Shown here piece after piece: positions 1-64,000 of a stretch of 64,000 nucleotides of DNA. How positions within the stretch are numbered: the stretch's first letter is position 1; every line of letters starts with the position of its first letter. A program made the translations under genes and the position numbers. Source of the DNA: Bacteroidota bacterium (lineage in GTDB: Bacteria; Bacteroidota; Bacteroidia; AKYH767-A; 2013-40CM-41-45); assembly GCA_031385005.1 (NCBI GenBank), contig JANNBB010000034.1, forward strand, positions 1,026 through 65,025. The letters run 5' to 3'. The notes beneath the pieces were generated by a model that had not been told where the DNA came from, made no database searches, and was given only the letters and a program-made list of their open reading frames with translations.

Positions 1-2
1 TG

Positions 3-3000
3 AATTTCAACGGGTGTGCGAATGCTCCTGCAACGTACGTTGAGGCTACATTAAACAATATTGCCGCTCCAACCAATTCATCACCTGTCTTTACGAATAT
101 TCCGGTGACCTTTATTTGTATCGGACAACAATTCAAATACAATCATGGTGCTTACGATAGTGATGGAGATAGTATTGTTTACTCATTAATACCTCCTCGT
201 TCAGCAGTAAATACCAATGTTGTTTTTCAACCCGGACTCTCTGCTTCAAATCCCTTAAATTCCAGTCCGGCTGTTTCACTAAATTCATTCAGTGGTGACA
301 TAACGATTAATCCAACGGCAGTTGAGGTAGGTGTAATGGCAGTGTTAGTAAAAGAATACAGGAATGGAATATTAATCGGCTCTGTCGTAAGAGACATGGA
401 AATTTGGACACAAGCCTGTTCCAATATTTTACCGACGGCAACAGGAATCAATGGAACCAATAATTTTTCAATCGTAGCATGCCCCGGAGTTCCCATTCAT
501 ATTACTTTCAATTCGGCGGATGGAAATCCCGGACAGATCGTATCTATGTCGTGGAATGGCGGAATTCCATGGGCGACATTCACCTCAAGCGGAAGCCCAT
601 ATCCGACCGGACAATTAAACTGGACTCCTTTAATGTCAGATGCCAGAGCACAACCTTATACATTTACAATAACCGTTCAGGATAATAACTGTCCGAGTTA
701 TGGTTTTCAAACATACTCTTATTCGATTGTGGTTCCATTGCTCTCGGCGACGGCAACTTCTACAAATTCATTATGCGCGAATTCGGGAACAGGAACTGCA
801 ACTGCAATTCCAACAGGGGGTTCCTCGTTTTCATATTTATGGAGTCCGGGAGGATTGACGACTTCAACTATTAACGGACTTAGTCAAGGCACATATATAG
901 TTACGATAACTGAATCGAATGGATGTACTACAACGGCATCTACGACGATAACTGCTCCTCCTGCAATGAATTCAACTGTTACAGGAATTACGGATGTTTC
1001 ATGCTATGGAGCTGCTAACGGTTCGGCGACAATAAGTACAAATGGAGGAAGTCCGCCCTACACTTTTAACTGGTCACCTTCCGGAGGAAATGCGGCCGGA
1101 GCTTCCAATTTAAGTGTGGGCAATTATACAGTAGTTATTACTGATGCGAATTTATGTACACTGAATGTACCTGTCACCATTTCTCAACCCCCGTTGCTAA
1201 CTTCAGTAGTGAGTTCGCAAACAAATAATTCCTGTAATGGAATAAGCAGTGGATCAGCAACAATACTGGCAAATGGCGGAGTTGCACCATTTGAATATTT
1301 ATGGACGCCTGGAGGAAATACAACGGCAAGTGCGACAGGATTAAGTGCAGGAACCTATACCGTTTCAACCCTTGATGCAAATGGATGTACAAGCTCAATA
1401 TCATTAAATATTACCGAACCTTCACCGATAGACCTTACAATTACAACTTCCAATTCAACCTGTGGTGCAGCGAATGGGATAGCTGCTGTTAGTGCCAGTG
1501 GCGGAACCGGCGCTTATACCTATCAATGGATGCCGGGAGGAACTACTAATTCGAATACAGGACTAGCAGCAGGAACTTATTCAGTAATTGTGACAGATGC
1601 AAATGGCTGCACAACATCTGATATTGCCGCTGTCTCAAATATTGGTGGTCCTTCTATTGCTGTTTCCTCTGTTTCACAACCTGAATGTTTTGGAAATACA
1701 AATGGCTCAGCTACCATTTCAGTAAATTCAGGAACACCTCCTTTTAATTATCAGTGGTCGCCATTCGGAGGAAATACAACTACAGCAAATAATCTGAGTG
1801 CAGGTACATATACAGTAACAGTCGTTGACGGAAACAATTGTATAAGTGCAGTGTCTGTCGATATTGAATCACCTCCACCTATTATACTTACACTTACGCC
1901 TCAGGATCCTGCCTGTATTGGAACGAATACCGGAGCTATTTACACTAGTGCAACGGGAGGAACAGGAACGTTTAATTATTCATGGCTACCGGGTGGTTAT
2001 TCCGGTTCAGATTTAACAAATGCGGGTGCCGGAAATTATCAACTAACGGTAACAGACAATTCCGGATGTATACAAACAGCAAGTATGCAACTCAATAATC
2101 CGGCTGCATTATCAAGTTCAATTAGTATGAATACACCGGTATCGTGTTATGGCGGAAACAATGGTCAGGCAGCCGTTCAGGTTTCAGGAGGTTTGGCACC
2201 ATACAATTTTGAATGGCTACCATCCGGAGGAAATCAATCAATGGCGAATGGTTTAAGTTCCGGAAATTATTCGGTAGAAGTAACTGATCAGAATAATTGT
2301 GTACTGACAATTCCCATTCAAATTACAGAGCCGGCAGAAATCAATTCTACTGTTAATGTAATACCGGTATCCTGTGCAGGAGATGCTAATGGATCTATAA
2401 ATGTTGTACCCAATGGAGGAACTCAGCCTTACAATTTCAACTGGATGCCTAACATCAGTAATACTTCATCAGCATTTAATCTGACAGCAGGGAATTACTC
2501 TGTTATTATTACGGATGCGAATGGATGTTCGACTACAACTTCAGCAATCATTAATGAGCCATCTTCACTTTCAGCCAATATTATTTTCTTGAACGATGTA
2601 ACGTGTAATGGCGGAAACAACGGAGCTGCTTCTATAGCAGCTAATGGAGGAACAGCACCTTATAGTTACAGTTGGTCGCCAAATGGAATTTCTACTGCAA
2701 CAGCAGATTCTCTTGCTGCAAATGTATACAACGTAACGATTTCTGATGCCAATCTCTGTACATACAGTGCACTGATAGTAATCAATGAACCTCCTTTGTT
2801 ACAAAGCTCTATAGCAACTGTTACACCTGTTTCATGTTACAACGGATCAGATGGATCAGCATCTGTAACAGTAATCGGAGGGACATCTCCATTTTCCTAT
2901 AGCTGGAATTCTACACTGCCCAATTCATCGAACATTAGTAATCTGACAGCCGGCAGTTATTCTGTTTCAATTACAGATGGAAATGGATGTATCGTTACAA

Positions 3001-6000
3001 ATTCAGTAACAGTCATTCAGCCGCAGGAGTTGGTAATTTCTGCTACGGGAAATCCGGCTACATGCGGTATATCAAATGGATCAATCAATACATCTATTAT
3101 TGGCGGGACTGCGCCCTACTCCTATGCTTGGAATCCGGGTGGACCCGGAAGCGCGAATTTATCCGGTTTACAGGCAGGGTTGTATTCAGTTATTGCGACT
3201 GACCAAAATGGATGTACGACGGAGATAACCACTTCTGTTTCCAACATTACCAATATGACTGTCACTTCAACCTCAATAGGTGTATCCTGTTTTGGTGGTA
3301 ACAATGGATCTGCTTCCGTTGTTGTAAACAGTGGAACGCAGCCTTATCAATATTTCTGGGCCAATAATAATTCAACCAATCCTTCTTTAAGCGGGTTGTA
3401 TTCCGGAACATATACAGTTATCGTTACAGATGGCAACCAATGCATACAAATTATTTCAATTGATGTGGTTGAGCCGCCTGCCTTGTCAGTTCTGGCATCG
3501 TCCGTATCAAATGTTTCCTGCAATGGCGGAAATGATGCAACAGCAACTGTTTTAGCATCGGGCGGAACGGCTCCCTATTCTTACCAATGGAACCCGGGAG
3601 GAAACAATCAACCGATAGCAAATTCGTTAACTGCAGGATTGCATTCCGTATCCGTAACTGATGCTCATGGCTGTACAAATGTTTTGCAACTTTCAATTAA
3701 TGAACCGCCGGTTATTTCGTATTCAACTGCAGTAACACCTACTGCATGTGGAACATCTAATGGATCAGCATCTATTTTTGTTTCCGGTGGTACTCCTCCA
3801 TTCAACTATGCATGGACACCAGGAGGAATGAATAGCCCTGCAATAAATAATATAACAGCCGGAATTTACACTGTTGTTGTTACCGACGCCAATAATTGCT
3901 CAAATACCACCACTATTTCCGTATCCAATATAGATGGACCAACCTTGAATGTTTCTTCATTGAACAATGTGAGTTGTTATAATGGAGCAAATGGAAGCGC
4001 ATCTGTGCAGGTAATCAATGGAACATCTCCTTTTACTTATCAATGGTTTCCTATTGGTGGGGCGTCTCCAAATGCAACAAATCTTACTGCAGGAAATTTT
4101 ATGGTTGAAGTCCGTGATGCAAATCAATGTATCACATCATTACCTATTTCAATTTCAGAACCGGCACCTATCGCCGATTCAATTATTTCATTACCTGCAT
4201 TATGCGCAGGACAATCAACCGGATCTGCTCTTGCTATTATTTATGGTGGAATATCGCCTTATACTTTTCAATGGTCAGCCGGAAATTATTCAGCCGGATT
4301 TGTTTCCGGACTCCCTGCGGGAACACATACCGTTACTATAACGGATGCAAATGGTTGTACGCATATGGCAAATGCTGTTATTACCGAACCGATGACATTG
4401 GAAGCTGTTACTTCAGCAATTAATGTAAGCTGTTATGGGTTGAACGATGCGAGTATAACAACAAATGTTACAGGTGGCACTGCTCCTTACTTGTATAACT
4501 GGTTACCAAATGGCGGTCATTTATCATTTGCCGAATATCTTTCAGAAGGAAATTACAGCGTTCAGATTACAGATGCCAACGGTTGTGATTTGAGCATATC
4601 CAATTATATTGAATCGCCTGCCAAACTTCTTGTTTCAGTTACTAGCAGTAATGTACATTGTTTTAATGGTAATGACGGGTTTGCAGAAGCAGTTGTTTCA
4701 GGTGGAGTTGCTCCATACTCATTTAATTGGGATAATTCTTATAATCATCCATCCATTTCAAATTTAACAGCCGGATCTTATATGGTAACAGTTACGGATA
4801 CGAATGGCTGTTCAACTTCAGAAGAAATATTCATTTCTCAGCCGGAGGAGTTACAAATCGTTCTCGAAAATCCATTGCCTATATGTATAGGACAGCAAGT
4901 AAATTTAAATCCATCCGTTTCGGGAGGAACAGAACCCTATTCCTTCAATTGGAGTAACGGTATTCATACTTCATCACAAATTATTTCACCTGATTCATCT
5001 ATGAATTTGTTTTTATTAGTATCAGACGCTAATGGCTGTGAAATTTCCTTCGATGAAATTACTATTTCTGTACGTGAGCCGGTTTTGGCAGTACCACCTG
5101 TTTCTGATACTATTTGCGAGGGCAGTTCTGTTATACTGTCTATGAATGCAATTGGTGGTAATGGCGGACCGTATTATTATTCCTGGGAAAATGGAAGTAC
5201 AGGGAATTCAATTACAGTTTCGCCGGTAAATTCAACTACCTATATGCTGACAGTTACAGATAATTGCACTCTCTTACCGGCAATAGTTGAAGTTCCTGTT
5301 GTAGTCATTCCTAAACCTGTCGTAAATTTTTTACCCAATCCAATAGTTGGCTGCGCACCTTTAGATGCACATTTTTTCGATCTTACTTCTGCTTGTCCTT
5401 CTTGTTCGTATTCGTGGGAATTTGGTGATGGTACAAATTCATCTGAAAAAAATGGAAGTCATCTATTCGAAACACCCGGCGAATATTCTGTAACCCACAC
5501 TGTAACAAATAGCTTTGGCTGTTATGCACAATTACAAATTCCTGCTGCAGTAAGAGTCTATCCCGTTCCTGAATCTGCATTTTCTACATCTTCTGAAATT
5601 GTTTCGGAGGAAAATCCATTGATATCTTTTATGGACCACAGCGCATTAACTAGTCAATGGTCATGGGATTTCGGAGATAACCGTGGAAATTCTATTTTAC
5701 AAAATCCTGTTTACTCCTATAATGACACGGGAACCTTTGTAGTTCGCTTAATCAGTATCAATGAATATGGTTGCAAGGATACTTCCTATAATAAAATACA
5801 AGTGCGACCGGAGTATGGCATTTTCATTCCAAATGCATTTACTCCTAACAATGATGGCGTGAATGATACGTTTATGCCATTGATGTCAGGCACATCTTCC
5901 TTTGAAATGCTTATTTATGATCGTTGGGGAATCAAAATTTTCGAGACAACTGAATTACAAAAACCCTGGAATGGTCGTTTTCAAAACAGTGAAAATATTT

Positions 6001-6092
6001 GCCAGAATGATGTTTACATTTATAAGGTAATGATAAAGGATTTATCCGGACAAAATCACAGTGTCATCGGACACGTGAGTCTTCTAAAATAA
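3..6092 (+). CDS. Giant surface adhesin: SprB-like repeats, PKD domains and gliding-motility/T9SS type B C-terminal domain (5' end truncated by the window)
   Basis: Frame is open from nt 3 (NFNGCANAPATYVEATLNN...), so the 105 start is an edge artefact. About 20 repeats of C-x-G-x-x-x-G...GGTxPYxYxW...GxYxVxVTDxNGC, WDFGDG-type PKD motifs, and C-terminal FIPNAFTPNNDGVND...IYDRWG...GHVSLLK. Confidence 0.9.
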   Translation, partial: NFNGCANAPATYVEATLNNIAAPTNSSPVFTNIPVTFICIGQQFKYNHGAYDSDGDSIVYSLIPPRSAVNTNVVFQPGLSASNPLNSSPAVSLNSFSGDITINPTAVEVGVMAVLVKEYRNGILIGSVVRDMEIWTQACSNILPTATGINGTNNFSIVACPGVPIHITFNSADGNPGQIVSMSWNGGIPWATFTSSGSPYPTGQLNWTPLMSDARAQPYTFTITVQDNNCPSYGFQTYSYSIVVPLLSATATSTNSLCANSGTGTATAIPTGGSSFSYLWSPGGLTTSTINGLSQGTYIVTITESNGCTTTASTTITAPPAMNSTVTGITDVSCYGAANGSATISTNGGSPPYTFNWSPSGGNAAGASNLSVGNYTVVITDANLCTLNVPVTISQPPLLTSVVSSQTNNSCNGISSGSATILANGGVAPFEYLWTPGGNTTASATGLSAGTYTVSTLDANGCTSSISLNITEPSPIDLTITTSNSTCGAANGIAAVSASGGTGAYTYQWMPGGTTNSNTGLAAGTYSVIVTDANGCTTSDIAAVSNIGGPSIAVSSVSQPECFGNTNGSATISVNSGTPPFNYQWSPFGGNTTTANNLSAGTYTVTVVDGNNCISAVSVDIESPPPIILTLTPQDPACIGTNTGAIYTSATGGTGTFNYSWLPGGYSGSDLTNAGAGNYQLTVTDNSGCIQTASMQLNNPAALSSSISMNTPVSCYGGNNGQAAVQVSGGLAPYNFEWLPSGGNQSMANGLSSGNYSVEVTDQNNCVLTIPIQITEPAEINSTVNVIPVSCAGDANGSINVVPNGGTQPYNFNWMPNISNTSSAFNLTAGNYSVIITDANGCSTTTSAIINEPSSLSANIIFLNDVTCNGGNNGAASIAANGGTAPYSYSWSPNGISTATADSLAANVYNVTISDANLCTYSALIVINEPPLLQSSIATVTPVSCYNGSDGSASVTVIGGTSPFSYSWNSTLPNSSNISNLTAGSYSVSITDGNGCIVTNSVTVIQPQELVISATGNPATCGISNGSINTSIIGGTAPYSYAWNPGGPGSANLSGLQAGLYSVIATDQNGCTTEITTSVSNITNMTVTSTSIGVSCFGGNNGSASVVVNSGTQPYQYFWANNNSTNPSLSGLYSGTYTVIVTDGNQCIQIISIDVVEPPALSVLASSVSNVSCNGGNDATATVLASGGTAPYSYQWNPGGNNQPIANSLTAGLHSVSVTDAHGCTNVLQLSINEPPVISYSTAVTPTACGTSNGSASIFVSGGTPPFNYAWTPGGMNSPAINNITAGIYTVVVTDANNCSNTTTISVSNIDGPTLNVSSLNNVSCYNGANGSASVQVINGTSPFTYQWFPIGGASPNATNLTAGNFMVEVRDANQCITSLPISISEPAPIADSIISLPALCAGQSTGSALAIIYGGISPYTFQWSAGNYSAGFVSGLPAGTHTVTITDANGCTHMANAVITEPMTLEAVTSAINVSCYGLNDASITTNVTGGTAPYLYNWLPNGGHLSFAEYLSEGNYSVQITDANGCDLSISNYIESPAKLLVSVTSSNVHCFNGNDGFAEAVVSGGVAPYSFNWDNSYNHPSISNLTAGSYMVTVTDTNGCSTSEEIFISQPEELQIVLENPLPICIGQQVNLNPSVSGGTEPYSFNWSNGIHTSSQIISPDSSMNLFLLVSDANGCEISFDEITISVREPVLAVPPVSDTICEGSSVILSMNAIGGNGGPYYYSWENGSTGNSITVSPVNSTTYMLTVTDNCTLLPAIVEVPVVVIPKPVVNFLPNPIVGCAPLDAHFFDLTSACPSCSYSWEFGDGTNSSEKNGSHLFETPGEYSVTHTVTNSFGCYAQLQIPAAVRVYPVPESAFSTSSEIVSEENPLISFMDHSALTSQWSWDFGDNRGNSILQNPVYSYNDTGTFVVRLISINEYGCKDTSYNKIQVRPEYGIFIPNAFTPNNDGVNDTFMPLMSGTSSFEMLIYDRWGIKIFETTELQKPWNGRFQNSENICQNDVYIYKVMIKDLSGQNHSVIGHVSLLK

Positions 6093-6119
6093 ATTCCAAA
6101 TATCGTCCGGATTTTTGTT

Positions 6120-8045
6120 TCACGATAGAATTTCAAATTCGACAAAATACATATCGATATCGCCTTTATTCTTAGCTGCAACTTTACCTCGGTGAATGCA
6201 ATTGAATTTATCCTTGACTAACTCATAAGTTGTTCCGCTGATGTTTACTTTTCCGACGGCACCGCTGCTTTCCATTCGGGAAGCGGTATTGACCGTATCT
6301 CCCCAGATATCATAAGCGAATTTCTTTGTTCCGACAATTCCCGCAACCACAGGACCGGTATGAATTCCCAATCGTAGTTCGAAAAAGGGCTGACCTTTTG
6401 CACTTCTCTCAGCTTTATTTACAGCAATAAATTCCTGAAACTCGAGTCCTGCGCGTATCACATCTAATGGGTGTGTGCTATTGGCAACTGGAAGTCCGCC
6501 GGCACACATATAGGCGTCGCCAATGGTCTTAATTTTTTCGATACCATACTTGGTGACGATGCGGTCGAATTCGCTGTAACAATGATTAATCTCCTGTACC
6601 AATTCTTCCGGAGATAACAACTCGCTGGCCTGTGTAAAATTTTTGAAATCCGTAAACATTACGCTCACCATTTCAAAACTTTTAGTCTTGGCAGTACCGG
6701 TAGCTTTTAATTCTTCAGCGGTTTCGGAGGGTAGAATATTTAACAACAATTCATCGCTGCGTTTTTTCTCTTTGGAAATCTTATTACGCTGATTAAAAAA
6801 TATTCCCGCGAATAATAAAACGACAGCAAATCCACCAACGAAGCTATTCTTCACCATTTTTTGTCTTCTGAGTTCCTGTTGTTGAATTTCTTTATCCTTT
6901 GTCATTTGGCCAATTTGGCTTTCCTTTTTAGCTATATCGAAAGCAAATTGTACGCCTTGTAATTTTTTATCGGCCTCTATATTATAGATGGTGTCTTTTA
7001 TTCCCAGCAACAAATATTGATATTTATAGGCATTTGAATAGTCGCGCTTCTTGGCGTACAGCGCAGCTTGTCCTTCGTAAATATCTTTCAGGCAATATTC
7101 ATTTTTACTTTCTTTCGCCAATGGCTCCGCCTGTTTTAACGACTGAAGAGCAAGTGAAATATCGCCCTTCTTCTCATAGGTTTTATAAATACTCACTAGT
7201 GCTAATGCCATATCGTTTTGCGACTCATAGCTTTTAGCTAGGTTATATGCATCATTTAAATAGAAAATAGATTTATCAAATTGATTTAATTTATTGTAAA
7301 TCTGTCCAAGATTATTTAATGAATAAGGTGCTTGATAAGTACGTTTATATGCATCGAGCGATTTAAATGTATAATACAATGCAGAATCAAGTTTTGGTTC
7401 CTTCATATTCATATAAAACTCTCCAAGACCGACCGTAGTTGAGCCGATAATATCGTCGTCGTGTATTTTCTCTCCGATTGCCAGCGCTCTTTTATAAAAA
7501 TCGACGGCCTTATTCTGTGTACGTTCTTTCTTTTGATATACGACAGCGATGTTTGTACAAACGGTAGCCATTCGTAGGGAATCATTAATCTCTTCTGCCG
7601 TCTTCAATGCACTAAATAGATACTCAAGAGCTTTTCCATCATCGCCCTGAGTATTATAAACCATGCTGATGTTGCTTTGAATATTGGCAACTCCTGCTTT
7701 GTCTTTTAAGGTATCGAAGATGGCCATGGATTCGAGCCAGTAATTAATAGACTCTACATAAAGTGATTTAGTATAAAAAGCAATTCCTTTAATTTTTAGA
7801 GCAACGGCTTCTCCCCTTTTGAATTTCAGATCTTTTGCCAGTCTGATGGCCAGGTTGGTAAAACCAATTGAACCATCAGGATTGGTATTGATAAATTTCC
7901 TGCTAAGTAAAATGTAATTGTTCACCTTTGTTGTATCGTCGGGTGATTGCTCAATGACCTTTTTCAAGCTATCCGTATCAGCATCCTGAGCCAGGCATGT
8001 TAACGTAAAAAAAATTGAAAGAAAAAATAAAATGGTTTTAGTCAT
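6120..8045 (-). CDS. Membrane-anchored class III adenylate cyclase with N-terminal TPR region
   Basis: Signal peptide, TPR-like helices, one TM (FVGGFAVVLLFAGIFF), cyclase motifs VMFTDFKNFT, KIKTIGDAYM, LRLGIHTGPVVAG, YDIWGDTVNTASRMES. The Lys/Asp specificity pair points to ATP as substrate. Confidence 0.9.
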   Translation of the reverse strand: MTKTILFFLSIFFTLTCLAQDADTDSLKKVIEQSPDDTTKVNNYILLSRKFINTNPDGSIGFTNLAIRLAKDLKFKRGEAVALKIKGIAFYTKSLYVESINYWLESMAIFDTLKDKAGVANIQSNISMVYNTQGDDGKALEYLFSALKTAEEINDSLRMATVCTNIAVVYQKKERTQNKAVDFYKRALAIGEKIHDDDIIGSTTVGLGEFYMNMKEPKLDSALYYTFKSLDAYKRTYQAPYSLNNLGQIYNKLNQFDKSIFYLNDAYNLAKSYESQNDMALALVSIYKTYEKKGDISLALQSLKQAEPLAKESKNEYCLKDIYEGQAALYAKKRDYSNAYKYQYLLLGIKDTIYNIEADKKLQGVQFAFDIAKKESQIGQMTKDKEIQQQELRRQKMVKNSFVGGFAVVLLFAGIFFNQRNKISKEKKRSDELLLNILPSETAEELKATGTAKTKSFEMVSVMFTDFKNFTQASELLSPEELVQEINHCYSEFDRIVTKYGIEKIKTIGDAYMCAGGLPVANSTHPLDVIRAGLEFQEFIAVNKAERSAKGQPFFELRLGIHTGPVVAGIVGTKKFAYDIWGDTVNTASRMESSGAVGKVNISGTTYELVKDKFNCIHRGKVAAKNKGDIDMYFVEFEILS

Positions 8046-8245
8046 TCTTCAAAACAATATTGATATCAATAATGGGTTTGATGCGGCTTGTAAACGGTCG
8101 CATCGTTTAAATTTTGATGCTAATGTAAAATTAATTAGAATAAAAATACATGCTTTAACTATTACTTAATGAAGAATTTAACAACAATTTAAGCCCTTTA
8201 TTATCGAAAAGAGTTTATTAGAAATCCCAGAATTATTATTATCTT

Positions 8246-8268
8246 ATACAATCAACATCAGATTGTAT
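8246..8268. promoter_or_regulatory. Inverted repeat ATACAATC-N7-GATTGTAT overlapping the umuD start; candidate operator or translational hairpin
   Basis: Perfect 8-bp arms at 8246-8253 and 8261-8268; ATG at 8267. Confidence 0.4.
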
Positions 8269-8701
8269 GATCGTCATAGAAAATCTTCAACATCAAGCTG
8301 CAGGAATAAACCACAAACTCTTTCTGCCAATATTTACAGGAATCTCCGCCGGTTTTCCATCGCCGGCCAACGATTACCTCGAAGAAGCCATCGACTTAAA
8401 TAAGGAGTTAATTAAAAACCCGAGTTCTACCTTTTTCGGAAGAGTTAAAGGCTTATCGATGACTGATGCAGGCATAGACGACAAGGATATTCTTGTTATT
8501 GACAAATCCATTTCTCCTAAAAATGGAATGATAGCCGTCTGTTATGTGGATGGTGAGTTTACTCTGAAAAGAATTTGCTTCTCTACCAATAGCATGACCC
8601 TTTTACCGGCTAATAATCAATTCAAACCAATACCCATCACAGAAGCTAACGATTTTCTTGTTTGGGGAATAGTCACCTTCGTCATAAAAAAAATGCCGTG
8701 A
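8267..8701 (+). CDS. umuD: DNA polymerase V accessory subunit UmuD (S24 autopeptidase)
   Basis: ISAGFPSPA cleavage-site motif, catalytic Ser (GLSM) and Lys (TLKR); directly upstream of umuC. Confidence 0.92.
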   Translation: MIVIENLQHQAAGINHKLFLPIFTGISAGFPSPANDYLEEAIDLNKELIKNPSSTFFGRVKGLSMTDAGIDDKDILVIDKSISPKNGMIAVCYVDGEFTLKRICFSTNSMTLLPANNQFKPIPITEANDFLVWGIVTFVIKKMP

Positions 8702-9951
8702 TAGGACTGATTGACTGCAATAATTTTTACGTTTCATGCGAACGTGTGTTCGATCCATCGCTGAATGGGAAGCCGGTTATTGTTCTATCCAATAATGATG
8801 GTTGCGCGATTTCCAGAAGCAATGAAGCGAAATTGCTGGGCATTAAAATGGGTGTACCTGCTTTTTCCATAAAAGATATTATCGTAAAAAACGACGTAAA
8901 AGTTCTATCCTCCAATTACACGCTCTATGGCGATATGAGTAATCGTGTGATGTCACTTTTATCCAATCATGTTCCTGAGATAGAAGTTTATTCAATCGAT
9001 GAAGCATTTCTTTATTTCAAAGGAATGGATGTAAACACCCTGGAAACTTTTGGAAAAAAAATTCTGCAGGAGATTCACCGAAGCACAGGGATTCCGATGA
9101 GTTTGGGAATAGCTCCTACGAAGTCCTTGGCAAAAATGGCGAATAAACTAGCCAAGAAGAATAAACAAGATGTCAGGAAAATAAACCTGAACGAGTTGAA
9201 TGAAGTGCTCCATACTTTTCCGATTGAAGACGTTTGGGGAATTGGCGGACAACATGCTAAATTGTTACGTTCGAAGGGGATTCAGACCGCAGGAGATTTC
9301 ACGAATTACTCGCGTGATTGGGTGAGGAAAAATCTGACTATTGTGGGTCTCCGATTGTATGATGAATTAAAAGGACAGATTCGATTAGAAAGCGAGCCGG
9401 TAGAGAAAGCCAAGAAAAATATTTGCACATCGCGTTCCTTTGGCGAAATGCAGACGGAATATAGCCCTATTGAAGAGGCCGTCGCTACCTATGCCACACG
9501 TTGCGCGGAAAAATTACGCCAGCAAAAAAGTTGCGCGACAAAGCTGATGGTTTTTCTGCATACTAATCAATTCAGAGAAGATCTTCCACAGTATGCAAGA
9601 AACATTGTCATGCACCTACCTGTGCCGACAAATAGCACACTGGAGCTGGTTAAATACGGAAAGGAAGGATTGCGTAAAATATTCAGGAATGGCTACCTTT
9701 ACAAAAAGGCAGGAATTATCATCAGCGATTTCGTTCCGGAAAGTGACATTCAACAAAACTTATTCGATCAGACAAACAGGCAAAAGCATGCGGATATCAT
9801 GAAAGTCGTGGACAAACTCAATCTCAATTTTGGAAAGGATAAAGTCCGCGTCGCTACGCAAGGGTATTCAAAGAGCTGGCATTTGCGTCAGGAAAAATTA
9901 TCCGCTAGATTTACAACTAGGTTGTCTGATATACTGGAAGTGAAGGTGTAA
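8698..9951 (+). CDS. umuC: Y-family DNA polymerase V subunit UmuC
   Basis: LIDCNNFYVSCER, VLSNNDGC, YSIDEAF, C-terminal WHLRQEKLSARFTT. Likely start is GTG 8698 overlapping the umuD stop (GTGA), not 8662. Confidence 0.93.
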   Translation: MIGLIDCNNFYVSCERVFDPSLNGKPVIVLSNNDGCAISRSNEAKLLGIKMGVPAFSIKDIIVKNDVKVLSSNYTLYGDMSNRVMSLLSNHVPEIEVYSIDEAFLYFKGMDVNTLETFGKKILQEIHRSTGIPMSLGIAPTKSLAKMANKLAKKNKQDVRKINLNELNEVLHTFPIEDVWGIGGQHAKLLRSKGIQTAGDFTNYSRDWVRKNLTIVGLRLYDELKGQIRLESEPVEKAKKNICTSRSFGEMQTEYSPIEEAVATYATRCAEKLRQQKSCATKLMVFLHTNQFREDLPQYARNIVMHLPVPTNSTLELVKYGKEGLRKIFRNGYLYKKAGIIISDFVPESDIQQNLFDQTNRQKHADIMKVVDKLNLNFGKDKVRVATQGYSKSWHLRQEKLSARFTTRLSDILEVKV

Positions 9952-10024
9952 ATCGAAAACAACAAATTATTAGTGCATCGAATTCAGAAATAAAAAGCAT
10001 AATATATCGTCAACTAATTCGCAC

Positions 10025-10735
10025 ATGTGTTTTCACAATTCACTCAGTAAAAAAGCTCAGGAAGTCGCCAATCGATTCAATGCACAGTCGGAAATAAATT
10101 TTGAGCCGATTTTTTATGCCTCGGGATTCTCCTACCCTCTTTGGCCTTTAATTACTTCTGAAGAACCGGATAAACTTCGAATGTATCGCTGGGGATTGAT
10201 TCCACATTGGGTAAAAGAAGAGAGTCAGGCAAAAGAAATCCGGACGATGACACTCAATGCCAAATCAGAAACAGTTTTTGAAAAACCTTCCTTTAAATTT
10301 TCGATTCGAAAAAAAAGATGTTTGATTCCTTCTACAGGATTTTTCGAATGGCAGGACTTTAATAAAAAAAAATATCCCTACTTCATCCGTTTGAAAGAAA
10401 TGGAAATATTTGCATTCGCAGGAATTTATACAAGTTGGACCGATAAAACTTCAGGAGAAATTGTTCATACCTTTTCCATACTCACAACAGAAGCAAACCC
10501 ATTGATGGCACGCATTCACAACATGAAAAAAAGGATGCCCGTCATATTAGAAAAAGAAAAGGAAAAGAAATGGCTGAATGACGATCTTACAGATGAACAA
10601 ATAAAATCATTTTTTCCTGCTATTGATGACAGAATGATGCAGGCCTATACAATTAGTAAGAGGATTACATCCAGAACAATGAATCCGAATGTACCTGAGG
10701 TGAATGAGGCATTTGAGTATCCGGAGTTGATTTAA
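10025..10735 (+). CDS. SOS response-associated peptidase (SRAP/YedK family, abasic-site protection)
   Basis: N-terminal MC (catalytic Cys2), RWGLIPHW, NAKSET, RCLIPSTGFFEW, IHNxKKRMP. Confidence 0.9.
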   Translation: MCFHNSLSKKAQEVANRFNAQSEINFEPIFYASGFSYPLWPLITSEEPDKLRMYRWGLIPHWVKEESQAKEIRTMTLNAKSETVFEKPSFKFSIRKKRCLIPSTGFFEWQDFNKKKYPYFIRLKEMEIFAFAGIYTSWTDKTSGEIVHTFSILTTEANPLMARIHNMKKRMPVILEKEKEKKWLNDDLTDEQIKSFFPAIDDRMMQAYTISKRITSRTMNPNVPEVNEAFEYPELI

Positions 10736-10755
10736 AAATAATTTTTGCCACGAAT

Positions 10756-11397
10756 TCACGAATTTTTGAGATAATTGTAGAGGGGAATAGCTGATAGAGC
10801 TCCGGAAATTGGAGCCAGGATGTATATCCAGACATGAGTGATATTACCGGAGACGATAGCCGGAGCAAGTGAACGGGCGGGATTCATGGAAGCACCGGAG
10901 ATAGGACCGGCAAACATGGCTTCCAGCAAAACGACTGATCCGATAGCAAGTCCTGCAAACATTCCGGTTTCTTTAGAACCGTGGGCGACATTCATGATAA
11001 CGAACATGAGAAAAAAGGTAAGAATGTATTCGAGGATTAAGCTTTGAACGTCACTACCTGCAGGAATGGTAGAACCCAGAAACAGATTTTCAGGAAATAA
11101 ATATTTCAGTAAAATGCTGGCAGCAAATGCGCCGCAAAGTTGTGCTAAAATGTATGGGAATACTTCACGAACCGAAAAAATACCGGCAGTGGAGAAGGCA
11201 ATTGTTACAGCGGGATTCATGTGAGCACCGGAAATATTTCCAATGCTGTAAATCATCGCCATAACAATAAGTCCGCATGTAATGGAAACCCCCACATGCG
11301 ATACCGCACCATTGGTAACTTCATTAATAATAATTGCTCCTGTACAGCAAAAGACGACTGCGAAAGTCCCGATAAATTCTGCTACGTATTTTCTCAT
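10756..11397 (-). CDS. MIP-family aquaporin/aquaglyceroporin in the ars operon
   Basis: AEFIGTF, SGAHMNPAVT and SGASMNPARS (two NPA motifs); its start overlaps the arsC stop. Confidence 0.9.
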   Translation of the reverse strand: MRKYVAEFIGTFAVVFCCTGAIIINEVTNGAVSHVGVSITCGLIVMAMIYSIGNISGAHMNPAVTIAFSTAGIFSVREVFPYILAQLCGAFAASILLKYLFPENLFLGSTIPAGSDVQSLILEYILTFFLMFVIMNVAHGSKETGMFAGLAIGSVVLLEAMFAGPISGASMNPARSLAPAIVSGNITHVWIYILAPISGALSAIPLYNYLKNS

Positions 11398-11825
11398 TGG
11401 TGTTCTGAAATAAAATTGATGACAGCACGCTTTATAGCATCACGAACTTTTCTTGTCAGCTCGAGCTTCTCTGCCTGCGATCCCTTGAATGTTGAAGGAT
11501 CTGCGAAATCCCATCCGATCTTCTTGTTTAGTCCCGGAAAGATCGGGCAACGTTCTGAATTTTTCGCATCGCAAACGGTTATGACATAATTGAAAATTCG
11601 ACCCTCTTTATATAAACTGAATACATCTTTTACCACATTCGAAGAGATGTCTATTCCATCTTCTCTCATTACTTCGACAGCAAGGGGGTTTAATATTCCG
11701 GGTTCTAACCCTGCGCTTTCTGCCAGAAATCTATCTTTTCCCAATTGCTTTAAATACGCTTCTGCCATTTGACTTCTGGCACTGTTATGAATGCATAAGA
11801 ATAAAACTTTTATTTTAGTTTCCAT
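11394..11825 (-). CDS. arsC: Arsenate reductase, LMW-PTP/thioredoxin type
   Basis: LFLCIHNSARSQMAE P-loop, ITVCD...ERCPIFPG, WDFADPS. Confidence 0.9.
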   Translation of the reverse strand: METKIKVLFLCIHNSARSQMAEAYLKQLGKDRFLAESAGLEPGILNPLAVEVMREDGIDISSNVVKDVFSLYKEGRIFNYVITVCDAKNSERCPIFPGLNKKIGWDFADPSTFKGSQAEKLELTRKVRDAIKRAVINFISEHQ

Positions 11826-11891
11826 ATCTAAGGGGTAAATTGAATAATTTTACTTGATGAATTGTTGAATGTGAATTATTTTTTATGAAAG

Positions 11892-12725
11892 TTATTTACA
11901 GCAGGTTCCTTTATCGCAACATTCATCCTTTTTTTTCTCGCCATAAATGGTGATACTCAAAATTTTGACACCGCTATTTCTGAAAGCATGAACATCTTCG
12001 ACCGATAAATATTTCAACAACAATTCATCCGGGAGGTATATTAATTTCTCCTTTTGAATACTGATTGATGTGAATCCAGCCACTTGCACAAAACTCATAT
12101 ATTCTTCTTTCTGTAAGGCACCGGACACACATCCGGCATATAGTGCTGCAACACGGGTAATCTCATCCGGAATATTACCTTCAACGACGATATCAGAAAT
12201 GGAAAAATGTCCGCCATCTTTTAATATTCTGAAAATCTCCTCGAATGCCTTTTGTTTATCAGGTACCAGGTTGAGCACACAATTGCTGATGACAACATCT
12301 GCCGTATTAGTTGATACAGGTAAGTTTTCAATTTCACCCAAACGGAATTCTACATTATTCAAATTCAACTTATCAGCATTCACTCTTGCACGTTCGATCA
12401 TTGCTTCAGTCATATCGACGCCAATTACTTTTCCTGTTTTTCCGGTTTCACTTTGAGCGATGAAGCAATCGTTTCCGGCACCTGAGCCGAGATCTACTAC
12501 ACAATCACCTTTTTTAATTTTTGCCAATTGTGTAGGGAGTCCGCAACCTAATCCCAAATCAGCTTCGGGTAGGTACCCTTTTAAAGAAGCATAATCGTCT
12601 GCCATAATATTAAACACATCCTTTTCACAACAACCACAACTTCCGCTTTCGACTTTACTTTCCTGCAAAGCAATTTCGCCATAAATTTCTTTTACACTTT
12701 TTTTAGTTTCTTCAGAATTTCTCAT
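11892..12725 (-). CDS. arsM: Arsenite S-adenosylmethionine methyltransferase
   Basis: LGLGCGLP, VDLGSGAGND SAM motif, ISNCVLNL, YAGCVSGA, Cys-rich termini. Confidence 0.93.
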   Translation of the reverse strand: MRNSEETKKSVKEIYGEIALQESKVESGSCGCCEKDVFNIMADDYASLKGYLPEADLGLGCGLPTQLAKIKKGDCVVDLGSGAGNDCFIAQSETGKTGKVIGVDMTEAMIERARVNADKLNLNNVEFRLGEIENLPVSTNTADVVISNCVLNLVPDKQKAFEEIFRILKDGGHFSISDIVVEGNIPDEITRVAALYAGCVSGALQKEEYMSFVQVAGFTSISIQKEKLIYLPDELLLKYLSVEDVHAFRNSGVKILSITIYGEKKKDECCDKGTCCK

Positions 12726-12745
12726 GATGTTTATTTTAGAATTAT

Positions 12746-12765
12746 TTATCGTAATATTACGTTTG
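12746..12765. promoter_or_regulatory. Second ArsR operator candidate, upstream of arsM
   Basis: Perfect palindrome CGTAATATTACG (12750-12761), nearly identical to the core of the 13124 palindrome. Confidence 0.6.
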
Positions 12766-12782
12766 ATTTTTTCAAAAAAATA

Positions 12783-13112
12783 TTAGCAGCAGTTTTTACT
12801 TGCTAACGGAGTATTCAATAAAGCGGAAAGAATTTGTTTTGCTTTTTCCCATTCTTCCTGATCAATACAATAACAAACTTTAACGCCATCAATGTCACCA
12901 CGAATGAGTCCGGCTTCTTTTAATTCCATCAGGTGTTGCGATACGGTTGATTGAGATAATGGGAGTTCATCGACGATATCTCCGCAAATGCAGCTTTGCT
13001 TTTTCAGTAGTAATTGAAGAATAGCAATACGGGCAGGATGTGCAAGTGCTTTTGCATAAACAGCGAGCTTGTTTTCCCTTACTGAAAATTTTTCCGATTT
13101 CGTCAGTCCCAT
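12783..13112 (-). CDS. arsR: ArsR/SmtB transcriptional repressor
   Basis: [33 protein letters not shown] helix-turn-helix, C-terminal CC. Confidence 0.92.
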
Positions 13113-13123
13113 GCAATTGTTAT

Positions 13124-13143
13124 TAATCGCAATATTACGATTA
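13124..13143. promoter_or_regulatory. ArsR operator candidate
   Basis: TAATCGCAATATTACGATTA, a 20-bp palindrome with one mismatched pair, 11 nt upstream of the arsR start. Confidence 0.7.
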
Positions 13144-13261
13144 TTGTTTCATTCTGCAAAAAAATCAATAAAATTTATTGAAATTTGAAATAATGATCAA
13201 TGATGTTCAGATAACCCAATCCAAATACCTTAAAAAAACATCAAAAAAGCGGAAAATGGCT

Positions 13262-13711
13262 TTAATGATCTGCTCCCTTATTTTTGTTCAACCACTCATC
13301 TACGGAGAATTTTCCGGATCCGAAAACAAGGAAAAACATCAGTAAGAGTGTAACAAAAACAGATAAACTCAATTCGGATTGAATACTAAAGAATCCTTTT
13401 GGGGCATTCACAAAAACGATCGCTCCGATTAAAATTGGCAATTGAAAGAGAATGGCGACACGGGTTATCAAACCAAAAATAATGAGCAAACCGCCCATCA
13501 GGTGGGCACTTGCAACTAGATGCACAATTAATACAGCATATAAATCGATTGAACTATTCGCAATCATTGCATAAAGTGCATCGGTGTTGCGAATAAAAAA
13601 AACACCTTTTAAAAAGATGATTAATCCGAGAAGAATTCGCAAAGCTGCAAGCCAATTTGCTTGTTTATTTTCGGCCCAGGAATCCAATTGCTTTTCTATA
13701 TTCATGACCAT
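13262..13711 (-). CDS. DoxX family membrane protein
   Basis: LRILLGLIIFLKG, GLITRVA, GSGKFSVD; about four TM segments. Confidence 0.82.
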   Translation of the reverse strand: MVMNIEKQLDSWAENKQANWLAALRILLGLIIFLKGVFFIRNTDALYAMIANSSIDLYAVLIVHLVASAHLMGGLLIIFGLITRVAILFQLPILIGAIVFVNAPKGFFSIQSELSLSVFVTLLLMFFLVFGSGKFSVDEWLNKNKGADH

Positions 13712-13932
13712 GAAATTTAATATACAAAATTTAGTAAATTAAATGAATTTTGCAAGAGAAATTAAAAAAATATTTGCTTGGGTGAATGGCATAAAAATGA
13801 ATGTGAAATAAAAAAATGTTGAAATTTTTTGAAAAAACATGGAGATACAAAATCAGTAAAAAGGTTGGGTGAGAAAAATATTTTTTGCTATGAAAAATGA
13901 AGAAAAAAATTTTGCAGGCACCCCAATTATTT

Positions 13933-13940
13933 TACATTTG
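13933..13940 (+). promoter_or_regulatory. Bacteroidota housekeeping -7 promoter element TACATTTG, with TTTG at 13911-13914
   Basis: Matches TAnnTTTG. It lies inside the ORF-track N-terminus, implying a later start codon (TTG 13975). Confidence 0.5.
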
Positions 13941-13974
13941 TATTTCTCCTGTTAACCAAAAATTATTTTTTATT

Positions 13975-16900
13975 TTGAAAACAACATCGCCAATTATTAT
14001 TCATCCAAAGAAAAAGAATAATATTAATTTATTGATTGCAGATTTCAGAAAAAATAAAATTGTTTTTTTATTTGCAATCAATTTTTTATTTCTTCTGAAC
14101 AGCCATGTTTATGCAACACACAGCATGGGTGCTGATATTAGTTATGAATGTTTAGGAAACAATCAGTATCGAATTCGAGTTTCATTTTATCGCGATTGTG
14201 TTGGAATTCCTGCATCGCCTTTTATTACAATTGATGCTTCTTCCGTTTCCTGCAATCTTTTTCAATCGGTTAATCTTTTCCCAATTCCCGGAACAGGACA
14301 AGATATTACCCCGCTTTGTCCATCAGAACTTTCTACGTGTCATGGAGGCACTTTTACAGGTATTCAAGAATGGGTTTATGAAGGAATTATTACTTTACCT
14401 GCACAATGTACTGATTGGCAATTAGTTTACGAGCAGTGTTGTAGAAACGGGGCTATTACTACAATCAATAATCCACTTAGCGAGGAGTTGTTAATATATG
14501 CCATGTTAAATAATACCCTATCGCCATGTAACAATTCCCCTACTTTTTCAAATAAACCGGTTCCATTTGTTTGTTTGGGTCAACAATTCTGTTTTAATCA
14601 CGGGGCCTTTGATGTCGATGGCGACTCCCTTGTTTATCAGGTAGTTGATCCGCTTAGCTATTTCGGTCAACCTGTACTCTATAATTGGCCCTATAATCCA
14701 TACCAGCCACTTAATTCAAATCCCTCAATGACAATCGATCCTCAAACGGGTGATTTTTGTATGACTCCACAATCGCTCGAAGTAACGGTAATGGCTGTTC
14801 TAGTTAAAGAATACAGAAACGGTGTATTTATCGGTGAGATTGAAAGAGATATACAGGTAACGGTAATCAATTGCGCAAATAATCTTCCTACACTTTCGGG
14901 AATTAATGGAACGAATAGTTTTTCCGCAACTATTTGTGCAGATGCCCCTTATTGTTTCAATGCATTTTCGAATGATCCCGACCTCGGTCAAAATGTAACA
15001 GTGGTTTGGAATGGTGCAATTACGGGAGCAAACTTCACTGCTGCCGGACCACCACATCCAACCGGAACTTTTTGCTGGACGCCAACACAAGCAGACGCTA
15101 GTCCTACACCTCATTGTTTTACCGCACAAGTTAGCGACGATGCTTGTCCTTTTCTTGGCTCTCAAACTTATTCGTTTTGCTTTACCGTTGTTAACGTAAG
15201 TGTTAATGCCGGGCCTGATCAGGTTGTAAGTTGTGGAGGCCAGGCAACTATTAATGCGGCCGCTACAACTTCTTCAGGGAATGTCACCTACCAGTGGAGC
15301 AATGGCAGCACAGCAGCATCACAAACAGTTGGAGTTGGTACGTATACAGTAACTGTCGCAAACGGTCAATGCACAGCAACAGATGTAGTGCAAGTAACCA
15401 CTACTGTTGGTCCTGTTGCCGCATTCAGCGCACCTCCTGTATGTACTAATTCTCCCATTACTTTCACTGATTTGAGCAATGGAAACGGAAATGCAATTAC
15501 TTCCTGGAACTGGAACTTTAATAATAACGGATCATCCACCCTTCAAAATCCTGTTTTCCAATTTCCTTTTGCAGGCAATTACTATGTATGTCTTGCCGTC
15601 GGTTCAAGTGCTAATTGTCCGGATACTGTTTGTCAGTTTGTAACCGTAGATCCTGAACCGGTTGCTTCTTTTTCTACGACTGATGCATGTGCAGGTCCTC
15701 CGTTATTCATTTCAAACAATTCGACGCCCATTGGGAATAATTATTTCTGGGATTTTGGAAATGGAACGACTTCTACTTCATCGGCACCTTCTGTTACCTA
15801 TTCGACTCCCGGTAGTTATTCTATTTCAATGATTGCAACAAATTCATTTGGTTGCACAGATACCGTTCAACAATCGGTAAATGTTTATGCACTTCCGACT
15901 GCAGCTTTCAACTCAGCCATCGTCGATCCTTGTTTGGGAGGATTAGTTAATTTCACAGATGCCTCATCTGCCAATGTCGTTGCATGGAATTGGGATTTCG
16001 GAAACGGACAAACATCTTCTTCTCAAAACCCGTCCAATACTTTTTCAGCAGGAACACACAATGTTTTATTGACTGTAACAACAGCAAATGGTTGTTCAGC
16101 TACTATAAATCAAACTGTAACAATAAATCCTCCATTCAATGCAGCTTTTAGTCCTGCACAAAATGTTTGTATCGGATCAACAGCAAACATCTCTGCGTCA
16201 GGAGGTACAAGTTATTTATGGAGTAATGGAGCGACTACTTCGGCTATTAGTGTTGCGCCAAATTTAACTACAACTTACAGCGTTACTATTTCGGATGCAA
16301 ACGGCTGTTCAATTTCCGGACAAATTCCTGTAAACGTAAATCAACTTCCTGTTGTTTTTGCCGGTACCGATCAATCAATCTGTACAGGTTCTAACATTAC
16401 GCTCAATGCTTCCGGTGCAAATTCATATGTTTGGTCGAATGGCTCTGTAACTCCATCCATTAATGTAAGTCCTACCTCCAATACAACATATATAGTAACA
16501 GGAACAGATGCAAATGGATGTTCAACATCAGATACTGTTGCTGTAAATATCAATCCGAACCTAACTGTAACTGTAAGTAATGCTTTTATTTGCCCGGGTG
16601 CTTCCACTACACTGGATGCCGGTCACCCCAATGCAAACTATCTATGGTCTTCCGGACAAACAACTCAGACAATAAATGTAAATCAAGGAGGTATTTTTGA
16701 CGTAACAGTAACCGATGCGAATGGGTGTACAGGTATCGGACAAAGCACCGTTACTGCAGGAAATCTTCTGGTAGATAATTCTTCGGTGCTTGATGCATGT
16801 GCCGGCATATCCGTTATTTTCGATGCAGGAAATCCGGGTAATCAATATCTCTGGAGTACCGGTGCTACTTCCCAAACTATTAATGTAGACTCAACAGGTA

Positions 16901-19362
16901 ACTATCAGGTTGTTGTCACCGATGTGAATGGCTGTTCAGATTCATTTACATCAACATTTACTTCTAATCCTTTGCCTGTTGTTTATGCAGGTACAGATCA
17001 ATTAATTTGTACCGGTATGAGTACTATACTTATGGTATCAGGGGCTTCTAACTTTCTGTGGTCTGATGGATCAACCACTTCTTCAATAAATGTTAGTCCG
17101 GTTCTCAACACAACATATACAGTGACAGGAACAGATGGCAATGGATGTTCAAGTTCTGATACAGTTGCAGTAAACATCAATCCTAATCTTATCGTTACTC
17201 CGGGTAATGCATTTATTTGTCCGGGTGCAACTGCAGTTCTCGATGCCGGACATCCAAATGCAAATTATCTTTGGTCGACCGGAGAAACAAGTCAGACTAT
17301 TACAGTCAACCTCAATGGAACTTTTGATGTAACAGTTACCGATGCCAATGGTTGCACGGGAATTGGACAAAGTAATGTTATCATGGGCGGAAGCACATTA
17401 TCAAACAATTCAATGTCTGCAGATGCTTGCTCAGGCTTGTTTTCCATACTTGATGCCGGAAATCCGGGTTGCACGTATCTTTGGAATACCGGTGATACCA
17501 CACAAACGATAAGCATCAATACTACGGGCAGCTACCAGGTTGTAGTAACAGATCTCGATGGTTGTACAACTACATTCTCATCTACATTTACAGCGAATCC
17601 TTTACCAAATGTTACCTTTTCATCAATTCCTGTTTGCCTAAATGATTCTGTTACTTTTACTAATCATTCGACTATTTCTATCGGAACGCTGACGGGTTAC
17701 CAGTGGAGTTTCGGTGATGGAATGATATCGGCTTCTCAAAATCCGAATCATCTTTATGGGAATCCGGGTACGTATAATGTAAATCTTGTCGCTACTTCTG
17801 ATAGCGGCTGTTCGGGAAATGCAACAGGTACTGTTACCATTTATGCCTTACCGGTTTCGGGATTTTCAAATGCTGCAGTATGCTTAGGAGACACGACTTC
17901 CTTTAGTAATTTAAGTACGGTTACTAACGATACGATAAATTATTGGCAATGGAATTTCGGTGATGGCGGGTTAGCAACCGGAGAAAATCAGCAGCACATT
18001 TACAATACGTTTGGCAACTTCTCTGTACAGTTACTTGTACGAACACAGCATGGCTGCGAAGATACGATTACGAATAATGTTGTTGTAAATCCTTTGCCGC
18101 TTGCTGTAGCCGGTCCTGATACGATCGTATGCTCTTCAGTGAATGTAATTTTAGGAGATATTTCGGTAAATGGCGTGAATTACGATTGGTCTCCATCAAC
18201 TTATTTAAATCAGACAAATACTTCATATGCTGCATTAACAATTGATAACTACACCTTGAATTTTATTGATCTCGATTATCATTTAATCACTACGAATCAA
18301 TATGGCTGTATGAATGAAGATGATGTGCATGTTCGGGTAAAACCACTTCCACCTGTTACGTTCAGTGCTCCGCCACCTCAGTGTTTAAAGGGAAATAGTT
18401 TTTCTTTTGTTCCTTCCGGACATACAGATTCAAACTCTTCACTCCTTTGGAATTTCGGAAGCAATTCGAATCACCCTTTGTCGTCATCGATAAATCCACC
18501 TGCAATTTCGTATGTGACAGCAGGAATCCAACCTGTTACCTTAGACTATTCCTACATGGGTTGTCCGGGAATACCTGTACTGGATTCTGTTTTAGTATGG
18601 GAAATGCCATTGGCAGGATTTATTCCATCGCCCTATGAAGGATGTGCTCCGTTAGACGTTACTTTTTACAACCTGCATACAGATACTAACTACAGGTACA
18701 CCTGGCAAATTCAAGGGCAAACATTTCATGAAGAGAAACCGTCGTGGAAATTTGACAATCCGGGAGAATATACTGCACTACAGCTCGTAGAAAATCAATA
18801 TGGTTGTAAATCCGATCCGGTATCGACGAAGATTGAGGTCTATCCTGTCCCGGTTGCCGGATTTACAAACAGTCCAGACTCAGCATGGATACACAGAGCT
18901 ATCATTGAATTTGACAACAGCTCTATAGGTGCCAGTATTTATAATTGGGACTTTGGTGATGGAACAACAGATAATTTCTTCAACGGAACACATAACTATA
19001 CAGATACAGGCACTTATGATATTACACTGGTTGTTTTATCGGATCATGGTTGTCGCGATACCGTATATGGAAAGATAAGAGTATATGAAGGATTTTCATT
19101 TTTTGTACCGAATGCATTCACACCAAATAACGATGGCGACAATGATGCTTTTCAGGGTTATGGCACATTCCTTCATTCCTATGAGATGTGGATTTTTGAT
19201 CGTTGGGGTTTACAGATTTATCATACGCAAGATTATAATAAACCCTGGGATGGAACCATTAATTCACCGGTACAAAGTGATACCTATGTTTATCGGATTC
19301 GCGTAACCGATTACACGGATAAACCGCATGTTTTCATTGGGTCTGTAACGCTTGTTCGATAA
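13975..19362 (+). CDS. Giant surface protein with PKD/Ig-like repeats and T9SS type B C-terminal domain
   Basis: ATHSMGADISY N-terminal motif after a hydrophobic signal, CCRN motif, many WxFGxG PKD repeats, C-terminal FVPNAFTPNNDGDND...IFDRWG...GSVTLVR. The ORF is open from 13897; start moved to in-frame TTG 13975 because of the promoter position (inferred). Confidence 0.88.
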   Translation: MKTTSPIIIHPKKKNNINLLIADFRKNKIVFLFAINFLFLLNSHVYATHSMGADISYECLGNNQYRIRVSFYRDCVGIPASPFITIDASSVSCNLFQSVNLFPIPGTGQDITPLCPSELSTCHGGTFTGIQEWVYEGIITLPAQCTDWQLVYEQCCRNGAITTINNPLSEELLIYAMLNNTLSPCNNSPTFSNKPVPFVCLGQQFCFNHGAFDVDGDSLVYQVVDPLSYFGQPVLYNWPYNPYQPLNSNPSMTIDPQTGDFCMTPQSLEVTVMAVLVKEYRNGVFIGEIERDIQVTVINCANNLPTLSGINGTNSFSATICADAPYCFNAFSNDPDLGQNVTVVWNGAITGANFTAAGPPHPTGTFCWTPTQADASPTPHCFTAQVSDDACPFLGSQTYSFCFTVVNVSVNAGPDQVVSCGGQATINAAATTSSGNVTYQWSNGSTAASQTVGVGTYTVTVANGQCTATDVVQVTTTVGPVAAFSAPPVCTNSPITFTDLSNGNGNAITSWNWNFNNNGSSTLQNPVFQFPFAGNYYVCLAVGSSANCPDTVCQFVTVDPEPVASFSTTDACAGPPLFISNNSTPIGNNYFWDFGNGTTSTSSAPSVTYSTPGSYSISMIATNSFGCTDTVQQSVNVYALPTAAFNSAIVDPCLGGLVNFTDASSANVVAWNWDFGNGQTSSSQNPSNTFSAGTHNVLLTVTTANGCSATINQTVTINPPFNAAFSPAQNVCIGSTANISASGGTSYLWSNGATTSAISVAPNLTTTYSVTISDANGCSISGQIPVNVNQLPVVFAGTDQSICTGSNITLNASGANSYVWSNGSVTPSINVSPTSNTTYIVTGTDANGCSTSDTVAVNINPNLTVTVSNAFICPGASTTLDAGHPNANYLWSSGQTTQTINVNQGGIFDVTVTDANGCTGIGQSTVTAGNLLVDNSSVLDACAGISVIFDAGNPGNQYLWSTGATSQTINVDSTGNYQVVVTDVNGCSDSFTSTFTSNPLPVVYAGTDQLICTGMSTILMVSGASNFLWSDGSTTSSINVSPVLNTTYTVTGTDGNGCSSSDTVAVNINPNLIVTPGNAFICPGATAVLDAGHPNANYLWSTGETSQTITVNLNGTFDVTVTDANGCTGIGQSNVIMGGSTLSNNSMSADACSGLFSILDAGNPGCTYLWNTGDTTQTISINTTGSYQVVVTDLDGCTTTFSSTFTANPLPNVTFSSIPVCLNDSVTFTNHSTISIGTLTGYQWSFGDGMISASQNPNHLYGNPGTYNVNLVATSDSGCSGNATGTVTIYALPVSGFSNAAVCLGDTTSFSNLSTVTNDTINYWQWNFGDGGLATGENQQHIYNTFGNFSVQLLVRTQHGCEDTITNNVVVNPLPLAVAGPDTIVCSSVNVILGDISVNGVNYDWSPSTYLNQTNTSYAALTIDNYTLNFIDLDYHLITTNQYGCMNEDDVHVRVKPLPPVTFSAPPPQCLKGNSFSFVPSGHTDSNSSLLWNFGSNSNHPLSSSINPPAISYVTAGIQPVTLDYSYMGCPGIPVLDSVLVWEMPLAGFIPSPYEGCAPLDVTFYNLHTDTNYRYTWQIQGQTFHEEKPSWKFDNPGEYTALQLVENQYGCKSDPVSTKIEVYPVPVAGFTNSPDSAWIHRAIIEFDNSSIGASIYNWDFGDGTTDNFFNGTHNYTDTGTYDITLVVLSDHGCRDTVYGKIRVYEGFSFFVPNAFTPNNDGDNDAFQGYGTFLHSYEMWIFDRWGLQIYHTQDYNKPWDGTINSPVQSDTYVYRIRVTDYTDKPHVFIGSVTLVR
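16345..17607 (+). repeat. Intragenic tandem duplication of a ~209-aa three-domain block (period about 627 bp)
   Basis: LPVVFAGTDQSICTG...SDTVAVNINPNL...NAFICPGA...LDAGHPNANYLWS...VTDANGCTGIGQS...FTSNPLP recurs as LPVVYAGTDQLICTG...FTANPLP. Confidence 0.85.
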
Positions 19363-19424
19363 GAAAAACGAATAAAATTAATTGGAAGATAAATTACCAT
19401 CCTAACAACTAATTCAAGCTTGCA

Positions 19425-20276
19425 TTATTCCTGAGCTATTAAATCCTTTTCGTGAATTACCAATAAAGGCACTTTCGTGTGAAAGGACATTGTTTTAGTA
19501 ATACTTTTATTGAATAAGCTTCCTAAAATGGAACGATGGTGTGTATACATGGCAATACAATCAGCTTTATGATTCTTGATAAAGTTATTTATTCCAATAG
19601 AAACATCTTCATCGTTGCAAACATAACCGGATGTTTTTGGGTAGGAAATTAATTTTTTAATTTTCTTAGACAGTTTAGCAGCATCACTTTTAATTTCCGG
19701 TCTTTCGAATAAACTGTTTACATGTAGAAAAATAAGTTCCGCATTTAATTCCTTTGCAAAAGGAAGAATTGATTTAGCGTGAATGACGCTTTCATTTGTA
19801 AGGTCAGTGGTATAAACAATTGTTTTTATCTCTTCGAATTTACCTTTAGGAGGAATAGCAAGGACTAAGCAAGAGGAATTACGAATTAAACGTACTGCAT
19901 TACTTCCAATGAATAATCGTCCGGCTAATCCTTTTCCGGTAGTACCGATTACCATCAAATCTACTTTTCTTTCCTGAGCAACCTGAACAGCCATCGCTGA
20001 TGGAAGACCCTGACTCAACATCAATTCAACATTCAGTTTTCCTATTTCACTTTTAAATTTATGATAATACCTTTTCAAATTTCGTGCTGCTGTGTCGTGC
20101 AGCATTATATAATCCATTTGTACGGTAGACATAGGAATTTCCGTATATAAAACAGTAGTCTCAAAAACGTGCAATAGGATTATTTTAGCTTTCGTCTTTT
20201 TTGCTAAACCAATAGCATATTGAAATGCAACAGTTGCATTTTTTGAAAAATCGGTAGGAACCAAAATAGTTTTCAT
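19425..20276 (-). CDS. Universal stress protein (tandem USP domains)
   Basis: MKTILVPTDFS, DLMVIGTTG...FIGSNA, second domain IVYTTD...VPLLVIH. Confidence 0.92.
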   Translation of the reverse strand: MKTILVPTDFSKNATVAFQYAIGLAKKTKAKIILLHVFETTVLYTEIPMSTVQMDYIMLHDTAARNLKRYYHKFKSEIGKLNVELMLSQGLPSAMAVQVAQERKVDLMVIGTTGKGLAGRLFIGSNAVRLIRNSSCLVLAIPPKGKFEEIKTIVYTTDLTNESVIHAKSILPFAKELNAELIFLHVNSLFERPEIKSDAAKLSKKIKKLISYPKTSGYVCNDEDVSIGINNFIKNHKADCIAMYTHHRSILGSLFNKSITKTMSFHTKVPLLVIHEKDLIAQE

Positions 20277-20338
20277 AAAATCAATATTAGACTTTGTACT
20301 AAATTCACTTATGGAAAAATTAAAATTATAAAAACAAA

Positions 20339-20965
20339 CTATAATTTCTTTACAGCATTTTTTAGGTGATTATAAACGCTACTAATTTCCTCGCTGAAAT
20401 TTGAATATTTCTTTCCTGCTTTTTCAAATTTCTCTTCCGCTTTATTCAGAAACTGATCAATTTCAATTTTAGCATTGAGCATTTCTTTTTGAAACCCTTC
20501 TTTTACCTGAAAAGATTTATCTTCAAACTTCATTTTCAGCATTTCGAGTTTTAATTTAAACTTTTCAACTTCTTCGTTGAATTCGCTTAACTTTTCATTC
20601 CATTCAGGATTGCTTCTATACTCATTTTGAAGATCGTGAATAGCATGAACAATTTTTTTTCTTTGTTCTTCAAATAACTCCTTCCCTTCTGCTTTTCCAA
20701 GAGATAGTTGAAGTTGCAATTCTTCCAGCTTACCTTTCATTTTCATAAATGCATCCTGTCCGGCTTCTTCGGTTTTAACAAAAGAATTTTTCCATTCATT
20801 TGACTTTGTATTAAATTCCTTTTTTATTTCCTCAAATTTTGAAGTTGCTTCGGCTTTCCCAAGTGAAAACTGCACAGCTAACTCTTCAACTTCCTGCTGT
20901 GTAGCTTTTAATATTTTGCTGATTCGTTCAGCAAATGAAATGGGTTGATTCTTCTTTTCTTCCAT
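20339..20965 (-). CDS. Hypothetical highly charged helical protein with an internal repeat
   Basis: E/K-rich; EELAVQFSLGKAE and EELQLQLSLGKAE repeat. ATG 20965 chosen over TTG 20971. Confidence 0.75.
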   Translation of the reverse strand: MEEKKNQPISFAERISKILKATQQEVEELAVQFSLGKAEATSKFEEIKKEFNTKSNEWKNSFVKTEEAGQDAFMKMKGKLEELQLQLSLGKAEGKELFEEQRKKIVHAIHDLQNEYRSNPEWNEKLSEFNEEVEKFKLKLEMLKMKFEDKSFQVKEGFQKEMLNAKIEIDQFLNKAEEKFEKAGKKYSNFSEEISSVYNHLKNAVKKL

Positions 20966-21039
20966 GATCAATTTATTTAAACAATATTCTAATGAAGTAT
21001 TGTCTGCTGCAAAGATGATTAATTTTTTTGTCCATTTTC

Positions 21040-21053
21040 ATGATTAAAATCAT
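21040..21053. promoter_or_regulatory. CRP/FNR-type box ATGAT-N4-ATCAT
   Basis: ATGATTAAAATCAT in the divergent intergenic region, centred about 36 nt from the end of a minus-strand CATCTTTG -7-like element (21010-21017). Confidence 0.55.
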
Positions 21054-21187
21054 AAATGATGTTAAACTATTTGAAAAATAAATCTAAATTATAGTATTTT
21101 ATCGTTGATAAAACTGAAAACATTTAAAATAGAGAGGCTCAAAATTATATATCTTTCACCAAATTAATTAACAGCGTTTCACAGCGG

Positions 21188-21778
21188 ATGAATAAAACTG
21201 CCTACAAAATAATCAATGGAATTACTCTATACCGGCTGTTAGCCGCTCCTTTTTTATTTTATCTGGCATTTACAGGTCGCATCGATTTATTCAAATGGCT
21301 ATTACCGGTAAGCTTCTTTACCGACTTAATTGATGGGTTTCTGGCAAGAAAATTTAAAGTAACAAGTGAAATGGGGTCACGCCTTGATTCAATAGCGGAT
21401 GATCTGACTATTCTTGCCTCGATTGCAGCGCTCTTTTTGTTTAAACAGGAATTTACAAAAGAACAGGCATTTATTTTAACAATTCTTTTTTCGCTTTTTG
21501 TGATTCAAATTCTGGTATCTCTCATCCGTTATCGTAAAACGACCAGTTTCCATACCTATCTGGCAAAAGCATCCGCCATTTTACAAGGCTCGTTTCTCAT
21601 TCTTATGTTTTTGCTTCCCTATCCTATATACTGGCTATTTTATCTGGCCTCATTTGTTACATTACTTGAATTAATTGAAGAAATTATTCTTGTTATTCTG
21701 TTACCAAAATGGCAAATCAACGTAAGAGGACTCTATTGGGTTTTGAAAAACTCTACAAGCCAACCGAAAAAGCTATAA
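21188..21778 (+). CDS. CDP-alcohol phosphatidyltransferase family protein
   Basis: NGITLYR and TDLIDGFLARK...GSRLDSIAD signature; multiple TM segments. Confidence 0.9.
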   Translation: MNKTAYKIINGITLYRLLAAPFLFYLAFTGRIDLFKWLLPVSFFTDLIDGFLARKFKVTSEMGSRLDSIADDLTILASIAALFLFKQEFTKEQAFILTILFSLFVIQILVSLIRYRKTTSFHTYLAKASAILQGSFLILMFLLPYPIYWLFYLASFVTLLELIEEIILVILLPKWQINVRGLYWVLKNSTSQPKKL

Positions 21779-21894
21779 TAATACAATCCGACTTGCCTTA
21801 AATAAAATATCGGTTAATAAAAAAAGGAAGATTACATTGCAACAATCCTGTAAAATTAGTAACTTAACTAAAATCATTAATAAATTTCATAAAC

Positions 21895-22530
21895 ATGTTA
21901 TTTAAAAGTAGAGAACACGCAGCAAATAGCATGATACCTTTCCTTAAAAAATATAAGGATGATGATGCTGTTATATTAGCTATTCCTAAAGGCGGACTTC
22001 CAATCGGAGCTACAATTGCCAAACATTTCTCTTTTCCGCTCGACATACTTCTGACAAAGAAGATTGGTCATCCTACTGATCCCGAATGGGCTGTTGGAGC
22101 CATTAGTCTCGAAGGGTTGGTGGTAAATAAAACAATTAAATTACCGGAAGACTACATTGAAACAGAAGCAAAAATCATTCGTAAAAGCCTTTTAGCTAAA
22201 TATAAACTATACATGGGCAACAGAAAGCCCATTGATCTTGCAGGCAAAACAGTAATTATAGTAGATGATGGAGTTGCCACAGGCAATACATTAAAAGCTA
22301 CAATTGCCATGTTACGCAATAAGAGCCCGAAGAAAATTATCATTGCCATACCGGTTGCTCCTCCTGATTCAGCCAATGAATTAAAAAAACTAGTAGATGA
22401 TTTTATTTGTCTTCGAACGCCTTCTGATTTTTTATCGGTAGAACAGTTTTATTTTGATTTCACAGATATTACAGAAAAAAATGCCATCGCATTCCTGAAA
22501 GAAACAAATGAAAATGCACTATCGAAATAA
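21895..22530 (+). CDS. Phosphoribosyltransferase family protein
   Basis: LAIPKGG, KKIGHP, PRPP-binding loop IIVDDGVATG. Confidence 0.88.
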   Translation: MLFKSREHAANSMIPFLKKYKDDDAVILAIPKGGLPIGATIAKHFSFPLDILLTKKIGHPTDPEWAVGAISLEGLVVNKTIKLPEDYIETEAKIIRKSLLAKYKLYMGNRKPIDLAGKTVIIVDDGVATGNTLKATIAMLRNKSPKKIIIAIPVAPPDSANELKKLVDDFICLRTPSDFLSVEQFYFDFTDITEKNAIAFLKETNENALSK

Positions 22531-22651
22531 GTGTATTGTTTACTTTGACTTGATTACAATAGCTATTATTAAATATTTCTCTGTAAAACCAAAAGTATTT
22601 TTTTTTAGTCTTCCAAACAGAATTTAAAATAAAGCTGTTTCTATTCTAAAA

Positions 22652-23038
22652 TTATCCTTGAACAGAATGCAAACCAATACGGTTGTCTTCTGTATCAATG
22701 AAAACACCCATGTAACCATATTCAGGGGAAATTTGTGTCTTGGGAACTACTATTTTTCCACCGGCACCTTCGACTCGATTGAGGATAATCTGTACATCAG
22801 GATTTCCGTTTAGATAAATTAAAGGCCCCAAAGTTGAAGATGGTTTATAAAATTCAGTATGATGAACAAGTGAACCGCCAATATTCATCATGTCCTCAAT
22901 AGGAAACAATCTCATGCGAAGATTTGGGGTATCCATTGGAATTAGTTTAATGTCGAATATCGCTTCATAAAATGATGTAGCACGATCTAAGTCGACAGTT
23001 GGTATTTCAAACCAACTAATAGCATGTTTAAAAACCAT
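22652..23038 (-). CDS. VOC/glyoxalase family protein
   Basis: ISWFEIP...DLDRATSFY, GGKIVVPKT, FIDTEDNRIGLHS. Confidence 0.88.
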   Translation of the reverse strand: MVFKHAISWFEIPTVDLDRATSFYEAIFDIKLIPMDTPNLRMRLFPIEDMMNIGGSLVHHTEFYKPSSTLGPLIYLNGNPDVQIILNRVEGAGGKIVVPKTQISPEYGYMGVFIDTEDNRIGLHSVQG

Positions 23039-23113
23039 TTGAATTAAGCTTAAAATTTGTTATTCGAATAATGTTAATTGAAATCAAAATATCAATAAAT
23101 TTCAGAAATACTT

Positions 23114-24181
23114 TTACTTCAAAATCAATCTAAATGTTTTATTAATATCGCTTGTAAGAACATTGACAAAATATATTCCTGATGGTATAATCTGCTGTCC
23201 GGATAAAACAGGAAATATATTTTCTCCATCATCTCCAAAAAATGATTTCTCGATAATTTGCTTTCCGGTTATACTTAATAATCTCAACTTAACTTCATAC
23301 GAATTTTTCATATTCAATCGAACAAAAGATTGATTGTTTGCGGGATTTGGAAATATTATACAATCAGTTATACTCTCAAGCTCATTAACTGAAACAGTAT
23401 TGAAACCAAAAAAAGTAACTGTATTATTTCCTGCATTTGGAATTGCGAGGGTATCGCTAAGAACATTATAAAAAAGATCGGCAGGGTTGTTTAATGAACT
23501 TACAATTGCTACAGGAGGATTGGAAAAAGAACTATCAAACATCACCACACTTTGATTGCTCCAATTGGAAACATAATAGCGACCATGACCATCACGTGCA
23601 ATTCCATCACAACTTCCCAAAGTCGTAGTAACTACGACTGAGACAGTAAAAGTAGAGAGATCTATTGCTTTTATTGGCGCATTAGAACCCCAGTTTACAA
23701 ACACACATCGGTTATTGAACTCATCGTAAATAATTCCATTAGGAGATTGAACCAGTGCACTTGCAATTAGTGTATCCTGTTGCGAAGCAATATTTATTTT
23801 ATAAATAGTCTTAGCAGAGAAATCGGTTACATATAAATTTCCGGATAAATCATGGGTAATACCGTTTAGAAATGTTGCACCCAGATTCACATTGAAAACC
23901 GGACTGGCATTGGATAATAAATAACCTTTTATGGTACTTCCGCTACAACAGTAAAGTGTATCTCCAACAATTTCGATTCCATACGGTCCACTAACAAGTC
24001 CGCTTACAAAGACAGACAAATTTCCCGTTGAATCTCTTTGCAGTACCTGATGACTTTGGGTATTGGCGATTAGCCATCTGTTATTTGCATAATCAAATTC
24101 CACACTTTCGGGACCTGAATAGGTTTGACCGAAAGAATAAATAGATATCCAGAATAAGATGAGAGTAAATGTCGATTTCAT
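23114..24181 (-). CDS. Secreted beta-propeller (SMP-30/gluconolactonase-like) with T9SS type A CTD
   Basis: GPESV, NGITHD, PNGII, DGIARD blades; IFPNPA...GIYFV...KTFRLILK. Confidence 0.8.
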   Translation of the reverse strand: MKSTFTLILFWISIYSFGQTYSGPESVEFDYANNRWLIANTQSHQVLQRDSTGNLSVFVSGLVSGPYGIEIVGDTLYCCSGSTIKGYLLSNASPVFNVNLGATFLNGITHDLSGNLYVTDFSAKTIYKINIASQQDTLIASALVQSPNGIIYDEFNNRCVFVNWGSNAPIKAIDLSTFTVSVVVTTTLGSCDGIARDGHGRYYVSNWSNQSVVMFDSSFSNPPVAIVSSLNNPADLFYNVLSDTLAIPNAGNNTVTFFGFNTVSVNELESITDCIIFPNPANNQSFVRLNMKNSYEVKLRLLSITGKQIIEKSFFGDDGENIFPVLSGQQIIPSGIYFVNVLTSDINKTFRLILK

Positions 24182-24363
24182 AAATAAGATTTAAGGCAAA
24201 GAAAAGAAAAATCAGGCATATAATCAGTCATGTTCAACAATTCTATGCTCATTTATCGGAAGAAATATAAGCGATGGAATCCCCTAAAGGACAAGATGCT
24301 CTCTCGAAGATCCCTTCGAACGTGGCTTATTATAAATTCAAGGTTGAAAGCCACTATTAATCC

Positions 24364-24394
24364 AAAAAAAATCCCGCTTTGTGAGCGGGATTTT
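24364..24394 (-). terminator. Intrinsic terminator
   Basis: AAAATCCCGCT-ttgtg-AGCGGGATTTT hairpin with an A8 run (U tract on the minus strand), just downstream of the 24413 stop. Confidence 0.85.
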
Positions 24395-24412
24395 CCAAGC
24401 GTTCATTTGGTA

Positions 24413-25783
24413 TTAGTTTTTTGTAAACGTGCCGCGTTGAGTATCGTTTCCGGCAGATAAGGTATAAAAATATATGCCTGCATTCAGTGCAGATATATTA
24501 AATCTTAACTCGCCATTACTTCCCGAAATATTGTTGCATTGTATATTTCGTCCGGCAAGATCAAAGATTTTTACAGAAAGATTTTTATCTGACTTATTAT
24601 TCCATTTGATATTTACGATATCCGTAGCAGGATTCGGAAAGGCAAAAGTAAGTGTTCCGGAGTTTTCTGTTTTTTGGACACCTGTACTTAATTGTGATTT
24701 CAACGCCATATCATCAATTATTAATGTACTTCCAACAGATGATGGACTTGTAGGATATTTTGAAGATGAAATATCAATACGCAGGGTATCCGGTGTTGAC
24801 AGTGAATTGACAGGAATTTCAAAATAAGTAAAAGTAGCCGCCGGAGGAAGATAGATTCCACTGCCGCCAATTTGATTTCCGTTACTGAATAAAGATACAC
24901 CGACAGATGCACTATCAGGTCCGCTTGCAGCATATTTGTAATAACCGATAATCGTATCATTCATCGACGAATAATGTATTCCACCAAAATATCCTTGTGG
25001 AGATTGTTGTCCGTTAGTCATATGAGATGCTTCAACACTGCCATTTCCCCAATCTATAGTTACTAACTGAACAGCATAAGTACCAGTATGGCTATCCGTA
25101 GTCCGAGTGACATTTCCATTCGTCACCCAACCAACAATATTATCGATACTCGCTGTATTCCAGTTATCGAAAGAATTATTCGGAATTAAAACGGAAGCAC
25201 CGGAGAATGTTAGTTCATCAATTTCGATAAAACTTCCCGGCTCGATACCAACCTGATCAATCAGGTTACTGGAGGCAATTGCGATGATAACAGAATCGGG
25301 CATGGAAGATAAAGTAAGAGGTAAATAGAAAGGAACAAAAGTGTTTTGCGTTCCTGTACCTTTAATTTTGAATATATCCGTATTAATGGTAGTACCACCG
25401 CTTTTAAAGGTAACAAAGAGGATAGCGGAATCGTTTCCGGGAATACTATATCTCCAATAACCGGAAATGGCCGTGGGCATTTGAGAGCAAGGAAACCCTC
25501 CTTGCCCACCCATTGGATCACCGATGGTAATGTAGGCCTGAAGCGTATCGCTACCGGACAGAATTGTTTCCATTCTAACAGCGCTATTTGTTAAACCAAT
25601 TACTTGTGTTACAGGAGTAATACCTGATCCGCTAACAGCTTCACCGTTGCTGCAATCCCAACCCAATGGAATGCTATAGGTTTGAGAATTCCATCCTTCA
25701 AAATCGCCATTCAATACCTGAGCTGATGAAGTAAAAGGAAGTAAAGCCATCCAGGTAAAAAGAGTAATAATTTGTTTTTTCAT
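24413..25783 (-). CDS. T9SS type A secreted protein with two tandem carbohydrate-binding-like (PCMD-like) domains
   Basis: Signal MKKQIITLF...SSAQ (ATG 25783); repeated LNGDFEGWN / PNNSFDNWN ... GYxxY...DSA ... IDEL/IDDM; FPNPA...GIYFY CTD. Confidence 0.78.
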   Translation of the reverse strand: MKKQIITLFTWMALLPFTSSAQVLNGDFEGWNSQTYSIPLGWDCSNGEAVSGSGITPVTQVIGLTNSAVRMETILSGSDTLQAYITIGDPMGGQGGFPCSQMPTAISGYWRYSIPGNDSAILFVTFKSGGTTINTDIFKIKGTGTQNTFVPFYLPLTLSSMPDSVIIAIASSNLIDQVGIEPGSFIEIDELTFSGASVLIPNNSFDNWNTASIDNIVGWVTNGNVTRTTDSHTGTYAVQLVTIDWGNGSVEASHMTNGQQSPQGYFGGIHYSSMNDTIIGYYKYAASGPDSASVGVSLFSNGNQIGGSGIYLPPAATFTYFEIPVNSLSTPDTLRIDISSSKYPTSPSSVGSTLIIDDMALKSQLSTGVQKTENSGTLTFAFPNPATDIVNIKWNNKSDKNLSVKIFDLAGRNIQCNNISGSNGELRFNISALNAGIYFYTLSAGNDTQRGTFTKN

Positions 25784-26139
25784 TGTAATTAATATTTGTT
25801 TTAGATTTTGTGTGAGCAATATTTTATACGTTGTATTACACCTTTAGCTGTCAAAAGTTTTCAAATTGTCAAATTGATAAATCTTCGACTTTGTAAGAAA
25901 TCAAAAGGCAAACCGGCATGTAGTTCGAAAATATTTAATAAAAAACCGTCTTTAAACTGAATCAGGAAAAAAATGCAGATTAAAATAATAGAAATATTGT
26001 AAGATTAAACTTGAAAAAGCGCAATAAAAGCAATTTAAAATTAGTATTCCTCAATTCCTATCATAAAGAATCCATAATTACTTCACTATTCGCGTCCGGC
26101 TAAAAAGTCCATCTTGAAATGAAAAATTATCACCCTGTC

Positions 26140-26171
26140 AAAAAAAAACCGAAATAATTAAAGTTCGGTTT
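26140..26171 (-). terminator. Intrinsic terminator candidate
   Basis: AAACCGAA-N10-TTCGGTTT with an A9 run (U tract on the minus strand), 7 nt after the 26179 stop. Confidence 0.6.
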
Positions 26172-26178
26172 GGAATTT

Positions 26179-27333
26179 TTATCGTGTCACAGATAAGAGT
26201 AGAGAATTTCGTCGGTCTGCATCTGTAAAAATCATAATAGCATAAAGGCCTATGGCCATATCATCTGTTTCCAGTCGAAATTCTTTTCCGGAGTTTTGCA
26301 GAGAAAACTCTTTAACAATTTTTCCGGATAAATCTGTTATTACTATTTTAACATTTGCCAATTCGATATCCGATTTCAGAATTGTAAAGGAGTTTGCGGG
26401 ATTTGGATAAGCAAACATTTCCATGGATGGTAACTCTTCTGAAATTGCTTCTGCTGCAAGTCGAGGTGCAATTATGTAGGATGATAAATCAACAGAATAT
26501 AAATAATTACCGTAACCATTATCCTCATCAACTATACAAATTTTTGTATTTGAACAAAATGAGACACCTTCCTTTTGCGTGTAGCTTCCATCGATTGAAA
26601 TTTTCGTGCAATGACCGTTAAAAACATTTGTTCCGGTGAAGTCGCGAAACAAATAAATTTTCGTGTTGCTAATTAAAACAACTGAAGAACCATCCGGACT
26701 AATATCCGCTGAGGTAATTCTGCCATACACGGCAAAACTATCTACCAATGTGGCCACATATGTTCCTGGCACATCTGGTACTGTATAAAGTTTTGTATAT
26801 GCAGTTGCACTACCATCGCCTTTAGTAAAAATATACAATTTTCCATTTCGGTGAAAAAAACTTTCTGCATCAAAATTCAACCACGTTGAAGGGAAGCGAC
26901 GTTGATCGGGATATGAAAAACGAATTGTCGAAGCAGCTACTGTACTGCCGGCAACTGATGAGGGATATTGAATTCGTTGAATTTTTAAATCTGTACGTCC
27001 GTGACTGTTGTTACCAAAATCACCAATGAACATGTAAGTACGCGCTGCATCGTGTGTAATTTCTTCCCAATCCATATTTGTTACACCAGTAACTGTAACA
27101 GTACGAGAAAGAGTTGCTAAACTGCTTATTTTATAAAGATTATTGTCGCCATAGCCATCGTTATGTGTCCAATAACTGGAGCCGCCTGTGAAATCAAGGC
27201 CGGAAGCTTCTGGAATATTTGAAGCAACTTTTCCCATTTTTACAGCAACAATTGCATTCACAGTAATGCTGCTAAATGCCAGTGATACAAAAACGAAAAT
27301 TAAACAGGTAACAAATTGAAGATTTTTTATCAT
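26179..27333 (-). CDS. T9SS type A secreted beta-propeller protein
   Basis: EASGL, WTHNDG, DWEEI, IGDFGNN, FDAES, ITSADISPDG, QKEGV; YPNPA CTD. Confidence 0.8.
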   Translation of the reverse strand: MIKNLQFVTCLIFVFVSLAFSSITVNAIVAVKMGKVASNIPEASGLDFTGGSSYWTHNDGYGDNNLYKISSLATLSRTVTVTGVTNMDWEEITHDAARTYMFIGDFGNNSHGRTDLKIQRIQYPSSVAGSTVAASTIRFSYPDQRRFPSTWLNFDAESFFHRNGKLYIFTKGDGSATAYTKLYTVPDVPGTYVATLVDSFAVYGRITSADISPDGSSVVLISNTKIYLFRDFTGTNVFNGHCTKISIDGSYTQKEGVSFCSNTKICIVDEDNGYGNYLYSVDLSSYIIAPRLAAEAISEELPSMEMFAYPNPANSFTILKSDIELANVKIVITDLSGKIVKEFSLQNSGKEFRLETDDMAIGLYAIMIFTDADRRNSLLLSVTR

Positions 27334-27748
27334 GGTTTTTATTAATAATATTTCAGTCGTAACTTGAATTATTAAGACGGTGCGAAATAATCTAAAAAAT
27401 TAGGTTTAAAAATGAAGGCAGGTACACACAACATCTCTAAAACGCCCTGTTTTAGAGGTGTTTAAGCCGATCCAATCATCTTAATTTAAACTCCAAAATT
27501 GAAAAGACCTATAAACATTGAATTTCAGGGGCTTTGCTTCAACCTGTCAGTAAATGTATTGGGCTGAATCCCTTTATTGCCGGGCTTTTTCCATGAGATA
27601 AATCGGGTAATAAGCAACTTTCTCAAAATAACAGAACCTTATACTTTAATATCCCAAAAAAGGTTCACTGTTGAGTCCAACCAAACAAATTTTAATTAAA
27701 AAATAATTAAAACGATAAATGGGTTTATATAAATTAATTGCAAAAATA

Positions 27749-29941
27749 TTATTGCTCCAGAAAAACGCCTTTACGACGACGGTAATTGCAGACGGCTTTG
27801 ATTTCTATGTAGCTGTAATCATCACCTAAAACCTCTTTTAAAATACTGGTCTTTTGATCACCATATTCATCAATTTTTTTAGAAATAACTTCCAACTTTT
27901 CTTTTGACACAAATTTCAATACATTGATATCGCCTGTTTGCACGTAATGCAAAAGGTGTTCTGTTATTGTTCCTTCTGCGAGCTTTCTTAAGTGGGCAAT
28001 TTCACTAATAGAAGTTCCCAGGCAATATAAATCGTAAGTAATTTTTTTAGTCTCGGAAACCGGGGCTTCCTTCTTTGCATTTTTGCCGGAAACACCGTAG
28101 AATGATTTCTTCTCATTCATTCGTGTAGAAAGTTCGTTATTCTTGCAATGCTTGTTGATGACTGATAAAAATTCTTTTCCATACTTGTCGATTTTTATTT
28201 TTCCGAAACCTGAAATATGCGGGAGGTCTTCATAGTTCATAGGTAGGAAAGTTGATAATTCAACCAAAGTCGTGTCGGGAAAAACTATATAAGGCGGTAC
28301 ATTTTCAGCATTCGCAATGGCCATCCTGAGTTGCTTCAATTGATCGAAGAGAACAACGTCGTAATTAGTTGAGCCGGAAGTTGAATATCTGTCTTTGCTT
28401 TCTATTCTGGCAGCTTTCTTTTCTTTTGGAGGATTCAATTCAACCTTTGCATTGTTGTACAGAACATCTCTTCCATTTTCCGTCACGCGTAGAACAGAAA
28501 ATTCACCGTATTGCTCGATGAGACCTCTGTCAAGAAGCTGGCGAAAATAATTTTTCCATTCATCAACCGTAAATTCAGCACCTTTTCCGAAAGTTGGAAG
28601 ATACCTGTGTTCGTCAAACATTTTTTTTGAATCGGAACCTTTTAAAAAATTGACGACATATCCAATGCCAAACTTCTCTTTTAGTCGTACGATAGCTGAA
28701 AGTGCTTTTTGAGCAATGATTGTTCCATCAAATACAGGAAGTGATTTTCCGGAAATACATATATCGCAATTACCGCAAGGGGCATTATAAACTTCATCAA
28801 AATAATTCAAGAGAAATTTTCTTCTGCAAACGTGTGATGAACAAAACTCTGCCATCTGGTTTAATTTTTTCAAATACACCTTTGTTTGTTCAGGATTGCC
28901 TTCGACAGAAATAAAACTTTTCAGCTTATTTAAATCGCCCGAAGAATAAAACAACAAGGCCTGTGCAGGCAGCCCGTCTCGACCGGCCCTTCCGGTTTCC
29001 TGATAATAACCCTCAATATTTTTAGGAAGCGTCGTATGTATTACAAACCTGACATTGGATTTATCTATACCCATTCCAAATGCTATAGTAGCAACCATGA
29101 TCCTTACTTCGTCTTTCTTAAACTGTTCCTGACGCAAACTTCTGGTTGCCGGATCCAACCCTGCATGATAAGCTAAAGCATTATAGCCCCTGTCACTTAA
29201 CCGTTCTGCATAATCTTCCGTATTTTGTCGGGAAAGACAATAGATAATTCCCGAATCGTTTGCATGTTGTTCCAGAAAATCAATGATCTTATTGAAATGA
29301 TCATCCTTATCCTCGATGATGTAACGTATATTTCCTCTGTTGAAACTTGAAATAAATATTTCCGGTTTATGGAGGCGTAATTTTTGAATGATGTCTTTTT
29401 GTGTAAGCTTGTCCGCTGTAGCTGTAAGCGCAATTAAGGGGATATCAGGAAAATTCTCCTTTAATGAATTCAATAAAAGATAATCGGGTCTGAAATCATG
29501 TCCCCAATGAGAGATGCAATGAGCTTCATCGATAGCGAATAAAGAGATGTCTAATCGTTTTAGAAAAGCTATGAAATTATTTAATCCATTATTAAGACGT
29601 TCAGGAGCAATATACAGTAACTTGATTTTCCCCTGCTCTAAATCACTCATCAAATTGTTTTGTCCTTCAGCAGAGATAGACGAATTCAAGAAAGCGGCAT
29701 TTACCCCATTTAACCGGAGTGCATCGACTTGATCTTTCATGAGGGCAATCAGCGGAGAAATGACCACTGTAAGTCCGGGTAACATTAAAGCCGGAACCTG
29801 GTAACAAACCGATTTACCACCACCGGTAGGCATTAGAACCAAACAATCTTTTTTTGCGGCAACTGAACGGATAATATCCTCCTGCATCGGCCGGAATTCT
29901 TCATAGCCGAAATATTTATTCAATACTTGTAAAGCGTTCAT
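27749..29941 (-). CDS. recQ: ATP-dependent DNA helicase RecQ (RQC, HRDC, C-terminal HTH)
   Basis: MPTGGGKS, DEAHCISHWGHDFRP, ALTATA, ATIAFGMGIDK, QETGRAGRDG, Zn-binding CRR...CGNCDIC. Likely start is ATG 29941 (MNALQVL). Confidence 0.96.
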   Translation of the reverse strand: MNALQVLNKYFGYEEFRPMQEDIIRSVAAKKDCLVLMPTGGGKSVCYQVPALMLPGLTVVISPLIALMKDQVDALRLNGVNAAFLNSSISAEGQNNLMSDLEQGKIKLLYIAPERLNNGLNNFIAFLKRLDISLFAIDEAHCISHWGHDFRPDYLLLNSLKENFPDIPLIALTATADKLTQKDIIQKLRLHKPEIFISSFNRGNIRYIIEDKDDHFNKIIDFLEQHANDSGIIYCLSRQNTEDYAERLSDRGYNALAYHAGLDPATRSLRQEQFKKDEVRIMVATIAFGMGIDKSNVRFVIHTTLPKNIEGYYQETGRAGRDGLPAQALLFYSSGDLNKLKSFISVEGNPEQTKVYLKKLNQMAEFCSSHVCRRKFLLNYFDEVYNAPCGNCDICISGKSLPVFDGTIIAQKALSAIVRLKEKFGIGYVVNFLKGSDSKKMFDEHRYLPTFGKGAEFTVDEWKNYFRQLLDRGLIEQYGEFSVLRVTENGRDVLYNNAKVELNPPKEKKAARIESKDRYSTSGSTNYDVVLFDQLKQLRMAIANAENVPPYIVFPDTTLVELSTFLPMNYEDLPHISGFGKIKIDKYGKEFLSVINKHCKNNELSTRMNEKKSFYGVSGKNAKKEAPVSETKKITYDLYCLGTSISEIAHLRKLAEGTITEHLLHYVQTGDINVLKFVSKEKLEVISKKIDEYGDQKTSILKEVLGDDYSYIEIKAVCNYRRRKGVFLEQ

Positions 29942-30312
29942 GCGTGCAAGATAATTCAAAAGAAAGTGATAAAAAATACAGTGTGACAGTTTGCCTAATA
30001 TATTAAGCAAAAATAAATTGACTTTGTTATGAACAGTTTATCTTAATGCCTAATAAACAGCAATGAACTAATTATTTAATCCCTTTAAGACTATACTAAA
30101 GATTAAAGAAAAAGAAACTATACGTAAAAAAGAAAGAAAAGAGTTTGATAAATCAGGTAAAAAATTCAGGCCCGAACATGTTTTTTACAAACCGTCAGGA
30201 TGCTAACTTACTTAATTGAATCCGCACGAGTTTAATGGAGAATTTCAATCCGATTGTGAATTACTTTTAGAAGATATTTTTGTTTAATGTTTTATAATGT
30301 ATAAAGTTTAGA

Positions 30313-30320
30313 TAGATTTG
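30313..30320 (+). promoter_or_regulatory. -7 promoter element TAGATTTG for kup
   Basis: TAnnTTTG match 21 nt before ATG 30342. Confidence 0.55.
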
Positions 30321-30341
30321 TCACTAGAACAAATATATAGA

Positions 30342-32282
30342 ATGTCGTCCAGTCAGCATCAAAGTAAGTTAACAGCCGCAGGATTGCTAGTTACACTTGG
30401 CATAATTTACGGAGATATCGGCACATCTCCTTTGTATGTAATGAAGGCAATTGTCGGCACTAAATTGATTACTGACGACCTCATTATTGGCGGTGTATCC
30501 TGCGTTTTTTGGACTTTGACGTTATTAACCACAATAAAATATGTTACTCTTGTACTTAAAGCTGATAATAAAGGTGAAGGAGGTATTTTTTCACTTTTCG
30601 CTCTCGTCCGAAAGTCTAAAATCAAATGGCTTTTCATACCGGCCATTATTGGTGGCAGCGCCTTACTGGCAGATGGATTAATCACCCCATCAATTTCAGT
30701 ATCATCGGCAGTAGAAGGATTACGTTATTTTAATCCAGATATTCCCACTGTACCAATTGTTATTGGAATTCTTTTTTTACTATTCTTTATTCAACAGTTT
30801 GGCACCTCCTATATCGGAAAATTCTTTGGCCCTCTCATGCTTATCTGGTTCAGCATGCTGGGAATTCTCGGGGTTAATATGATGGTAACGAATTGGGATA
30901 TTTTTAAAGCATTGAACCCCTATTATGCTTATAACCTGCTTGTCAATTATGAATACGGGTTTGTATTGCTTGGAGCTGTATTCTTGTGTACAACAGGAGC
31001 CGAAGCGCTCTATACCGACCTCGGTCATTGCGGACGAAAAAACATTCGTGCGAGTTGGATTTTTGTAAAAGTCTGTTTAGTGCTTAATTACTTCGGACAA
31101 GGCGCATGGTTGCTTAATCGTTCCGGAAGTACTTTAGATGGACAAAATCCATTTTTCTCCATTATGCCCGCTTGGTTTTTGTTTATCGGAATCATTATCG
31201 CTACCATAGCTGCAATCGTTGCCAGCCAGGCATTGATCAGCGCATCATTTACACTGGTAAACGAAGCTGTACGATTAGATTTCGGACCTAAACTTAAAAT
31301 CGTTTTCCCAAGCGAAATCAGGGGACAGATTTACGTGCCAACAGTAAATTGGGTATTGTGTTTTGGTTGCATCGGTGTCGTTTTATTTTTCAAAGAATCG
31401 TCAGGAATGGAACATGCTTACGGCTTGTCTATTATTCTGGCAATGATGATGGATACATTACTTTTCTCTTTTTTCCTCTATTTAAAACGCTCGTACTTCA
31501 TATTAATTGCCGTTTTCTTCCTTGTATTCTTTGGTATAGAGGGCTCGTTTCTATTAGCCAATCTTCATAAATTAGTTCACGGAGGATGGGTCACACTTCT
31601 GGTGACGAGTTTTTTATTGATAAATATGTATGGTTGGACAAAAGCAAGAAAAATCAGAAGCCGTCTTGTTGAATTTATTAAACTAAGTGATTATCTAAAA
31701 ATTCTCACCGAACTTAGTAATGATACGTCCATTCCAAAATATGCAACACATCTTGTTTACATGTCCAGTGCGACTACGCGCGATGAGATAGAATCGAAAA
31801 TCATTTATTCCATTCTCCAGAAACAACCTAAGCGCGCAGATATTTATTGGTTCATTCACGTTGATGTAATGGACGAACCCTATACTATGGCATACAGAGT
31901 CAATGAAATCATCAACGATAAAGTCATACAGATAAATTTTAAACTGGGATTCAGAATTGAGCCACGTATTAATATTTTATTCCGACAGGTTGTAGAAGAC
32001 CTCGTTGCTAAAAAAGAGGTGGACATCAGCAGTCGTTACTATTCTTTGAGTAAAAATAATGTTATTGGAGATTTCAGATTTATCGTAATCGAAAAATACA
32101 TTTCGAATGAAAATGTTTTCAGCTTCTATCAGCGTATGGTATTGGGATGCTATTCCTTCCTGAAACTTTTCGCGCTCAATGAAGGAAAAGCATTTGGTTT
32201 GGATACAAGTCTGGTGACGATTGAAAAGGTCCCTCTGGTGCTCAACCCGGTTGGAAAAATCGATTTGAAACGCCTGGACTAA
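30342..32282 (+). CDS. kup: KUP/HAK/KT potassium transporter
   Basis: LGIIYGDIGTSPLY, ADNKGEGGIFSL, TGAEALYTDLGH, GQIYVP; about 12 TM segments. Confidence 0.96.
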   Translation: MSSSQHQSKLTAAGLLVTLGIIYGDIGTSPLYVMKAIVGTKLITDDLIIGGVSCVFWTLTLLTTIKYVTLVLKADNKGEGGIFSLFALVRKSKIKWLFIPAIIGGSALLADGLITPSISVSSAVEGLRYFNPDIPTVPIVIGILFLLFFIQQFGTSYIGKFFGPLMLIWFSMLGILGVNMMVTNWDIFKALNPYYAYNLLVNYEYGFVLLGAVFLCTTGAEALYTDLGHCGRKNIRASWIFVKVCLVLNYFGQGAWLLNRSGSTLDGQNPFFSIMPAWFLFIGIIIATIAAIVASQALISASFTLVNEAVRLDFGPKLKIVFPSEIRGQIYVPTVNWVLCFGCIGVVLFFKESSGMEHAYGLSIILAMMMDTLLFSFFLYLKRSYFILIAVFFLVFFGIEGSFLLANLHKLVHGGWVTLLVTSFLLINMYGWTKARKIRSRLVEFIKLSDYLKILTELSNDTSIPKYATHLVYMSSATTRDEIESKIIYSILQKQPKRADIYWFIHVDVMDEPYTMAYRVNEIINDKVIQINFKLGFRIEPRINILFRQVVEDLVAKKEVDISSRYYSLSKNNVIGDFRFIVIEKYISNENVFSFYQRMVLGCYSFLKLFALNEGKAFGLDTSLVTIEKVPLVLNPVGKIDLKRLD

Positions 32283-32300
32283 ACTCTTCGTAGCGTTTTC

Positions 32301-33707
32301 TTAATATTTTACAACTACTATTTTTTGAGGTAAATACTTTTCTATGCTCAACATATAAGAACCTGAATTCAATTCTCTTATATCGAAAGAATTATCGACT
32401 GAGGTAATTTTTCCGCTCGCCGCTATTCCACCAAGTTGATTCGTCAAAACGAAATTCGAACCTATCATTTCAGGCGGGACTGAAAATCTTAAATAATTGT
32501 TAGCCGGGTTTGGAAAAATTTTTATTCGATCGTTTTCATTCACACTATTCAGAGAAACATGCTGGCAATTTATTGCCGGATTATTTCCGGTTGTAAAAAT
32601 GGTGTTTGCGAAAAAATCAACCATATTTTGCAGGCGGAATTGTATATTATCTATTGCATGTCCGTTTGAAACACAATTATTCAGATAAGCGTAATTATTT
32701 ACGATTTCGCTCTGATAAATGGGTTGATAAGGAACGATAGAATGAAAATATTTCGCAATGCTATCGCTTCCGAATGCCATGGGATAATAATAATAACTCT
32801 GACACAAGTTTGTTTGCGCATAGCACTCCCAGCTAATTCTACCTAATATTTGTCCGTAATTAAAATGGACAATTACATCCGAACCCTGATGAAACATATA
32901 CACATCCGGCTTAAACGTGTTTTGCTGAAATATATCCAGACTAAAAACTCCACCGTAAAAATTACCAATACCCTTTACAGAAGCATCGTAGTTTCCGGTG
33001 TTTAAAGCACCATCAATATCTCCCAGGTCGGGGCGGGAATAAGAAATAGAAGAAGGAATGCAACCATAAGCAGCTAATCCCGGATCTGGTGATGGGGCAT
33101 CAGCAATGGCATAACAATCCGGGAATTTTTCGGATAATTGATCCGTATAGGCGGCAGCAAATGACACAAATCCGCCCGCGCTTTCACCGGCAATAAATAC
33201 ATTATAGACGTCCGAAGAATCCAGAGCATTTCTATTCTTCATAAAACGAATGGCGCCTTTCGCATCCTGCATACCGCGGAAATTCGCTCGATAGATTTCA
33301 CTGCTATCGGATATGTAAGCACATGGTTGAGAAATATTAGTGTTGCACAATGCATACATCGAATAACTTTGAGTTTTATGAGTACCTAAACGGTAATTGA
33401 TGTTGGCAACAACCCATCCGCGGGAAGCCAGATTGCGGGACATATAAACTAAATCGGGATCTTCTTTACTACCCCCTATCCACGATCCGCCATGAACAAG
33501 AACTATAATCGGACGCAGACAATTCGAATCACCAATGGGTCTAAAAATATCCATCTTCAACGTATCAGTATTTCCTGCATAGTCGGTTGCTGTTCCATAC
33601 TCAACATTCATTAAGCTATCATAGGAATAAACACCCTGTGTGTAGGGTAATTGTGCTTTGGCAAAAAACACTAAACATAAAAACGGAAAAAGTAAAATTC
33701 TTTTCAT
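32301..33707 (-). CDS. Secreted alpha/beta hydrolase (esterase) with T9SS type A CTD
   Basis: HGGSW oxyanion motif, INYRLG, GESAGG nucleophile; IFPNPA CTD. Start MKRILLF at 33707, downstream of TAAATTTG (33732-33739, minus strand). Confidence 0.85.
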   Translation of the reverse strand: MKRILLFPFLCLVFFAKAQLPYTQGVYSYDSLMNVEYGTATDYAGNTDTLKMDIFRPIGDSNCLRPIIVLVHGGSWIGGSKEDPDLVYMSRNLASRGWVVANINYRLGTHKTQSYSMYALCNTNISQPCAYISDSSEIYRANFRGMQDAKGAIRFMKNRNALDSSDVYNVFIAGESAGGFVSFAAAYTDQLSEKFPDCYAIADAPSPDPGLAAYGCIPSSISYSRPDLGDIDGALNTGNYDASVKGIGNFYGGVFSLDIFQQNTFKPDVYMFHQGSDVIVHFNYGQILGRISWECYAQTNLCQSYYYYPMAFGSDSIAKYFHSIVPYQPIYQSEIVNNYAYLNNCVSNGHAIDNIQFRLQNMVDFFANTIFTTGNNPAINCQHVSLNSVNENDRIKIFPNPANNYLRFSVPPEMIGSNFVLTNQLGGIAASGKITSVDNSFDIRELNSGSYMLSIEKYLPQKIVVVKY

Positions 33708-33881
33708 TAAACCATGTCTAATTGAGTCAAACAAATTTATAAATTAGAGAGCTGTACAATTTCAACTCACCTCCATTTCAGAATGATTCTATAAGTAAAT
33801 ATACAATAAACAATGAAAATAAATTTAAACAATCAGCAAAGAAATAAACTATTATTTCGCCTTTTATGTTGGCAAAATTGA

Positions 33882-34286
33882 TCAATGAGGTAAACGATCT
33901 TTAAAAAATGAATAGGTATATGTTCCTGCAAGCGCGCTTAACAACAAGATAATTGAAATAAAATACCCGCTTCCCACTTGAATATAAATCGGACCCGGAC
34001 AAGCTCCTGTCAATCCCCAGCCGATTCCGAATAAAGCGGAACCGTAAATGGTACCTTGATTAAATAATTTTCTTCTAGGCTGAATTGTTTCGCCTTGAAA
34101 AGATTTAAATTTGAACTTTTTAATAAGCCACATTCCCCCTATTGCCGTCGGAATAGCTGTCAGAAAAATCCCGAATATCTGTATTCCCTGAAAATGAAAC
34201 ATCTCCTGCATTCTATACCAGGAAACTGCTTCACCTTTTATTAATGCTAAACCGAAAATAAAACCAATTATGAAATATTGAATCAT
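33882..34286 (-). CDS. YeeE/YedE family sulfur-compound transporter, second subunit
   Basis: FGIGWGLTGACPGP motif, SWYRMQEMF, four TM segments; likely start ATG 34286. Confidence 0.85.
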   Translation of the reverse strand: MIQYFIIGFIFGLALIKGEAVSWYRMQEMFHFQGIQIFGIFLTAIPTAIGGMWLIKKFKFKSFQGETIQPRRKLFNQGTIYGSALFGIGWGLTGACPGPIYIQVGSGYFISIILLLSALAGTYTYSFFKDRLPH

Positions 34287-34308
34287 TTCTTTCTCTTTAA
34301 ATAAACAA

Positions 34309-34890
34309 TCAATTACCAATCTTTAAAATAACCGGTAATAAAAATATGCTAGTCAGAATTCCGAAAGCGAAAAAAGTAATTGTGGCAACAAGTGAAGGCC
34401 ACTGAAATGTTGACAAACCTAAAATTCCATGACCGGAAGTACAACCTCCCGCCCACCGTGTTCCAAAACCAACGAGAAAACCTCCTCCGACAATCATAAT
34501 TAATCCTCGCAAATTCAGCAATTCATTAAAATTAAAAATTGAAGAAGGCATTACACCTGACTGATTAGCTATACCATATCCAACAAGGAGTTCTCTTGTT
34601 TCAACTGATAAATGAATGGGTTCATTACTGTTCAATAAAATTCCTCCGACAAATCCACTGGTAATTAAACCTAAAGCAAATACCAGATTCCAACGTTGCT
34701 GTTGCCAATCGTAGTTGAGGAAATTAATTTTGCCCGGTAAAATAGCTGCACAAATTTCTCTTAAGGTTGAAGAAATACCTAAAGATTTATTTCCGACAAT
34801 GAGCAATAACGGAACGCATAAACCAATGATTGGTCCAGAGACATACCAAGGCCAGGGTTGTTTCAGCATCAGGAAAAAAAAATCGAGCAT
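34309..34890 (-). CDS. YeeE/YedE family sulfur-compound transporter, first subunit
   Basis: WPWYVSGP, LGISS, LVGFGTRWAGGCTSGHG motif. Confidence 0.88.
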   Translation of the reverse strand: MLDFFFLMLKQPWPWYVSGPIIGLCVPLLLIVGNKSLGISSTLREICAAILPGKINFLNYDWQQQRWNLVFALGLITSGFVGGILLNSNEPIHLSVETRELLVGYGIANQSGVMPSSIFNFNELLNLRGLIMIVGGGFLVGFGTRWAGGCTSGHGILGLSTFQWPSLVATITFFAFGILTSIFLLPVILKIGN

Positions 34891-34927
34891 ATTCGGTCTT
34901 TACAATTTTATACGTTGAGTATTACTC

Positions 34928-36091
34928 TTAATATTTTTTAAGTTCGGGCTGAACTTCATCAATCCATGCAATAATACCACCTTTTAAATTATAAACATTT
35001 ACAAAACCGAACTGCTCCTGCAATTGTTTTATAACTTTGGCACTTCTTCCTCCCATCTTGCAATGAACGACGACTTTTTTGCTCCGGTCAATTTTTTCTA
35101 TTGAATTTTCAATAGTTGCAAGCGGAATAAGTTCTCCTCCGATATTCGCAATTTCATATTCATGTGGTTCCCGGACATCGATTAATTGAAAATCTTCGCC
35201 ACTTTTTTGCCAGTTAAATAGTTCTTTGACAGAAATTTCATTTACAAGAGATTCATCGGCCAATTTCAAACCACAGAAAGCTTCATAATCAATCAATGAA
35301 TGAATAGTCGAATTTATTCCGTTTAAAGGATTCGCCGGGTTTCTGCTGATATTGAATGTTCGTGTTTCGAATGATAAAGCGTCGAAAGTAAAAAACCTTC
35401 CTGAAAGAGGTTCACCAATTCCCGTAATAACCTTAATCACTTCCAACCCTTGCAAACTTCCGATGATACCGGGAAGAACGCCTAATACTCCTGCTTCTGC
35501 GCAGTTAGGAACTAATCCGGGTGGTGGTGGTGTTGGATAGAGGTCACGATAGTTGGGGCCTAATTCCCCTTGAGCATTTCTGTAATTAAACACAGCAACC
35601 TGTCCTTCAAATTGAAATATAGATGCATACACATTCGTTTTACCGGTTAAAACAGCTGCATCGTTGACGAGATACCTTGTAGGAAAATTATCTGTACCAT
35701 CTGCGACTACATCGTATTCAGAAAGTATTTCCAAAATATTGGAAGAAGTTATTCGGGTATTATAGGTTTTTATTTGAATGTATGGATTCAGTGATTCCAA
35801 TCTTCTTTTTGCAGCGTCTACTTTGGGTTTTCCTACATCTTCAATACCGAATAATACCTGGCGATGTAGGTTACTGTCATCCACTACATCAAAATCGACA
35901 ATACCCAAGGTTCCAACTCCGGCTGCTGCAAGGTAAAGTAAAAGTGGACTCCCAAGTCCACCGGAACCAACCACTAAAACTTTTGATGCCTTCAATTTAC
36001 TTTGAGCTTCAATTCCGAAATCGGGAATGATGATATGCCGATTGTATCGTGCTAATTCATCTTTAGAAAATTGAATGATTTGATTGGTCAT
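34928..36091 (-). CDS. moeB: MoeZ-type sulfur-carrier adenylyltransferase (ThiF/MoeB E1 fused to rhodanese)
   Basis: RYNRH, VGSGGLGSP, SNLHRQ, DGTDNFPTRY, NYRDLYP...NCAEAG; rhodanese LIDVRE...HCKMGGRS...GGIIAW. Confidence 0.92.
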   Translation of the reverse strand: MTNQIIQFSKDELARYNRHIIIPDFGIEAQSKLKASKVLVVGSGGLGSPLLLYLAAAGVGTLGIVDFDVVDDSNLHRQVLFGIEDVGKPKVDAAKRRLESLNPYIQIKTYNTRITSSNILEILSEYDVVADGTDNFPTRYLVNDAAVLTGKTNVYASIFQFEGQVAVFNYRNAQGELGPNYRDLYPTPPPPGLVPNCAEAGVLGVLPGIIGSLQGLEVIKVITGIGEPLSGRFFTFDALSFETRTFNISRNPANPLNGINSTIHSLIDYEAFCGLKLADESLVNEISVKELFNWQKSGEDFQLIDVREPHEYEIANIGGELIPLATIENSIEKIDRSKKVVVHCKMGGRSAKVIKQLQEQFGFVNVYNLKGGIIAWIDEVQPELKKY

Positions 36092-36105
36092 AATACATAA
36101 TTTAT

Positions 36106-36387
36106 TTATATTGATGTTCCCCCTGCTATTGCAGGAATAATGCTGATAATGGCATCTTTTTTTAAGACTGTTTGCTCTTGTTGAAGATTGCGAATATCGT
36201 CGTTTCCTACGAAAATATTTATAAAACTTCTTAAGTTCCCCTTTTCATCAAGCAAATGCTTTTTCAGGTCCGGGAAATTAAGCGTTAACTCATTCACTAA
36301 ATCTTGTATAGTATTAGCGTTTAATTCCAATCTGCTATTGTTATTAGTGAATTTTCTGAGGGGAGTCGGAATAATGATTGTTGGCAT
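36106..36387 (-). CDS. Ubiquitin-like sulfur carrier (CysO/MoaD/ThiS family) with C-terminal extension
   Basis: IPTPLRKFT, FINIFVGNDDIR, IIPAIAGG followed by TSI-stop. Confidence 0.9.
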   Translation of the reverse strand: MPTIIIPTPLRKFTNNNSRLELNANTIQDLVNELTLNFPDLKKHLLDEKGNLRSFINIFVGNDDIRNLQQEQTVLKKDAIISIIPAIAGGTSI

Positions 36388-36406
36388 TTTATATCTTTTA
36401 TTAAAA

Positions 36407-36826
36407 TTAATTATTAAAGTTTATTATTTCCTCTTCAAACTGTTCAAAATCGTTAAGACGCCACGATCGAATTAAATCAACTTTAGCATTCAAAATAGAA
36501 ACGATAACGTATGAGAAATAGGGTTGCGCCGCCAAACGATCTGTTTCGGAAGGGACAGGTGGATGATCGGGATGAGAATGATAAATTCCCAGAAGTGACA
36601 AATGTCTTTCATCCGCAAATTTTTCTGCATATAAATAATCGGCAGGACTTATGAGGAATCGTCTACGTTGATCCTCCATACTTATATTAACAACAGGGAG
36701 AACAACGTTTACAAATCTTTTTTCGATTTCTTCCATACCTAAAAGAAAACCGCAACATTCGTTGGGATAACTCTTTAAAGCATCTTCACTAATTCGGGAA
36801 ATAGCGTGTGCAGTCAAGTTAATCAT
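36407..36826 (-). CDS. JAMM/MPN+ (M67) metallopeptidase, Mec-like
   Basis: YPNECCG and YHSHPDHPPVPSETD (E...HxH-x7-S-x2-D); start overlaps the stop of the cysteine synthase gene. Confidence 0.92.
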   Translation of the reverse strand: MINLTAHAISRISEDALKSYPNECCGFLLGMEEIEKRFVNVVLPVVNISMEDQRRRFLISPADYLYAEKFADERHLSLLGIYHSHPDHPPVPSETDRLAAQPYFSYVIVSILNAKVDLIRSWRLNDFEQFEEEIINFNN

Positions 36827-37761
36827 AGTCCGAGTTTTTTAATTACTTCACCATACTTAGCAGCATTGTCGGGAAGAATGGTTACAACAATATAGTTTGA
36901 ATTATTTTTTGCTAATTTGAATGCCCCGGTAAGGTTTGCCGCAGATGAAGGGCTAAGTAAAATTCCATCTTGCCTATATATTTGAATCAATGTTTCATAA
37001 GCTTCCTCAGTGGTTACTTCAGCATTTTCATCTGCCAATGAAGCATCGTAAATACCTGGAACAACGGCAGTATCGAGATGTTTCCAACCCTCCATACCAT
37101 GAAGAGCGGAATCCGGGTGAAGGGCAACTAAATGAATGTTTGCATTTTCATCTTTTAACCTTCTGCCGGTACCGATGAATGTCCCTGTAGTTCCCAATCC
37201 GGCCACAAAATGAGTGATCTCAGGAACACATTTTAAAATCTCCAAAGCTGTTGAATCATAATGTGCCTTCCAATTGTTAGGATTTTTATATTGATCCGCA
37301 TAGAAATATTTATCAGAATACTTGAAAGACAATTCCAATGCAACCGATTGTGCGCCATCGGTACCTTCTAGAGGAGAGGTAAAAATTATTTCAACACCCA
37401 GGTTTTCCAGTATTCTTTTTCTTTCTATGGAGGCATTTTCAGGCAAACACAGGGTGACTTGAATTCCGAGTTGATGACAAATTTCCGCATATGCAATTCC
37501 GGTATTACCGCTTGTTGCATCTAACAATCGAATTTCTTTGTTTAATTTTCCTTCGCGGATAGCACCTAATATAATTCCATAGGCAGCACGTGCTTTGACG
37601 CTTCCGGAAAGCTGCATCCACTCCAATTTGGCTAACACTGCTACATGCTTATCGCTCCAATGCTGAAACAATTGCATAGATGTATTCCCAATTTGGTTTC
37701 CCAAATTAATGGCATCCCGGAGTAACACAGAATCGATGTTATTTGATTTTAGCTCTATCAT
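36823..37761 (-). CDS. PLP-dependent cysteine synthase family protein (CysM-like)
   Basis: IGNT, KLE...SGSVKAR PLP lysine, ATSGNTG, QYKNPNN, GLGTTGT, SSAAN, ILPD...KY. Confidence 0.9.
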   Translation of the reverse strand: MIELKSNNIDSVLLRDAINLGNQIGNTSMQLFQHWSDKHVAVLAKLEWMQLSGSVKARAAYGIILGAIREGKLNKEIRLLDATSGNTGIAYAEICHQLGIQVTLCLPENASIERKRILENLGVEIIFTSPLEGTDGAQSVALELSFKYSDKYFYADQYKNPNNWKAHYDSTALEILKCVPEITHFVAGLGTTGTFIGTGRRLKDENANIHLVALHPDSALHGMEGWKHLDTAVVPGIYDASLADENAEVTTEEAYETLIQIYRQDGILLSPSSAANLTGAFKLAKNNSNYIVVTILPDNAAKYGEVIKKLGL

Positions 37762-37768
37762 TTTCTAC

Positions 37769-37800
37769 AAAAAAAAAGCTCCACATTTCGGTGGAGCTTT
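37769..37800 (-). terminator. Intrinsic terminator in the 5' leader of the sulfur-relay operon (attenuator)
   Basis: Minus strand AAAGCTCCAC-CGAAAT-GTGGAGC-TTTTTTTTT, ending 7 nt before the cysteine synthase ATG. No large gene ends here on either strand. Confidence 0.85.
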
Positions 37801-37824
37801 CTTCAAGGTTATGCTTTTTAATTT

Positions 37825-37914
37825 TTATGCACAATAATCATTGTCCACCACAATGATAAATCCTGTGGTTTGACAACATGATGTACTTAGAATATTTTCT
37901 CTTATTAGTTTCAT
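37825..37914 (-). CDS. Putative Cys-containing leader peptide MKLIRENILSTSCCQTTGFIIVVDNDYCA (29 aa)
   Basis: ATG 37914 to TAA 37825 with AT-rich upstream context. Tandem TGT TGT at codons 13-14 and TGT at codon 28. Stop lies 24 nt before the terminator. Confidence 0.65.
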   Translation of the reverse strand: MKLIRENILSTSCCQTTGFIIVVDNDYCA

Positions 37915-38095
37915 TTCATTTAATTATATGCAATGTAAGTAAAATCTAATCCGTTGTCAAGTTAATATTTAAAATAATTTCAATTGGGGGATTAATTAAA
38001 CATTACTTATTCATCAAAATCTTTAAAATAATTGAAATTGATCCCCAAGAGTGGTAGATGTTTTCTAACTTTACCAAGATCGTGATTCAACTTGT

Positions 38096-39130
38096 ATGAA
38101 GAATTCTTACGTTTACCGTAATCCCAAGTATTTTCTTAGTTTGTTACCCGGAATCGCTGTTATTTACGGTAATATTATAGGTGGTTGGTGGGGGCTTTCA
38201 AACCTGGTCTTTTCACTTGGCATTTTGGCATTAGTAGAATGGTTTACACCCGTAGATAAGAGTAATGAAAACACTTCTGAATCACTCATTCCTGATCTGG
38301 TATTAATCCTGCACGTATGCATTCAAATACTTGCACTATCCACTTTTTTCTATTCGATACATCAAAATAAATTTTCTTTCTGGCAATTACACTGGGCAGC
38401 GGTGAGCGTAGGGATTCACAGTGGCTCCTCCTCTATCGTCATTGCACATGAAATGATACACAGGAAAAATAAAATCTGGCGATGGTTAGGGAAATTTTTA
38501 CTATTCACCGCAGGAAATGTATATTTCTTTGTTGAACATCTTCGTGTGCATCACAAATGGGTAGGAACTGAGAAGGATCCGGCAAGCGCATATTACAATG
38601 AATCACTTTATCGTTTTTATTTACGAACTACCTACGGACAATTTACAAATGCCTTATCTATGGAATCAGAACGATTAAAATCTGAAAATCGTTTTCCTTA
38701 TAGCATGAGAAATTATGTAGTTCAAAATTTATTATTATTAACAGTCTTAATTATTGCTCTGTACTATTTCATAGGCACTGCTGCAGTCATTGCATTTATA
38801 TTTCAGGCAATCATCGCTAATTTCCTTTTAGAATATACGAACTACATTGAACATTACGGACTACGCAGAAATGAAAATGAGCGGGTGAATGAAAAACATT
38901 CCTGGCAGAGTGACAAAGTAATATCGAGATTTTTTCTCATTGACCTCAGTCGCCATAGCGATCATCACTACTATGCATCCAAACCTTTTCATCAACTAAA
39001 TTCACTTCCCGGAAGTCCCGTTCTGCCTACCGGATACGTTACCAGTATTTATCTGGCATTGATTCCACCACTCTGGTATAAAGTGGTGAACAAAAGAATT
39101 AAAGAATTCAATTCAAGTCAATCGCTTTAA
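38096..39130 (+). CDS. alkB: Alkane 1-monooxygenase (AlkB) family membrane di-iron enzyme
   Basis: His boxes HEMIH, EHLRVHH, NYIEHYGL (HYG motif), LSRHSDHH. Confidence 0.85.
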   Translation: MKNSYVYRNPKYFLSLLPGIAVIYGNIIGGWWGLSNLVFSLGILALVEWFTPVDKSNENTSESLIPDLVLILHVCIQILALSTFFYSIHQNKFSFWQLHWAAVSVGIHSGSSSIVIAHEMIHRKNKIWRWLGKFLLFTAGNVYFFVEHLRVHHKWVGTEKDPASAYYNESLYRFYLRTTYGQFTNALSMESERLKSENRFPYSMRNYVVQNLLLLTVLIIALYYFIGTAAVIAFIFQAIIANFLLEYTNYIEHYGLRRNENERVNEKHSWQSDKVISRFFLIDLSRHSDHHYYASKPFHQLNSLPGSPVLPTGYVTSIYLALIPPLWYKVVNKRIKEFNSSQSL

Positions 39131-39189
39131 TAAAGCAAATTATTCAGATGTAATTACAAGTATCGTTAACACAAGCAAACAATAGTTAA

Positions 39190-40710
39190 TCACTTCTTTG
39201 TCCTGTATAAATAACTTGTAAAATTTGCATTGTGCTTATTTAAAAAATGCATCACTCTGTCGATAAAACCGGGTTCAATCGTAGCTTCATAGGTTAAATC
39301 AGGAAATAATCTTTTCATGTTTTGAATACGCGCATCCATATTTTCGGGCTGATTGAAAACAATGTAATTAGGAATTAACTCCGGTGGTGAATTTCGAATA
39401 CGTACTGCCATAGAATCAACAGTAAAAACGGAGGTGACGAAATAATCGCTTTTCCATTGTTTAAGGTAAAAATGCGGAATTACCGTATAATAGCTATGGT
39501 TAGATTCTTCCACCATAACATTGTTTACGTCCGGTTTTTTCGAAAGATAAACCATAGACTCCACTCTATTTCGATGTGAATAGGCGGCTGAAACAAAAAT
39601 CAAGGGAATAGTATTTAATGAAAAGAAAACGATCCAACATGTACGATAAAATTTAGCATGTCGATCCAAAAATTTAGTCTCAACCATGAAATTACACCAA
39701 CCTATGCAACCAAGTATTACTATAAACGGAATAGCAGGAAGAATGAAACGTTCTTGTTTATTGGGGAAGGAAGAATGAAAAATAAAAAACAAAAATGCAG
39801 GAAGGAATAAAAGTAAATGCTTTTTCCAGCTTCTCAAAAATCCGAAGATAATTAATAAGCTGATGGGCGGAACGAGTATCCCTCCGATTAGCAAGGTATA
39901 CGTGTACCAAGGCAAGTTTGGATATTCCTTTGAATTTTCTAGATTGTAACGAACATATTCCATCAATTCGACAAATGGTTTTTTCCAAATCAACATATCT
40001 GTCGTGGACTGAATGAGAATCAAACCGGCTAAAAATCCTAAACATACCCAAATTGTTTCGCGCCATTTTTTCAGAATTAAGAGCGCCAATCCAAAACCAC
40101 CTATGAAAATGGATGTCTGAAATCGTGTACTGAATGCAATGCTGAACATGATTCCTGCTAAAACAAAAGGCCATATTTTATTCTTGTTCTCCTCTTTTAT
40201 GACAATCCAGGTCGCTATTATTAAAGCGGGTATGCAAGCGAATTCAACAAGGTTTCGAACGCTCATCATAGGCATAAAAAACAAGCAGGCAAGTAACAAA
40301 CCGGCCATCCTTGCTGCTTGAATTCCACTTTTACGTTCTGCGATATTAAAACCCAGATAAACAATGATCATGGACCAACATGCATGAAAAAACCGCACGA
40401 TGTACATCTTACTTTGCGGGTCGTCCATCCCTAAAAACTGCAATACACTAAATAGAATGTAATGTAATCCGGGATACAATAAACTATGTCCTGACGGCTT
40501 GTCCAAATTAGAAGAAGTAGGCAACCAATTATTATAATCTTTATTGTCAACCCAGCTTTGAGCAATTTCAATGACAATAAAATGATCGTCGTGCATTCCA
40601 TAACCTTTAGAAAATATAACAGCAATAAGGCGGAAAATTGCCGCAATAAACAAAATAATTACCAAGGGCTTTTCTTCCCAATATTTTTCAATAGTCTTCA
40701 AATGATTCAC
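39190..40710 (-). CDS. GT-C fold membrane glycosyltransferase (Alg9/PIG-B-like)
   Basis: MHDDH luminal loop, RFQT, NKQERFILP motif, many TM segments. Confidence 0.75.
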   Translation of the reverse strand: MNHLKTIEKYWEEKPLVIILFIAAIFRLIAVIFSKGYGMHDDHFIVIEIAQSWVDNKDYNNWLPTSSNLDKPSGHSLLYPGLHYILFSVLQFLGMDDPQSKMYIVRFFHACWSMIIVYLGFNIAERKSGIQAARMAGLLLACLFFMPMMSVRNLVEFACIPALIIATWIVIKEENKNKIWPFVLAGIMFSIAFSTRFQTSIFIGGFGLALLILKKWRETIWVCLGFLAGLILIQSTTDMLIWKKPFVELMEYVRYNLENSKEYPNLPWYTYTLLIGGILVPPISLLIIFGFLRSWKKHLLLFLPAFLFFIFHSSFPNKQERFILPAIPFIVILGCIGWCNFMVETKFLDRHAKFYRTCWIVFFSLNTIPLIFVSAAYSHRNRVESMVYLSKKPDVNNVMVEESNHSYYTVIPHFYLKQWKSDYFVTSVFTVDSMAVRIRNSPPELIPNYIVFNQPENMDARIQNMKRLFPDLTYEATIEPGFIDRVMHFLNKHNANFTSYLYRTKK

Positions 40711-40872
40711 GATTTATTATTCAACAAAGATGCTAAGAAAAATGAAATTAAAAATTTAGTGAGGAGAATACTTAAAAAAATAACTGAATGTCGAAAATAG
40801 CTTAAACTATATTACCCAATAAACATCCAAGGCAATGCGAAAAATAATTATTGAAAAAGTTAAAATATTGAG

Positions 40873-42954
40873 CTAAACAGCCAATTCATTTAACACCTTA
40901 TTAATTTTCTTAAACAGGGTTTCCGGCTCAAATGGTTTGGAGATATATTCATTCATGCCATCCTGAAAACAAGATTCAATCTCCTTAACGGATGCATGGG
41001 CAGTCATTGCAATTATTGGAATATAGCGCAAAGATTCTTCCAATTCATTACGAATAATTTTTGTGGCCGTATGTCCATCCATTTCCGGCATTTGAATATC
41101 CATTAATACCAAATCATATTTATTCGTTTTCAATTTTTCGATTGCTACTTTACCATTTTCTGCAACATCCGTAATAATGGATGCACTCCAATCTTGTAAA
41201 GTATCAATAGCGACCATTTGATTAAAAGGATTATCTTCAACTATCAATATGCGCATTCCTTCACGCGCCACATGCAGCTCTGTAATTTCCCCTTTCGTTT
41301 TAGAATCCTTTGCCTTCTCATTATAAGGAAATAGTAAAGTAAAATAGAATTGAGAACCTTTCCCGACTTCAGATTGCAAGTGAATTTCGCCACCCTGAAT
41401 TTCCACAAGTTTTCTAGTGATTGCCAGTCCTAATCCCGTCCCGCCGTGAATTCGCGTAAACGAACTGTTAACCTGTACGAAAGGTTGAAATACTTCTTCC
41501 TGCTTTTCTTTTGGAATACCTGCACCTGTATCTGAAACAGTAAATTTTACCACTGCTGAATTTGGATTTAATGTAATTAATTTGGCCTCTACATTAACTT
41601 CTCCGGTTGTAGTAAATTTGATACTGTTTGAAATGAGGTTTAACAGTGCTTGTCCGAGTTTCTCCGGATGGCCAATAACTGCATCCGGCACTTCCGAACC
41701 AATTTTTGTTAATAGTTTTAATCCCTTTTCAGTAGCAGTAAGTTCGAGTGATCGCGCCGAATCTTCGATGACTTGTTTGATATTGAATTCAGTTGTACGT
41801 TTGTCAAAATTGCCGGATTCGATTTGAGTAAAATCAAGAATATTATCTACCAACTGAAATAAATTAGACGAATTCAGATTGATTGTCTGAATGTACTCGA
41901 GCTCTTTGCCGCGTAACACACCTTTTTTTAACAACAAGCCGGAGAGACCAATTATGGCATTCAAAGGTGTGCGGATTTCGTGACTCATATTGGCTAAAAA
42001 CTCTTCCTTCATCTGACCACTTCGTTCTGCAATTTCTTTTTCCTTTTGAAGGAGTAAATTTTTGTGGTAAAGCTCTTCTGCTAACTTTGATTCAGTAATA
42101 TTCCTGGCAGTTGCATAAAGCAAACCTGATTCAGGTTCGGGCTTTACATTCCAACTCAACCATATATAGTTACCATTAATTTGCCTGTACCTGTTTTCAA
42201 ATTGAATGGTTAATTCTCCTCTAGACAATTTCTCAACTTCTTTTAATGTTACTTCGACATCATCGGGATGAACGAACTCCAAAAATGGTTTTCCCAATAA
42301 TTCTTTCTCATTGTATCCGAGAACAGAAGAAAATGTAGAACTTATTTTTAAGAAGAAACCATTTACGTTTGCAATACACATAAAATCAAGCGTGAGATCA
42401 AAAAAACGTTGAAGAGTTTCTTTTGATTTTCTTAATTCATCGTTCTGTTTACGCATCAGGAGATGAGTAACAACTTCTTTCGCCAGCAACTCCAACGATT
42501 CTTTTTGTTCATCATCCAATATTCTTGGCTGTCTGTCGATGACACATAAAGTTCCCAATCGAAAACCATTTGGATCCTTTAATGGAGCACCGGCATAAAA
42601 GCGAATTCCATTCTTCGCTGTAACTAATGGGTTTTCGGCAAAGTCACTATTTTTAGTCGTATCAGGAACTTCATAAATAGATTCCTGCATGATGGTAAAC
42701 TGACAGATAGACATTTCACGAGGTAGTTCCTTTACTTCAAAACCTACCCTGGATTTAAACCATTGTCTCTTGTCGTCTATCAGACTTATTAATGCAATTG
42801 GAGTTCGACAGATGCGTGAAGCAAGAAGAGTAATTGAATCGAGGTCCTCATCCGGAAATGTATCCAATATGTTGTAACTCGATAAAGCCTGCAATCGTTC
42901 TATCTCGTTCTCAGGAACAGGAAATTTTTTTTTATCAGAAAAATCATTTTTCAT
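40873..42954 (-). CDS. Cytoplasmic hybrid sensor kinase GAF-PAS-HisKA-HATPase-REC
   Basis: FYAGAPL...GTLCVID (GAF), FVHPDD (PAS), FLANMSHEIRTPLN, NLISNSIKFT, GGTGLGL, LVLMDIQMPEMDG. Confidence 0.93.
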   Translation of the reverse strand: MKNDFSDKKKFPVPENEIERLQALSSYNILDTFPDEDLDSITLLASRICRTPIALISLIDDKRQWFKSRVGFEVKELPREMSICQFTIMQESIYEVPDTTKNSDFAENPLVTAKNGIRFYAGAPLKDPNGFRLGTLCVIDRQPRILDDEQKESLELLAKEVVTHLLMRKQNDELRKSKETLQRFFDLTLDFMCIANVNGFFLKISSTFSSVLGYNEKELLGKPFLEFVHPDDVEVTLKEVEKLSRGELTIQFENRYRQINGNYIWLSWNVKPEPESGLLYATARNITESKLAEELYHKNLLLQKEKEIAERSGQMKEEFLANMSHEIRTPLNAIIGLSGLLLKKGVLRGKELEYIQTINLNSSNLFQLVDNILDFTQIESGNFDKRTTEFNIKQVIEDSARSLELTATEKGLKLLTKIGSEVPDAVIGHPEKLGQALLNLISNSIKFTTTGEVNVEAKLITLNPNSAVVKFTVSDTGAGIPKEKQEEVFQPFVQVNSSFTRIHGGTGLGLAITRKLVEIQGGEIHLQSEVGKGSQFYFTLLFPYNEKAKDSKTKGEITELHVAREGMRILIVEDNPFNQMVAIDTLQDWSASIITDVAENGKVAIEKLKTNKYDLVLMDIQMPEMDGHTATKIIRNELEESLRYIPIIAMTAHASVKEIESCFQDGMNEYISKPFEPETLFKKINKVLNELAV

Positions 42955-43186
42955 ATCAATAAAAATAAACCGATGTTTACAAATTGAGTTATTTACTAAT
43001 TTGAAATTGTCCGATTTAATGGAAAACCACCTTCAATACATGAATAAAGTTATTAAATAAAACGAACTAAAAAAATAAATCAAATATAAAACTACCTGTT
43101 TCTTCCAAAATTGCAAGCCAATCAAGAGTTTACAGTGGAAATCTGGTTCGTTTTCCAACCCATTTCCGAGTTGAAATAAGGAAGAA

Positions 43187-44635
43187 TTATTCGATCAATA
43201 TCTTACTTGAAAATAATTTAAAGTCATCGGTTTCAATAGTTATTATATAAATTCCTTTAATCATTTCATCTTTTAATGGAAGTAGCAATCGCTCTTCTGT
43301 CCGATTTAACTGATTACCTGCAAACTCTATCAATTTACGGCCTTGCAAATCGTAAATTTTAATTTTACTGATATCAGTATTAAAAAGCCGGGAAAATTTA
43401 ATAACTAATTCATTTCCATGTTGCCAAACAAAGAAATCATTCGTTGCATTGACTAAAGGATTTAAAATGGAGGAAGTAAAATCTCTTGTAAAACGAAAAA
43501 CAGAAAACTGATCGCTTGCTGTATAGGAAAAACGACCTACCGTTAATATTTTACCGTCGTTTTGCAAAGCCATGTGGTAAATCCTGTCTGAACTTAATGA
43601 AGCAACAATTGAATCGTTACTTAAAAAAGTGCTGTCAGGACTACCATCCGGGTTTAATTGAACAAATCGGATTCCCAGAAAAGTTGTAAACGCAGCAAAT
43701 AAAGATTTTCCATTTGGTAAAATAACACCATCATAAAAACGAGTATCCTGCATGGGTGCGGCAAAATAGAATGTACTGTCCATTATACCGTTCGAATCTA
43801 ATCGTTGGATAATATTTTGATAAGGGCTATTCAAGTCAAAACTGCTACAAATAATTTTTCCATCCGGTTGAATAATACTAAAATTCGTTTGATTATTAAT
43901 AGTACTTCCCAAAGGGAAAACCCGTCCATTATTTCCAAAAGCCGCATCCACATTTCCTGCTGTATCCAATCTAACCAGTTCCGCCCTATCACCGGTTAGA
44001 TAACCGTTTAGGATTAAATTTTCATTTTGTTGTATAGTCGCTGAATTGATCAATAAGCTATCGACTACGACTGTACCGTTTATGCCAAAAGTAGAGTCGA
44101 TACTGCCATCTGAATTCAATCTGGCAATTCCTGTCGAACCCTGTCCGCAAATAATTATTTTTCCATTTGTCAAAACAAATAAGTTAACTGCAAGAGGATC
44201 AATAAATGTAAAACCAACATTAGCAAAAGTCGAATCGATTTTCCCGGTTGTTTCATAACGGGCAATGATGTTACCATTGGCAGTGCTTCCGGCCACAAGT
44301 ATTTTTTGATCGGGTTGTATTTTAACTGCCCATGCAGTGCTATAAGAGGCATTCGGAAAATTGGCCTGCGCATGAAAAGTAGTATCATTGGTTCCATCAG
44401 CATTTAACCTTTCTACCTTCCATATCAAAGTAGCAGTAAAATAAGTTGCATCGCCAACGAGTACAATTTTTCCGTCGTTCTGAATTGCAAGATCATAAGC
44501 CCCATCGTAACGCGCATTATAATAATATGATGCAAATCCAATTCCGTTAAAAGTTGAATCGAGATACATTGTTTGTGAAAACATATTTAAGGTTTTCAAG
44601 TTAAAAAGTAAAATGGTAAAAAGTATTTTTTTCAT
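43187..44635 (-). CDS. Secreted delta-60 repeat beta-propeller protein with atypical T9SS type A CTD
   Basis: Repeats of (I/L)Q(N/P)DGKI...RLxxDGxxDxTF; C-terminal KIYDLQGR...GIYII...KILIE. Confidence 0.82.
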   Translation of the reverse strand: MKKILFTILLFNLKTLNMFSQTMYLDSTFNGIGFASYYYNARYDGAYDLAIQNDGKIVLVGDATYFTATLIWKVERLNADGTNDTTFHAQANFPNASYSTAWAVKIQPDQKILVAGSTANGNIIARYETTGKIDSTFANVGFTFIDPLAVNLFVLTNGKIIICGQGSTGIARLNSDGSIDSTFGINGTVVVDSLLINSATIQQNENLILNGYLTGDRAELVRLDTAGNVDAAFGNNGRVFPLGSTINNQTNFSIIQPDGKIICSSFDLNSPYQNIIQRLDSNGIMDSTFYFAAPMQDTRFYDGVILPNGKSLFAAFTTFLGIRFVQLNPDGSPDSTFLSNDSIVASLSSDRIYHMALQNDGKILTVGRFSYTASDQFSVFRFTRDFTSSILNPLVNATNDFFVWQHGNELVIKFSRLFNTDISKIKIYDLQGRKLIEFAGNQLNRTEERLLLPLKDEMIKGIYIITIETDDFKLFSSKILIE

Positions 44636-45336
44636 GTCTTTTAAATTTAATCAACAAGGTATTAAAAATAAATATAAATGCTATTTAAATACATTTCCAA
44701 GAAATTGGAATAGGAAAATATTTACACATAATAATTCACAGGCATTGACAATCAGTAAAAGGTATCAAAATAAAAAATACATGTTTAGTGAGTCAAACTG
44801 TATGATTTTTCATTTTTTATTTACTTCAGAAAGATTAGTTATTGGTATCCAAATAAAAATTGGCGAAATATTAAATAATGGCGACAAAAACATGTAAATA
44901 AAGATATTAAAAAGTGTAATATATGATACCGTTTCCGATTATATTTTTTTTACAAAAAAATAAATATTTAAAATTTATCAAAATAGAAATCAATTCTTAC
45001 AAATAGAAAAAAATCAAAATAAAGAAAACAACCGTTTTCGATTAAATTAATATCAAGTATTTTATCACTAATTTTTAAAAAAATGAAGTTTTTTAACAAG
45101 AATGAAAATTAATTTTTCTAGTCATTAAAAAGAAAAGTAAATTCTAATAACAAATCAGTCTATCTCTTACAATTGAAAGTATAACAATTAAACTATGTCA
45201 CTATCCCTATGAAATTAATGTATAATGAACTAAATGAGATCATTAAATACTATTGAATTAATTTTTTTGAGAATTTCAATTACACTAAAATTAATAAATA
45301 TTTTCAGGTCATTTCTGTCAAAATAAAAAGTCATTT

Positions 45337-46338
45337 GTGAAGCGGTTGAAATTTCTTTTCTGTTTGTTCATTTTTATTGGCTTCCGGCAATATTCAATTG
45401 CACAGGTAGGAATTGGAACAACTACGCCCAATTCATCTTCTATACTGGATCTTACAACAACTACACAAGGATTGTTAGTACCAAGAATGACACTTGCTCA
45501 AAAAACTGCCATTTCATCGCCTGCAACCGGTTTAATGATTTTTCAAACGGATGGTGCCTCGGGATTTTGGTTTTATACCGGTTCGGCCTGGATTCCTGCA
45601 CTTGCTAATAACAATGGATGGACAACGACAGGTAATTCCGGTACAACAGCAGGTACAAATTTCATAGGTACAACAGATGCAACAGATGTAGTCATAAAAT
45701 CAAACAATACAGAAATTTACAGAGCTACATCGACAGGTCGATTAGGCGTAGGTACTACATCACCAACGGCAATTCTGCATTTAAAAGCCGGCACAACTGC
45801 TGCTTCATCCGCTCCACTAAAATTCACCGCAGGCTCGAATCTCACCACACCGGAGAATGGCGCAGTTGAATATGATGGAACACACCTTTATATCACCATC
45901 GGTGGGACGCGCTATCAATTGGATCAGCAAAATACGCTAAAAGCAACTTATCAGGGAACTCCTGCAGATCCTTCAAGTACTACAAATTCAACAGGAGTTA
46001 TGATGGGGTTAGCCGGATCAATTACACCTACGATTTCCGGAAAAGTAATGATAACAATTTCCGGTGACATGAAAAATGGGACCAATAATGGAAATTCTGT
46101 AACGCATATCAGATATGGTACAGGCAGCTCTCCAACGAATGGAAATGCGCTAACCGGCACTGTGGCAGGCGCTTTAGTCAACATGACTGCTGCGTCAGTA
46201 AATCAACGTGTTCCATTCAGTTGCAATGCTATAGTAACATTAACAGTAGGCACCACTTACTGGATCGATTTGGGTTTAAAAGCTGCTAGCGGAACTGCCT
46301 TTGTCCAAAATATCAGCATATCCGTTGTTGAACTTTAA
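45337..46338 (+). CDS. Exported Thr/Gly-rich protein with GIGTTTP repeats
   Basis: Signal peptide, AQVGIGTTTP...GLLVPRMT, NSGTTAGTNFIGTTD, LGVGTTSP; no T9SS CTD recognised. Confidence 0.75.
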   Translation: MKRLKFLFCLFIFIGFRQYSIAQVGIGTTTPNSSSILDLTTTTQGLLVPRMTLAQKTAISSPATGLMIFQTDGASGFWFYTGSAWIPALANNNGWTTTGNSGTTAGTNFIGTTDATDVVIKSNNTEIYRATSTGRLGVGTTSPTAILHLKAGTTAASSAPLKFTAGSNLTTPENGAVEYDGTHLYITIGGTRYQLDQQNTLKATYQGTPADPSSTTNSTGVMMGLAGSITPTISGKVMITISGDMKNGTNNGNSVTHIRYGTGSSPTNGNALTGTVAGALVNMTAASVNQRVPFSCNAIVTLTVGTTYWIDLGLKAASGTAFVQNISISVVEL

Positions 46339-46439
46339 CTTTTGCTTTAAAAAATATTTTTTTCATCTTAATATAAATATTTTCAATACTATTCAGTAGT
46401 AGGTATTCAAATTTAAGTTATTAAATTTTTGATCGAGCG

Positions 46440-46463
46440 TTAAATAGTTTGAGAACTATTTAA
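46440..46463. promoter_or_regulatory. Inverted repeat upstream of moaA; candidate operator
   Basis: TTAAATAGTT-TGAG-AACTATTTAA, perfect 10-bp arms. Confidence 0.4.
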
Positions 46464-46546
46464 AACCTGCTCAGTTTTTCCCTACATTTATCCGATGATG
46501 AACTAAATGAATCACATTTAGTCCATTCAATAATTATTTTATCAAA

Positions 46547-47527
46547 ATGCTTTACGACAATTTCGGACGAGTACACGATTACTTGCGAATTTCGCTTACT
46601 GACGTTTGTAATTTCAGGTGTCAGTATTGTATGCCGGATGAAAACATACAGTTTCTACCCTCATCGAGACTCATGCAGGCCGGGGAAATTGACACATTGG
46701 CAAAAGCGTTTGTAAAACTGGGAGTGAAAAAAATCCGACTTACAGGTGGTGAACCCCTGGCCAGAAAAGATGTCCCGGAAATCATCCTTGAACTCTCCAA
46801 ATACCCAATAGAACTTACGCTAACAACCAATGGTTTTTACATTAAAGAATTACTACCTACTCTTCAAAAAGCAGGTATAACTTCTATCAATGTGAGTCTG
46901 GATACGCTGAATAAAGAAAAATTCTTCACCATCACCAAACGTCATGCCTTCGAAATTGTATGGAGCAATATTCAACTATTACTAGACGCCGGACTTCATG
47001 TTAAAATAAACACTGTTCTGATGCATGGAATAAACGACGATGAAATTTTAGATTTTATCGCCTGGACAAAAAATCAACCTATACATATTCGATTTATTGA
47101 ATTCATGCCTTTTCAAGGTAATAAATGGGATGAAAAAAAAGTATTTAGCTATAACGAAATTCTAGACGTTGTATCTTCGAAATACAGTTTCCTTCAACTG
47201 AAAAATACCCTTCACGAAACAGCTAAAAAATTCAAACCCTATAATCATCAGGGTACGTTTGCGATAATTAGCACGATGAGTGCTCCTTTTTGTAATAATT
47301 GCAACAGAATGCGGCTCACTGCTGACGGCAAAATGAAGAATTGCCTGTTCTCTAAAGGTGAAGCTGATATTTTGGGAGCTCTTCGCAATGGTGAAGACAT
47401 TGAACCGCTTATCAAACAATGTATACTAAATAAAGCCGAAGCGCTTGGCGGACAGTTTAAGGGCGATTTTAGACAAATTGATGCAACCAAAATTTCTAAC
47501 CGCAGCATGATAAACATCGGTGGTTGA
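46547..47527 (+). CDS. moaA: GTP 3',8-cyclase (radical SAM)
   Basis: YLRISLTDVCNFRCQYC, RLTGGEP, RFIEFMP, CNNCNRMRLTADG...C, C-terminal IGG. Confidence 0.96.
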   Translation: MLYDNFGRVHDYLRISLTDVCNFRCQYCMPDENIQFLPSSRLMQAGEIDTLAKAFVKLGVKKIRLTGGEPLARKDVPEIILELSKYPIELTLTTNGFYIKELLPTLQKAGITSINVSLDTLNKEKFFTITKRHAFEIVWSNIQLLLDAGLHVKINTVLMHGINDDEILDFIAWTKNQPIHIRFIEFMPFQGNKWDEKKVFSYNEILDVVSSKYSFLQLKNTLHETAKKFKPYNHQGTFAIISTMSAPFCNNCNRMRLTADGKMKNCLFSKGEADILGALRNGEDIEPLIKQCILNKAEALGGQFKGDFRQIDATKISNRSMINIGG

Positions 47528-47540
47528 TTTTTTTTAACCT

Positions 47541-47566
47541 TCGTTATTCCTTTTATGGCATATCGA
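47541..47566. promoter_or_regulatory. ModE-box candidate upstream of moeA
   Basis: tCGTTAT-N12-ATATCGa, one mismatch from the CGTTAT-N12-ATAACG core of the known ModE operator; a modE-like gene is in the cluster. Confidence 0.5.
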
Positions 47567-47573
47567 TAAATTA

Positions 47574-48752
47574 ATGAATATGATTACAGTAACCGAAGCA
47601 AGAAAAATAATAAACGAAAACTCACTTCAATCCAAAAAAGAAACCATCTCATTGAAGAAAGCAAACGGTTATGTTTTAGCTGAACCGACTCTTTCTGTAA
47701 TTGACACTCCCCCATTCCAACAATCAGCCATGGATGGCTACGCTATCTCTTTCGATGATTGGGATAAAAAAAACGAATTAAAAGTAATCGGTGAAATTCC
47801 GGCCGGCATTTCCTTCAACCAAAGATTAAAACCATTTGAAGCTGTGCGGATTTTTACCGGAGCCATGTTACCCCAGGGTACCGATACGGTTGTCATGCAG
47901 GAAAAAGTAGAAAAAGTAGAAAATACAATCACAATTAAAGATATCAATCTGCTACGTGGGCACAACGTTCGCTTAAAGGGATCGCAGTCGCGAAAAGATG
48001 ATGTCGCACTTGCAGCCGGACAATTATTAACTCCTTCCGGAATATCCTTTCTGGCGGGAGTTGGTGTAAATCAGGTAAGCGTGTATTCAAAACCAACCGT
48101 ATGCATCGTTGTAACAGGGAAAGAATTAACTCAACCCGGAGACATGCTTTCTGAAGGAAAAATTTATGAATCAAATTCTTTCGGATTAACAGCGGGTTTA
48201 AAACAATTAAACATTAATAATGTTTCCACTCAGACTATAGATGATAATGAAAATGAAATAATACATGCAGTGATGAGCCAATTGCAGAATGATTTCATCA
48301 TTCTAACCGGTGGAGTTTCTGTCGGGGACTATGATTTCGTTCATTCTGCTCTTGAAAAGTGTGGCGTGATAAAACTATTTCACCGTGTGAAGCAAAAACC
48401 GGGAAAACCAATTTACTTTGGCAAGATTAATAATACATTGGTTTTCGGACTTCCCGGAAATCCCGCCGCAGTAATGTGTTGCTTCTACGAATATGTAGTT
48501 CCTGCTATCTGCAACTTTACGCATAATGCAAAACCCCGGAAGATAAAATTTCAACTTGAAAATGATTTCACTAAAAAAACCGGACTCACCTTTTTTCTTA
48601 AAGGCAAATCAGGAGAAAATGGCGTAAGGATACTAAATAGTCAGGAAAGCTATCTGATGAATTCATTTGCACTAGCCGATTGTTTAATTGAATTAGAGGA
48701 AGAAAAAGAAATATATAAAAAAGGAGATTGGGTGAAAGTATTGATGCTTTAA
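47574..48752 (+). CDS. moeA: Molybdopterin molybdenumtransferase
   Basis: SAMDGYA, RIFTGA, TGGVSVGDYD, KPGKP, GLPGNP. Confidence 0.95.
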   Translation: MNMITVTEARKIINENSLQSKKETISLKKANGYVLAEPTLSVIDTPPFQQSAMDGYAISFDDWDKKNELKVIGEIPAGISFNQRLKPFEAVRIFTGAMLPQGTDTVVMQEKVEKVENTITIKDINLLRGHNVRLKGSQSRKDDVALAAGQLLTPSGISFLAGVGVNQVSVYSKPTVCIVVTGKELTQPGDMLSEGKIYESNSFGLTAGLKQLNINNVSTQTIDDNENEIIHAVMSQLQNDFIILTGGVSVGDYDFVHSALEKCGVIKLFHRVKQKPGKPIYFGKINNTLVFGLPGNPAAVMCCFYEYVVPAICNFTHNAKPRKIKFQLENDFTKKTGLTFFLKGKSGENGVRILNSQESYLMNSFALADCLIELEEEKEIYKKGDWVKVLML

Positions 48753-48843
48753 TATCAAATGTTAGCGTTTATACTTAATAATTCACCCACTCCATGCAAT
48801 AGTTTAAACGAGGATGTTTCATCAAAAATTAAACATTAAAATT

Positions 48844-49173
48844 ATGTCTTTAGAATTTAAAGCACATTTCTGGATTGAAAATCGTAAAGGCCAGGTTATT
48901 GGTCCGGGTAAGAAAAGATTATTGGAAGAAATCGAAAAAACTGGCTCAATTAAGTCAGCAGCGAAGGCCATGAAAATGTCATACCGACATGCCTGGGAAA
49001 TGACCAATACCATGAATAGAAATAATGCTAAGCCAGTAGTTGAAAAAGTAACGGGAGGAATAAAAGGAGGCGGAACACAACTAACTAAAGAAGGTAAGAA
49101 ACTGATTAAGGTATATGAAAAAGCATTTAAGCAATTTGAAGTATTTAAAATCCGCATAAACAAATCTCTCTAA
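48844..49173 (+). CDS. modE: ModE-like winged-helix regulator (N-terminal domain only)
   Basis: IGPGK...LL...TGSIKSAAKAMKMSYRHAW, GGIKGGGTQLT; no TOBE/mop domains. Confidence 0.8.
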   Translation: MSLEFKAHFWIENRKGQVIGPGKKRLLEEIEKTGSIKSAAKAMKMSYRHAWEMTNTMNRNNAKPVVEKVTGGIKGGGTQLTKEGKKLIKVYEKAFKQFEVFKIRINKSL

Positions 49174-49179
49174 ATACGA

Positions 49180-49911
49180 ATGACCATACAATATCTTTTT
49201 TATTTTTTAGTGTTTCTTGTTGCCTTTCTCTACTCTACCGTCGGGCATGGAGGAGCCAGTGGCTATCTGGCACTTATGGCTCTTTTTTCCTATTCTACGG
49301 AGTCGATGCGTTCGACTGCTTTGCTATTGAATATTGTTGTTTCCCTCCTTGCATTCATTCAATTTTATCGTGCAGGATATTTTCAATGGAAATTATTTAT
49401 TCCCTTTGCAATCACTTCTATCCCTGCGGCATTTGTGGGAGGATTAATAATCATGGATGCATCGTTATATAAACACATCTTAGCAATCTTGCTTATTTTT
49501 CCGGTTATTAAACTAATAGGAATTATTCCGCAAAGAGAAAATATAGAAAAACCATTAAATATTTATGCGGCCTTGACAATTGGTCTGTTCATCGGTTTTA
49601 TTTCCGGTATAATTGGAATTGGGGGAGGAATTATTCTTAGTCCTGTTATATTACTCATGCATTGGGCCAACATGAAGCAAACGGCTGCCGTTTCATCTTT
49701 ATTTATTTTGGTCAATTCTCTGGCGGGATTAGCCGGCATTTTTATCAACCAATTCCATTTTGAAAGTGAAATGCAATTGCTCCTTTTATTAGCATTAGCA
49801 GGAGGATTGTCGGGCGCATACCTGGGTGCTATGAAATTCAATATTCCATTTCTACGAAAATTGTTGGCTGTGGTTTTACTAATCGCTTCCATAAAATTAA
49901 TCAGCACCTGA
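49180..49911 (+). CDS. TauE/SafE (TSUP) family anion transporter
   Basis: YSTVGHGGASGY, SGIIGIGGGIILSP; about eight TM segments. Confidence 0.87.
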   Translation: MTIQYLFYFLVFLVAFLYSTVGHGGASGYLALMALFSYSTESMRSTALLLNIVVSLLAFIQFYRAGYFQWKLFIPFAITSIPAAFVGGLIIMDASLYKHILAILLIFPVIKLIGIIPQRENIEKPLNIYAALTIGLFIGFISGIIGIGGGIILSPVILLMHWANMKQTAAVSSLFILVNSLAGLAGIFINQFHFESEMQLLLLLALAGGLSGAYLGAMKFNIPFLRKLLAVVLLIASIKLIST

Positions 49912-49912
49912 A

Positions 49913-50506
49913 ATGACTACAGCTTCAAAAGAAAAAATTAACGGTTATATAATTGCAGGCGGCAAAAGCTCCAGGATGGGAAGTGATAAGGGATTGATAC
50001 TACTTCATAATAAACCGATAATTTTACACGTGATTGAAAACTTAAAACAATCAGTAAATGAATTAGTAATAATCTCCAACATTTCCGAATATCAAGAATT
50101 TGGCTTTCCGGTTATTCCTGATTTGATAAAAGAAAAAGGTCCTGCAGGTGGAATACATTCCGCACTCAGCCAATCAACTGTAAATCGTAATTTTATTGTA
50201 AGCTGCGATATGCCATTTATCAATCCACATGCGATTAATTTCATGATAGAAAATTCAGTGCATGATCAAATTACACTGCCTATTCGAAAGAATAAAATTG
50301 AACCCCTATTTGGTGTCTATACAACAGATTGTTTGCCAAAATGGGGAGAACTCATTCAACAAGGCAATATAAAACTACAGCAAATGATTCGAAACTTTAA
50401 ATTGAACATCATTGAAGTCGAAAAAATAATCGAATTCGATAAAAATACATTCCTGAATATCAATACTCCTTCGGAATTGATTTTGGCACAGGGAATCAAA
50501 TTATAA
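49913..50506 (+). CDS. mobA: Molybdenum cofactor guanylyltransferase
   Basis: IAGGKSSRMGSDK, GPAGGI, SCDMPF, NINTP. Confidence 0.9.
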   Translation: MTTASKEKINGYIIAGGKSSRMGSDKGLILLHNKPIILHVIENLKQSVNELVIISNISEYQEFGFPVIPDLIKEKGPAGGIHSALSQSTVNRNFIVSCDMPFINPHAINFMIENSVHDQITLPIRKNKIEPLFGVYTTDCLPKWGELIQQGNIKLQQMIRNFKLNIIEVEKIIEFDKNTFLNINTPSELILAQGIKL

Positions 50507-50540
50507 ATAAATAAATCACGAATCAAACGTCGATATTTCC

Positions 50541-50984
50541 ATGGATGACAAGAAAAGAAAAAAAATATTTGTGAAAGGGGCGATTAACCCGACCTTCGTA
50601 GGAGAATCAATTGCCAAACACAGCAGTAAAAAAGACATTGGCGCTCACAGTATTTTTTTGGGACAAGTAAGAAATGATGTAATTGAAGGCCATACTGTAA
50701 TCGCAATTGATTATTCTGCCTATGAAGAAATGGCTGCGGAAAAATTGCATGAAATAAGAGAGGAAACGTTTTCTAAATACTCTTTAAGTTGTATGCATAT
50801 TTATCATAGCATCGGAAAAGTAGCTGCAGGAGAAATCAGTTTATTCGTATTTACTTCCTCTAAACACAGAAAAGATGCTATTGATGCATGCTCTTATCTG
50901 GTCAATCGAATTAAAGAAGATGTTCCTATATGGGGAAAGGAAATTTTCGAGGACGAAAGCTTCCAATGGAAAACAAACGATTAA
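50541..50984 (+). CDS. moaE: Molybdopterin synthase catalytic subunit
   Basis: GAHSIFLGQVR, YSAYEEMA, HSIG, SKHRK, PIWGKE. Confidence 0.92.
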   Translation: MDDKKRKKIFVKGAINPTFVGESIAKHSSKKDIGAHSIFLGQVRNDVIEGHTVIAIDYSAYEEMAAEKLHEIREETFSKYSLSCMHIYHSIGKVAAGEISLFVFTSSKHRKDAIDACSYLVNRIKEDVPIWGKEIFEDESFQWKTND

Positions 50985-50998
50985 AATATATTTTAAAA

Positions 50999-51910
50999 AT
51001 GGTAGATATCACCAATAAAATTAAAACACATCGCACAGCAATAGCACAAGCTATTGTAAGGGTAAGTAAACTTGCAACAATTGAAGCAATAAAAAACAAA
51101 ACAGTACCGAAAGGCGATGTTTTGGAAGCCAGTCGAGTGGCAGGATTATTCGGCATCAAACGAACCAGTGACATGATCCCGGATTGTCACCCCCTACCGA
51201 TAGAATATGCTTCAATTAATCATCGTATGGAAGGATTGGAAATTATTATTGAAACGGAAGTCCACACGATTTACCGAACGGGTGTAGAAGTAGAAGCCAT
51301 GCATGGGGCTTCTGTAACTGCGCTTACGATCTACGATATGCTTAAACCCATTGACAAAGAAATCGAAATTTCAACAATAAAATTACTATCAAAAAAAGGC
51401 GGTAAATCACAGTACAATGAAACATTAAATCGTACGCTGAAAACTGCTGTTCTGGTTTGTTCTGATAGCATTTCTGCGGGTATAAAAGAAGATTTTGCCG
51501 GCAAAAGCATTATCGGCAAACTTGAAAAAATGAATCTTTTTGTGAATGAATATATGGTAATTACAGATGAAGTTAATGCCATTCGGGAGAAAGTACTTTC
51601 GCTTTATGATTTAAGATTCGATTTAATTATTTTAACCGGTGGAACAGGACTATCTGAAAGGGATGTTACACCGGAGGCAATTCGACCATTATTGGACCGT
51701 GAAATTCCAGGCATTGGAGAAACCGCAAGAACCTACGGCCAGGAGCACATGCCCTATTCCATGCTATCAAGAAGTCTTGGTGGATTAAAGGGTAACACAC
51801 TCATACTTGCTTTGCCTGGTTCTACTCGGGGAGCAATGGAAAGCATGGATGCTCTATTTCCCTATTTGCTGCATATTTTTAAGGTGATGGAGAATGAACC
51901 ACATGTTTGA
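50999..51910 (+). CDS. moaCB: Bifunctional MoaC-MoaB/MogA fusion
   Basis: MVDITNK (ATG 50999), KGDV, IPDCHPL, TGVEVEA, IYDMLK, KKGGKS; second domain TGGTGLSERDVTPEA, LPGS. Confidence 0.92.
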   Translation: MVDITNKIKTHRTAIAQAIVRVSKLATIEAIKNKTVPKGDVLEASRVAGLFGIKRTSDMIPDCHPLPIEYASINHRMEGLEIIIETEVHTIYRTGVEVEAMHGASVTALTIYDMLKPIDKEIEISTIKLLSKKGGKSQYNETLNRTLKTAVLVCSDSISAGIKEDFAGKSIIGKLEKMNLFVNEYMVITDEVNAIREKVLSLYDLRFDLIILTGGTGLSERDVTPEAIRPLLDREIPGIGETARTYGQEHMPYSMLSRSLGGLKGNTLILALPGSTRGAMESMDALFPYLLHIFKVMENEPHV

Positions 51911-51950
51911 TTTGATAGCTTTATACCAACTTCTTTCAAATAAAAAACAA

Positions 51951-52003
51951 TGATAACAATCAGTATAACATTTCCGATTATACATTTTTACTGATATTGA
52001 TCA
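51951..52003. promoter_or_regulatory. Two CRP/FNR-type boxes TGAT-N4-ATCA upstream of the 52050 gene
   Basis: TGATaacaATCA (51951-51962) and TGATattgATCA (51992-52003); -7 element TACCTTTG at 52026-52033. Confidence 0.55.
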
Positions 52004-52049
52004 TATTTATAAATAAATTGACTTGTACCTTTGAAAAAAAATAAATCAA

Positions 52050-52436
52050 ATGAGTTATTCAAATAAAAAAGTAACCGGAGTTTGGGTTGATCACGGTGAA
52101 GCGTTTTTAATCAACACTTCCGACAAAAGTAATACCGGCAACTACACTATTGCTGAAAAAATCATCAATAAGCATCACCACGACCATGGGTCTAGCGAAA
52201 AAACACATCAAAATAAAACAGCTCAGGAATTACACAAATACTTTGATGGAATAACAAATCACATTCAAGGATTTGATTCCATATTGCTATTTGGTCCGGG
52301 AAAGGCGCAAGAAGAATTAAAAAATTTCTTAAAAGATAACATGCATTTTAATGAAAAGGAAGGCGTCGTAAAAAGCGGAAACCGCTTCACAGAAAATGAA
52401 ATGATTGCTTTTGTGAGAAATAATTTTTTAGCTTAA
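52050..52436 (+). CDS. Small protein resembling bacterial eRF1-like (baeRF) domain families
   Basis: GVWVDHxEA N-terminal strand and ILLFGPGKAQEEL motif; family assignment is from recalled motifs only. Confidence 0.6.
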   Translation: MSYSNKKVTGVWVDHGEAFLINTSDKSNTGNYTIAEKIINKHHHDHGSSEKTHQNKTAQELHKYFDGITNHIQGFDSILLFGPGKAQEELKNFLKDNMHFNEKEGVVKSGNRFTENEMIAFVRNNFLA

Positions 52437-55400
52437 TTTACAATTATTTTTTGCTTTTCAATTCCTGTTTTATTAGAACAAATCACGTAATAAACACCTG
52501 ATGAAGTTACATTTACTAAATCTATAAAAACATTCTTTTCAGCATCGGTAAATAATATAGTTCGTGAATACAACTCTTGCCCTTTAGAATCAAATAATTT
52601 AACATTTGTTAAATCGTTTGAATTTCCAGAAAAAGAAATATTAAATCCATTTCTATTTGCAGGATTTGGGTATACAATAAAATTTGAAAGTTGATTAAAA
52701 TTATATACAGATACAATTTTAGAATACTCTTGATTTCCATTATAGTCAACTTGAACCAATCTATAATAAGACAATCCTGTTAAAGGTTTTTTGTCCAAAA
52801 CGATATAGCTAATAATACTAGTACTGTTTCCGGCACCATTTATATTCATAAACATTTCAAAATTAACTCCATCAACTGATCTTTCTATACTAAAATAATT
52901 ATTATTAATTTCAGAAGCAGTACTCCATTTTAGTTCTACAGTTTGAGATTCATTCAACTTCGCTTCAAAATAAATTAGTTCAATCGGTAATGGGTTTACC
53001 CCTCTTGATCCGAAAGTAAACTGATTAAATGATGAAGCAGGAAGAGATGTAATATTTCCATTGGCGGTTCCGGTAATTGCGTTTTGTCCATAGTTTTCCC
53101 ATGCCGTTCCATTCCAATGTGCCACCGATAAATCAGAACCATATGAAATAATTCCACTTCGCACATTACTTTCCCAGAACAATTGAATGTTTACATTGGA
53201 CGAACCTGAATTTCGGTCGCATACCCAGTATTCGACTGTACTTACTCTTGTAAGGGCAGGAGAAGGAACTCCGGCCATACTGGTTGTATTGCTAAAAGCC
53301 GAAGCATAATATTGTGCAGTATATGAATCTGTGATTTGAGATGGGGCACTGATTCCGATTCGAGCCCAAATTGAATTATTTCCTATTGGGAAAACAAAAG
53401 CATCATTTCCAATTTTTCTTAACGGTCCATCTACAAAACTGGTACTCGAGCCAGATGTAGAAGTTGCATTATCATCCAGAGTTAAAAGATTTGCAATGGT
53501 TGTATTAATAATACCATTTGTCAAAACTAAATCACCAGTTATAATACAAGGTTTTGTAAGCGTCGTAGTCGTTGACGATTTATCTTGTTCAAAATCATCA
53601 AAAGTTATAAATGCAGCTGAGCCTCCAATATTTGAAGACAATGTGCCTGTAAATTTTACGGTGCGCCCTATCGCATTAAAGTTTCCATTATTTGTAAAGT
53701 CTTTTAAAATCCCGATTGATTTATTTAAACTAAGATCCGCTCCGCTTAAAATTGTCAAGTTATAAAATGTTGAAATTCCAGTTCCACTAATTGCCACCGG
53801 ATTACCTGAAAATTCAATCGTAGAAGATTGTCCGTTAAGTATTCCATTATTAGTGAGATTACCTGAAATAATATGACTGATTGAATTGCCACCATTAAAT
53901 GTTGCACCAGGCCCAATATATAATTCTTGTGGAATAGACCAAGAATTAGGAGGAGTAACCCCGGATGTGCTTACATTTGTTACATACACAAGGTTGAATA
54001 CGGGATTATTATCCACAATCGAAATCGTCTCTGTTCCACCAAACTCAACTTTTCCGGTACTGGTAAATGAACCTGCTCCATCGAGTGTAATTGAAGCACC
54101 GCTTGAAAATGGAGCCTGCGGCAAAAATTTTAATTCACCATTGCTTACGACGGACCCGTTATTGATAAAGTTACCGTAGAACTTATGTGTCAATGCACCG
54201 GCGTTAAAAATTGCTCCAGGCCCGATGTTGCAAGCGAAATACACAGTCCATGGAGTTGTAGGCGATACCCCTCCTGTATTGTTTATATTTACTGTTGCAA
54301 AAGTAGGTGCGGAAGTAGAATTAGAAACCGGTGCAACAGTTCCATTAAAATTAACCACTCCTGTTGAGGAGGAAATTAAGCTATTGTTTAACTGTAATGT
54401 TTGCACCCGTGTTCCGGTAAAGGTCGCTATTCCATTACTTATCAAAGTGCCTTTATTTGTTAAATCACCATCAAGTGATATACTACTGGACCCAAAGTTC
54501 AATGACCCCGTTGTATCAACAAGTAAATCACCTGCTAAAGAAATCGATCCTGTTGCAACTGAAACGGAACCTCTAATTACCGACAGATTATATAATGTTG
54601 TGTTGCCGGTGAATGTTTTTGAAGCTCCATTTAAGATTAATGTGCTATTTGAAGGAGTGTATGTACCGCTATTTGTAAAATTTCCATACAAAGTAATATT
54701 TTTAGTATTAGGATCGAATGTTGAACCTGAGTTTATTAGTAAATCTCCGTTGATTTGTATATCACCCGTCAAGATTTTTGCATTTGAAGCTCCGTTAGTC
54801 AATGTTAAATTTCCGTAAGTAATTTCCTGCAAATTCTGAACTATGGAGCCTCTATATTCAACTGTACTTGCGGAATTCAAATTGATCGTGTTGTAATTCT
54901 CCGGAAAGTTGCTTGCGCCCGAAACTTTCAACACGCCTGTAGATCCAATAATAAAAGCACCTCCGGGATTACTTCTATCCGCTAAATAAGTAGATAAATT
55001 CAGTATACCGGATTCGATAGTCAAATCACTATTGATAATTATATCATTTGTTAACGAAAGTGTTCCTCCAAGTTTATTTACGATTATACTGTTAAAAGTA
55101 TTTGCTCCAACACTTTGATTCGTTGATCCATTAAAATTAACCACTCCATTATTTACCGTAAAACTTCCACCATTAATCCAGTTTCCGCCAACGTTTATTA
55201 CTACATCCTCTTCAATTACATTAGTCCCACTTCCGATAGTAAAATTCCCAATAACAGTTAGAGTATCATTAATAATTAATTCACCTCCTGTATTCATATT
55301 AAAATTTCCATTTACAATAACGGGTGAATTTATATATGCACTCTCGGTAATTTTTGAAATCGTTAAATTATTATAAGTGACTGGTGCAATTATCTGGGCC

Positions 55401-58400
55401 TCGCTGCCGATATATGAAACTGTTCCACTACCAGCAATAAAATCTCCACCTGATAGGTTGTAATTACCTCCAACAATTAAACTACCATTGCCGGTAAATT
55501 CGCTTCTTGCACTTACTGATTGATTCAGATTGTAATTTATAGTAGCTGATCCACTACCAATCTTAAAGGTGATGCCACGATTGACAATCCCATCACTTAA
55601 ATCAAGATTCGTTCCGACAAAAAGCGAACCGGACGCAACATCAAGCACATCAATAGTATTTGAAGTCCATTTTCCCTTTATACCGGCAATTGTAGTCAAG
55701 GAGCCGCTATTAATTTTTATTGTTGCTGCTTGAGCGGAACCAAATACAATGTTATTTACACTTTGTGAAGAATTAATTGTGGGTTCAAATGTAAATCCTG
55801 TGGTACCAATTTCTGCTAGGTCTGAAAAAACAGGGACCCTGTTGCTCATACTTGCACCAGAGATCGTTGTCCAATTAGATAAATTCTCCCAGGCCGAACT
55901 TACTGAGCCATTCCATCTTACTACATTTCTAACTCCCGAAAAGGTCCATCTGGAATTAATTAATGCAATACCCGTTTGTTCAACGTAATTCAAAATTGTA
56001 CTTTTTGATGAATACCCGATACTATCCCAGTTAGTTCCAGAGTTATATTTGTACAAACTTAAAAACGGCTCCGAATATGCATTTAGCTCATTATCTTCAT
56101 AGTGTAACCGAAGCGTTGCATTCGTATATGTGCCGCTCGGAATACTTATAATATATTCCCTGTTAACACAGTCCAGTCCAGAATTAAAATCATTCACTGT
56201 CGCTAATGTAACAGTAATAGTCACCGAATTTAAGCTTGCAGATGGGGATGTGAATGTAATTCCATTATAAGGACCTTCAAAATAATATGCAGTGCCTGTC
56301 ACAAATGCATGACTGTGTGTAATTGTTCCAATAATTATTCCATTACCTGTTCTGGTTCCGGTAATCATAATTGAATTTGAAGCGGTTTGAATATTGCCAG
56401 TTGTAAAAGTCAAATTATTTGTTGTTATATTATTCGCAAGATTTACAGATATAACCGCACTGCTCTTATTAATTGTCAAATTATTGAAAGTAGTAACTCC
56501 AGTAATTGTAGCCACATTCAATCCATTTAGTTGAAATGTAGAAGTGGATGGAGTAAATATTCCAAAATTTATAAAGTGTCGGGAGAGAACATATGTGAAA
56601 GTTGAAGCGTTGAAAGTAGTACCGGCACTTATTGTAAAATCATTGTTAATAGTAAAACCTGCAGATGGAGTTTTTGTTCCTCCATTACAAACTTGCAAAT
56701 TATGATAGGTTGCATTTGCGACTATCTGATTTCCTGTACCATTGTAAGAAACTAAATTCGGAACATTCGTAGTCACGATAAAGGTGCCCGTTTTAGTAAA
56801 TGTATTGGCAATACCTAATACTGAATTTGTCCCCATTCTAAGAGTCTTTCCTGAATTTATAACAATATTATAAAGATTTGCAGACCCTGATAGATTTGTA
56901 GTTCCGTTTATCGTAGTAGTGCCTGCGTTTGCTGTAAAAGCACCATTGATAGCTACCGAAAGATTAGATAATAAGAAATAACTAGTAGAAGTAATGACAA
57001 TTCCCGTAATATTTAATTGATAAAAAGTAATGATTCCACTTCCTGAGATAGTTTTATTAATTCCGCTCAAAGTAATTATTGATGGATTACTAGCCGCAAA
57101 TGAACCGTCCACAATAAAATCACCCGAAACATTGATGTTTCCGGATGTTGAAATACTGCCAGTAATAGAAAGATTGCAAGGTTTAAGTCCATTTCCTGTA
57201 ATTGTTTTTGCAGTTCCGCTCATTAAAAAAACACCTCCGCTAGCTTGAGTAAAATCACCAGAACCACTAGTAGTAACATTTCCAGAAATATTGAAATTAG
57301 TATTAGCAGCACTTGTAATATTGGCAGAAGTAAATTTTATGTGGTAAAAATTATTTGTTCCGTTTCCACTTAAAACAGCACTCAGTCCTTGAAAAGTTGC
57401 AGTTGAAGTATTACCAGTATATGTACCGTTATTTGTCCAGTTACTTTTAAATATATGAATAAATGAGCCTCCATCAAATGTAGTATTTGCACCAAGAGTA
57501 ACTGTACGATTTACAATTATTACATTCCCTGCTGTAAATAACACACCACTTCCTGTTCCAATTTCAGTGGTTAGTCTTCCAGCAATTGTCATCGAAGTAG
57601 AAGGTAAAGTTTTTACTGCAATTCCAGTTGTACTTTTAAATGTTAAATCTCCATAGCTGACATTTAAAATAGTTTGATTATTTCCATAATATTCAACATT
57701 ACTTGTCAAAGCAGGAGTTATTGTTGAGTAATTAGAAGGAAAACTGCTTGTGCCTCCAATTCTCAAAGTAGTATTTGCGGCAATAATAAAAAATCCTCCA
57801 TTCACCGTCGTTCCACGGTTAGCAGAATACGTTTGTAGATCAAAAATTCCAGCATCAACATAAATTCGGCCGCTGTTTGCACTGCTTGAATTCAAGTTAG
57901 GTAAATCACTGACCAGATATTTTGTAGAACCACCGCTAATTCTTAAATATCCATAAATAAGAGCTGAGTTTATATCCTGACTTATACTAGTTGATGCGTA
58001 ATTTATTATGCTTGTTCCACTTAGTGATATCGCTCCCGACAAAGTACAATTTCCTGCGAAAGTCGAAGTCTTTATATAAAGTAATCCACCTCCATTAATT
58101 GTTAATAATCCTGACCCTGAAACTTTGTATAAGCCAGTAGGATCTAATGTGCCTGAAATTATCAAACTAGTAATAATTGATATATCCGTTGCAAGGGTCA
58201 CTGTACTACCAGTATTGATAGTAATACTATTAAAAATTGTTGCTCCTGTAATAGTTTGAGAAGAACCTGAGAATGTTACTGAATTAGCAACCCCGGCAAT
58301 TATATAATTTCCTGAATTAATCCAATTTCCCTTTATAGTAATTTTGAACCCATTTATATTATGAAAAAGAGTTCCATTTGAACCAATCGTCAAGTTTCCG

Positions 58401-58678
58401 GAAATCGTAATATTCTTTGCTAAAGTCAAAGTAGAATTTATACTTCCGGCACCAATACTTAATGACTTGCATGCAGCATTACCGGTTAATACAGGTTGAA
58501 ATATACCAGTAAAATTTGCATCCCCAATAATTGCATCAATAGTAGAGGTTGGAACTCCTGATGTCCAGTTGGAAACATTTCTCCAATTGGAGTCGATTAT
58601 GCCCTTCCATGAAGTTTGTGCATGCAGATTATCTGTCATGTAGAATAAAAAACTAAATACAATTGCAAATTTTTTCAC
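52433..58678 (-). CDS. 2081-aa T9SS type A secreted protein with beta-helix-like repeats
   Basis: Signal peptide; G/N/T/I-rich repeats (F/Y)xNLTI, GNWxNxG; LPIEL...W.TASE.NN..F.IERS...YYRLVQVD Ig-like domain; VYPNPA CTD. Confidence 0.85.
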   Translation of the reverse strand: MKKFAIVFSFLFYMTDNLHAQTSWKGIIDSNWRNVSNWTSGVPTSTIDAIIGDANFTGIFQPVLTGNAACKSLSIGAGSINSTLTLAKNITISGNLTIGSNGTLFHNINGFKITIKGNWINSGNYIIAGVANSVTFSGSSQTITGATIFNSITINTGSTVTLATDISIITSLIISGTLDPTGLYKVSGSGLLTINGGGLLYIKTSTFAGNCTLSGAISLSGTSIINYASTSISQDINSALIYGYLRISGGSTKYLVSDLPNLNSSSANSGRIYVDAGIFDLQTYSANRGTTVNGGFFIIAANTTLRIGGTSSFPSNYSTITPALTSNVEYYGNNQTILNVSYGDLTFKSTTGIAVKTLPSTSMTIAGRLTTEIGTGSGVLFTAGNVIIVNRTVTLGANTTFDGGSFIHIFKSNWTNNGTYTGNTSTATFQGLSAVLSGNGTNNFYHIKFTSANITSAANTNFNISGNVTTSGSGDFTQASGGVFLMSGTAKTITGNGLKPCNLSITGSISTSGNINVSGDFIVDGSFAASNPSIITLSGINKTISGSGIITFYQLNITGIVITSTSYFLLSNLSVAINGAFTANAGTTTINGTTNLSGSANLYNIVINSGKTLRMGTNSVLGIANTFTKTGTFIVTTNVPNLVSYNGTGNQIVANATYHNLQVCNGGTKTPSAGFTINNDFTISAGTTFNASTFTYVLSRHFINFGIFTPSTSTFQLNGLNVATITGVTTFNNLTINKSSAVISVNLANNITTNNLTFTTGNIQTASNSIMITGTRTGNGIIIGTITHSHAFVTGTAYYFEGPYNGITFTSPSASLNSVTITVTLATVNDFNSGLDCVNREYIISIPSGTYTNATLRLHYEDNELNAYSEPFLSLYKYNSGTNWDSIGYSSKSTILNYVEQTGIALINSRWTFSGVRNVVRWNGSVSSAWENLSNWTTISGASMSNRVPVFSDLAEIGTTGFTFEPTINSSQSVNNIVFGSAQAATIKINSGSLTTIAGIKGKWTSNTIDVLDVASGSLFVGTNLDLSDGIVNRGITFKIGSGSATINYNLNQSVSARSEFTGNGSLIVGGNYNLSGGDFIAGSGTVSYIGSEAQIIAPVTYNNLTISKITESAYINSPVIVNGNFNMNTGGELIINDTLTVIGNFTIGSGTNVIEEDVVINVGGNWINGGSFTVNNGVVNFNGSTNQSVGANTFNSIIVNKLGGTLSLTNDIIINSDLTIESGILNLSTYLADRSNPGGAFIIGSTGVLKVSGASNFPENYNTINLNSASTVEYRGSIVQNLQEITYGNLTLTNGASNAKILTGDIQINGDLLINSGSTFDPNTKNITLYGNFTNSGTYTPSNSTLILNGASKTFTGNTTLYNLSVIRGSVSVATGSISLAGDLLVDTTGSLNFGSSSISLDGDLTNKGTLISNGIATFTGTRVQTLQLNNSLISSSTGVVNFNGTVAPVSNSTSAPTFATVNINNTGGVSPTTPWTVYFACNIGPGAIFNAGALTHKFYGNFINNGSVVSNGELKFLPQAPFSSGASITLDGAGSFTSTGKVEFGGTETISIVDNNPVFNLVYVTNVSTSGVTPPNSWSIPQELYIGPGATFNGGNSISHIISGNLTNNGILNGQSSTIEFSGNPVAISGTGISTFYNLTILSGADLSLNKSIGILKDFTNNGNFNAIGRTVKFTGTLSSNIGGSAAFITFDDFEQDKSSTTTTLTKPCIITGDLVLTNGIINTTIANLLTLDDNATSTSGSSTSFVDGPLRKIGNDAFVFPIGNNSIWARIGISAPSQITDSYTAQYYASAFSNTTSMAGVPSPALTRVSTVEYWVCDRNSGSSNVNIQLFWESNVRSGIISYGSDLSVAHWNGTAWENYGQNAITGTANGNITSLPASSFNQFTFGSRGVNPLPIELIYFEAKLNESQTVELKWSTASEINNNYFSIERSVDGVNFEMFMNINGAGNSTSIISYIVLDKKPLTGLSYYRLVQVDYNGNQEYSKIVSVYNFNQLSNFIVYPNPANRNGFNISFSGNSNDLTNVKLFDSKGQELYSRTILFTDAEKNVFIDLVNVTSSGVYYVICSNKTGIEKQKIIVN

Positions 58679-59116
58679 AGAATATAATTTATGAATCCAG
58701 AAATATTTTTAATAAGAATTGGAATTAAAAAAAGAAATAATAATTTTAAAATCAATTCTAAGTACTCTAAGTTTGTATTTTTACTTTATTTTCATTTAAA
58801 CTTAAAACACCTATTTCTAAGAACGCAATATGGCCCAATTGCAACGACCTAAATTGAAAATAACAAACCTAAAATCTCATTTAATTACAGTTTAGAAAAT
58901 AATTTGCCGATAAAACTCGTATTTGCAATAAAAACACACTGAAGTGCCATCCGAATTCAAACATAAAATATGTTCAATTCAAATATTCTCCAGTTAGTTA
59001 GTAATTTCCTCTACTGAACCAACTAATAAATATTAAACAAAAACACCTACTTCAATGGGCAATCATCCATTGTGGTATACTTTTTTATCAGTTGGAGGAA
59101 TGCAAGTACCTAAAAG

Positions 59117-60709
59117 TTAGTGCTCAGTAATCACCTCTGAAGTTTGTTGAAACTTAATATCCGGAAAAAATTCATTCGCACTCTTCAGTTTCCATGCGCT
59201 CTCTGCCATAAATACAGGACGATCATCTTTGTCATAGGTGATGTGTGAGCCATTTCTTAAAATAAAGCTATCCATTTGCTGTTTATTGGCAGTAAACCAA
59301 AAAGCCTTATAGTAGTTAAGAGGCATAAAAGTACAGGAAGCACCATATTCATGCAACAATCGAAACTGAATAACTTCGAACTGTAATTCTCCCACTGTTC
59401 CGATGATCTTTACGTTTCCGGGCTGACGAATAAATAACTGCGCTACGCCTTCATCGGTAAGCTGACGAATCCCCTTCTCCAATTGCTTTGACTTAAAAGG
59501 ATTGGTATTGACCAACTCTTTAAATATTTCAGGCGAAAAATTCGGAATGCCCTTAAATACCAACTTCTCCCCTTCCGTTAACGTATCCCCGATTTTAAAA
59601 TTTCCGGTATCATATAAGCCAATTACATCACCCGGGTAGGCATCTTCTAAAACACTTTTTTCATTTGCCATAAATCCTACCGGACTGGAGAACCGAATTT
59701 TCTTGTCTAGTCTGGTGTGGTAGTAAAATTTATTTCTTTCAAACTTGCCTGAAACAACTCTGCAAAAAGCAATTCGATCGCGATGATTGGGATCCAGGTT
59801 TGCATGTATCTTAAATATGAATCCCGAAAACTCATTTTCAGTCGGCAATATTTCCCGCTTATCGGTAACTCGTGGCAAAGGAAAAGGAGCGATGCGCACA
59901 AATGTATCCAACAACTCTTTCACACCGAAATTATTGATTGCACTACCAAAAAATACCGGAACTAAATATCCTTCGCTGTATAAATGGGCATCGAATGATT
60001 CATAAATCCCATCAACCAGTTCAACATCATCTCTCAATTTTTGAGCGGCCTTTGACCCTATATGTTCATCAAGCTCAGAAGAATTAAGATCGCCAATTGC
60101 AAACACATCATCCGAGATCTTAGATTTACTTGCCGTAAAAAGCTGCAACTGTTTTTCAAATAAATTGTAAACACCCTTAAAACTTTTTCCGATCCCGATC
60201 GGCCAACTAAGCGGACAAGTATGAATGCTTAACTCCCGTTCAACTTCTTCGAGTAATTGAAAAGGTTCCTGACCTTCTCTGTCCAATTTATTTACAAAAA
60301 GAATGACCGGAGTATGCCGCATACGACAAACTTCCATCAGTTTTTTCGTTTGTTCCTCAACACCTTTAACACAATCAACTACTAGTATTACGCTGTCGAC
60401 AGCAGTTAACGTTCGATAGGTATCTTCAGCAAAATCTTTGTGACCCGGTGTGTCAAGAATATTTACCTTATATCCATTGTATTCAAATCCCATAACAGAA
60501 GTTGCAACGGATATACCCCTCTGTTTTTCGATTTCCATAAAATCGGATGTTGCTGCCTTTCTGAATTTATTATTTTTTACAGCACCGGCAACTTGAATAG
60601 CGCCACCGAATAACAACAATTTTTCTGTTAATGTAGTCTTTCCTGCATCCGGGTGACTGATGATTCCGAATGTTCTTCGTTTATTTATTTCTTCTTTTTT
60701 CAAAATCAA
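59117..60709 (-). CDS. prfC: Peptide chain release factor 3
   Basis: [50 protein letters not shown]. Confidence 0.97.
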
Positions 60710-60852
60710 TATTTATCCGGTCTTATCTTTTTAGAGCTTGACCTGTTTATCAAATTATTCCAGATGCTGTAGCATCCAATCCATAATGCGAGGAAGACTA
60801 TATTAAAGTGCAGGAGCACTATTGCTCTTGAAAAACGCTAATATAATCAGCG

Positions 60853-60860
60853 CAAATATA
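60853..60860 (-). promoter_or_regulatory. -7 promoter element TATATTTG for prfC
   Basis: TAnnTTTG match on the minus strand about 140 nt upstream of the start. Confidence 0.45.
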
Positions 60861-60936
60861 ATTATTTCTGTTTGATTGTAGGAATGCATGATCCTATTGA
60901 TGCTTTTTATACTTTTACAACACAAATAAATGAATA

Positions 60937-61980
60937 ATGAAGAAAACAGATCAATTAGCTGATTTTAATCCCAATAATGTTGGAGATACTTCAGGAAATA
61001 TTTATGGTTTACCCTTCGATTGCAACAATGCCGCGCTTGTAATTATTCCTGTGCCTTGGGAAGTAACTGTTTCTTATAGTGCAGGTACTGCTAACGGACC
61101 GGAAGCAGTTTACAATGCCTCTTTTCAGGTTGACTTGTATGATCCATTTGTGAAGGATGCCTGGAAGTTTGGCATTGCCATGGATAAAGTGAGTAAAAAA
61201 ATCAAATCGAAGAGCAACTTTCTCAGAAAAAAAGCGGAACGATACATACAAATGCTCATGAAAGGAAATAATCCTGAGCAAAATGTTGCCATGGGTAAAA
61301 TCGGAATGGAAATAAATACCGCTTGTAAGGAATTGAACCAATGGGTTAAAACAGAATCGCTGAAATATTTAAACCGGTCAAAATGTGTAGCACTACTCGG
61401 AGGCGACCATAGCACACCGCTGGGCTTAATTCAGGCACTAGCAGAAAAACATAATTCCTTTGCCATTTTACAAATTGATGCACATGCCGATTTAAGAGAA
61501 GCTTATGAAGGTTTCGAATTTTCTCATGCTTCTATCATGTACAATGCGATTAAAATTCCGCAAGTAAAAAAATTGGTTCAAGTCGGTATACGCGATTATT
61601 GCGAAGCGGAATTGGATTTGATTAATTCCCATAAAAAAATAACTACCTTTTTTGATCGCGATATAAAACACAAACAGTTCAACGGAACAAACTGGTCGAC
61701 GATTTGCGACAGCATACTAGATACGCTTCCGGATAAGGTTTATCTCAGTATTGATATAGACGGACTCGATCCAAAATTATGTGCGCATACCGGAACACCC
61801 GTTCCCGGCGGTTTTGAATTCGAGCAGGTTATTTTTCTGATCGAAAAGCTGGTCACTTCAAAAAGAAAAATTATCGGTTTTGATTTGAATGAAGTTGCGC
61901 CCGGAAAAGATGAATTGGATGCGAATGTTGGAGCGAGGTTGCTATACAGGGTGGCCAATGCGATGTTGGTGTCGCGATAA
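60937..61980 (+). CDS. speB: Agmatinase/ureohydrolase family protein
   Basis: GGDHS, DAHADLR, FSHAS, SIDIDGLDP, TGTPVPGG, EVAP. Confidence 0.85.
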   Translation: MKKTDQLADFNPNNVGDTSGNIYGLPFDCNNAALVIIPVPWEVTVSYSAGTANGPEAVYNASFQVDLYDPFVKDAWKFGIAMDKVSKKIKSKSNFLRKKAERYIQMLMKGNNPEQNVAMGKIGMEINTACKELNQWVKTESLKYLNRSKCVALLGGDHSTPLGLIQALAEKHNSFAILQIDAHADLREAYEGFEFSHASIMYNAIKIPQVKKLVQVGIRDYCEAELDLINSHKKITTFFDRDIKHKQFNGTNWSTICDSILDTLPDKVYLSIDIDGLDPKLCAHTGTPVPGGFEFEQVIFLIEKLVTSKRKIIGFDLNEVAPGKDELDANVGARLLYRVANAMLVSR

Positions 61981-62098
61981 GTGTTTGATCGCCTATAATA
62001 AAAATAATTGAGCTACTTGGAATTCTATAAGTGTAAAAAACTTTTTTCAAAAAATAAATAGTTCAGAAAGCAGGATATCATTTTACAATTGAATTTAC

Positions 62099-62539
62099 TC
62101 ATTCCTGTTTTCTATTCTGAACCATTTTTAATCTTAGTTCCACAGGCATGACCTTGCCCTCTTTAGTTACAAATGGTCTCATGCTCCTTTCCCATTTTTC
62201 ATAGGCCATCATTAATGATGCTTCCGGACTTTCAAGATGTTCTTCATTGGGTGGAGAGTGTTTAAGTATATCCTTTTTTTCACGGGCATCTAGTTTTGCT
62301 TCTTGTTTTTTATATACTTTTTTGAATTTTACATAATCCTTCTTGGCTTTAAAAAAGTTAATACTTGTATCGTTTTGCATAATTTTCATCCAACTTTGAT
62401 TTTTCAGCTTGCTAATGTTCTGGCCATACATAGAAAAGACAGAAAGTGAAAATATAAATAAAGTTGAAAGAGCAAACCTCAAAATTTTCTTTTGAATTCC
62501 TCCATTATTATTCGCAATGGTCTCTGAAATATTGTTCAT
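62099..62539 (-). CDS. Hypothetical basic exported protein
   Basis: Hydrophobic signal/TM, then WMKIMQ...NFFKA...YEKWERSMRPFV...G.V.P. Confidence 0.7.
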   Translation of the reverse strand: MNNISETIANNNGGIQKKILRFALSTLFIFSLSVFSMYGQNISKLKNQSWMKIMQNDTSINFFKAKKDYVKFKKVYKKQEAKLDAREKKDILKHSPPNEEHLESPEASLMMAYEKWERSMRPFVTKEGKVMPVELRLKMVQNRKQE

Positions 62540-62592
62540 GTTTTCCTCTATTAAAATTTAGTGATATAGTAAATTAAAAAAATATTTTTTCC

Positions 62593-63999
62593 TCAATTTT
62601 TAACGAATCGATATCTTCCTTTATTAATTCCATTTCTGCCAACAAGCTCAATGAAATAATTACCACTCTTCAGTTTTGAAACATCCATTGAATGTGTGAA
62701 AGAATTCAACGGAATCATTCCATCAAGAACATTCACTCCAAGTACATCGAAGATTCGATAACTGTATTCGCCTGCTATATTTAATTTAATAGTAATGTTG
62801 TTATGAGCAGGATCAGGAAACAAGAGGGCATTTACAGGACTAGTTTGATTCTTGATTCCGACGCTCAACATAGTAAAACCTGAATCGATTATGTCGCCAA
62901 ATGCTGTCTGATTTACGAGTGATGAATTTCCGGAAGATGCCGCAATACCTCCTAAAATTGTGTCTCCGAGAACAACATTAAACGAACCCACGGATACTCC
63001 TCCAATAATTGCAGCGTAAGAATTCCCAGTACGAATCAGTTTTAAATCAATCGGGTATGGAATAAGAGGAGTAGAAACTATCGAATCGATAGCAGTTGCA
63101 CCGGATGTTAGTCTATAGCGGATAAATGCCTTACCGTTTGCATTCAAACCCGCCATAATGAATGGAGAATTTGAGAGTGAAGAACTGGTTCGGAACATCA
63201 ATCCGGTCTCTCCGGGAGAAGTGGAATCTCCTTTCTGAATACTATACAACCTACAGGTTAGAGAACCATCATTCACTAAATTACCGGCCACCATACTGAA
63301 CTGGTCGTCAGTACCACCAATCCCTGCTCCATTGGTCGTCACGGTAATCGCATTCGATCCTGCTGCACCACCATTCGTATTATCATAACAAGCAGTGTTT
63401 GTGCCGAAAGTGTTTCCGAAAGAATTCAAAACATAAAATGGAGGAAGTGGATCACATTTTTGAACATAAAAATTTGCTTTTTGAAATCCTGCACCCCAGG
63501 TACCCATGGAGATATGACTGGACGCGCTGCTACTTCCTTTAAAAATGCCCGAGCCTGCAATTATCTGAAAAAATGTTGCCGATGGATTTTGCAAGTTAGT
63601 TTGAAAATCCGGGTTGAGCCAATTCCAATTATTCAGTGTCCAGTCGTGATAATAAACACCCATGTCACTTACAAGATAAACGCCTTCAACAGTGCTGTAA
63701 GGATCAATATAAATTGCTTGAAAATTAATGTTTGGTAAATTTCCGGAAATATCTTCGAAATGTTTTCCGCCATCAGAACTGTGCAAAATAGTGTTGTCCG
63801 CCATAACAAAAATGACATCCGGGTTTAATGTAGAAACAGCAATGGATGAAGATACATTTGTTGAAGCAGGAATAGAAATTGATTGTATCGATTGAAGAAC
63901 TCCTCCACTTATGTTGCAGGTATAGAATTCTGCAAGGTTTGTAATAAAGTAGATTCTGTTGTCGTTATCAGGCGCAATAGCTAAGGAGGTAATGTTAGC
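62593..63999 (-). CDS. BNR/VPS10-like beta-propeller protein with T9SS type A CTD (5' end beyond the window)
   Basis: Frame has no stop from 63804 to the window edge; Asp-box SSDGGKHF, ISGNLPN, GTWGAG, a lectin-like domain (GLMFR), FPDPA...GNYFI...RFVKN CTD. Confidence 0.8.
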   Translation of the reverse strand, partial: ANITSLAIAPDNDNRIYFITNLAEFYTCNISGGVLQSIQSISIPASTNVSSSIAVSTLNPDVIFVMADNTILHSSDGGKHFEDISGNLPNINFQAIYIDPYSTVEGVYLVSDMGVYYHDWTLNNWNWLNPDFQTNLQNPSATFFQIIAGSGIFKGSSSASSHISMGTWGAGFQKANFYVQKCDPLPPFYVLNSFGNTFGTNTACYDNTNGGAAGSNAITVTTNGAGIGGTDDQFSMVAGNLVNDGSLTCRLYSIQKGDSTSPGETGLMFRTSSSLSNSPFIMAGLNANGKAFIRYRLTSGATAIDSIVSTPLIPYPIDLKLIRTGNSYAAIIGGVSVGSFNVVLGDTILGGIAASSGNSSLVNQTAFGDIIDSGFTMLSVGIKNQTSPVNALLFPDPAHNNITIKLNIAGEYSYRIFDVLGVNVLDGMIPLNSFTHSMDVSKLKSGNYFIELVGRNGINKGRYRFVKN

Positions 64000-64000
64000 T

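Follow-up and report, generated by a model that had tools for sequence, protein, structure and literature searches.

Mycobacterium tuberculosis reportedly makes cysteine through CysO, CysM, Mec and MoeZ(R), a pathway said to have been described by Burns et al. in 2005. Its CysO ends in a free GG and its CysM uses O-phosphoserine; E. coli CysM uses thiosulfate. In the HcyS/HcyD system of Wolinella, the carrier has residues past GG, JAMM trimming has been proposed or shown, and the product is homocysteine. With regard to regulation, trpL, hisL and pheL are known leader-peptide attenuators. On the basis of the available portions of the following sources, several related systems have been reported. 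Iyer, Burroughs and Aravind (2006) catalogued an association of ThiS/MoaD, E1-rhodanese, JAB and cysteine synthase genes (Table 1, row 4c), which is listed for proteobacteria, Acidobacteria, Actinobacteria, Bacteroidetes/Chlorobi (Srub) and Chloroflexus (PMC1779556). In thioquinolobactin synthesis (QbsE/QbsD), the carrier has extra residues past GG, and trimming by a JAMM peptidase has been proposed or shown (PMC5925218). Mycobacterial MoeZR binds both CysO and MoaD and acts as a thiosulfate sulfurtransferase, with thiosulfate judged non-physiological by the authors (Km 1.67 mM; PMC3227635). Among sulfur transporters, E. coli YeeE needs YeeD (PMC11073785), a heterodimer of the half-size YeeE proteins PmpA/PmpB has already been proposed in print (PMC11582611; PMC7449682), and a YedE-like protein has been linked to selenium transport in a methanogen (PMC11582611). 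Polycysteine leaderless short ORFs are present in mycobacteria (bioRxiv 10.1101/834739), and Cys leader peptides have been predicted in Actinobacteria (PMC1262725).

Here, we analyzed a window of 64,000 nucleotides (the whole stretch of DNA under study) from a Bacteroidota genome with a completeness of 99.85%. The source is an uncultured sediment bacterium; near-identical DNA was detected in (freshwater) sediment metagenome runs of three studies, which contained half or more of the sampled words, and one of these runs is possibly the source. The ORF listing of the window contains six co-oriented minus-strand ORFs at 33882-37761 and, together with the protein families, confirmed the preliminary description of six tightly packed genes with one 4-nt overlap. 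The overlap lies between the cysM and JAMM genes, and the remaining gaps are 19, 14, 37 and 22 nt. The first gene (36823..37761) encodes a CysM-like PLP-dependent cysteine synthase of 312 aa (Pfam PALP, 175 bits; NCBIfam cysM TIGR01138, 261.6 bits, below the cut-off of 394.2). It is followed by a Mec-like JAMM/MPN metallopeptidase of 139 aa (36407..36826; Prok-JAB, 91.8 bits), in which E23 and H83-S-H85-x7-S93-x2-D96 are invariant in a 12-row alignment (A4), the JAMM motif being defined as in the available part of PMC5925218. The third product is a ThiS/MoaD-fold sulfur carrier of 93 aa (36106..36387; ThiS, 39 bits), which scores under the cut-offs of the SAMP1 and MoaD models (NCBIfam) and has the C-terminus AIAGG-TSI. 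The fourth is a MoeZ-type E1 of 387 aa (34928..36091), composed of a ThiF adenylyltransferase (266.5 bits) and a C-terminal rhodanese domain (51.3 bits); its score against MoeZ NF005902 is 460.7 bits, below the cut-off of 647 (NCBIfam), and its rhodanese loop reads HCKMGGRS, with both the rhodanese and the E1 cysteines preserved. The last two genes encode half-size YeeE/YedE proteins. The PmpA-like YeeE_A (34309..34890, 193 aa) matches Sulf_transp positions 255-306 of 310, the C-terminal part, and in a profile alignment it covers residues 274-328 of S. thermophila YeeE, where C150 falls opposite C293. The PmpB-like YeeE_B (33882..34286, 134 aa) matches DUF6691 and Sulf_transp positions 10-102, the N-terminal part, and aligns to residues 6-113, with C96 opposite C91; its ORF spans 33882-34319, and the start is most likely the ATG at 34286, as in relatives. 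The cysteines matching C91 and C293 are invariant, as is a second cysteine of YeeE_A, C47. It should be noted that all curated equivalog models (cysM, MoeZ, SAMP1/MoaD, desampylase and TsuA) scored below their cut-offs.

The preliminary description had proposed a survey of gene neighbourhoods, and its expectation held for the four-gene order, while the YeeE pair was mostly missing (see below). The order CysM-JAMM-carrier-MoeZ was kept at 64 of 69 loci found with CysM, the five exceptions being cut contigs or one rearranged locus, and at 67 of 80 loci found with the JAMM profile, which included other phyla and archaea; the two samples have some contigs in common. Since the order recurs at 64 of the 69 CysM-found loci, the arrangement is not due to chance. 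The cysM/JAMM start-stop overlap also recurs with this order across phyla. Because the carrier ends in AIAGG-TSI, it would be made as a precursor. In the first sample, 41 carriers had short tails, 18 were fused in frame to E1 and 3 had free GG ends; the second contained 37 short tails, 5 tails of 13-31 residues, 23 fusions and 3 free GG ends. Thus, most carriers are tailed or fused to E1 and would need the peptidase before activation, which parallels QbsE/QbsD as presented in the available text of PMC5925218.

Upstream of cysM, also on the minus strand, a leader reading frame of 29 codons plus stop, MKLIRENILSTSCCQTTGFIIVVDNDYCA, was read from the sequence and found by script at 37825..37914. 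It has tandem Cys codons at 37873-37878 and one further Cys codon near its end. A promoter-like site, TTGACA-17-TACATT (37932..37960), was called 5' of the frame by consensus scan only. In the alignment of related leaders, a TAnnTTTG-like box occupies the matching place, which would correspond to the Bacteroidota -7 motif. In relatives, a run of 3-8 Cys codons takes the position of the tandem codons; the window's own leader has just two adjacent ones, and it shares with its three nearest relatives a CC plus 1-2 more Cys. A frame with at least three consecutive Cys codons no more than 350 nt upstream of cysM was found at 48 of 65 loci, compared with 11 of 1203 control windows, and such a frame was also present 5' of cysM at 40 of 68 loci of the second sample. 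Such leaders occur in Bacteroidota and Balneolota. An intrinsic terminator, AAAGCTCCAC / loop CGAAAT / GTGGAGCTTT (37769..37800), has a 9-T run ending 7 nt before the cysM ATG; a 9-bp consensus helix was shared by 23 leaders, and a hairpin with T-run lay 25-46 nt past the leader stop in 50 of 52. The window leader folds at -42.5 kcal/mol (z -4.16). The proposed antiterminator strand, GGTGGA (37844..37849, within the leader frame), is complementary to TCCACC (37790-37795) in the 5' arm of the terminator. All 23 aligned leaders share GGTGG, which forms part of a hairpin loop; 4 base pairs of this hairpin show compensatory changes. For the window alone, the antiterminator duplex was no better than shuffles (-6.1 versus a shuffle mean of -5.4 kcal/mol); of 50 leaders examined, 17 had a duplex that outperformed 95% of the shuffles. 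Three different terminator stems were observed, each with a matching 3'-arm mimic inside the leader frame. Against Rfam, the leader showed weak likeness to Phe and Thr leaders only (E 0.029 and 0.5). The Cys-codon leader 5' of cysM therefore ties the operon to cysteine supply and is the best new support for its role in cysteine synthesis.

Genome-wide searches agreed with the proposed pathway. No cysE was found over the cut-off, nor were cysK, cysH or sulfite reductase (NIR_SIR) found in the genome, and cysC-cysD-cysN are present on a contig other than that of the window. In a sample of 200 genomes, cysE was found in none of 11 cluster-bearing genomes versus 39 of 189 others. Because the genome has no cysE, O-phosphoserine is the leading candidate for the activated serine; its supply is only putative, since searches of the genome for canonical serC (TIGR01364; not found in five relatives either) and serB (TIGR00338) were negative. 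The only serC-like gene, located next to a DUF1015 gene, encodes a class-V aminotransferase that resembles serC_3 weakly (68 bits). A gene resembling CBS and another resembling cystathionine gamma-lyase/synthase are also present in the genome, and therefore cysteine could also come from methionine. The window further contains a molybdenum cofactor (Moco) operon (46547..51910, plus strand; moaA, moeA, modE-like, TauE/SafE-like, mobA, moaE and moaC/B) that lacks moaD and moeB; a canonical MoaD ending GG-stop is encoded on another contig. Because MoeZ is the sole ThiF-family match, and hence the sole E1, in the genome, it must also serve Moco synthesis, and the Moco operon, without its own moaD and moeB, depends on the MoeZ of the cluster. 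Thus, given the shared E1 and the serC and serB searches, the relay cannot be called self-contained, contrary to the earlier suggestion.

Taken together, the operon probably directs CysO-type, carrier-protein-dependent cysteine synthesis that is expressed when cysteine is short, with sulfur import by YeeE. A protein-thiocarboxylate pathway had been suggested earlier, and the four core families, their intact motifs, the gene order and the Cys-codon leader support it. When charged tRNA-Cys is scarce, ribosomes would stall at the leader Cys codons, the GGTGGA strand would pair with the terminator arm, and RNA polymerase would read into cysM and through yeeE_B. The JAMM peptidase would cut off the TSI tail to expose the carrier Gly-Gly end, which MoeZ would adenylate and the rhodanese-cysteine persulfide would convert to a thiocarboxylate. 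The CysM-like enzyme would turn the activated serine, putatively O-phosphoserine, into aminoacrylate, to which the carrier thiocarboxylate would add; after an acyl shift, the JAMM peptidase would free cysteine and recycle the carrier. In the lineage of the window, the two half-size YeeE proteins may form one membrane channel that imports thiosulfate or other sulfane-sulfur species to load the rhodanese domain, and MoeZ would additionally serve the separate MoaD for Moco synthesis. The cargo may be thiosulfate, and the pathway may need no free sulfide.

An unlikely alternative, though one with some evidence in its favor, is that the core makes cysteine and the YeeE pair is a passenger, or helps the cell to expel or detoxify sulfite, thiosulfate or sulfane sulfur, with MoeZ sulfur coming from free sulfide or a cysteine desulfurase. 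The pair is missing from most related loci: it adjoins the cluster at only 7 of 69 CysM-found loci, forming two clades, and at 2 of 80 JAMM-profile loci, and of the 47 loci whose flanks are long enough, 4 have the pair and 43 do not. In the class sample, 86 of 201 Bacteroidia genomes encode a YeeE_A homolog, in most cases with no cluster, and among 11 cluster-bearing genomes the pair is adjacent in none and elsewhere in 8. Co-conservation of the pair with the cluster, as initially assumed, was thus not observed. The pair is complete in every one of 18 further Bacteroidia genomes, where its neighbours (counted from 39 of 148 ORFs submitted) resemble persulfide/thiosulfate handling, namely MBL+rhodanese fusions (9), rhodanese proteins (2), TsdA/SoxA-like cytochromes (3) and TauE (2); a leader with at least three Cys codons was found at 0 of these 18 loci. 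In addition, the genome has three strong class-V cysteine desulfurase-like genes, and genomes G007 and G074 carry the core amid genes for sulfite reductase and siroheme (with CysH too in G007), which shows sulfide feeding the core in other lineages. However, cysteine-derived sulfur would give no net cysteine, the genome has neither sulfite reductase nor CysH, and its only YeeE pair lies 37 nt behind moeZ with no terminator-like site called between. Adjacency also arose in two separate clades (quick tree, SH-aLRT 98 and 99). In the second clade, the cysM leader sits between the pair and cysM, so this pair is not under that leader; at L053, a separate Cys-codon leader with terminator precedes the pair. 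The YeeE-cluster link is therefore real but narrow, being confined to two small clades. Structure prediction lent weak support to pairing of the two halves, with a score of 0.58 versus 0.00 for the best of three controls, a mark reached by 116 of 157 solved complexes and 2 of 215 mismatches, scores at or below 0.60 comprising just 18 of the 157 plus both mismatches. The runs agreed in at least 99% of contacts with partner pLDDT of at least 73, and the result may reflect likeness only, full-length YeeE being solved.

Rather improbable is a carrier-independent synthase, in which YeeE imports thiosulfate, the CysM-like enzyme condenses thiosulfate or free sulfide with activated serine, and the carrier, JAMM peptidase and MoeZ serve other thiolations (Moco, tRNA). 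E. coli CysM (2bht, E 1.8e-47) is indeed the best solved relative, MoeZ has to serve Moco, and sediment habitats supply both sulfide and thiosulfate. On the other hand, M. tuberculosis CysM (3dwg/3dki) matches at E 4e-42, the solved CysM-CysO complex 3dwg being among the close matches, and the four-gene order and the cysM/JAMM overlap persist across phyla. A separate free-GG MoaD and its MoaE exist elsewhere, thiazole synthase ThiG was not found in the genome, and, as cysE was not found, there would be no O-acetylserine for an E. coli-type reaction. Much less credible is a ubiquitin-like conjugation or anti-phage system (SAMP/UbaA/JAMM-like or Cap2/Cap3-like): the carrier, E1 and JAMM protein match SAMP1, SAMP-activating E1 and desampylase models best or nearly so, and a 6A-MBL Cap2/3 model weakly, all below cut-offs, but Pfam and NCBIfam searches found no E2 domain, cyclase or effector gene among the six genes, and the cluster is consistently linked to a cysteine synthase and a Cys-codon attenuator. 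Although the direction and cargo of YeeE transport are not readable from sequence, and selenium may formally be handled given SelD in the genome (409.9 bits) and the methanogen YedE-like protein tied to selenium transport in the available text of PMC11582611, this is the least plausible reading, as selD lies away from the pair, the operon begins with a cysteine-codon leader followed by a cysteine synthase gene, and at other loci the genes next to the pair encode thiosulfate and persulfide enzymes.

Compared with the M. tuberculosis pathway, the operon has the same four protein families, and in both the E1 is fused to rhodanese and common to the cysteine carrier and MoaD; the GG-TSI carrier tail (E1 fusion in relatives), the terminator-type Cys leader and the split YeeE pair are additions. 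The products of QbsE/QbsD and HcyS/HcyD are a siderophore and homocysteine, respectively; in the operon of the window, the carrier-trimming peptidase would in addition set cysteine free. Its four core genes stand side by side in one order, whereas a table in PMC3227635 places M. tuberculosis moeZR at a distant locus number. The core is exactly type 4c of Iyer et al.; it has already been catalogued, including for Bacteroidetes/Chlorobi, and is not new to Bacteroidota-like bacteria, while the available part of that article mentions no leader, YeeE genes or carrier tails for this type (PMC1779556). As in PmpA/PmpB (available text of PMC11582611), one protein resembles the C-terminal and the other the N-terminal half of YeeE, with YeeE_A having 193 aa rather than about 130 and the additional C47. 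As in full-length YeeE/TsuA, cysteines are retained at the C293 and C91 positions. The pair differs in belonging to a cysteine operon, and a genome-wide search for a TusA/YeeD-family gene (YeeD/TsuB) gave no match. Mycobacterial polycysteine ORFs act on translation (bioRxiv 10.1101/834739, available portion) and the 2005 Actinobacteria predictions are, in the accessible text, without terminators (PMC1262725), whereas the leader described here has both a terminator and a proposed antiterminator. Our data extend a known operon type by adding a predicted cysteine-sensing leader and a putative two-piece sulfur transporter.

Six minus-strand ORFs occupy 33882-37761 in the ORF listing of the window, and their Pfam and NCBIfam assignments bear out the preliminary description of six tightly packed genes. 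These are a cysM-like gene (36823-37761; PALP/cysteine synthase in Pfam and NCBIfam), a JAMM peptidase gene (36407-36826; Prok-JAB) that overlaps cysM by 4 nt, a carrier gene (36106-36387; ThiS), a moeZ-like gene (34928-36091; ThiF and Rhodanese), and yeeE_A (34309-34890) and yeeE_B (33882-34286, starting at the ATG used by relatives), each matching half of Sulf_transp; the intergenic gaps are 19, 14, 37 and 22 nt. A cysteine synthase, a JAMM peptidase, a ThiS/MoaD-fold carrier and an E1 with rhodanese are all co-located, as a CysO-type pathway requires. Because the curated NCBIfam equivalog models for cysM, MoeZ (460.7 versus a cut-off of 647), SAMP1/MoaD, desampylase and TsuA all scored under their cut-offs, the cluster proteins should be considered relatives of the named proteins, not certified members. 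The JAMM motif E-x(n)-H-S/T-H-x7-S-x2-D, as quoted in a passage of PMC5925218, is complete, with E23, H83, H85, S93 and D96 invariant in a 12-row alignment (A4). The MoeZ-like protein comprises ThiF (residues 16-252) and C-terminal Rhodanese (residues 297-378) domains, and its rhodanese active-site cysteine loop (HCKMGGRS) is present. In a PDB search with the CysM-like protein the top alignments shown were to E. coli or Thermotoga enzymes, and the Lys of its conserved MEGWKH stretch stands opposite R210 of E. coli CysM. A defence-system reading of the cluster was rejected on gene content. A thiamin role was also rejected, ThiG not being found in the source genome. The window also contains three very long ORFs, of about 2000, 1821 and 2081 aa, at other places. 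Among the sequence data sets matched to this stretch, none of RNA was listed.

The same four-gene core, cysM to moeZ, is spread widely among uncultured Bacteroidota and reaches other groups. It was also seen in cultured bacteria, namely Paraflavitalea, Pseudoflavitalea, Puia sp. P3 and Reichenbachiella agariperforans DSM 26134. A CysM-based search with one genome per species gave 69 loci (the first sample), and tblastn showed the order CysM-JAMM-carrier-MoeZ in 64 of them, the five exceptions being cut contigs (L048, L050, L054 and L086) and a rearranged Planctomycetota locus (L083). A second search with a JAMM profile, whose loci are partly on the same contigs as those of the first, kept the order in 67 of 80 loci and took in Acidobacteriota, Armatimonadota, Gemmatimonadota, Ignavibacteria, Kryptoniota and archaea. 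Among 200 evenly sampled Bacteroidia genomes, a strong JAMM homolog was present in 11 and a weak one in 1, which indicates a patchy distribution; this sample includes one genome flagged as unpublished (G166), which enters the tallies only and on which alone no claim is made. Clustering of flank ORFs of the 69 loci, examined for neighbours other than YeeE, revealed none that is widely shared, and the housekeeping genes found there track clade synteny. A 1-Cys peroxiredoxin gene adjoins the core in 7 of the 69 loci, from several clades (L030, L031, L049, L053, L057, L063 and L074), reminiscent of the oxidative-stress role proposed for the mycobacterial pathway. Two loci on contigs labelled Comamonadaceae (L062 and L063) bear an operon of Bacteroidota type, and a quick CysM tree (SH-aLRT support only) places them with Flavobacteriales; these labels are probably binning errors.

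That the core serves cysteine supply is backed by regulatory evidence from the region upstream of cysM, which does not depend on homology. Alignment of the upstream regions of relatives exposed a TGT/TGC-rich leader frame at 37914-37825 on the minus strand (MKLIRENILSTSCCQTTGFIIVVDNDYCA, followed by a stop). On the same strand a terminator (37800-37769; stem AAAGCTCCAC/GTGGAGCTTT) is followed by nine T ending 7 nt before the cysM ATG, and GGTGGA in the leader frame (37849-37844) is complementary to TCCACC of the terminator 5' arm. The Cys run of the window is only two codons long and its antiterminator 6 bp; leader frames of relatives have up to eight Cys codons in a row. A run of three or more Cys codons, in a frame 8-50 codons long and no more than 350 nt before cysM, was present in 48 of 65 evaluable loci, as against 11 of 1203 random 350-nt windows from the same loci, and in 40 of 68 loci of the second sample; those without it were mostly non-Bacteroidota. 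A hairpin with a T-run begins 25-46 nt past the leader stop in 50 of 52 leaders. GGTGG is invariant across 23 aligned leaders and sits in the loop of a hairpin that shows compensatory changes, and other clades have different terminator stems (beginning GCCCTTCGG and GCCTTTCC) with a matching 3'-arm mimic within their leader frames. Of 50 leaders, 17 had a predicted antiterminator duplex that outscored 95% of shuffles; the window's own was not one of them.

Judged from sequence, a short frame rich in Cys codons, the regulating amino acid, precedes predicted antiterminator and terminator helices that would exclude each other, all ahead of cysM; in layout this is a ribosome-mediated attenuator. 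A ribosome stalled at the Cys codons would leave the antiterminator strand free, and unhindered translation to the leader stop would cover this strand and let the terminator form. Rfam has no such leader family; no Rfam family of any kind scored at gathering level in the window, and relaxed thresholds gave weak Phe and Thr leader likeness only. A search of the source genome for other units with Cys leaders yielded 11 candidates with two adjacent Cys codons and a hairpin, none with three or more, and only the cysM leader is convincing. The gene divergent from the leader region (38096-39130, plus strand) belongs to the fatty-acid desaturase family. The protein-thiocarboxylate cysteine pathway suggested by the preliminary description is well supported, and the leader adds an independent line of support.

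The C-termini of the carriers point to a further role of the JAMM protein. In the window the carrier ends in AIAGG-TSI, so that Gly-Gly is present with TSI after it. Among the 69 loci of the first sample, a tail of 1-12 residues follows Gly-Gly in 41, one of 13-31 residues in none, 18 have the carrier joined in frame to the E1, and Gly-Gly is free in 3; the corresponding numbers among the 80 loci of the second sample are 37, 5, 23 and 3, and the remaining loci of each gave no clean reading. Carrier-E1-rhodanese fusions with a linker after Gly-Gly were observed at L030-L036, L041, L043, L051, L073, L075, L077, L078, L080-L082, L085 and L088, and at 23 of the second-sample loci (L116-L195). Such masking of Gly-Gly by tails or fusions implies that the JAMM peptidase would be needed before the carrier can be activated, and the in-frame fusions imply polyprotein-like processing by the same enzyme. 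We infer that the JAMM protein cleaves the carrier, a precursor-processing role akin to ubiquitin maturation in view of the near-universal masking. Mec releases cysteine, and by analogy the JAMM peptidase presumably also acts after synthesis to do so. A passage in PMC5925218 proposes that QbsD trims QbsE likewise.

We also checked the source assembly (73 contigs, 99.85% complete) for cysE, cysK, cysDN and cysIJ. It was found that cysE (best match 37 bits), cysK, CysH and NIR_SIR sulfite reductase could not be detected in this genome, and CysC-CysD-CysN is present. In the class sample, none of the 11 cluster-bearing genomes had a cysE match at E <= 1e-25, compared with 39 of 189 others, as would be expected of a synthase with a substrate other than O-acetylserine. 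M. tuberculosis CysM uses O-phosphoserine, and this compound is a candidate substrate of the CysM-like enzyme here. Canonical serC was not found in the source genome or five relatives, nor canonical serB in the source genome; a class-V aminotransferase gene with weak serC_3 likeness, followed by a DUF1015 gene, is located at 30457-32784 of contig C70. The only other cysK/M-like gene encodes a 461-aa PALP protein (contig C33, 86521-87432) that scores 470 bits as cystathionine beta-synthase and 457.5 bits as cysteate synthase CapA, nearly level and both below cut-off. Together with one cystathionine gamma-lyase/synthase-like gene it makes a methionine-to-cysteine route possible; if it were instead a cysteate synthase, it could consume sulfite. 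The genome also encodes SelD (selenide, water dikinase; 409.9 bits; contig C72, 64105-65025), indicating that the organism has some selenium metabolism.

The MoeZ-like protein is the only ThiF-family E1 in the source genome. A Moco operon 9 kb from the cluster (46547-51910, plus strand) contains moaA, moeA, a modE-like gene, a TauE-like gene, mobA, moaE and moaC/B, with neither moaD nor moeB among its genes, and a canonical MoaD with a GG-stop end is encoded on another contig. Thus, MoeZ must serve two carriers, a capacity that PMC3227635 shows for mycobacterial MoeZR. With this shared E1, and with a supply of activated serine not evident as canonical serC and serB were not found, the self-containment claimed in the preliminary description was an overstatement. 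The TauE/SafE-like membrane gene embedded in the Moco operon lies at 49180-49911. If thiosulfate feeds the rhodanese, sulfite would be a by-product, and a sulfite exporter beside Moco genes would be suggestive.

YeeE_A (PmpA-like, 193 aa) corresponds to the C-terminal half and YeeE_B (PmpB-like, 134 aa) to the N-terminal half of full-length YeeE. C96 of YeeE_B and C150 of YeeE_A do not vary among 21 sequences; their counterparts in the alignment to S. thermophila YeeE are C91 and C293, respectively, and YeeE_A has an extra invariant cysteine (C47). YeeE/TsuA, which has YeeD/TsuB as its partner, consists of one chain of ~330-350 aa and contains a third cysteine (C22); the window has two chains with no Cys opposite C22, and no match to the TusA/YeeD family was found in the source genome. 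The TsuA model scored 27.7 bits against a cut-off of 400. Therefore, the pair resembles the PmpA/PmpB split form, not TsuA itself, and it matches the description and heterodimer proposal for PmpA/PmpB in PMC11582611. In structure prediction the two chains reached a fold score of 0.58, compared with 0.00 for the best of three controls, with runs agreeing on at least 99% of contacts and partner pLDDT of at least 73; 116 of 157 solved complexes and 2 of 215 mismatches came up to this mark, but only 18 of those 157 complexes, and both of the mismatches, did so at 0.60 or under. The predicted fold lends weak support to pairing, and likeness to solved YeeE may lie behind this pass.

The pair is linked to the core in few loci. 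It lies downstream of moeZ in the window, L020 and L021 (L022 is cut), and upstream of cysM in L040 (partial), L046, L053, L054 and L055. These arrangements form separate clades in the quick CysM tree (SH-aLRT 98 and 99), which indicates two gains of YeeE adjacency. In the upstream arrangement the cysM leader is located between the pair and cysM. L053, from a Saprospiraceae MAG, has a second complete Cys attenuator before yeeE_A (5440-5580; frame MNQFQAGCCCCFFD and a stop, a CCGAAGG mimic and a terminator), and none was found at that position in L046. Of the 47 core-bearing loci with 1500 nt or more on each side, 43 lack the pair, and within 8 kb in the second sample it was found in only 2 of 80 loci, one being the L046 contig again. 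Co-conservation of the pair with the core is thus not supported, and the transporter coupling put forward in the preliminary description is plausible for the lineage of the window but not general.

Elsewhere in the class, a YeeE_A homolog is present in 86 of the 201 Bacteroidia genomes sampled, including 8 of the 11 cluster-bearing ones, never adjacent to the cluster. In 18 such Bacteroidia genomes the two halves were always together. Of their 148 flank ORFs, 39 were run against Pfam, and these included nine fusions of MBL with rhodanese, two rhodanese proteins, three cytochromes of the TsdA/SoxA-like kind and two TauE proteins. The pair is therefore a mobile module associated with rhodanese and thiosulfate chemistry. 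The two MBL+rhodanese fusions of the source genome are located elsewhere, with no YeeE pair beside them, and tblastn detected no second pair in this genome; in the lineage of the window the pair sits behind the rhodanese end of MoeZ.

In two genomes the core has a different context: it is surrounded by genes for sulfite reductase, a tetrapyrrole methylase and siroheme synthase (L089, G007:C2; L090, G074:C42), with CysH and homoserine dehydrogenase after the core in G007. Compared with the YeeE pair here, this indicates that the unit takes sulfur from different upstream modules by lineage. This makes it more likely that the YeeE pair here is a supply module. Thiosulfate is a candidate import substrate, the context being the rhodanese, TsdA-like and TauE genes next to the pair in other members of the class. 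It is possible, if rather doubtful, that in a genome without YeeD/TusA or a sulfate-to-sulfide route the split channel hands sulfane sulfur derived from thiosulfate or polysulfide directly to the MoeZ rhodanese, and that transporter, rhodanese, E1, carrier and synthase form one cysteine-starvation-induced line making cysteine without free sulfide. Were this hand-over true, rhodanese domains would stand in for YeeD as the cytoplasmic YeeE-family partner in Bacteroidia. For sediment ecology, these observations suggest a way in which partly oxidised sulfur may be assimilated by bacteria that have no genes for sulfate reduction.

Almost all work on cysteine synthesis by a carrier protein has been done on M. 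tuberculosis, and the sulfur donor used there in vivo is not settled; the direct hand-over, if true, would name a physiological donor for the CysO-type pathway. The biochemistry of this carrier-dependent pathway in M. tuberculosis was reportedly worked out by Burns et al. in 2005. PMC3227635 gives an account of it, and the same gene combination is listed as neighbourhood type 4c, including Bacteroidetes/Chlorobi, in Table 1 of Iyer, Burroughs and Aravind 2006 (PMC1779556); the core operon type is thus already known. Our literature search found no paper on a leader-peptide attenuator for cysteine in Bacteroidetes/Bacteroidota, and no printed description was found of the terminator-type cysteine leader that appears to govern the core in Bacteroidota. 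By comparison, the polycysteine leaderless short ORFs of mycobacteria act translationally, according to bioRxiv 10.1101/834739, and the Cys leader peptides predicted in Actinobacteria are without terminators as presented in PMC1262725. The core itself is known; its leader, the masking or fusion of its carriers and a sulfur supply that varies by module set it apart as a variant.

What the first reader, a model, noticed from the sequence alone, without database searches (positions are those of the whole stretch)
37761..37919. Candidate cysteine-sensing leader-peptide attenuator controlling the sulfur-relay operon
Seen on the minus strand: a 29-codon ORF missed by the ORF track (37914-37825, MKLIRENILSTSCCQTTGFIIVVDNDYCA) with tandem Cys codons. 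A strong terminator (AAAGCUCCAC-CGAAAU-GUGGAGC-U9) starts 24 nt later and ends only 7 nt before the cysteine synthase ATG. The leader carries GGUGGA (37849-37844), exactly complementary to UCCACC in the terminator 5' arm/loop (37795-37790). That element sits in the loop of a separate hairpin AUCAUUGU-GGUGG-ACAAUGAU (37857-37837). A tiny ATG-AAA-TGA ORF overlaps the leader start. Established: trp/his-type attenuation uses this layout, and Cys-codon leader control of cysteine genes is known in mycobacteria. Inference: stalling at Cys13-14 under low Cys-tRNA leaves the antiterminator free, while fast translation covers it and the terminator forms. I do not know of a characterised Bacteroidota example. 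Caveats: the antiterminator is only 6-7 bp, and stalling at Cys28 would cover it.
Basis: partly seen in the sequence, partly recalled or inferred. Interest (0 to 1): 0.88.

Follow-up and report, generated by a model that had tools for sequence, protein, structure and literature searches.

The report
Cysteine-sensing leader-peptide attenuator in Bacteroidota
A tiny cysteine-rich reading frame followed by a transcription stop signal sits in front of a cysteine-making operon here and in most related Bacteroidota, and it looks like a previously uncatalogued switch that turns the operon on when cysteine runs short.

Summary
A 29-codon ORF (37914-37825, minus strand) has tandem Cys codons. It is followed by a strong intrinsic terminator that ends 7 nt before the cysM-like ATG. 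A GGUGGA inside the ORF is complementary to UCCACC in the terminator 5' arm.

It is not chance. Of 59 Bacteroidota-type orthologous cysM-JAMM-ThiS(CysO)-ThiF/rhodanese loci with enough upstream DNA, 54 carry a Cys-run uORF directly upstream. Runs are 2-8 Cys codons, median 5. Three more carry it ahead of a peroxiredoxin gene that heads the operon. The reverse strands of the same regions gave 0 of 59, and archaeal/Planctomycetota orthologs 0 of 6.

Almost all have a terminator after the uORF. A stretch 10-30 nt after the Cys run is complementary to the terminator 5' arm. This stretch changes together with the terminator across 11 terminator types (0 of 7297 deranged pairings as good).

No Rfam family matches, and seven literature searches found no Bacteroidota example.

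Verdict: a real, conserved, ribosome-mediated transcription attenuator that very probably senses Cys-tRNA. It is a new family of a known kind. There is no expression data. The window's antiterminator is short (6-7 bp), so read-through must be kinetic.

The parts
37955..37960 (-). TTGACA, upstream promoter element (-33/-35-like)
   Evidence: TTGAC is invariant in the 4 closest leaders (A1). The consensus scan lists it as TTGACA-17-TACATT, 10 of 12. Function is inferred. Promoter-like sites overall were not above shuffles (27 vs 30.4).
37930..37937 (-). TACATTGC, relaxed match to the Bacteroidota -7 motif TAnnTTTG (motif recalled); ends 15 nt before the leader ATG
   Evidence: The strict motif lies within 60 nt upstream of the leader start in 18 of 53 orthologous leaders, against 1 of 53 on the reverse complement. 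The window has only the relaxed form. The transcription start is not mapped.
37825..37914 (-). Leader ORF, 29 codons plus stop
   Evidence: Homologous uORFs occur in 54 of 59 orthologous loci.
37873..37878 (-). Regulatory tandem Cys codons (Cys13, Cys14; TGT TGT)
   Evidence: They are invariant in A1. Orthologs carry runs of 2-8 Cys codons. Codon use in the runs is TGT 207, TGC 55.
37862..37882 (-). Region 1: 5' strand of the ribosome-free long hairpin. It contains the Cys codons and CCAC.
   Evidence: RNAalifold consensus of the 4 closest leaders (columns 4-24). Single-sequence MFE. Nearly no covariation is available in this subgroup.
37837..37853 (-). Region 2: UUGUGGUGGACAAUGAU. It pairs with region 1, or folds locally, or pairs with the terminator 5' arm.
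   Evidence: It is invariant in A1.
37837..37857 (-). Local hairpin P1 (AUCAUUGU / ACAAUGAU) with GGUGG in the loop
   Evidence: The homologous stem in 29 class-A leaders is 77% paired. Seven of 8 pairs have changes on both sides, and 0 of 500 shuffles reach the covariation score.
37844..37849 (-). Antiterminator core GGUGGA
   Evidence: Best duplex of the post-Cys segment with the terminator 5' arm is -11.1 kcal/mol, z = -2.77. The core pairs are 27-29 of 29 paired in A2 but invariant within that class. The element changes with the terminator across 11 terminator classes.
37810..37833 (-). Spacer hairpin (UUGUGCA...UGCAUAA region) spanning the stop codon
   Evidence: Predicted, with weak support (1 pair with a change on both sides). 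Role unknown.
37769..37802 (-). Intrinsic terminator: 5' arm GCUCCAC 37797-37791, loop 37790-37785, 3' arm GUGGAGC 37784-37778, U9 37777-37769, with A/U extension of the stem
   Evidence: The hairpin is -18.6 kcal/mol with the extension. It is 96% paired in 29 leaders. A terminator is present after the uORF in 52 of 54 proximal leaders.
36823..37761 (-). First regulated gene: PLP-dependent cysteine synthase, CysM-like
   Evidence: PF00291 at 2.8e-51. Best NCBIfam models are cysKM/cysM, below their cut-offs. PDB relatives include CysM chains 2bht and 3dwg_A/3dki.
33882..36826 (-). Rest of the operon: Prok-JAB (36407-36826), ThiS/CysO-like carrier (36106-36387), ThiF+rhodanese E1 (34928-36091), two Sulf_transp genes (34309-34890, 33882-34319)
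   Evidence: Pfam and NCBIfam. The carrier's best PDB match is 3dwg_C. The gene order is conserved in orthologs.

Best explanation
This is a ribosome-mediated (leader-peptide) transcription attenuator that reads the supply of charged tRNA-Cys. It controls read-through into a cysM-JAMM-CysO-MoeZ-type cysteine biosynthesis operon.

Proposed sequence of events:
1. Transcription starts about 10 nt upstream of a 29-codon leader ORF.
2. When Cys-tRNA is plentiful, the ribosome passes Cys13-14 and reaches the stop codon. There it covers the 3' part of region 2. Behind it, CCAC can re-pair with GUGG. The terminator 5' arm stays free, the GCUCCAC/GUGGAGC-U9 hairpin forms, and transcription ends 7 nt before cysM.
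3. When Cys-tRNA is scarce, the ribosome stalls on the tandem Cys codons and covers region 1. GGUGGA in region 2 is then free to pair with UCCACC of the terminator 5' arm as that arm emerges. The terminator cannot form in time and RNA polymerase reads into the operon.

What is shown:
- the anatomy;
- its conservation;
- the change of antiterminator together with terminator between clades;
- covariation in the hairpin that carries the antiterminator in its loop.

What is inferred:
- translation of the leader;
- stalling at the Cys codons;
- coupling of ribosome and polymerase;
- the direction of the response.
For: **Anatomy.** It is exact in the window. The fold has z = -4.3.

**Conservation of the uORF.**
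- The search with the CysM-like protein returned 69 loci. Of these, 4 have under 150 nt upstream and 6 are archaeal or Planctomycetota.
- Of the other 59, 54 have a Cys-run uORF directly upstream. Three more (L066, L073, L081) have it about 0.9-1.1 kb upstream, ahead of a 1-Cys peroxiredoxin gene that precedes cysM.
- Controls: reverse complement of the same regions 0 of 59; non-Bacteroidota 0 of 6.
- Among 54 leaders, run length is 2-8 (median 5) and peptide length has median 28 aa. The runs use only TGT (207) and TGC (55).

**Terminator.** One follows the uORF in 52 of 54 proximal leaders. The two exceptions are L082, which has none, and L047, where my script picked a doubtful site. In the window only 7 nt separate the U run from the ATG, so there is no room for a separate promoter.

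**Antiterminator.**
- Best duplex between the post-Cys segment and the terminator 5' arm: mean z = -2.63 against 200 shuffles each, with 36 of 53 at z < -2.
- The sequence differs by clade: GGUGGAG/CUCCACC, CACCGAAG/CUUCGGUG, GGGAAAGGC/GCCUUUCC and others.
- With one representative for each of 11 terminator classes, the matched mean is -13.08 kcal/mol. Deranged pairings average -8.46 (sd 0.68), and 0 of 7297 derangements are as low.

**Pair counts in 29 class-A leaders (A2).**
- Terminator 96.2% paired.
- Antiterminator core pairs 27-29 of 29 paired.
- P1 stem: 7 of 8 pairs changed on both sides, 0 of 500 shuffles reach the score, and slid controls are far lower.

**Folding of the window.**
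- Free nascent RNA: -21.4 kcal/mol, against -15.1 with the antiterminator forced.
- Ribosome on Cys14: -11.8 against -11.7.
- Masked folding over 52 loci: the 5' arm is mostly paired upstream in 40-41 of 52 when stalled, 26 of 52 when free, and 19 of 52 with a ribosome at the stop.

**Functional coherence.**
- The downstream genes are a CysM/JAMM/CysO/E1 set.
- The same design (Cys run, matching antiterminator, terminator) also sits before OAH/OAS sulfhydrylase genes in two other Bacteroidota genomes (L128, L129).
Against: - **No expression data.** No transcription start, 3' end or ribosome occupancy is known.
- **Short antiterminator.** The window's antiterminator is only 6-7 bp. The completed terminator state is 15 kcal/mol more stable (-30.1 vs -15.1), so read-through must rest on kinetics.
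- **Pseudoknot geometry.** If hairpin P1 stays folded, the GGUGG loop of the window (5 nt) can pair with the terminator arm only as a strained pseudoknot. RNAfold cannot model this.
- **Crude masked-fold metric.** The metric counts any upstream pairing. In 26 of 52 loci the free RNA already pairs the 5' arm. In the Saprospiraceae type a ribosome at the stop does not cover the antiterminator.
- **No common anti-antiterminator helix.** The helix that I drew for class A is not supported (50.9% paired, no better than shuffles or slides). In the window's subgroup the 1:2 hairpin rests on 4 close sequences with almost no covariation.
- **No covariation within class A.** The antiterminator and the terminator arm are both invariant there, so that class gives no covariation. 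The support comes from between classes.
- **Few Cys codons.** The window has 2 tandem Cys codons, against a median of 5.
- **Loci lacking the leader.** L050 and L098 have the operon but no leader.
- **Negative scan.** The consensus terminator scan did not flag the site.
Confidence: 0.85

Rival explanations
1. The small ORF encodes a functional Cys-rich micropeptide, such as a metal- or sulfur-binding peptide or a RiPP precursor, with its own terminator. Its position before cysM is only co-localisation.
For: The peptide's C-terminal half (VVVDNDxC) is conserved among the 4 closest leaders. Cys runs could bind metals. The hairpin ends the small transcript.
Against: - Outside the Cys run the peptides are unrelated between clades, and run length varies from 2 to 8.
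- The conserved C-terminal codons coincide with the RNA element GUGGUGGACAAUGAU. That element pairs with the terminator and is conserved at the nucleotide level.
- The conserved part differs by clade in step with the terminator.
- In the window there are only 7 nt between the U run and the cysM ATG, so cysM needs read-through.
Confidence: 0.03
2. The Cys-run uORF regulates translation or Rho-dependent polarity, as in mycobacteria. On this view the hairpin is a leaky constitutive terminator or a stabiliser, not the regulated step.
For: - Mycobacterial polycysteine sORFs act on translation without a terminator (bioRxiv 10.1101/834739, passages).
- L082 (Balneolales) has 8 Cys codons directly before the stop and no terminator.
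- Many Cys/Met-rich uORFs before OAH/OAS sulfhydrylase genes end in the Cys run and have no obvious nearby terminator.
Against: A terminator is present in 52 of 54 proximal leaders. A complementary stretch lies inside the uORF and changes with it. That pattern is hard to explain unless the terminator is the regulated element.
Confidence: 0.07
3. The UGU/UGC repeat and the hairpins are a binding site for a protein or a small molecule, and translation is irrelevant.
For: No Shine-Dalgarno sequence precedes the leader ATG. Repeats of UGU could be a protein-binding motif.
Against: - The repeat is in frame with an upstream start codon and a downstream stop, in a short ORF, in 54 of 59 loci. The reverse strand gives 0 of 59.
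- Variation inside the repeat is confined to the third codon position (TGT/TGC).
- The stop codon lies at a steady distance after the antiterminator in class A (42 nt after the Cys run in most).
- No Rfam riboswitch matches.
- Absence of a Shine-Dalgarno sequence is usual in Bacteroidota (recalled).
Confidence: 0.04

Closest known systems
Classical leader-peptide attenuators of amino-acid operons in Proteobacteria (trp, his, phe, thr, leu; Rfam Trp_leader, His_leader, Phe_leader, Thr_leader)
   Same: [quoted passage not shown] An intrinsic terminator lies just before the first structural gene. An alternative pairing uses the terminator 5' arm. In the window's subgroup the regulatory codons lie in a hairpin that masks the antiterminator.
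   Different: - The amino acid, phylum and sequence differ. Phe_leader scores 26.2 bits against a gathering score of 55, mostly on the terminator. Thr_leader scores 18.5 against 55.
- There are no matches at gathering level in 15 orthologous loci.
- In class A the antiterminator sits in the loop of a covarying hairpin.
- There is no Shine-Dalgarno sequence.
uORFC-8-2 motif upstream of cysS in Rhodobacterales (PMC8632094; passages read)
   Same: It is predicted as a ribosome-mediated attenuator with two tandem Cys codons (about positions 14-15 of the peptide), two stems and a terminal U run. The window has Cys13-14.
   Different: It controls cysteinyl-tRNA synthetase rather than a biosynthetic operon, and is reported only in Rhodobacterales. 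Orthologs of the window's element mostly carry 4-8 Cys codons. I had no sequence of that motif to compare.
Polycysteine leaderless sORFs of mycobacteria (bioRxiv 10.1101/834739, passages) and Cys-run leader peptides upstream of cys/cbs genes in Actinobacteria (PMC1262725, section 'Cysteine' read)
   Same: A run of Cys codons in a uORF sits upstream of sulfur or cysteine genes and is proposed or shown to sense Cys-tRNA. The regulated pathway here (CysM with a CysO-like carrier) has its best-studied form in Mycobacterium tuberculosis. The carrier's best PDB hit is 3dwg_C. The link to M. tuberculosis is recalled.
   Different: In the Actinobacteria the Cys run lies at the 3' end of the sORF and pairs with the Shine-Dalgarno region of the next gene. 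Regulation is translational and no conserved terminator was found. Here a terminator and a matching antiterminator are the conserved elements.
Leader-peptide attenuation noted in Flavobacterium psychrophilum transcriptome (PMC9723704; passages read)
   Same: It reports 'strong clues' for leader-peptide attenuation upstream of amino-acid biosynthesis operons in a member of Bacteroidota.
   Different: The passages I read name no amino acid or operon.

Membership tests
Ribosome-mediated (leader-peptide) transcription attenuator | Short upstream ORF enriched in codons of the pathway's end-product amino acid | tested here: met
   The 29-codon ORF has tandem Cys codons. Cys-run uORFs occur in 54 of 59 orthologous loci, against 0 of 59 on the reverse strand.
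Ribosome-mediated (leader-peptide) transcription attenuator | Intrinsic terminator between the uORF and the first structural gene, with no room for a second promoter | tested here: met
   A GC-rich hairpin with U9 ends 7 nt before the ATG. A terminator follows the uORF in 52 of 54 proximal leaders. The helix is 96.2% paired in 29 leaders.
Ribosome-mediated (leader-peptide) transcription attenuator | Antiterminator: an upstream segment that pairs with the terminator 5' arm, mutually exclusive with the terminator | tested here: met
   The window pairs GGUGGA with UCCACC. Duplex z-scores have mean -2.63, with 36 of 53 below -2. In the class-level permutation 0 of 7297 derangements are as good. 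Within class A the pairs are kept but invariant.
Ribosome-mediated (leader-peptide) transcription attenuator | Anti-antiterminator (1:2) pairing that includes or abuts the regulatory codons, so that a stalled ribosome frees region 2 | tested here: inconclusive
   The window's subgroup has a predicted long hairpin with the Cys codons in its 5' strand. This rests on 4 close sequences with almost no covariation. The common helix that I drew for 29 class-A leaders is not supported.
Ribosome-mediated (leader-peptide) transcription attenuator | Read-through rises when the cognate charged tRNA is scarce and depends on leader translation | not testable with these tools
   No RNA run was available. This needs Term-seq or reporters with and without cysteine, plus codon and start mutants.
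Rfam leader families (Phe_leader RF01859, Thr_leader RF00506 and others) | Score at or above the family's gathering threshold | tested here: not met
   Phe_leader scores 26.2 bits against 55 and Thr_leader 18.5 against 55. There are 0 matches at gathering level in 15 orthologous loci, 88,605 bases.
Mycobacterial polycysteine sORF translational attenuators | Cys run at the 3' end of the sORF pairs with the Shine-Dalgarno region of the next gene; there is no intrinsic terminator | tested here: not met
   In the window the Cys codons are 48 nt before the stop, and a terminator follows. The paper's features are taken from passages of 10.1101/834739.
CysM/CysO (thiocarboxylate carrier) cysteine pathway, for the regulated genes | Co-located PLP cysteine synthase, JAMM protease, ThiS-fold carrier and ThiF/rhodanese E1 | tested here: met
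   Pfam gives PALP, Prok-JAB, ThiS and ThiF+Rhodanese. The order is conserved: JAB in 65 of 69 loci, ThiS in 66 of 69, ThiF/Rhd in 65 of 69 by tblastn. The carrier's best PDB hit is 3dwg_C, and the synthase hits 3dwg_A/3dki. Enzyme chemistry was not tested.

The most novel reading that the evidence does not exclude
Bacteroidota use a phylum-wide, so far uncatalogued set of Cys-codon (and mixed Cys/Met-codon) leader peptides to control sulfur amino-acid genes.

- The set often comes as two complete attenuators in tandem.
- In the Chitinophagaceae-type family the antiterminator is displayed in the loop of a covarying hairpin, so the read-through state would be a pseudoknot rather than a simple 2:3 hairpin.
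- This would also imply tight coupling of ribosome and RNA polymerase in a phylum that largely lacks Shine-Dalgarno-led initiation.
Probability: 0.45. Interest if true: 0.8.

Novelty: new member of a known kind. Interest (0 to 1): 0.68.

Why it matters
**A new cis-regulatory family.** The element has clear boundaries and more than 50 natural variants. It could be added to RNA family databases and used to annotate cysteine-regulated genes in Bacteroidota, most of which are known only from metagenomes.

**A rare case of an intrinsic-terminator attenuator for cysteine.** The 2020 mycobacterial preprint states that uORF-mediated attenuation for cysteine had not been described. The one it describes is translational.

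**A regulatory link for the pathway.** It ties a CysM/CysO-type thiocarboxylate pathway in Bacteroidota to cysteine limitation.

**A handle on coupling.** It offers a way to ask whether transcription and translation are coupled in a phylum with unusual translation initiation.

**Natural tandem attenuators.** These give a system for studying how two switches in series sharpen a response.

Tried and rejected
- **Rfam.** No family reaches threshold on the window or on 15 orthologous loci.

- **RNA evidence.** No RNA holder was listed.

- **The search of earlier findings.** No earlier findings were seen.

- **Second Cys leader in the window's own genome.** My lenient script gave 25 hits, one of them printed twice. 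Only the window's own hit has the layout before a sulfur gene. I did not inspect the neighbours of the others.

- **Pattern TGYTGYTGYTGYTGY in 401 Bacteroidota genomes.** 383 genomes matched, but mostly in other reading frames inside genes. The backwards control also matched often, so the tally says nothing. Of the 30 loci returned, 3 held real leaders.

- **A common 1:2 helix for class A.** Rejected.

- **The masked-fold metric.** It is crude: it counts any upstream pairing and cannot model pseudoknots.

- **The tiny ATG-AAA-TGA ORF.** Not conserved.

- **The simple terminator scan.** It missed the site.

- **Literature.** Seven searches found no Bacteroidota Cys leader. Subscription journals and closed supplements were not covered, notably Table S7 and the SI of PMC9723704.

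- **Unpublished genome.** One search flagged G038 as unpublished.
Full report
**1. What is in the window**

On the minus strand a 334-nt intergenic region separates a divergent fatty-acid desaturase gene (38096-39130, plus strand) from a six-gene minus-strand operon. By Pfam the six genes are:
- PALP/cysteine synthase (36823-37761);
- Prok-JAB (36407-36826);
- ThiS-fold carrier (36106-36387);
- ThiF+rhodanese (34928-36091);
- two Sulf_transp genes (34309-34890, 33882-34319).

NCBIfam places the first gene nearest cysKM/cysM, below the cut-offs (262 bits against 344/394). It places the E1 nearest MoeB/MoeZ. The carrier's best solved relative is chain 3dwg_C, and the synthase matches 3dwg_A/3dki among CysM chains. 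From recall, those entries are the Mycobacterium tuberculosis CysM-CysO pair.

- leader ORF 37914-37825;
- Cys13-14 at 37878-37873, and Cys28 at 37833-37831;
- GGUGGA at 37849-37844 and UCCACC at 37795-37790;
- local hairpin at 37857-37837;
- terminator stem with U9 ending at 37769;
- ATG at 37761.

The leader folds far better than shuffles (z = -4.30, 0 of 200).

**2. Is it conserved?**

Among 40 relatives, only two genomes of the same genus hold a close ortholog of the synthase (69% and 67% identity). Both have the same leader, peptide MKHL(I/N)AYTLCTSCCRSHESIVVVDNDNCV, and the same terminator.

A scan of one genome per species with the synthase protein returned 69 loci.
- Four have under 150 nt of upstream DNA.
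- Six are archaeal or Planctomycetota by their record titles.
- Of the remaining 59, 54 have a short ORF with a run of Cys codons directly upstream. An example is L033, MTFHNPHKNCCCCCCQHTRVIGVGDSHW.
- A strict outermost-ATG script counted 51, and that count includes one chance ORF in L081. Three leaders lie in frames open further upstream (L039, L053, L060) and one starts with GTG/TTG (L055). One search lists these cases.
- Three of the five without a proximal leader (L066, L073, L081) have two such uORFs in tandem about 0.9-1.1 kb upstream. They lie in front of a 1-Cys peroxiredoxin gene that precedes cysM.
- Only L050 and L098 have none.

Controls: the reverse complement of the same regions gave 0 of 59, and non-Bacteroidota loci 0 of 6.

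In 54 leaders the run is 2-8 codons long (median 5). It uses TGT 207 times and TGC 55 times. The peptide is 17-57 aa (median 28).

The JAB, ThiS and ThiF/rhodanese genes follow in 65, 66 and 65 of 69 loci. The misses are L051 and L094 for JAB, plus contigs that end early.

**3. Terminator and antiterminator**

A hairpin followed by a U run lies after the uORF in 52 of 54 proximal leaders. L082 has none, and for L047 my script chose a doubtful site. The distances are:
- Cys run to stop codon, 18-60 nt;
- stop codon to terminator arm, mostly 25-46 nt;
- U run to ATG, 7-116 nt, except L043, where the leader lies 249 nt upstream.

The best duplex between the segment after the Cys run and the terminator 5' arm lies 10-30 nt after the last Cys codon, inside the uORF. 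Compared with 200 shuffles per locus, the mean z is -2.63, and 36 of 53 are below -2.

The sequence of this element differs with the terminator:
- GGUGGAG with CUCCACC (29 loci, including the window);
- CACCGAAG with CUUCGGUG (9 loci);
- GGGAAAGGC with GCCUUUCC (6 loci);
- eight singletons.

Taking one representative per class (11 classes), matched pairs average -13.08 kcal/mol. Deranged pairs average -8.46 (sd 0.68), and 0 of 7297 derangements are as low. For 40 of 52 terminators, the locus's own segment ranks in the top tenth of the segments from other classes. Four singleton classes are weak (L042, L043, L080, L084).

**4. Finer structure**

The 29 class-A leaders were aligned as A2.
- The terminator is 96.2% paired.
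- The six core antiterminator pairs are kept in 27-29 of 29 sequences. Both sides are invariant, so there is no covariation within the class.
- The hairpin that flanks the GGUGG element (P1) is 77% paired. Seven of 8 pairs have changes on both sides, 0 of 500 shuffles reach the covariation score, and slid registers score far lower. The 'separate hairpin' of the finding is therefore a selected feature.
- A common anti-antiterminator helix that I drew from a few sequences is not supported.

In the window's own subgroup of 4 sequences, RNAalifold predicts a longer hairpin. Its 5' strand holds UGUUGUC (the Cys codons) and CCAC. Its 3' strand holds UUGUGG..GACAAU, so four of the six antiterminator bases are masked when no ribosome is present. 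That subgroup is too close-knit to show covariation.

**5. Energetics in the window**

For nascent RNA ending before the terminator 3' arm:
- free RNA is -21.4 kcal/mol, against -15.1 with the antiterminator forced, so the antiterminator is disfavoured;
- with a ribosome footprint on Cys14 it is -11.8 against -11.7, so the two are isoenergetic;
- with a ribosome at the stop codon, CCACA re-pairs with UGUGG behind it and the 5' arm is free.

Once the 3' arm exists, the terminator state is 15 kcal/mol better (-30.1 against -15.1), so read-through must be kinetic. From recall, the E. coli trp attenuator has a similar imbalance.

Across 52 loci, a crude masked-fold measure gives the 5' arm mostly paired upstream in 40-41 when stalled, 26 when free and 19 with a ribosome at the stop. 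The measure counts any upstream pairing and cannot see pseudoknots. In the Saprospiraceae type, the stop codon lies too far downstream for a terminating ribosome to cover the antiterminator.

**6. Mechanism**

The best reading is a Cys-tRNA-sensing leader-peptide attenuator.
- Stalling on the Cys codons frees, or leaves free, the antiterminator, which captures the terminator 5' arm.
- Unimpeded translation to the stop codon covers or re-masks the antiterminator, and the terminator forms.

The anatomy, the conservation and the matching of antiterminator to terminator are shown. Translation, stalling, coupling and the cysteine response are inferred.

**7. Promoter**

- TTGAC and TAyATTGCAT are conserved among the 4 closest leaders.
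- The strict Bacteroidota -7 motif TAnnTTTG (recalled) lies within 60 nt upstream of the leader start in 18 of 53 leaders, against 1 of 53 on the reverse complement. It ends a median of 22 nt before the start codon.
- The window has only a relaxed match, TACATTGC at 37937-37930.

**8. Comparison with what is known**

No Rfam family matches.

Papers read as passages:
- PMC8632094 describes uORFC-8-2. It is a predicted Cys attenuator with two tandem Cys codons and a terminator upstream of cysS, found only in Rhodobacterales.
- PMC1262725 describes Cys-run leader peptides upstream of cys/cbs genes in Actinobacteria without conserved terminators.
- bioRxiv 10.1101/834739 shows a translational polycysteine attenuator in mycobacteria. 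It states that uORF-mediated attenuation for cysteine had not been described.
- PMC9723704 mentions clues for leader-peptide attenuation in Flavobacterium psychrophilum without naming the amino acids in the text I could read. Its supplements are closed.

Seven searches found no Bacteroidota Cys leader.

**9. Beyond the finding**

Nine loci carry two complete Cys attenuators in tandem: L056, L059, L074, L076, L080 and L084, and L066, L073 and L081. L073 was read by eye.

The same design precedes OAH/OAS sulfhydrylase genes (TIGR01326 above its cut-off) in two other Bacteroidota genomes. Of 18 further loci with that gene in 17 of 101 genomes of the class, 12 have Cys-rich or mixed Cys/Met-rich uORFs upstream. 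Most of these end in the Cys run and have no obvious close terminator.

**10. Verdict**

The element is a new family within a known kind of regulator. It is widespread in Bacteroidota and has not been tested experimentally.

Noticed in passing
L056, L059, L074, L076, L080, L084 (upstream 450 nt); L066, L073, L081 (about 0.9-1.1 kb upstream); L073:1466-1750 read by eye: Two complete poly-Cys leader attenuators lie in tandem on one strand, each with its own terminator and its own matching antiterminator. This recalls tandem riboswitches.
   Followed up: partly
L128:1381-1580 and L129:1391-1590 (minus strand); L130-L147 upstream regions: Cys-run leaders with a matching antiterminator and terminator precede OAH/OAS sulfhydrylase genes in two genomes. 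In 12 of 18 further loci with that gene the upstream region holds Cys-rich or mixed Cys/Met-rich uORFs such as MQQPCCMCICCPCC. Most have the run next to the stop codon and no obvious close terminator.
   Followed up: partly
L066:1646-2323, L073:1778-2431 (also L081): A 1-Cys peroxiredoxin gene (AhpC-TSA plus 1-cysPrx_C) sits between the tandem Cys leaders and cysM. In these Flavobacteriales-type loci a thiol peroxidase would therefore come under cysteine control.
   Followed up: partly
L082 (Balneolales record), 244-142 nt upstream of cysM: This uORF ends in eight Cys codons directly before the stop, and no terminator was found after it. The layout is closer to the actinobacterial type than to the window's.
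   Followed up: no
L050, about 60-170 nt upstream of cysM: The terminator (GACUCCAC...GUGGA-U7) and a GUGGAGGG element are kept, but no Cys-run uORF is present. This is possibly a decayed leader.
   Followed up: no
L051, L061, L064, L069, L071 (Saprospiraceae-type loci): The two Sulf_transp genes lie upstream of the leader instead of at the end of the operon as in the window. They are thus outside this attenuator's control there.
   Followed up: no
window's genome, contig C9:87607-87642 (outside the window): A run of eleven TGT plus TGC lies in a T-rich, low-complexity stretch. It is not in a short ORF with a terminator and looks like a microsatellite inside a gene read on the other strand.
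   Followed up: no
window 37911-37919 (minus strand): The ATG-AAA-TGA mini-ORF overlapping the leader start is found only in the window, not in L031, L032 or L034.
   Followed up: yes
genus of the window: The cysM-JAMM-CysO-E1 operon is patchy. A close ortholog was found in only 2 of 19 other genomes of the same genus. The nearest relatives elsewhere are in Chitinophagales-type MAGs.
   Followed up: no
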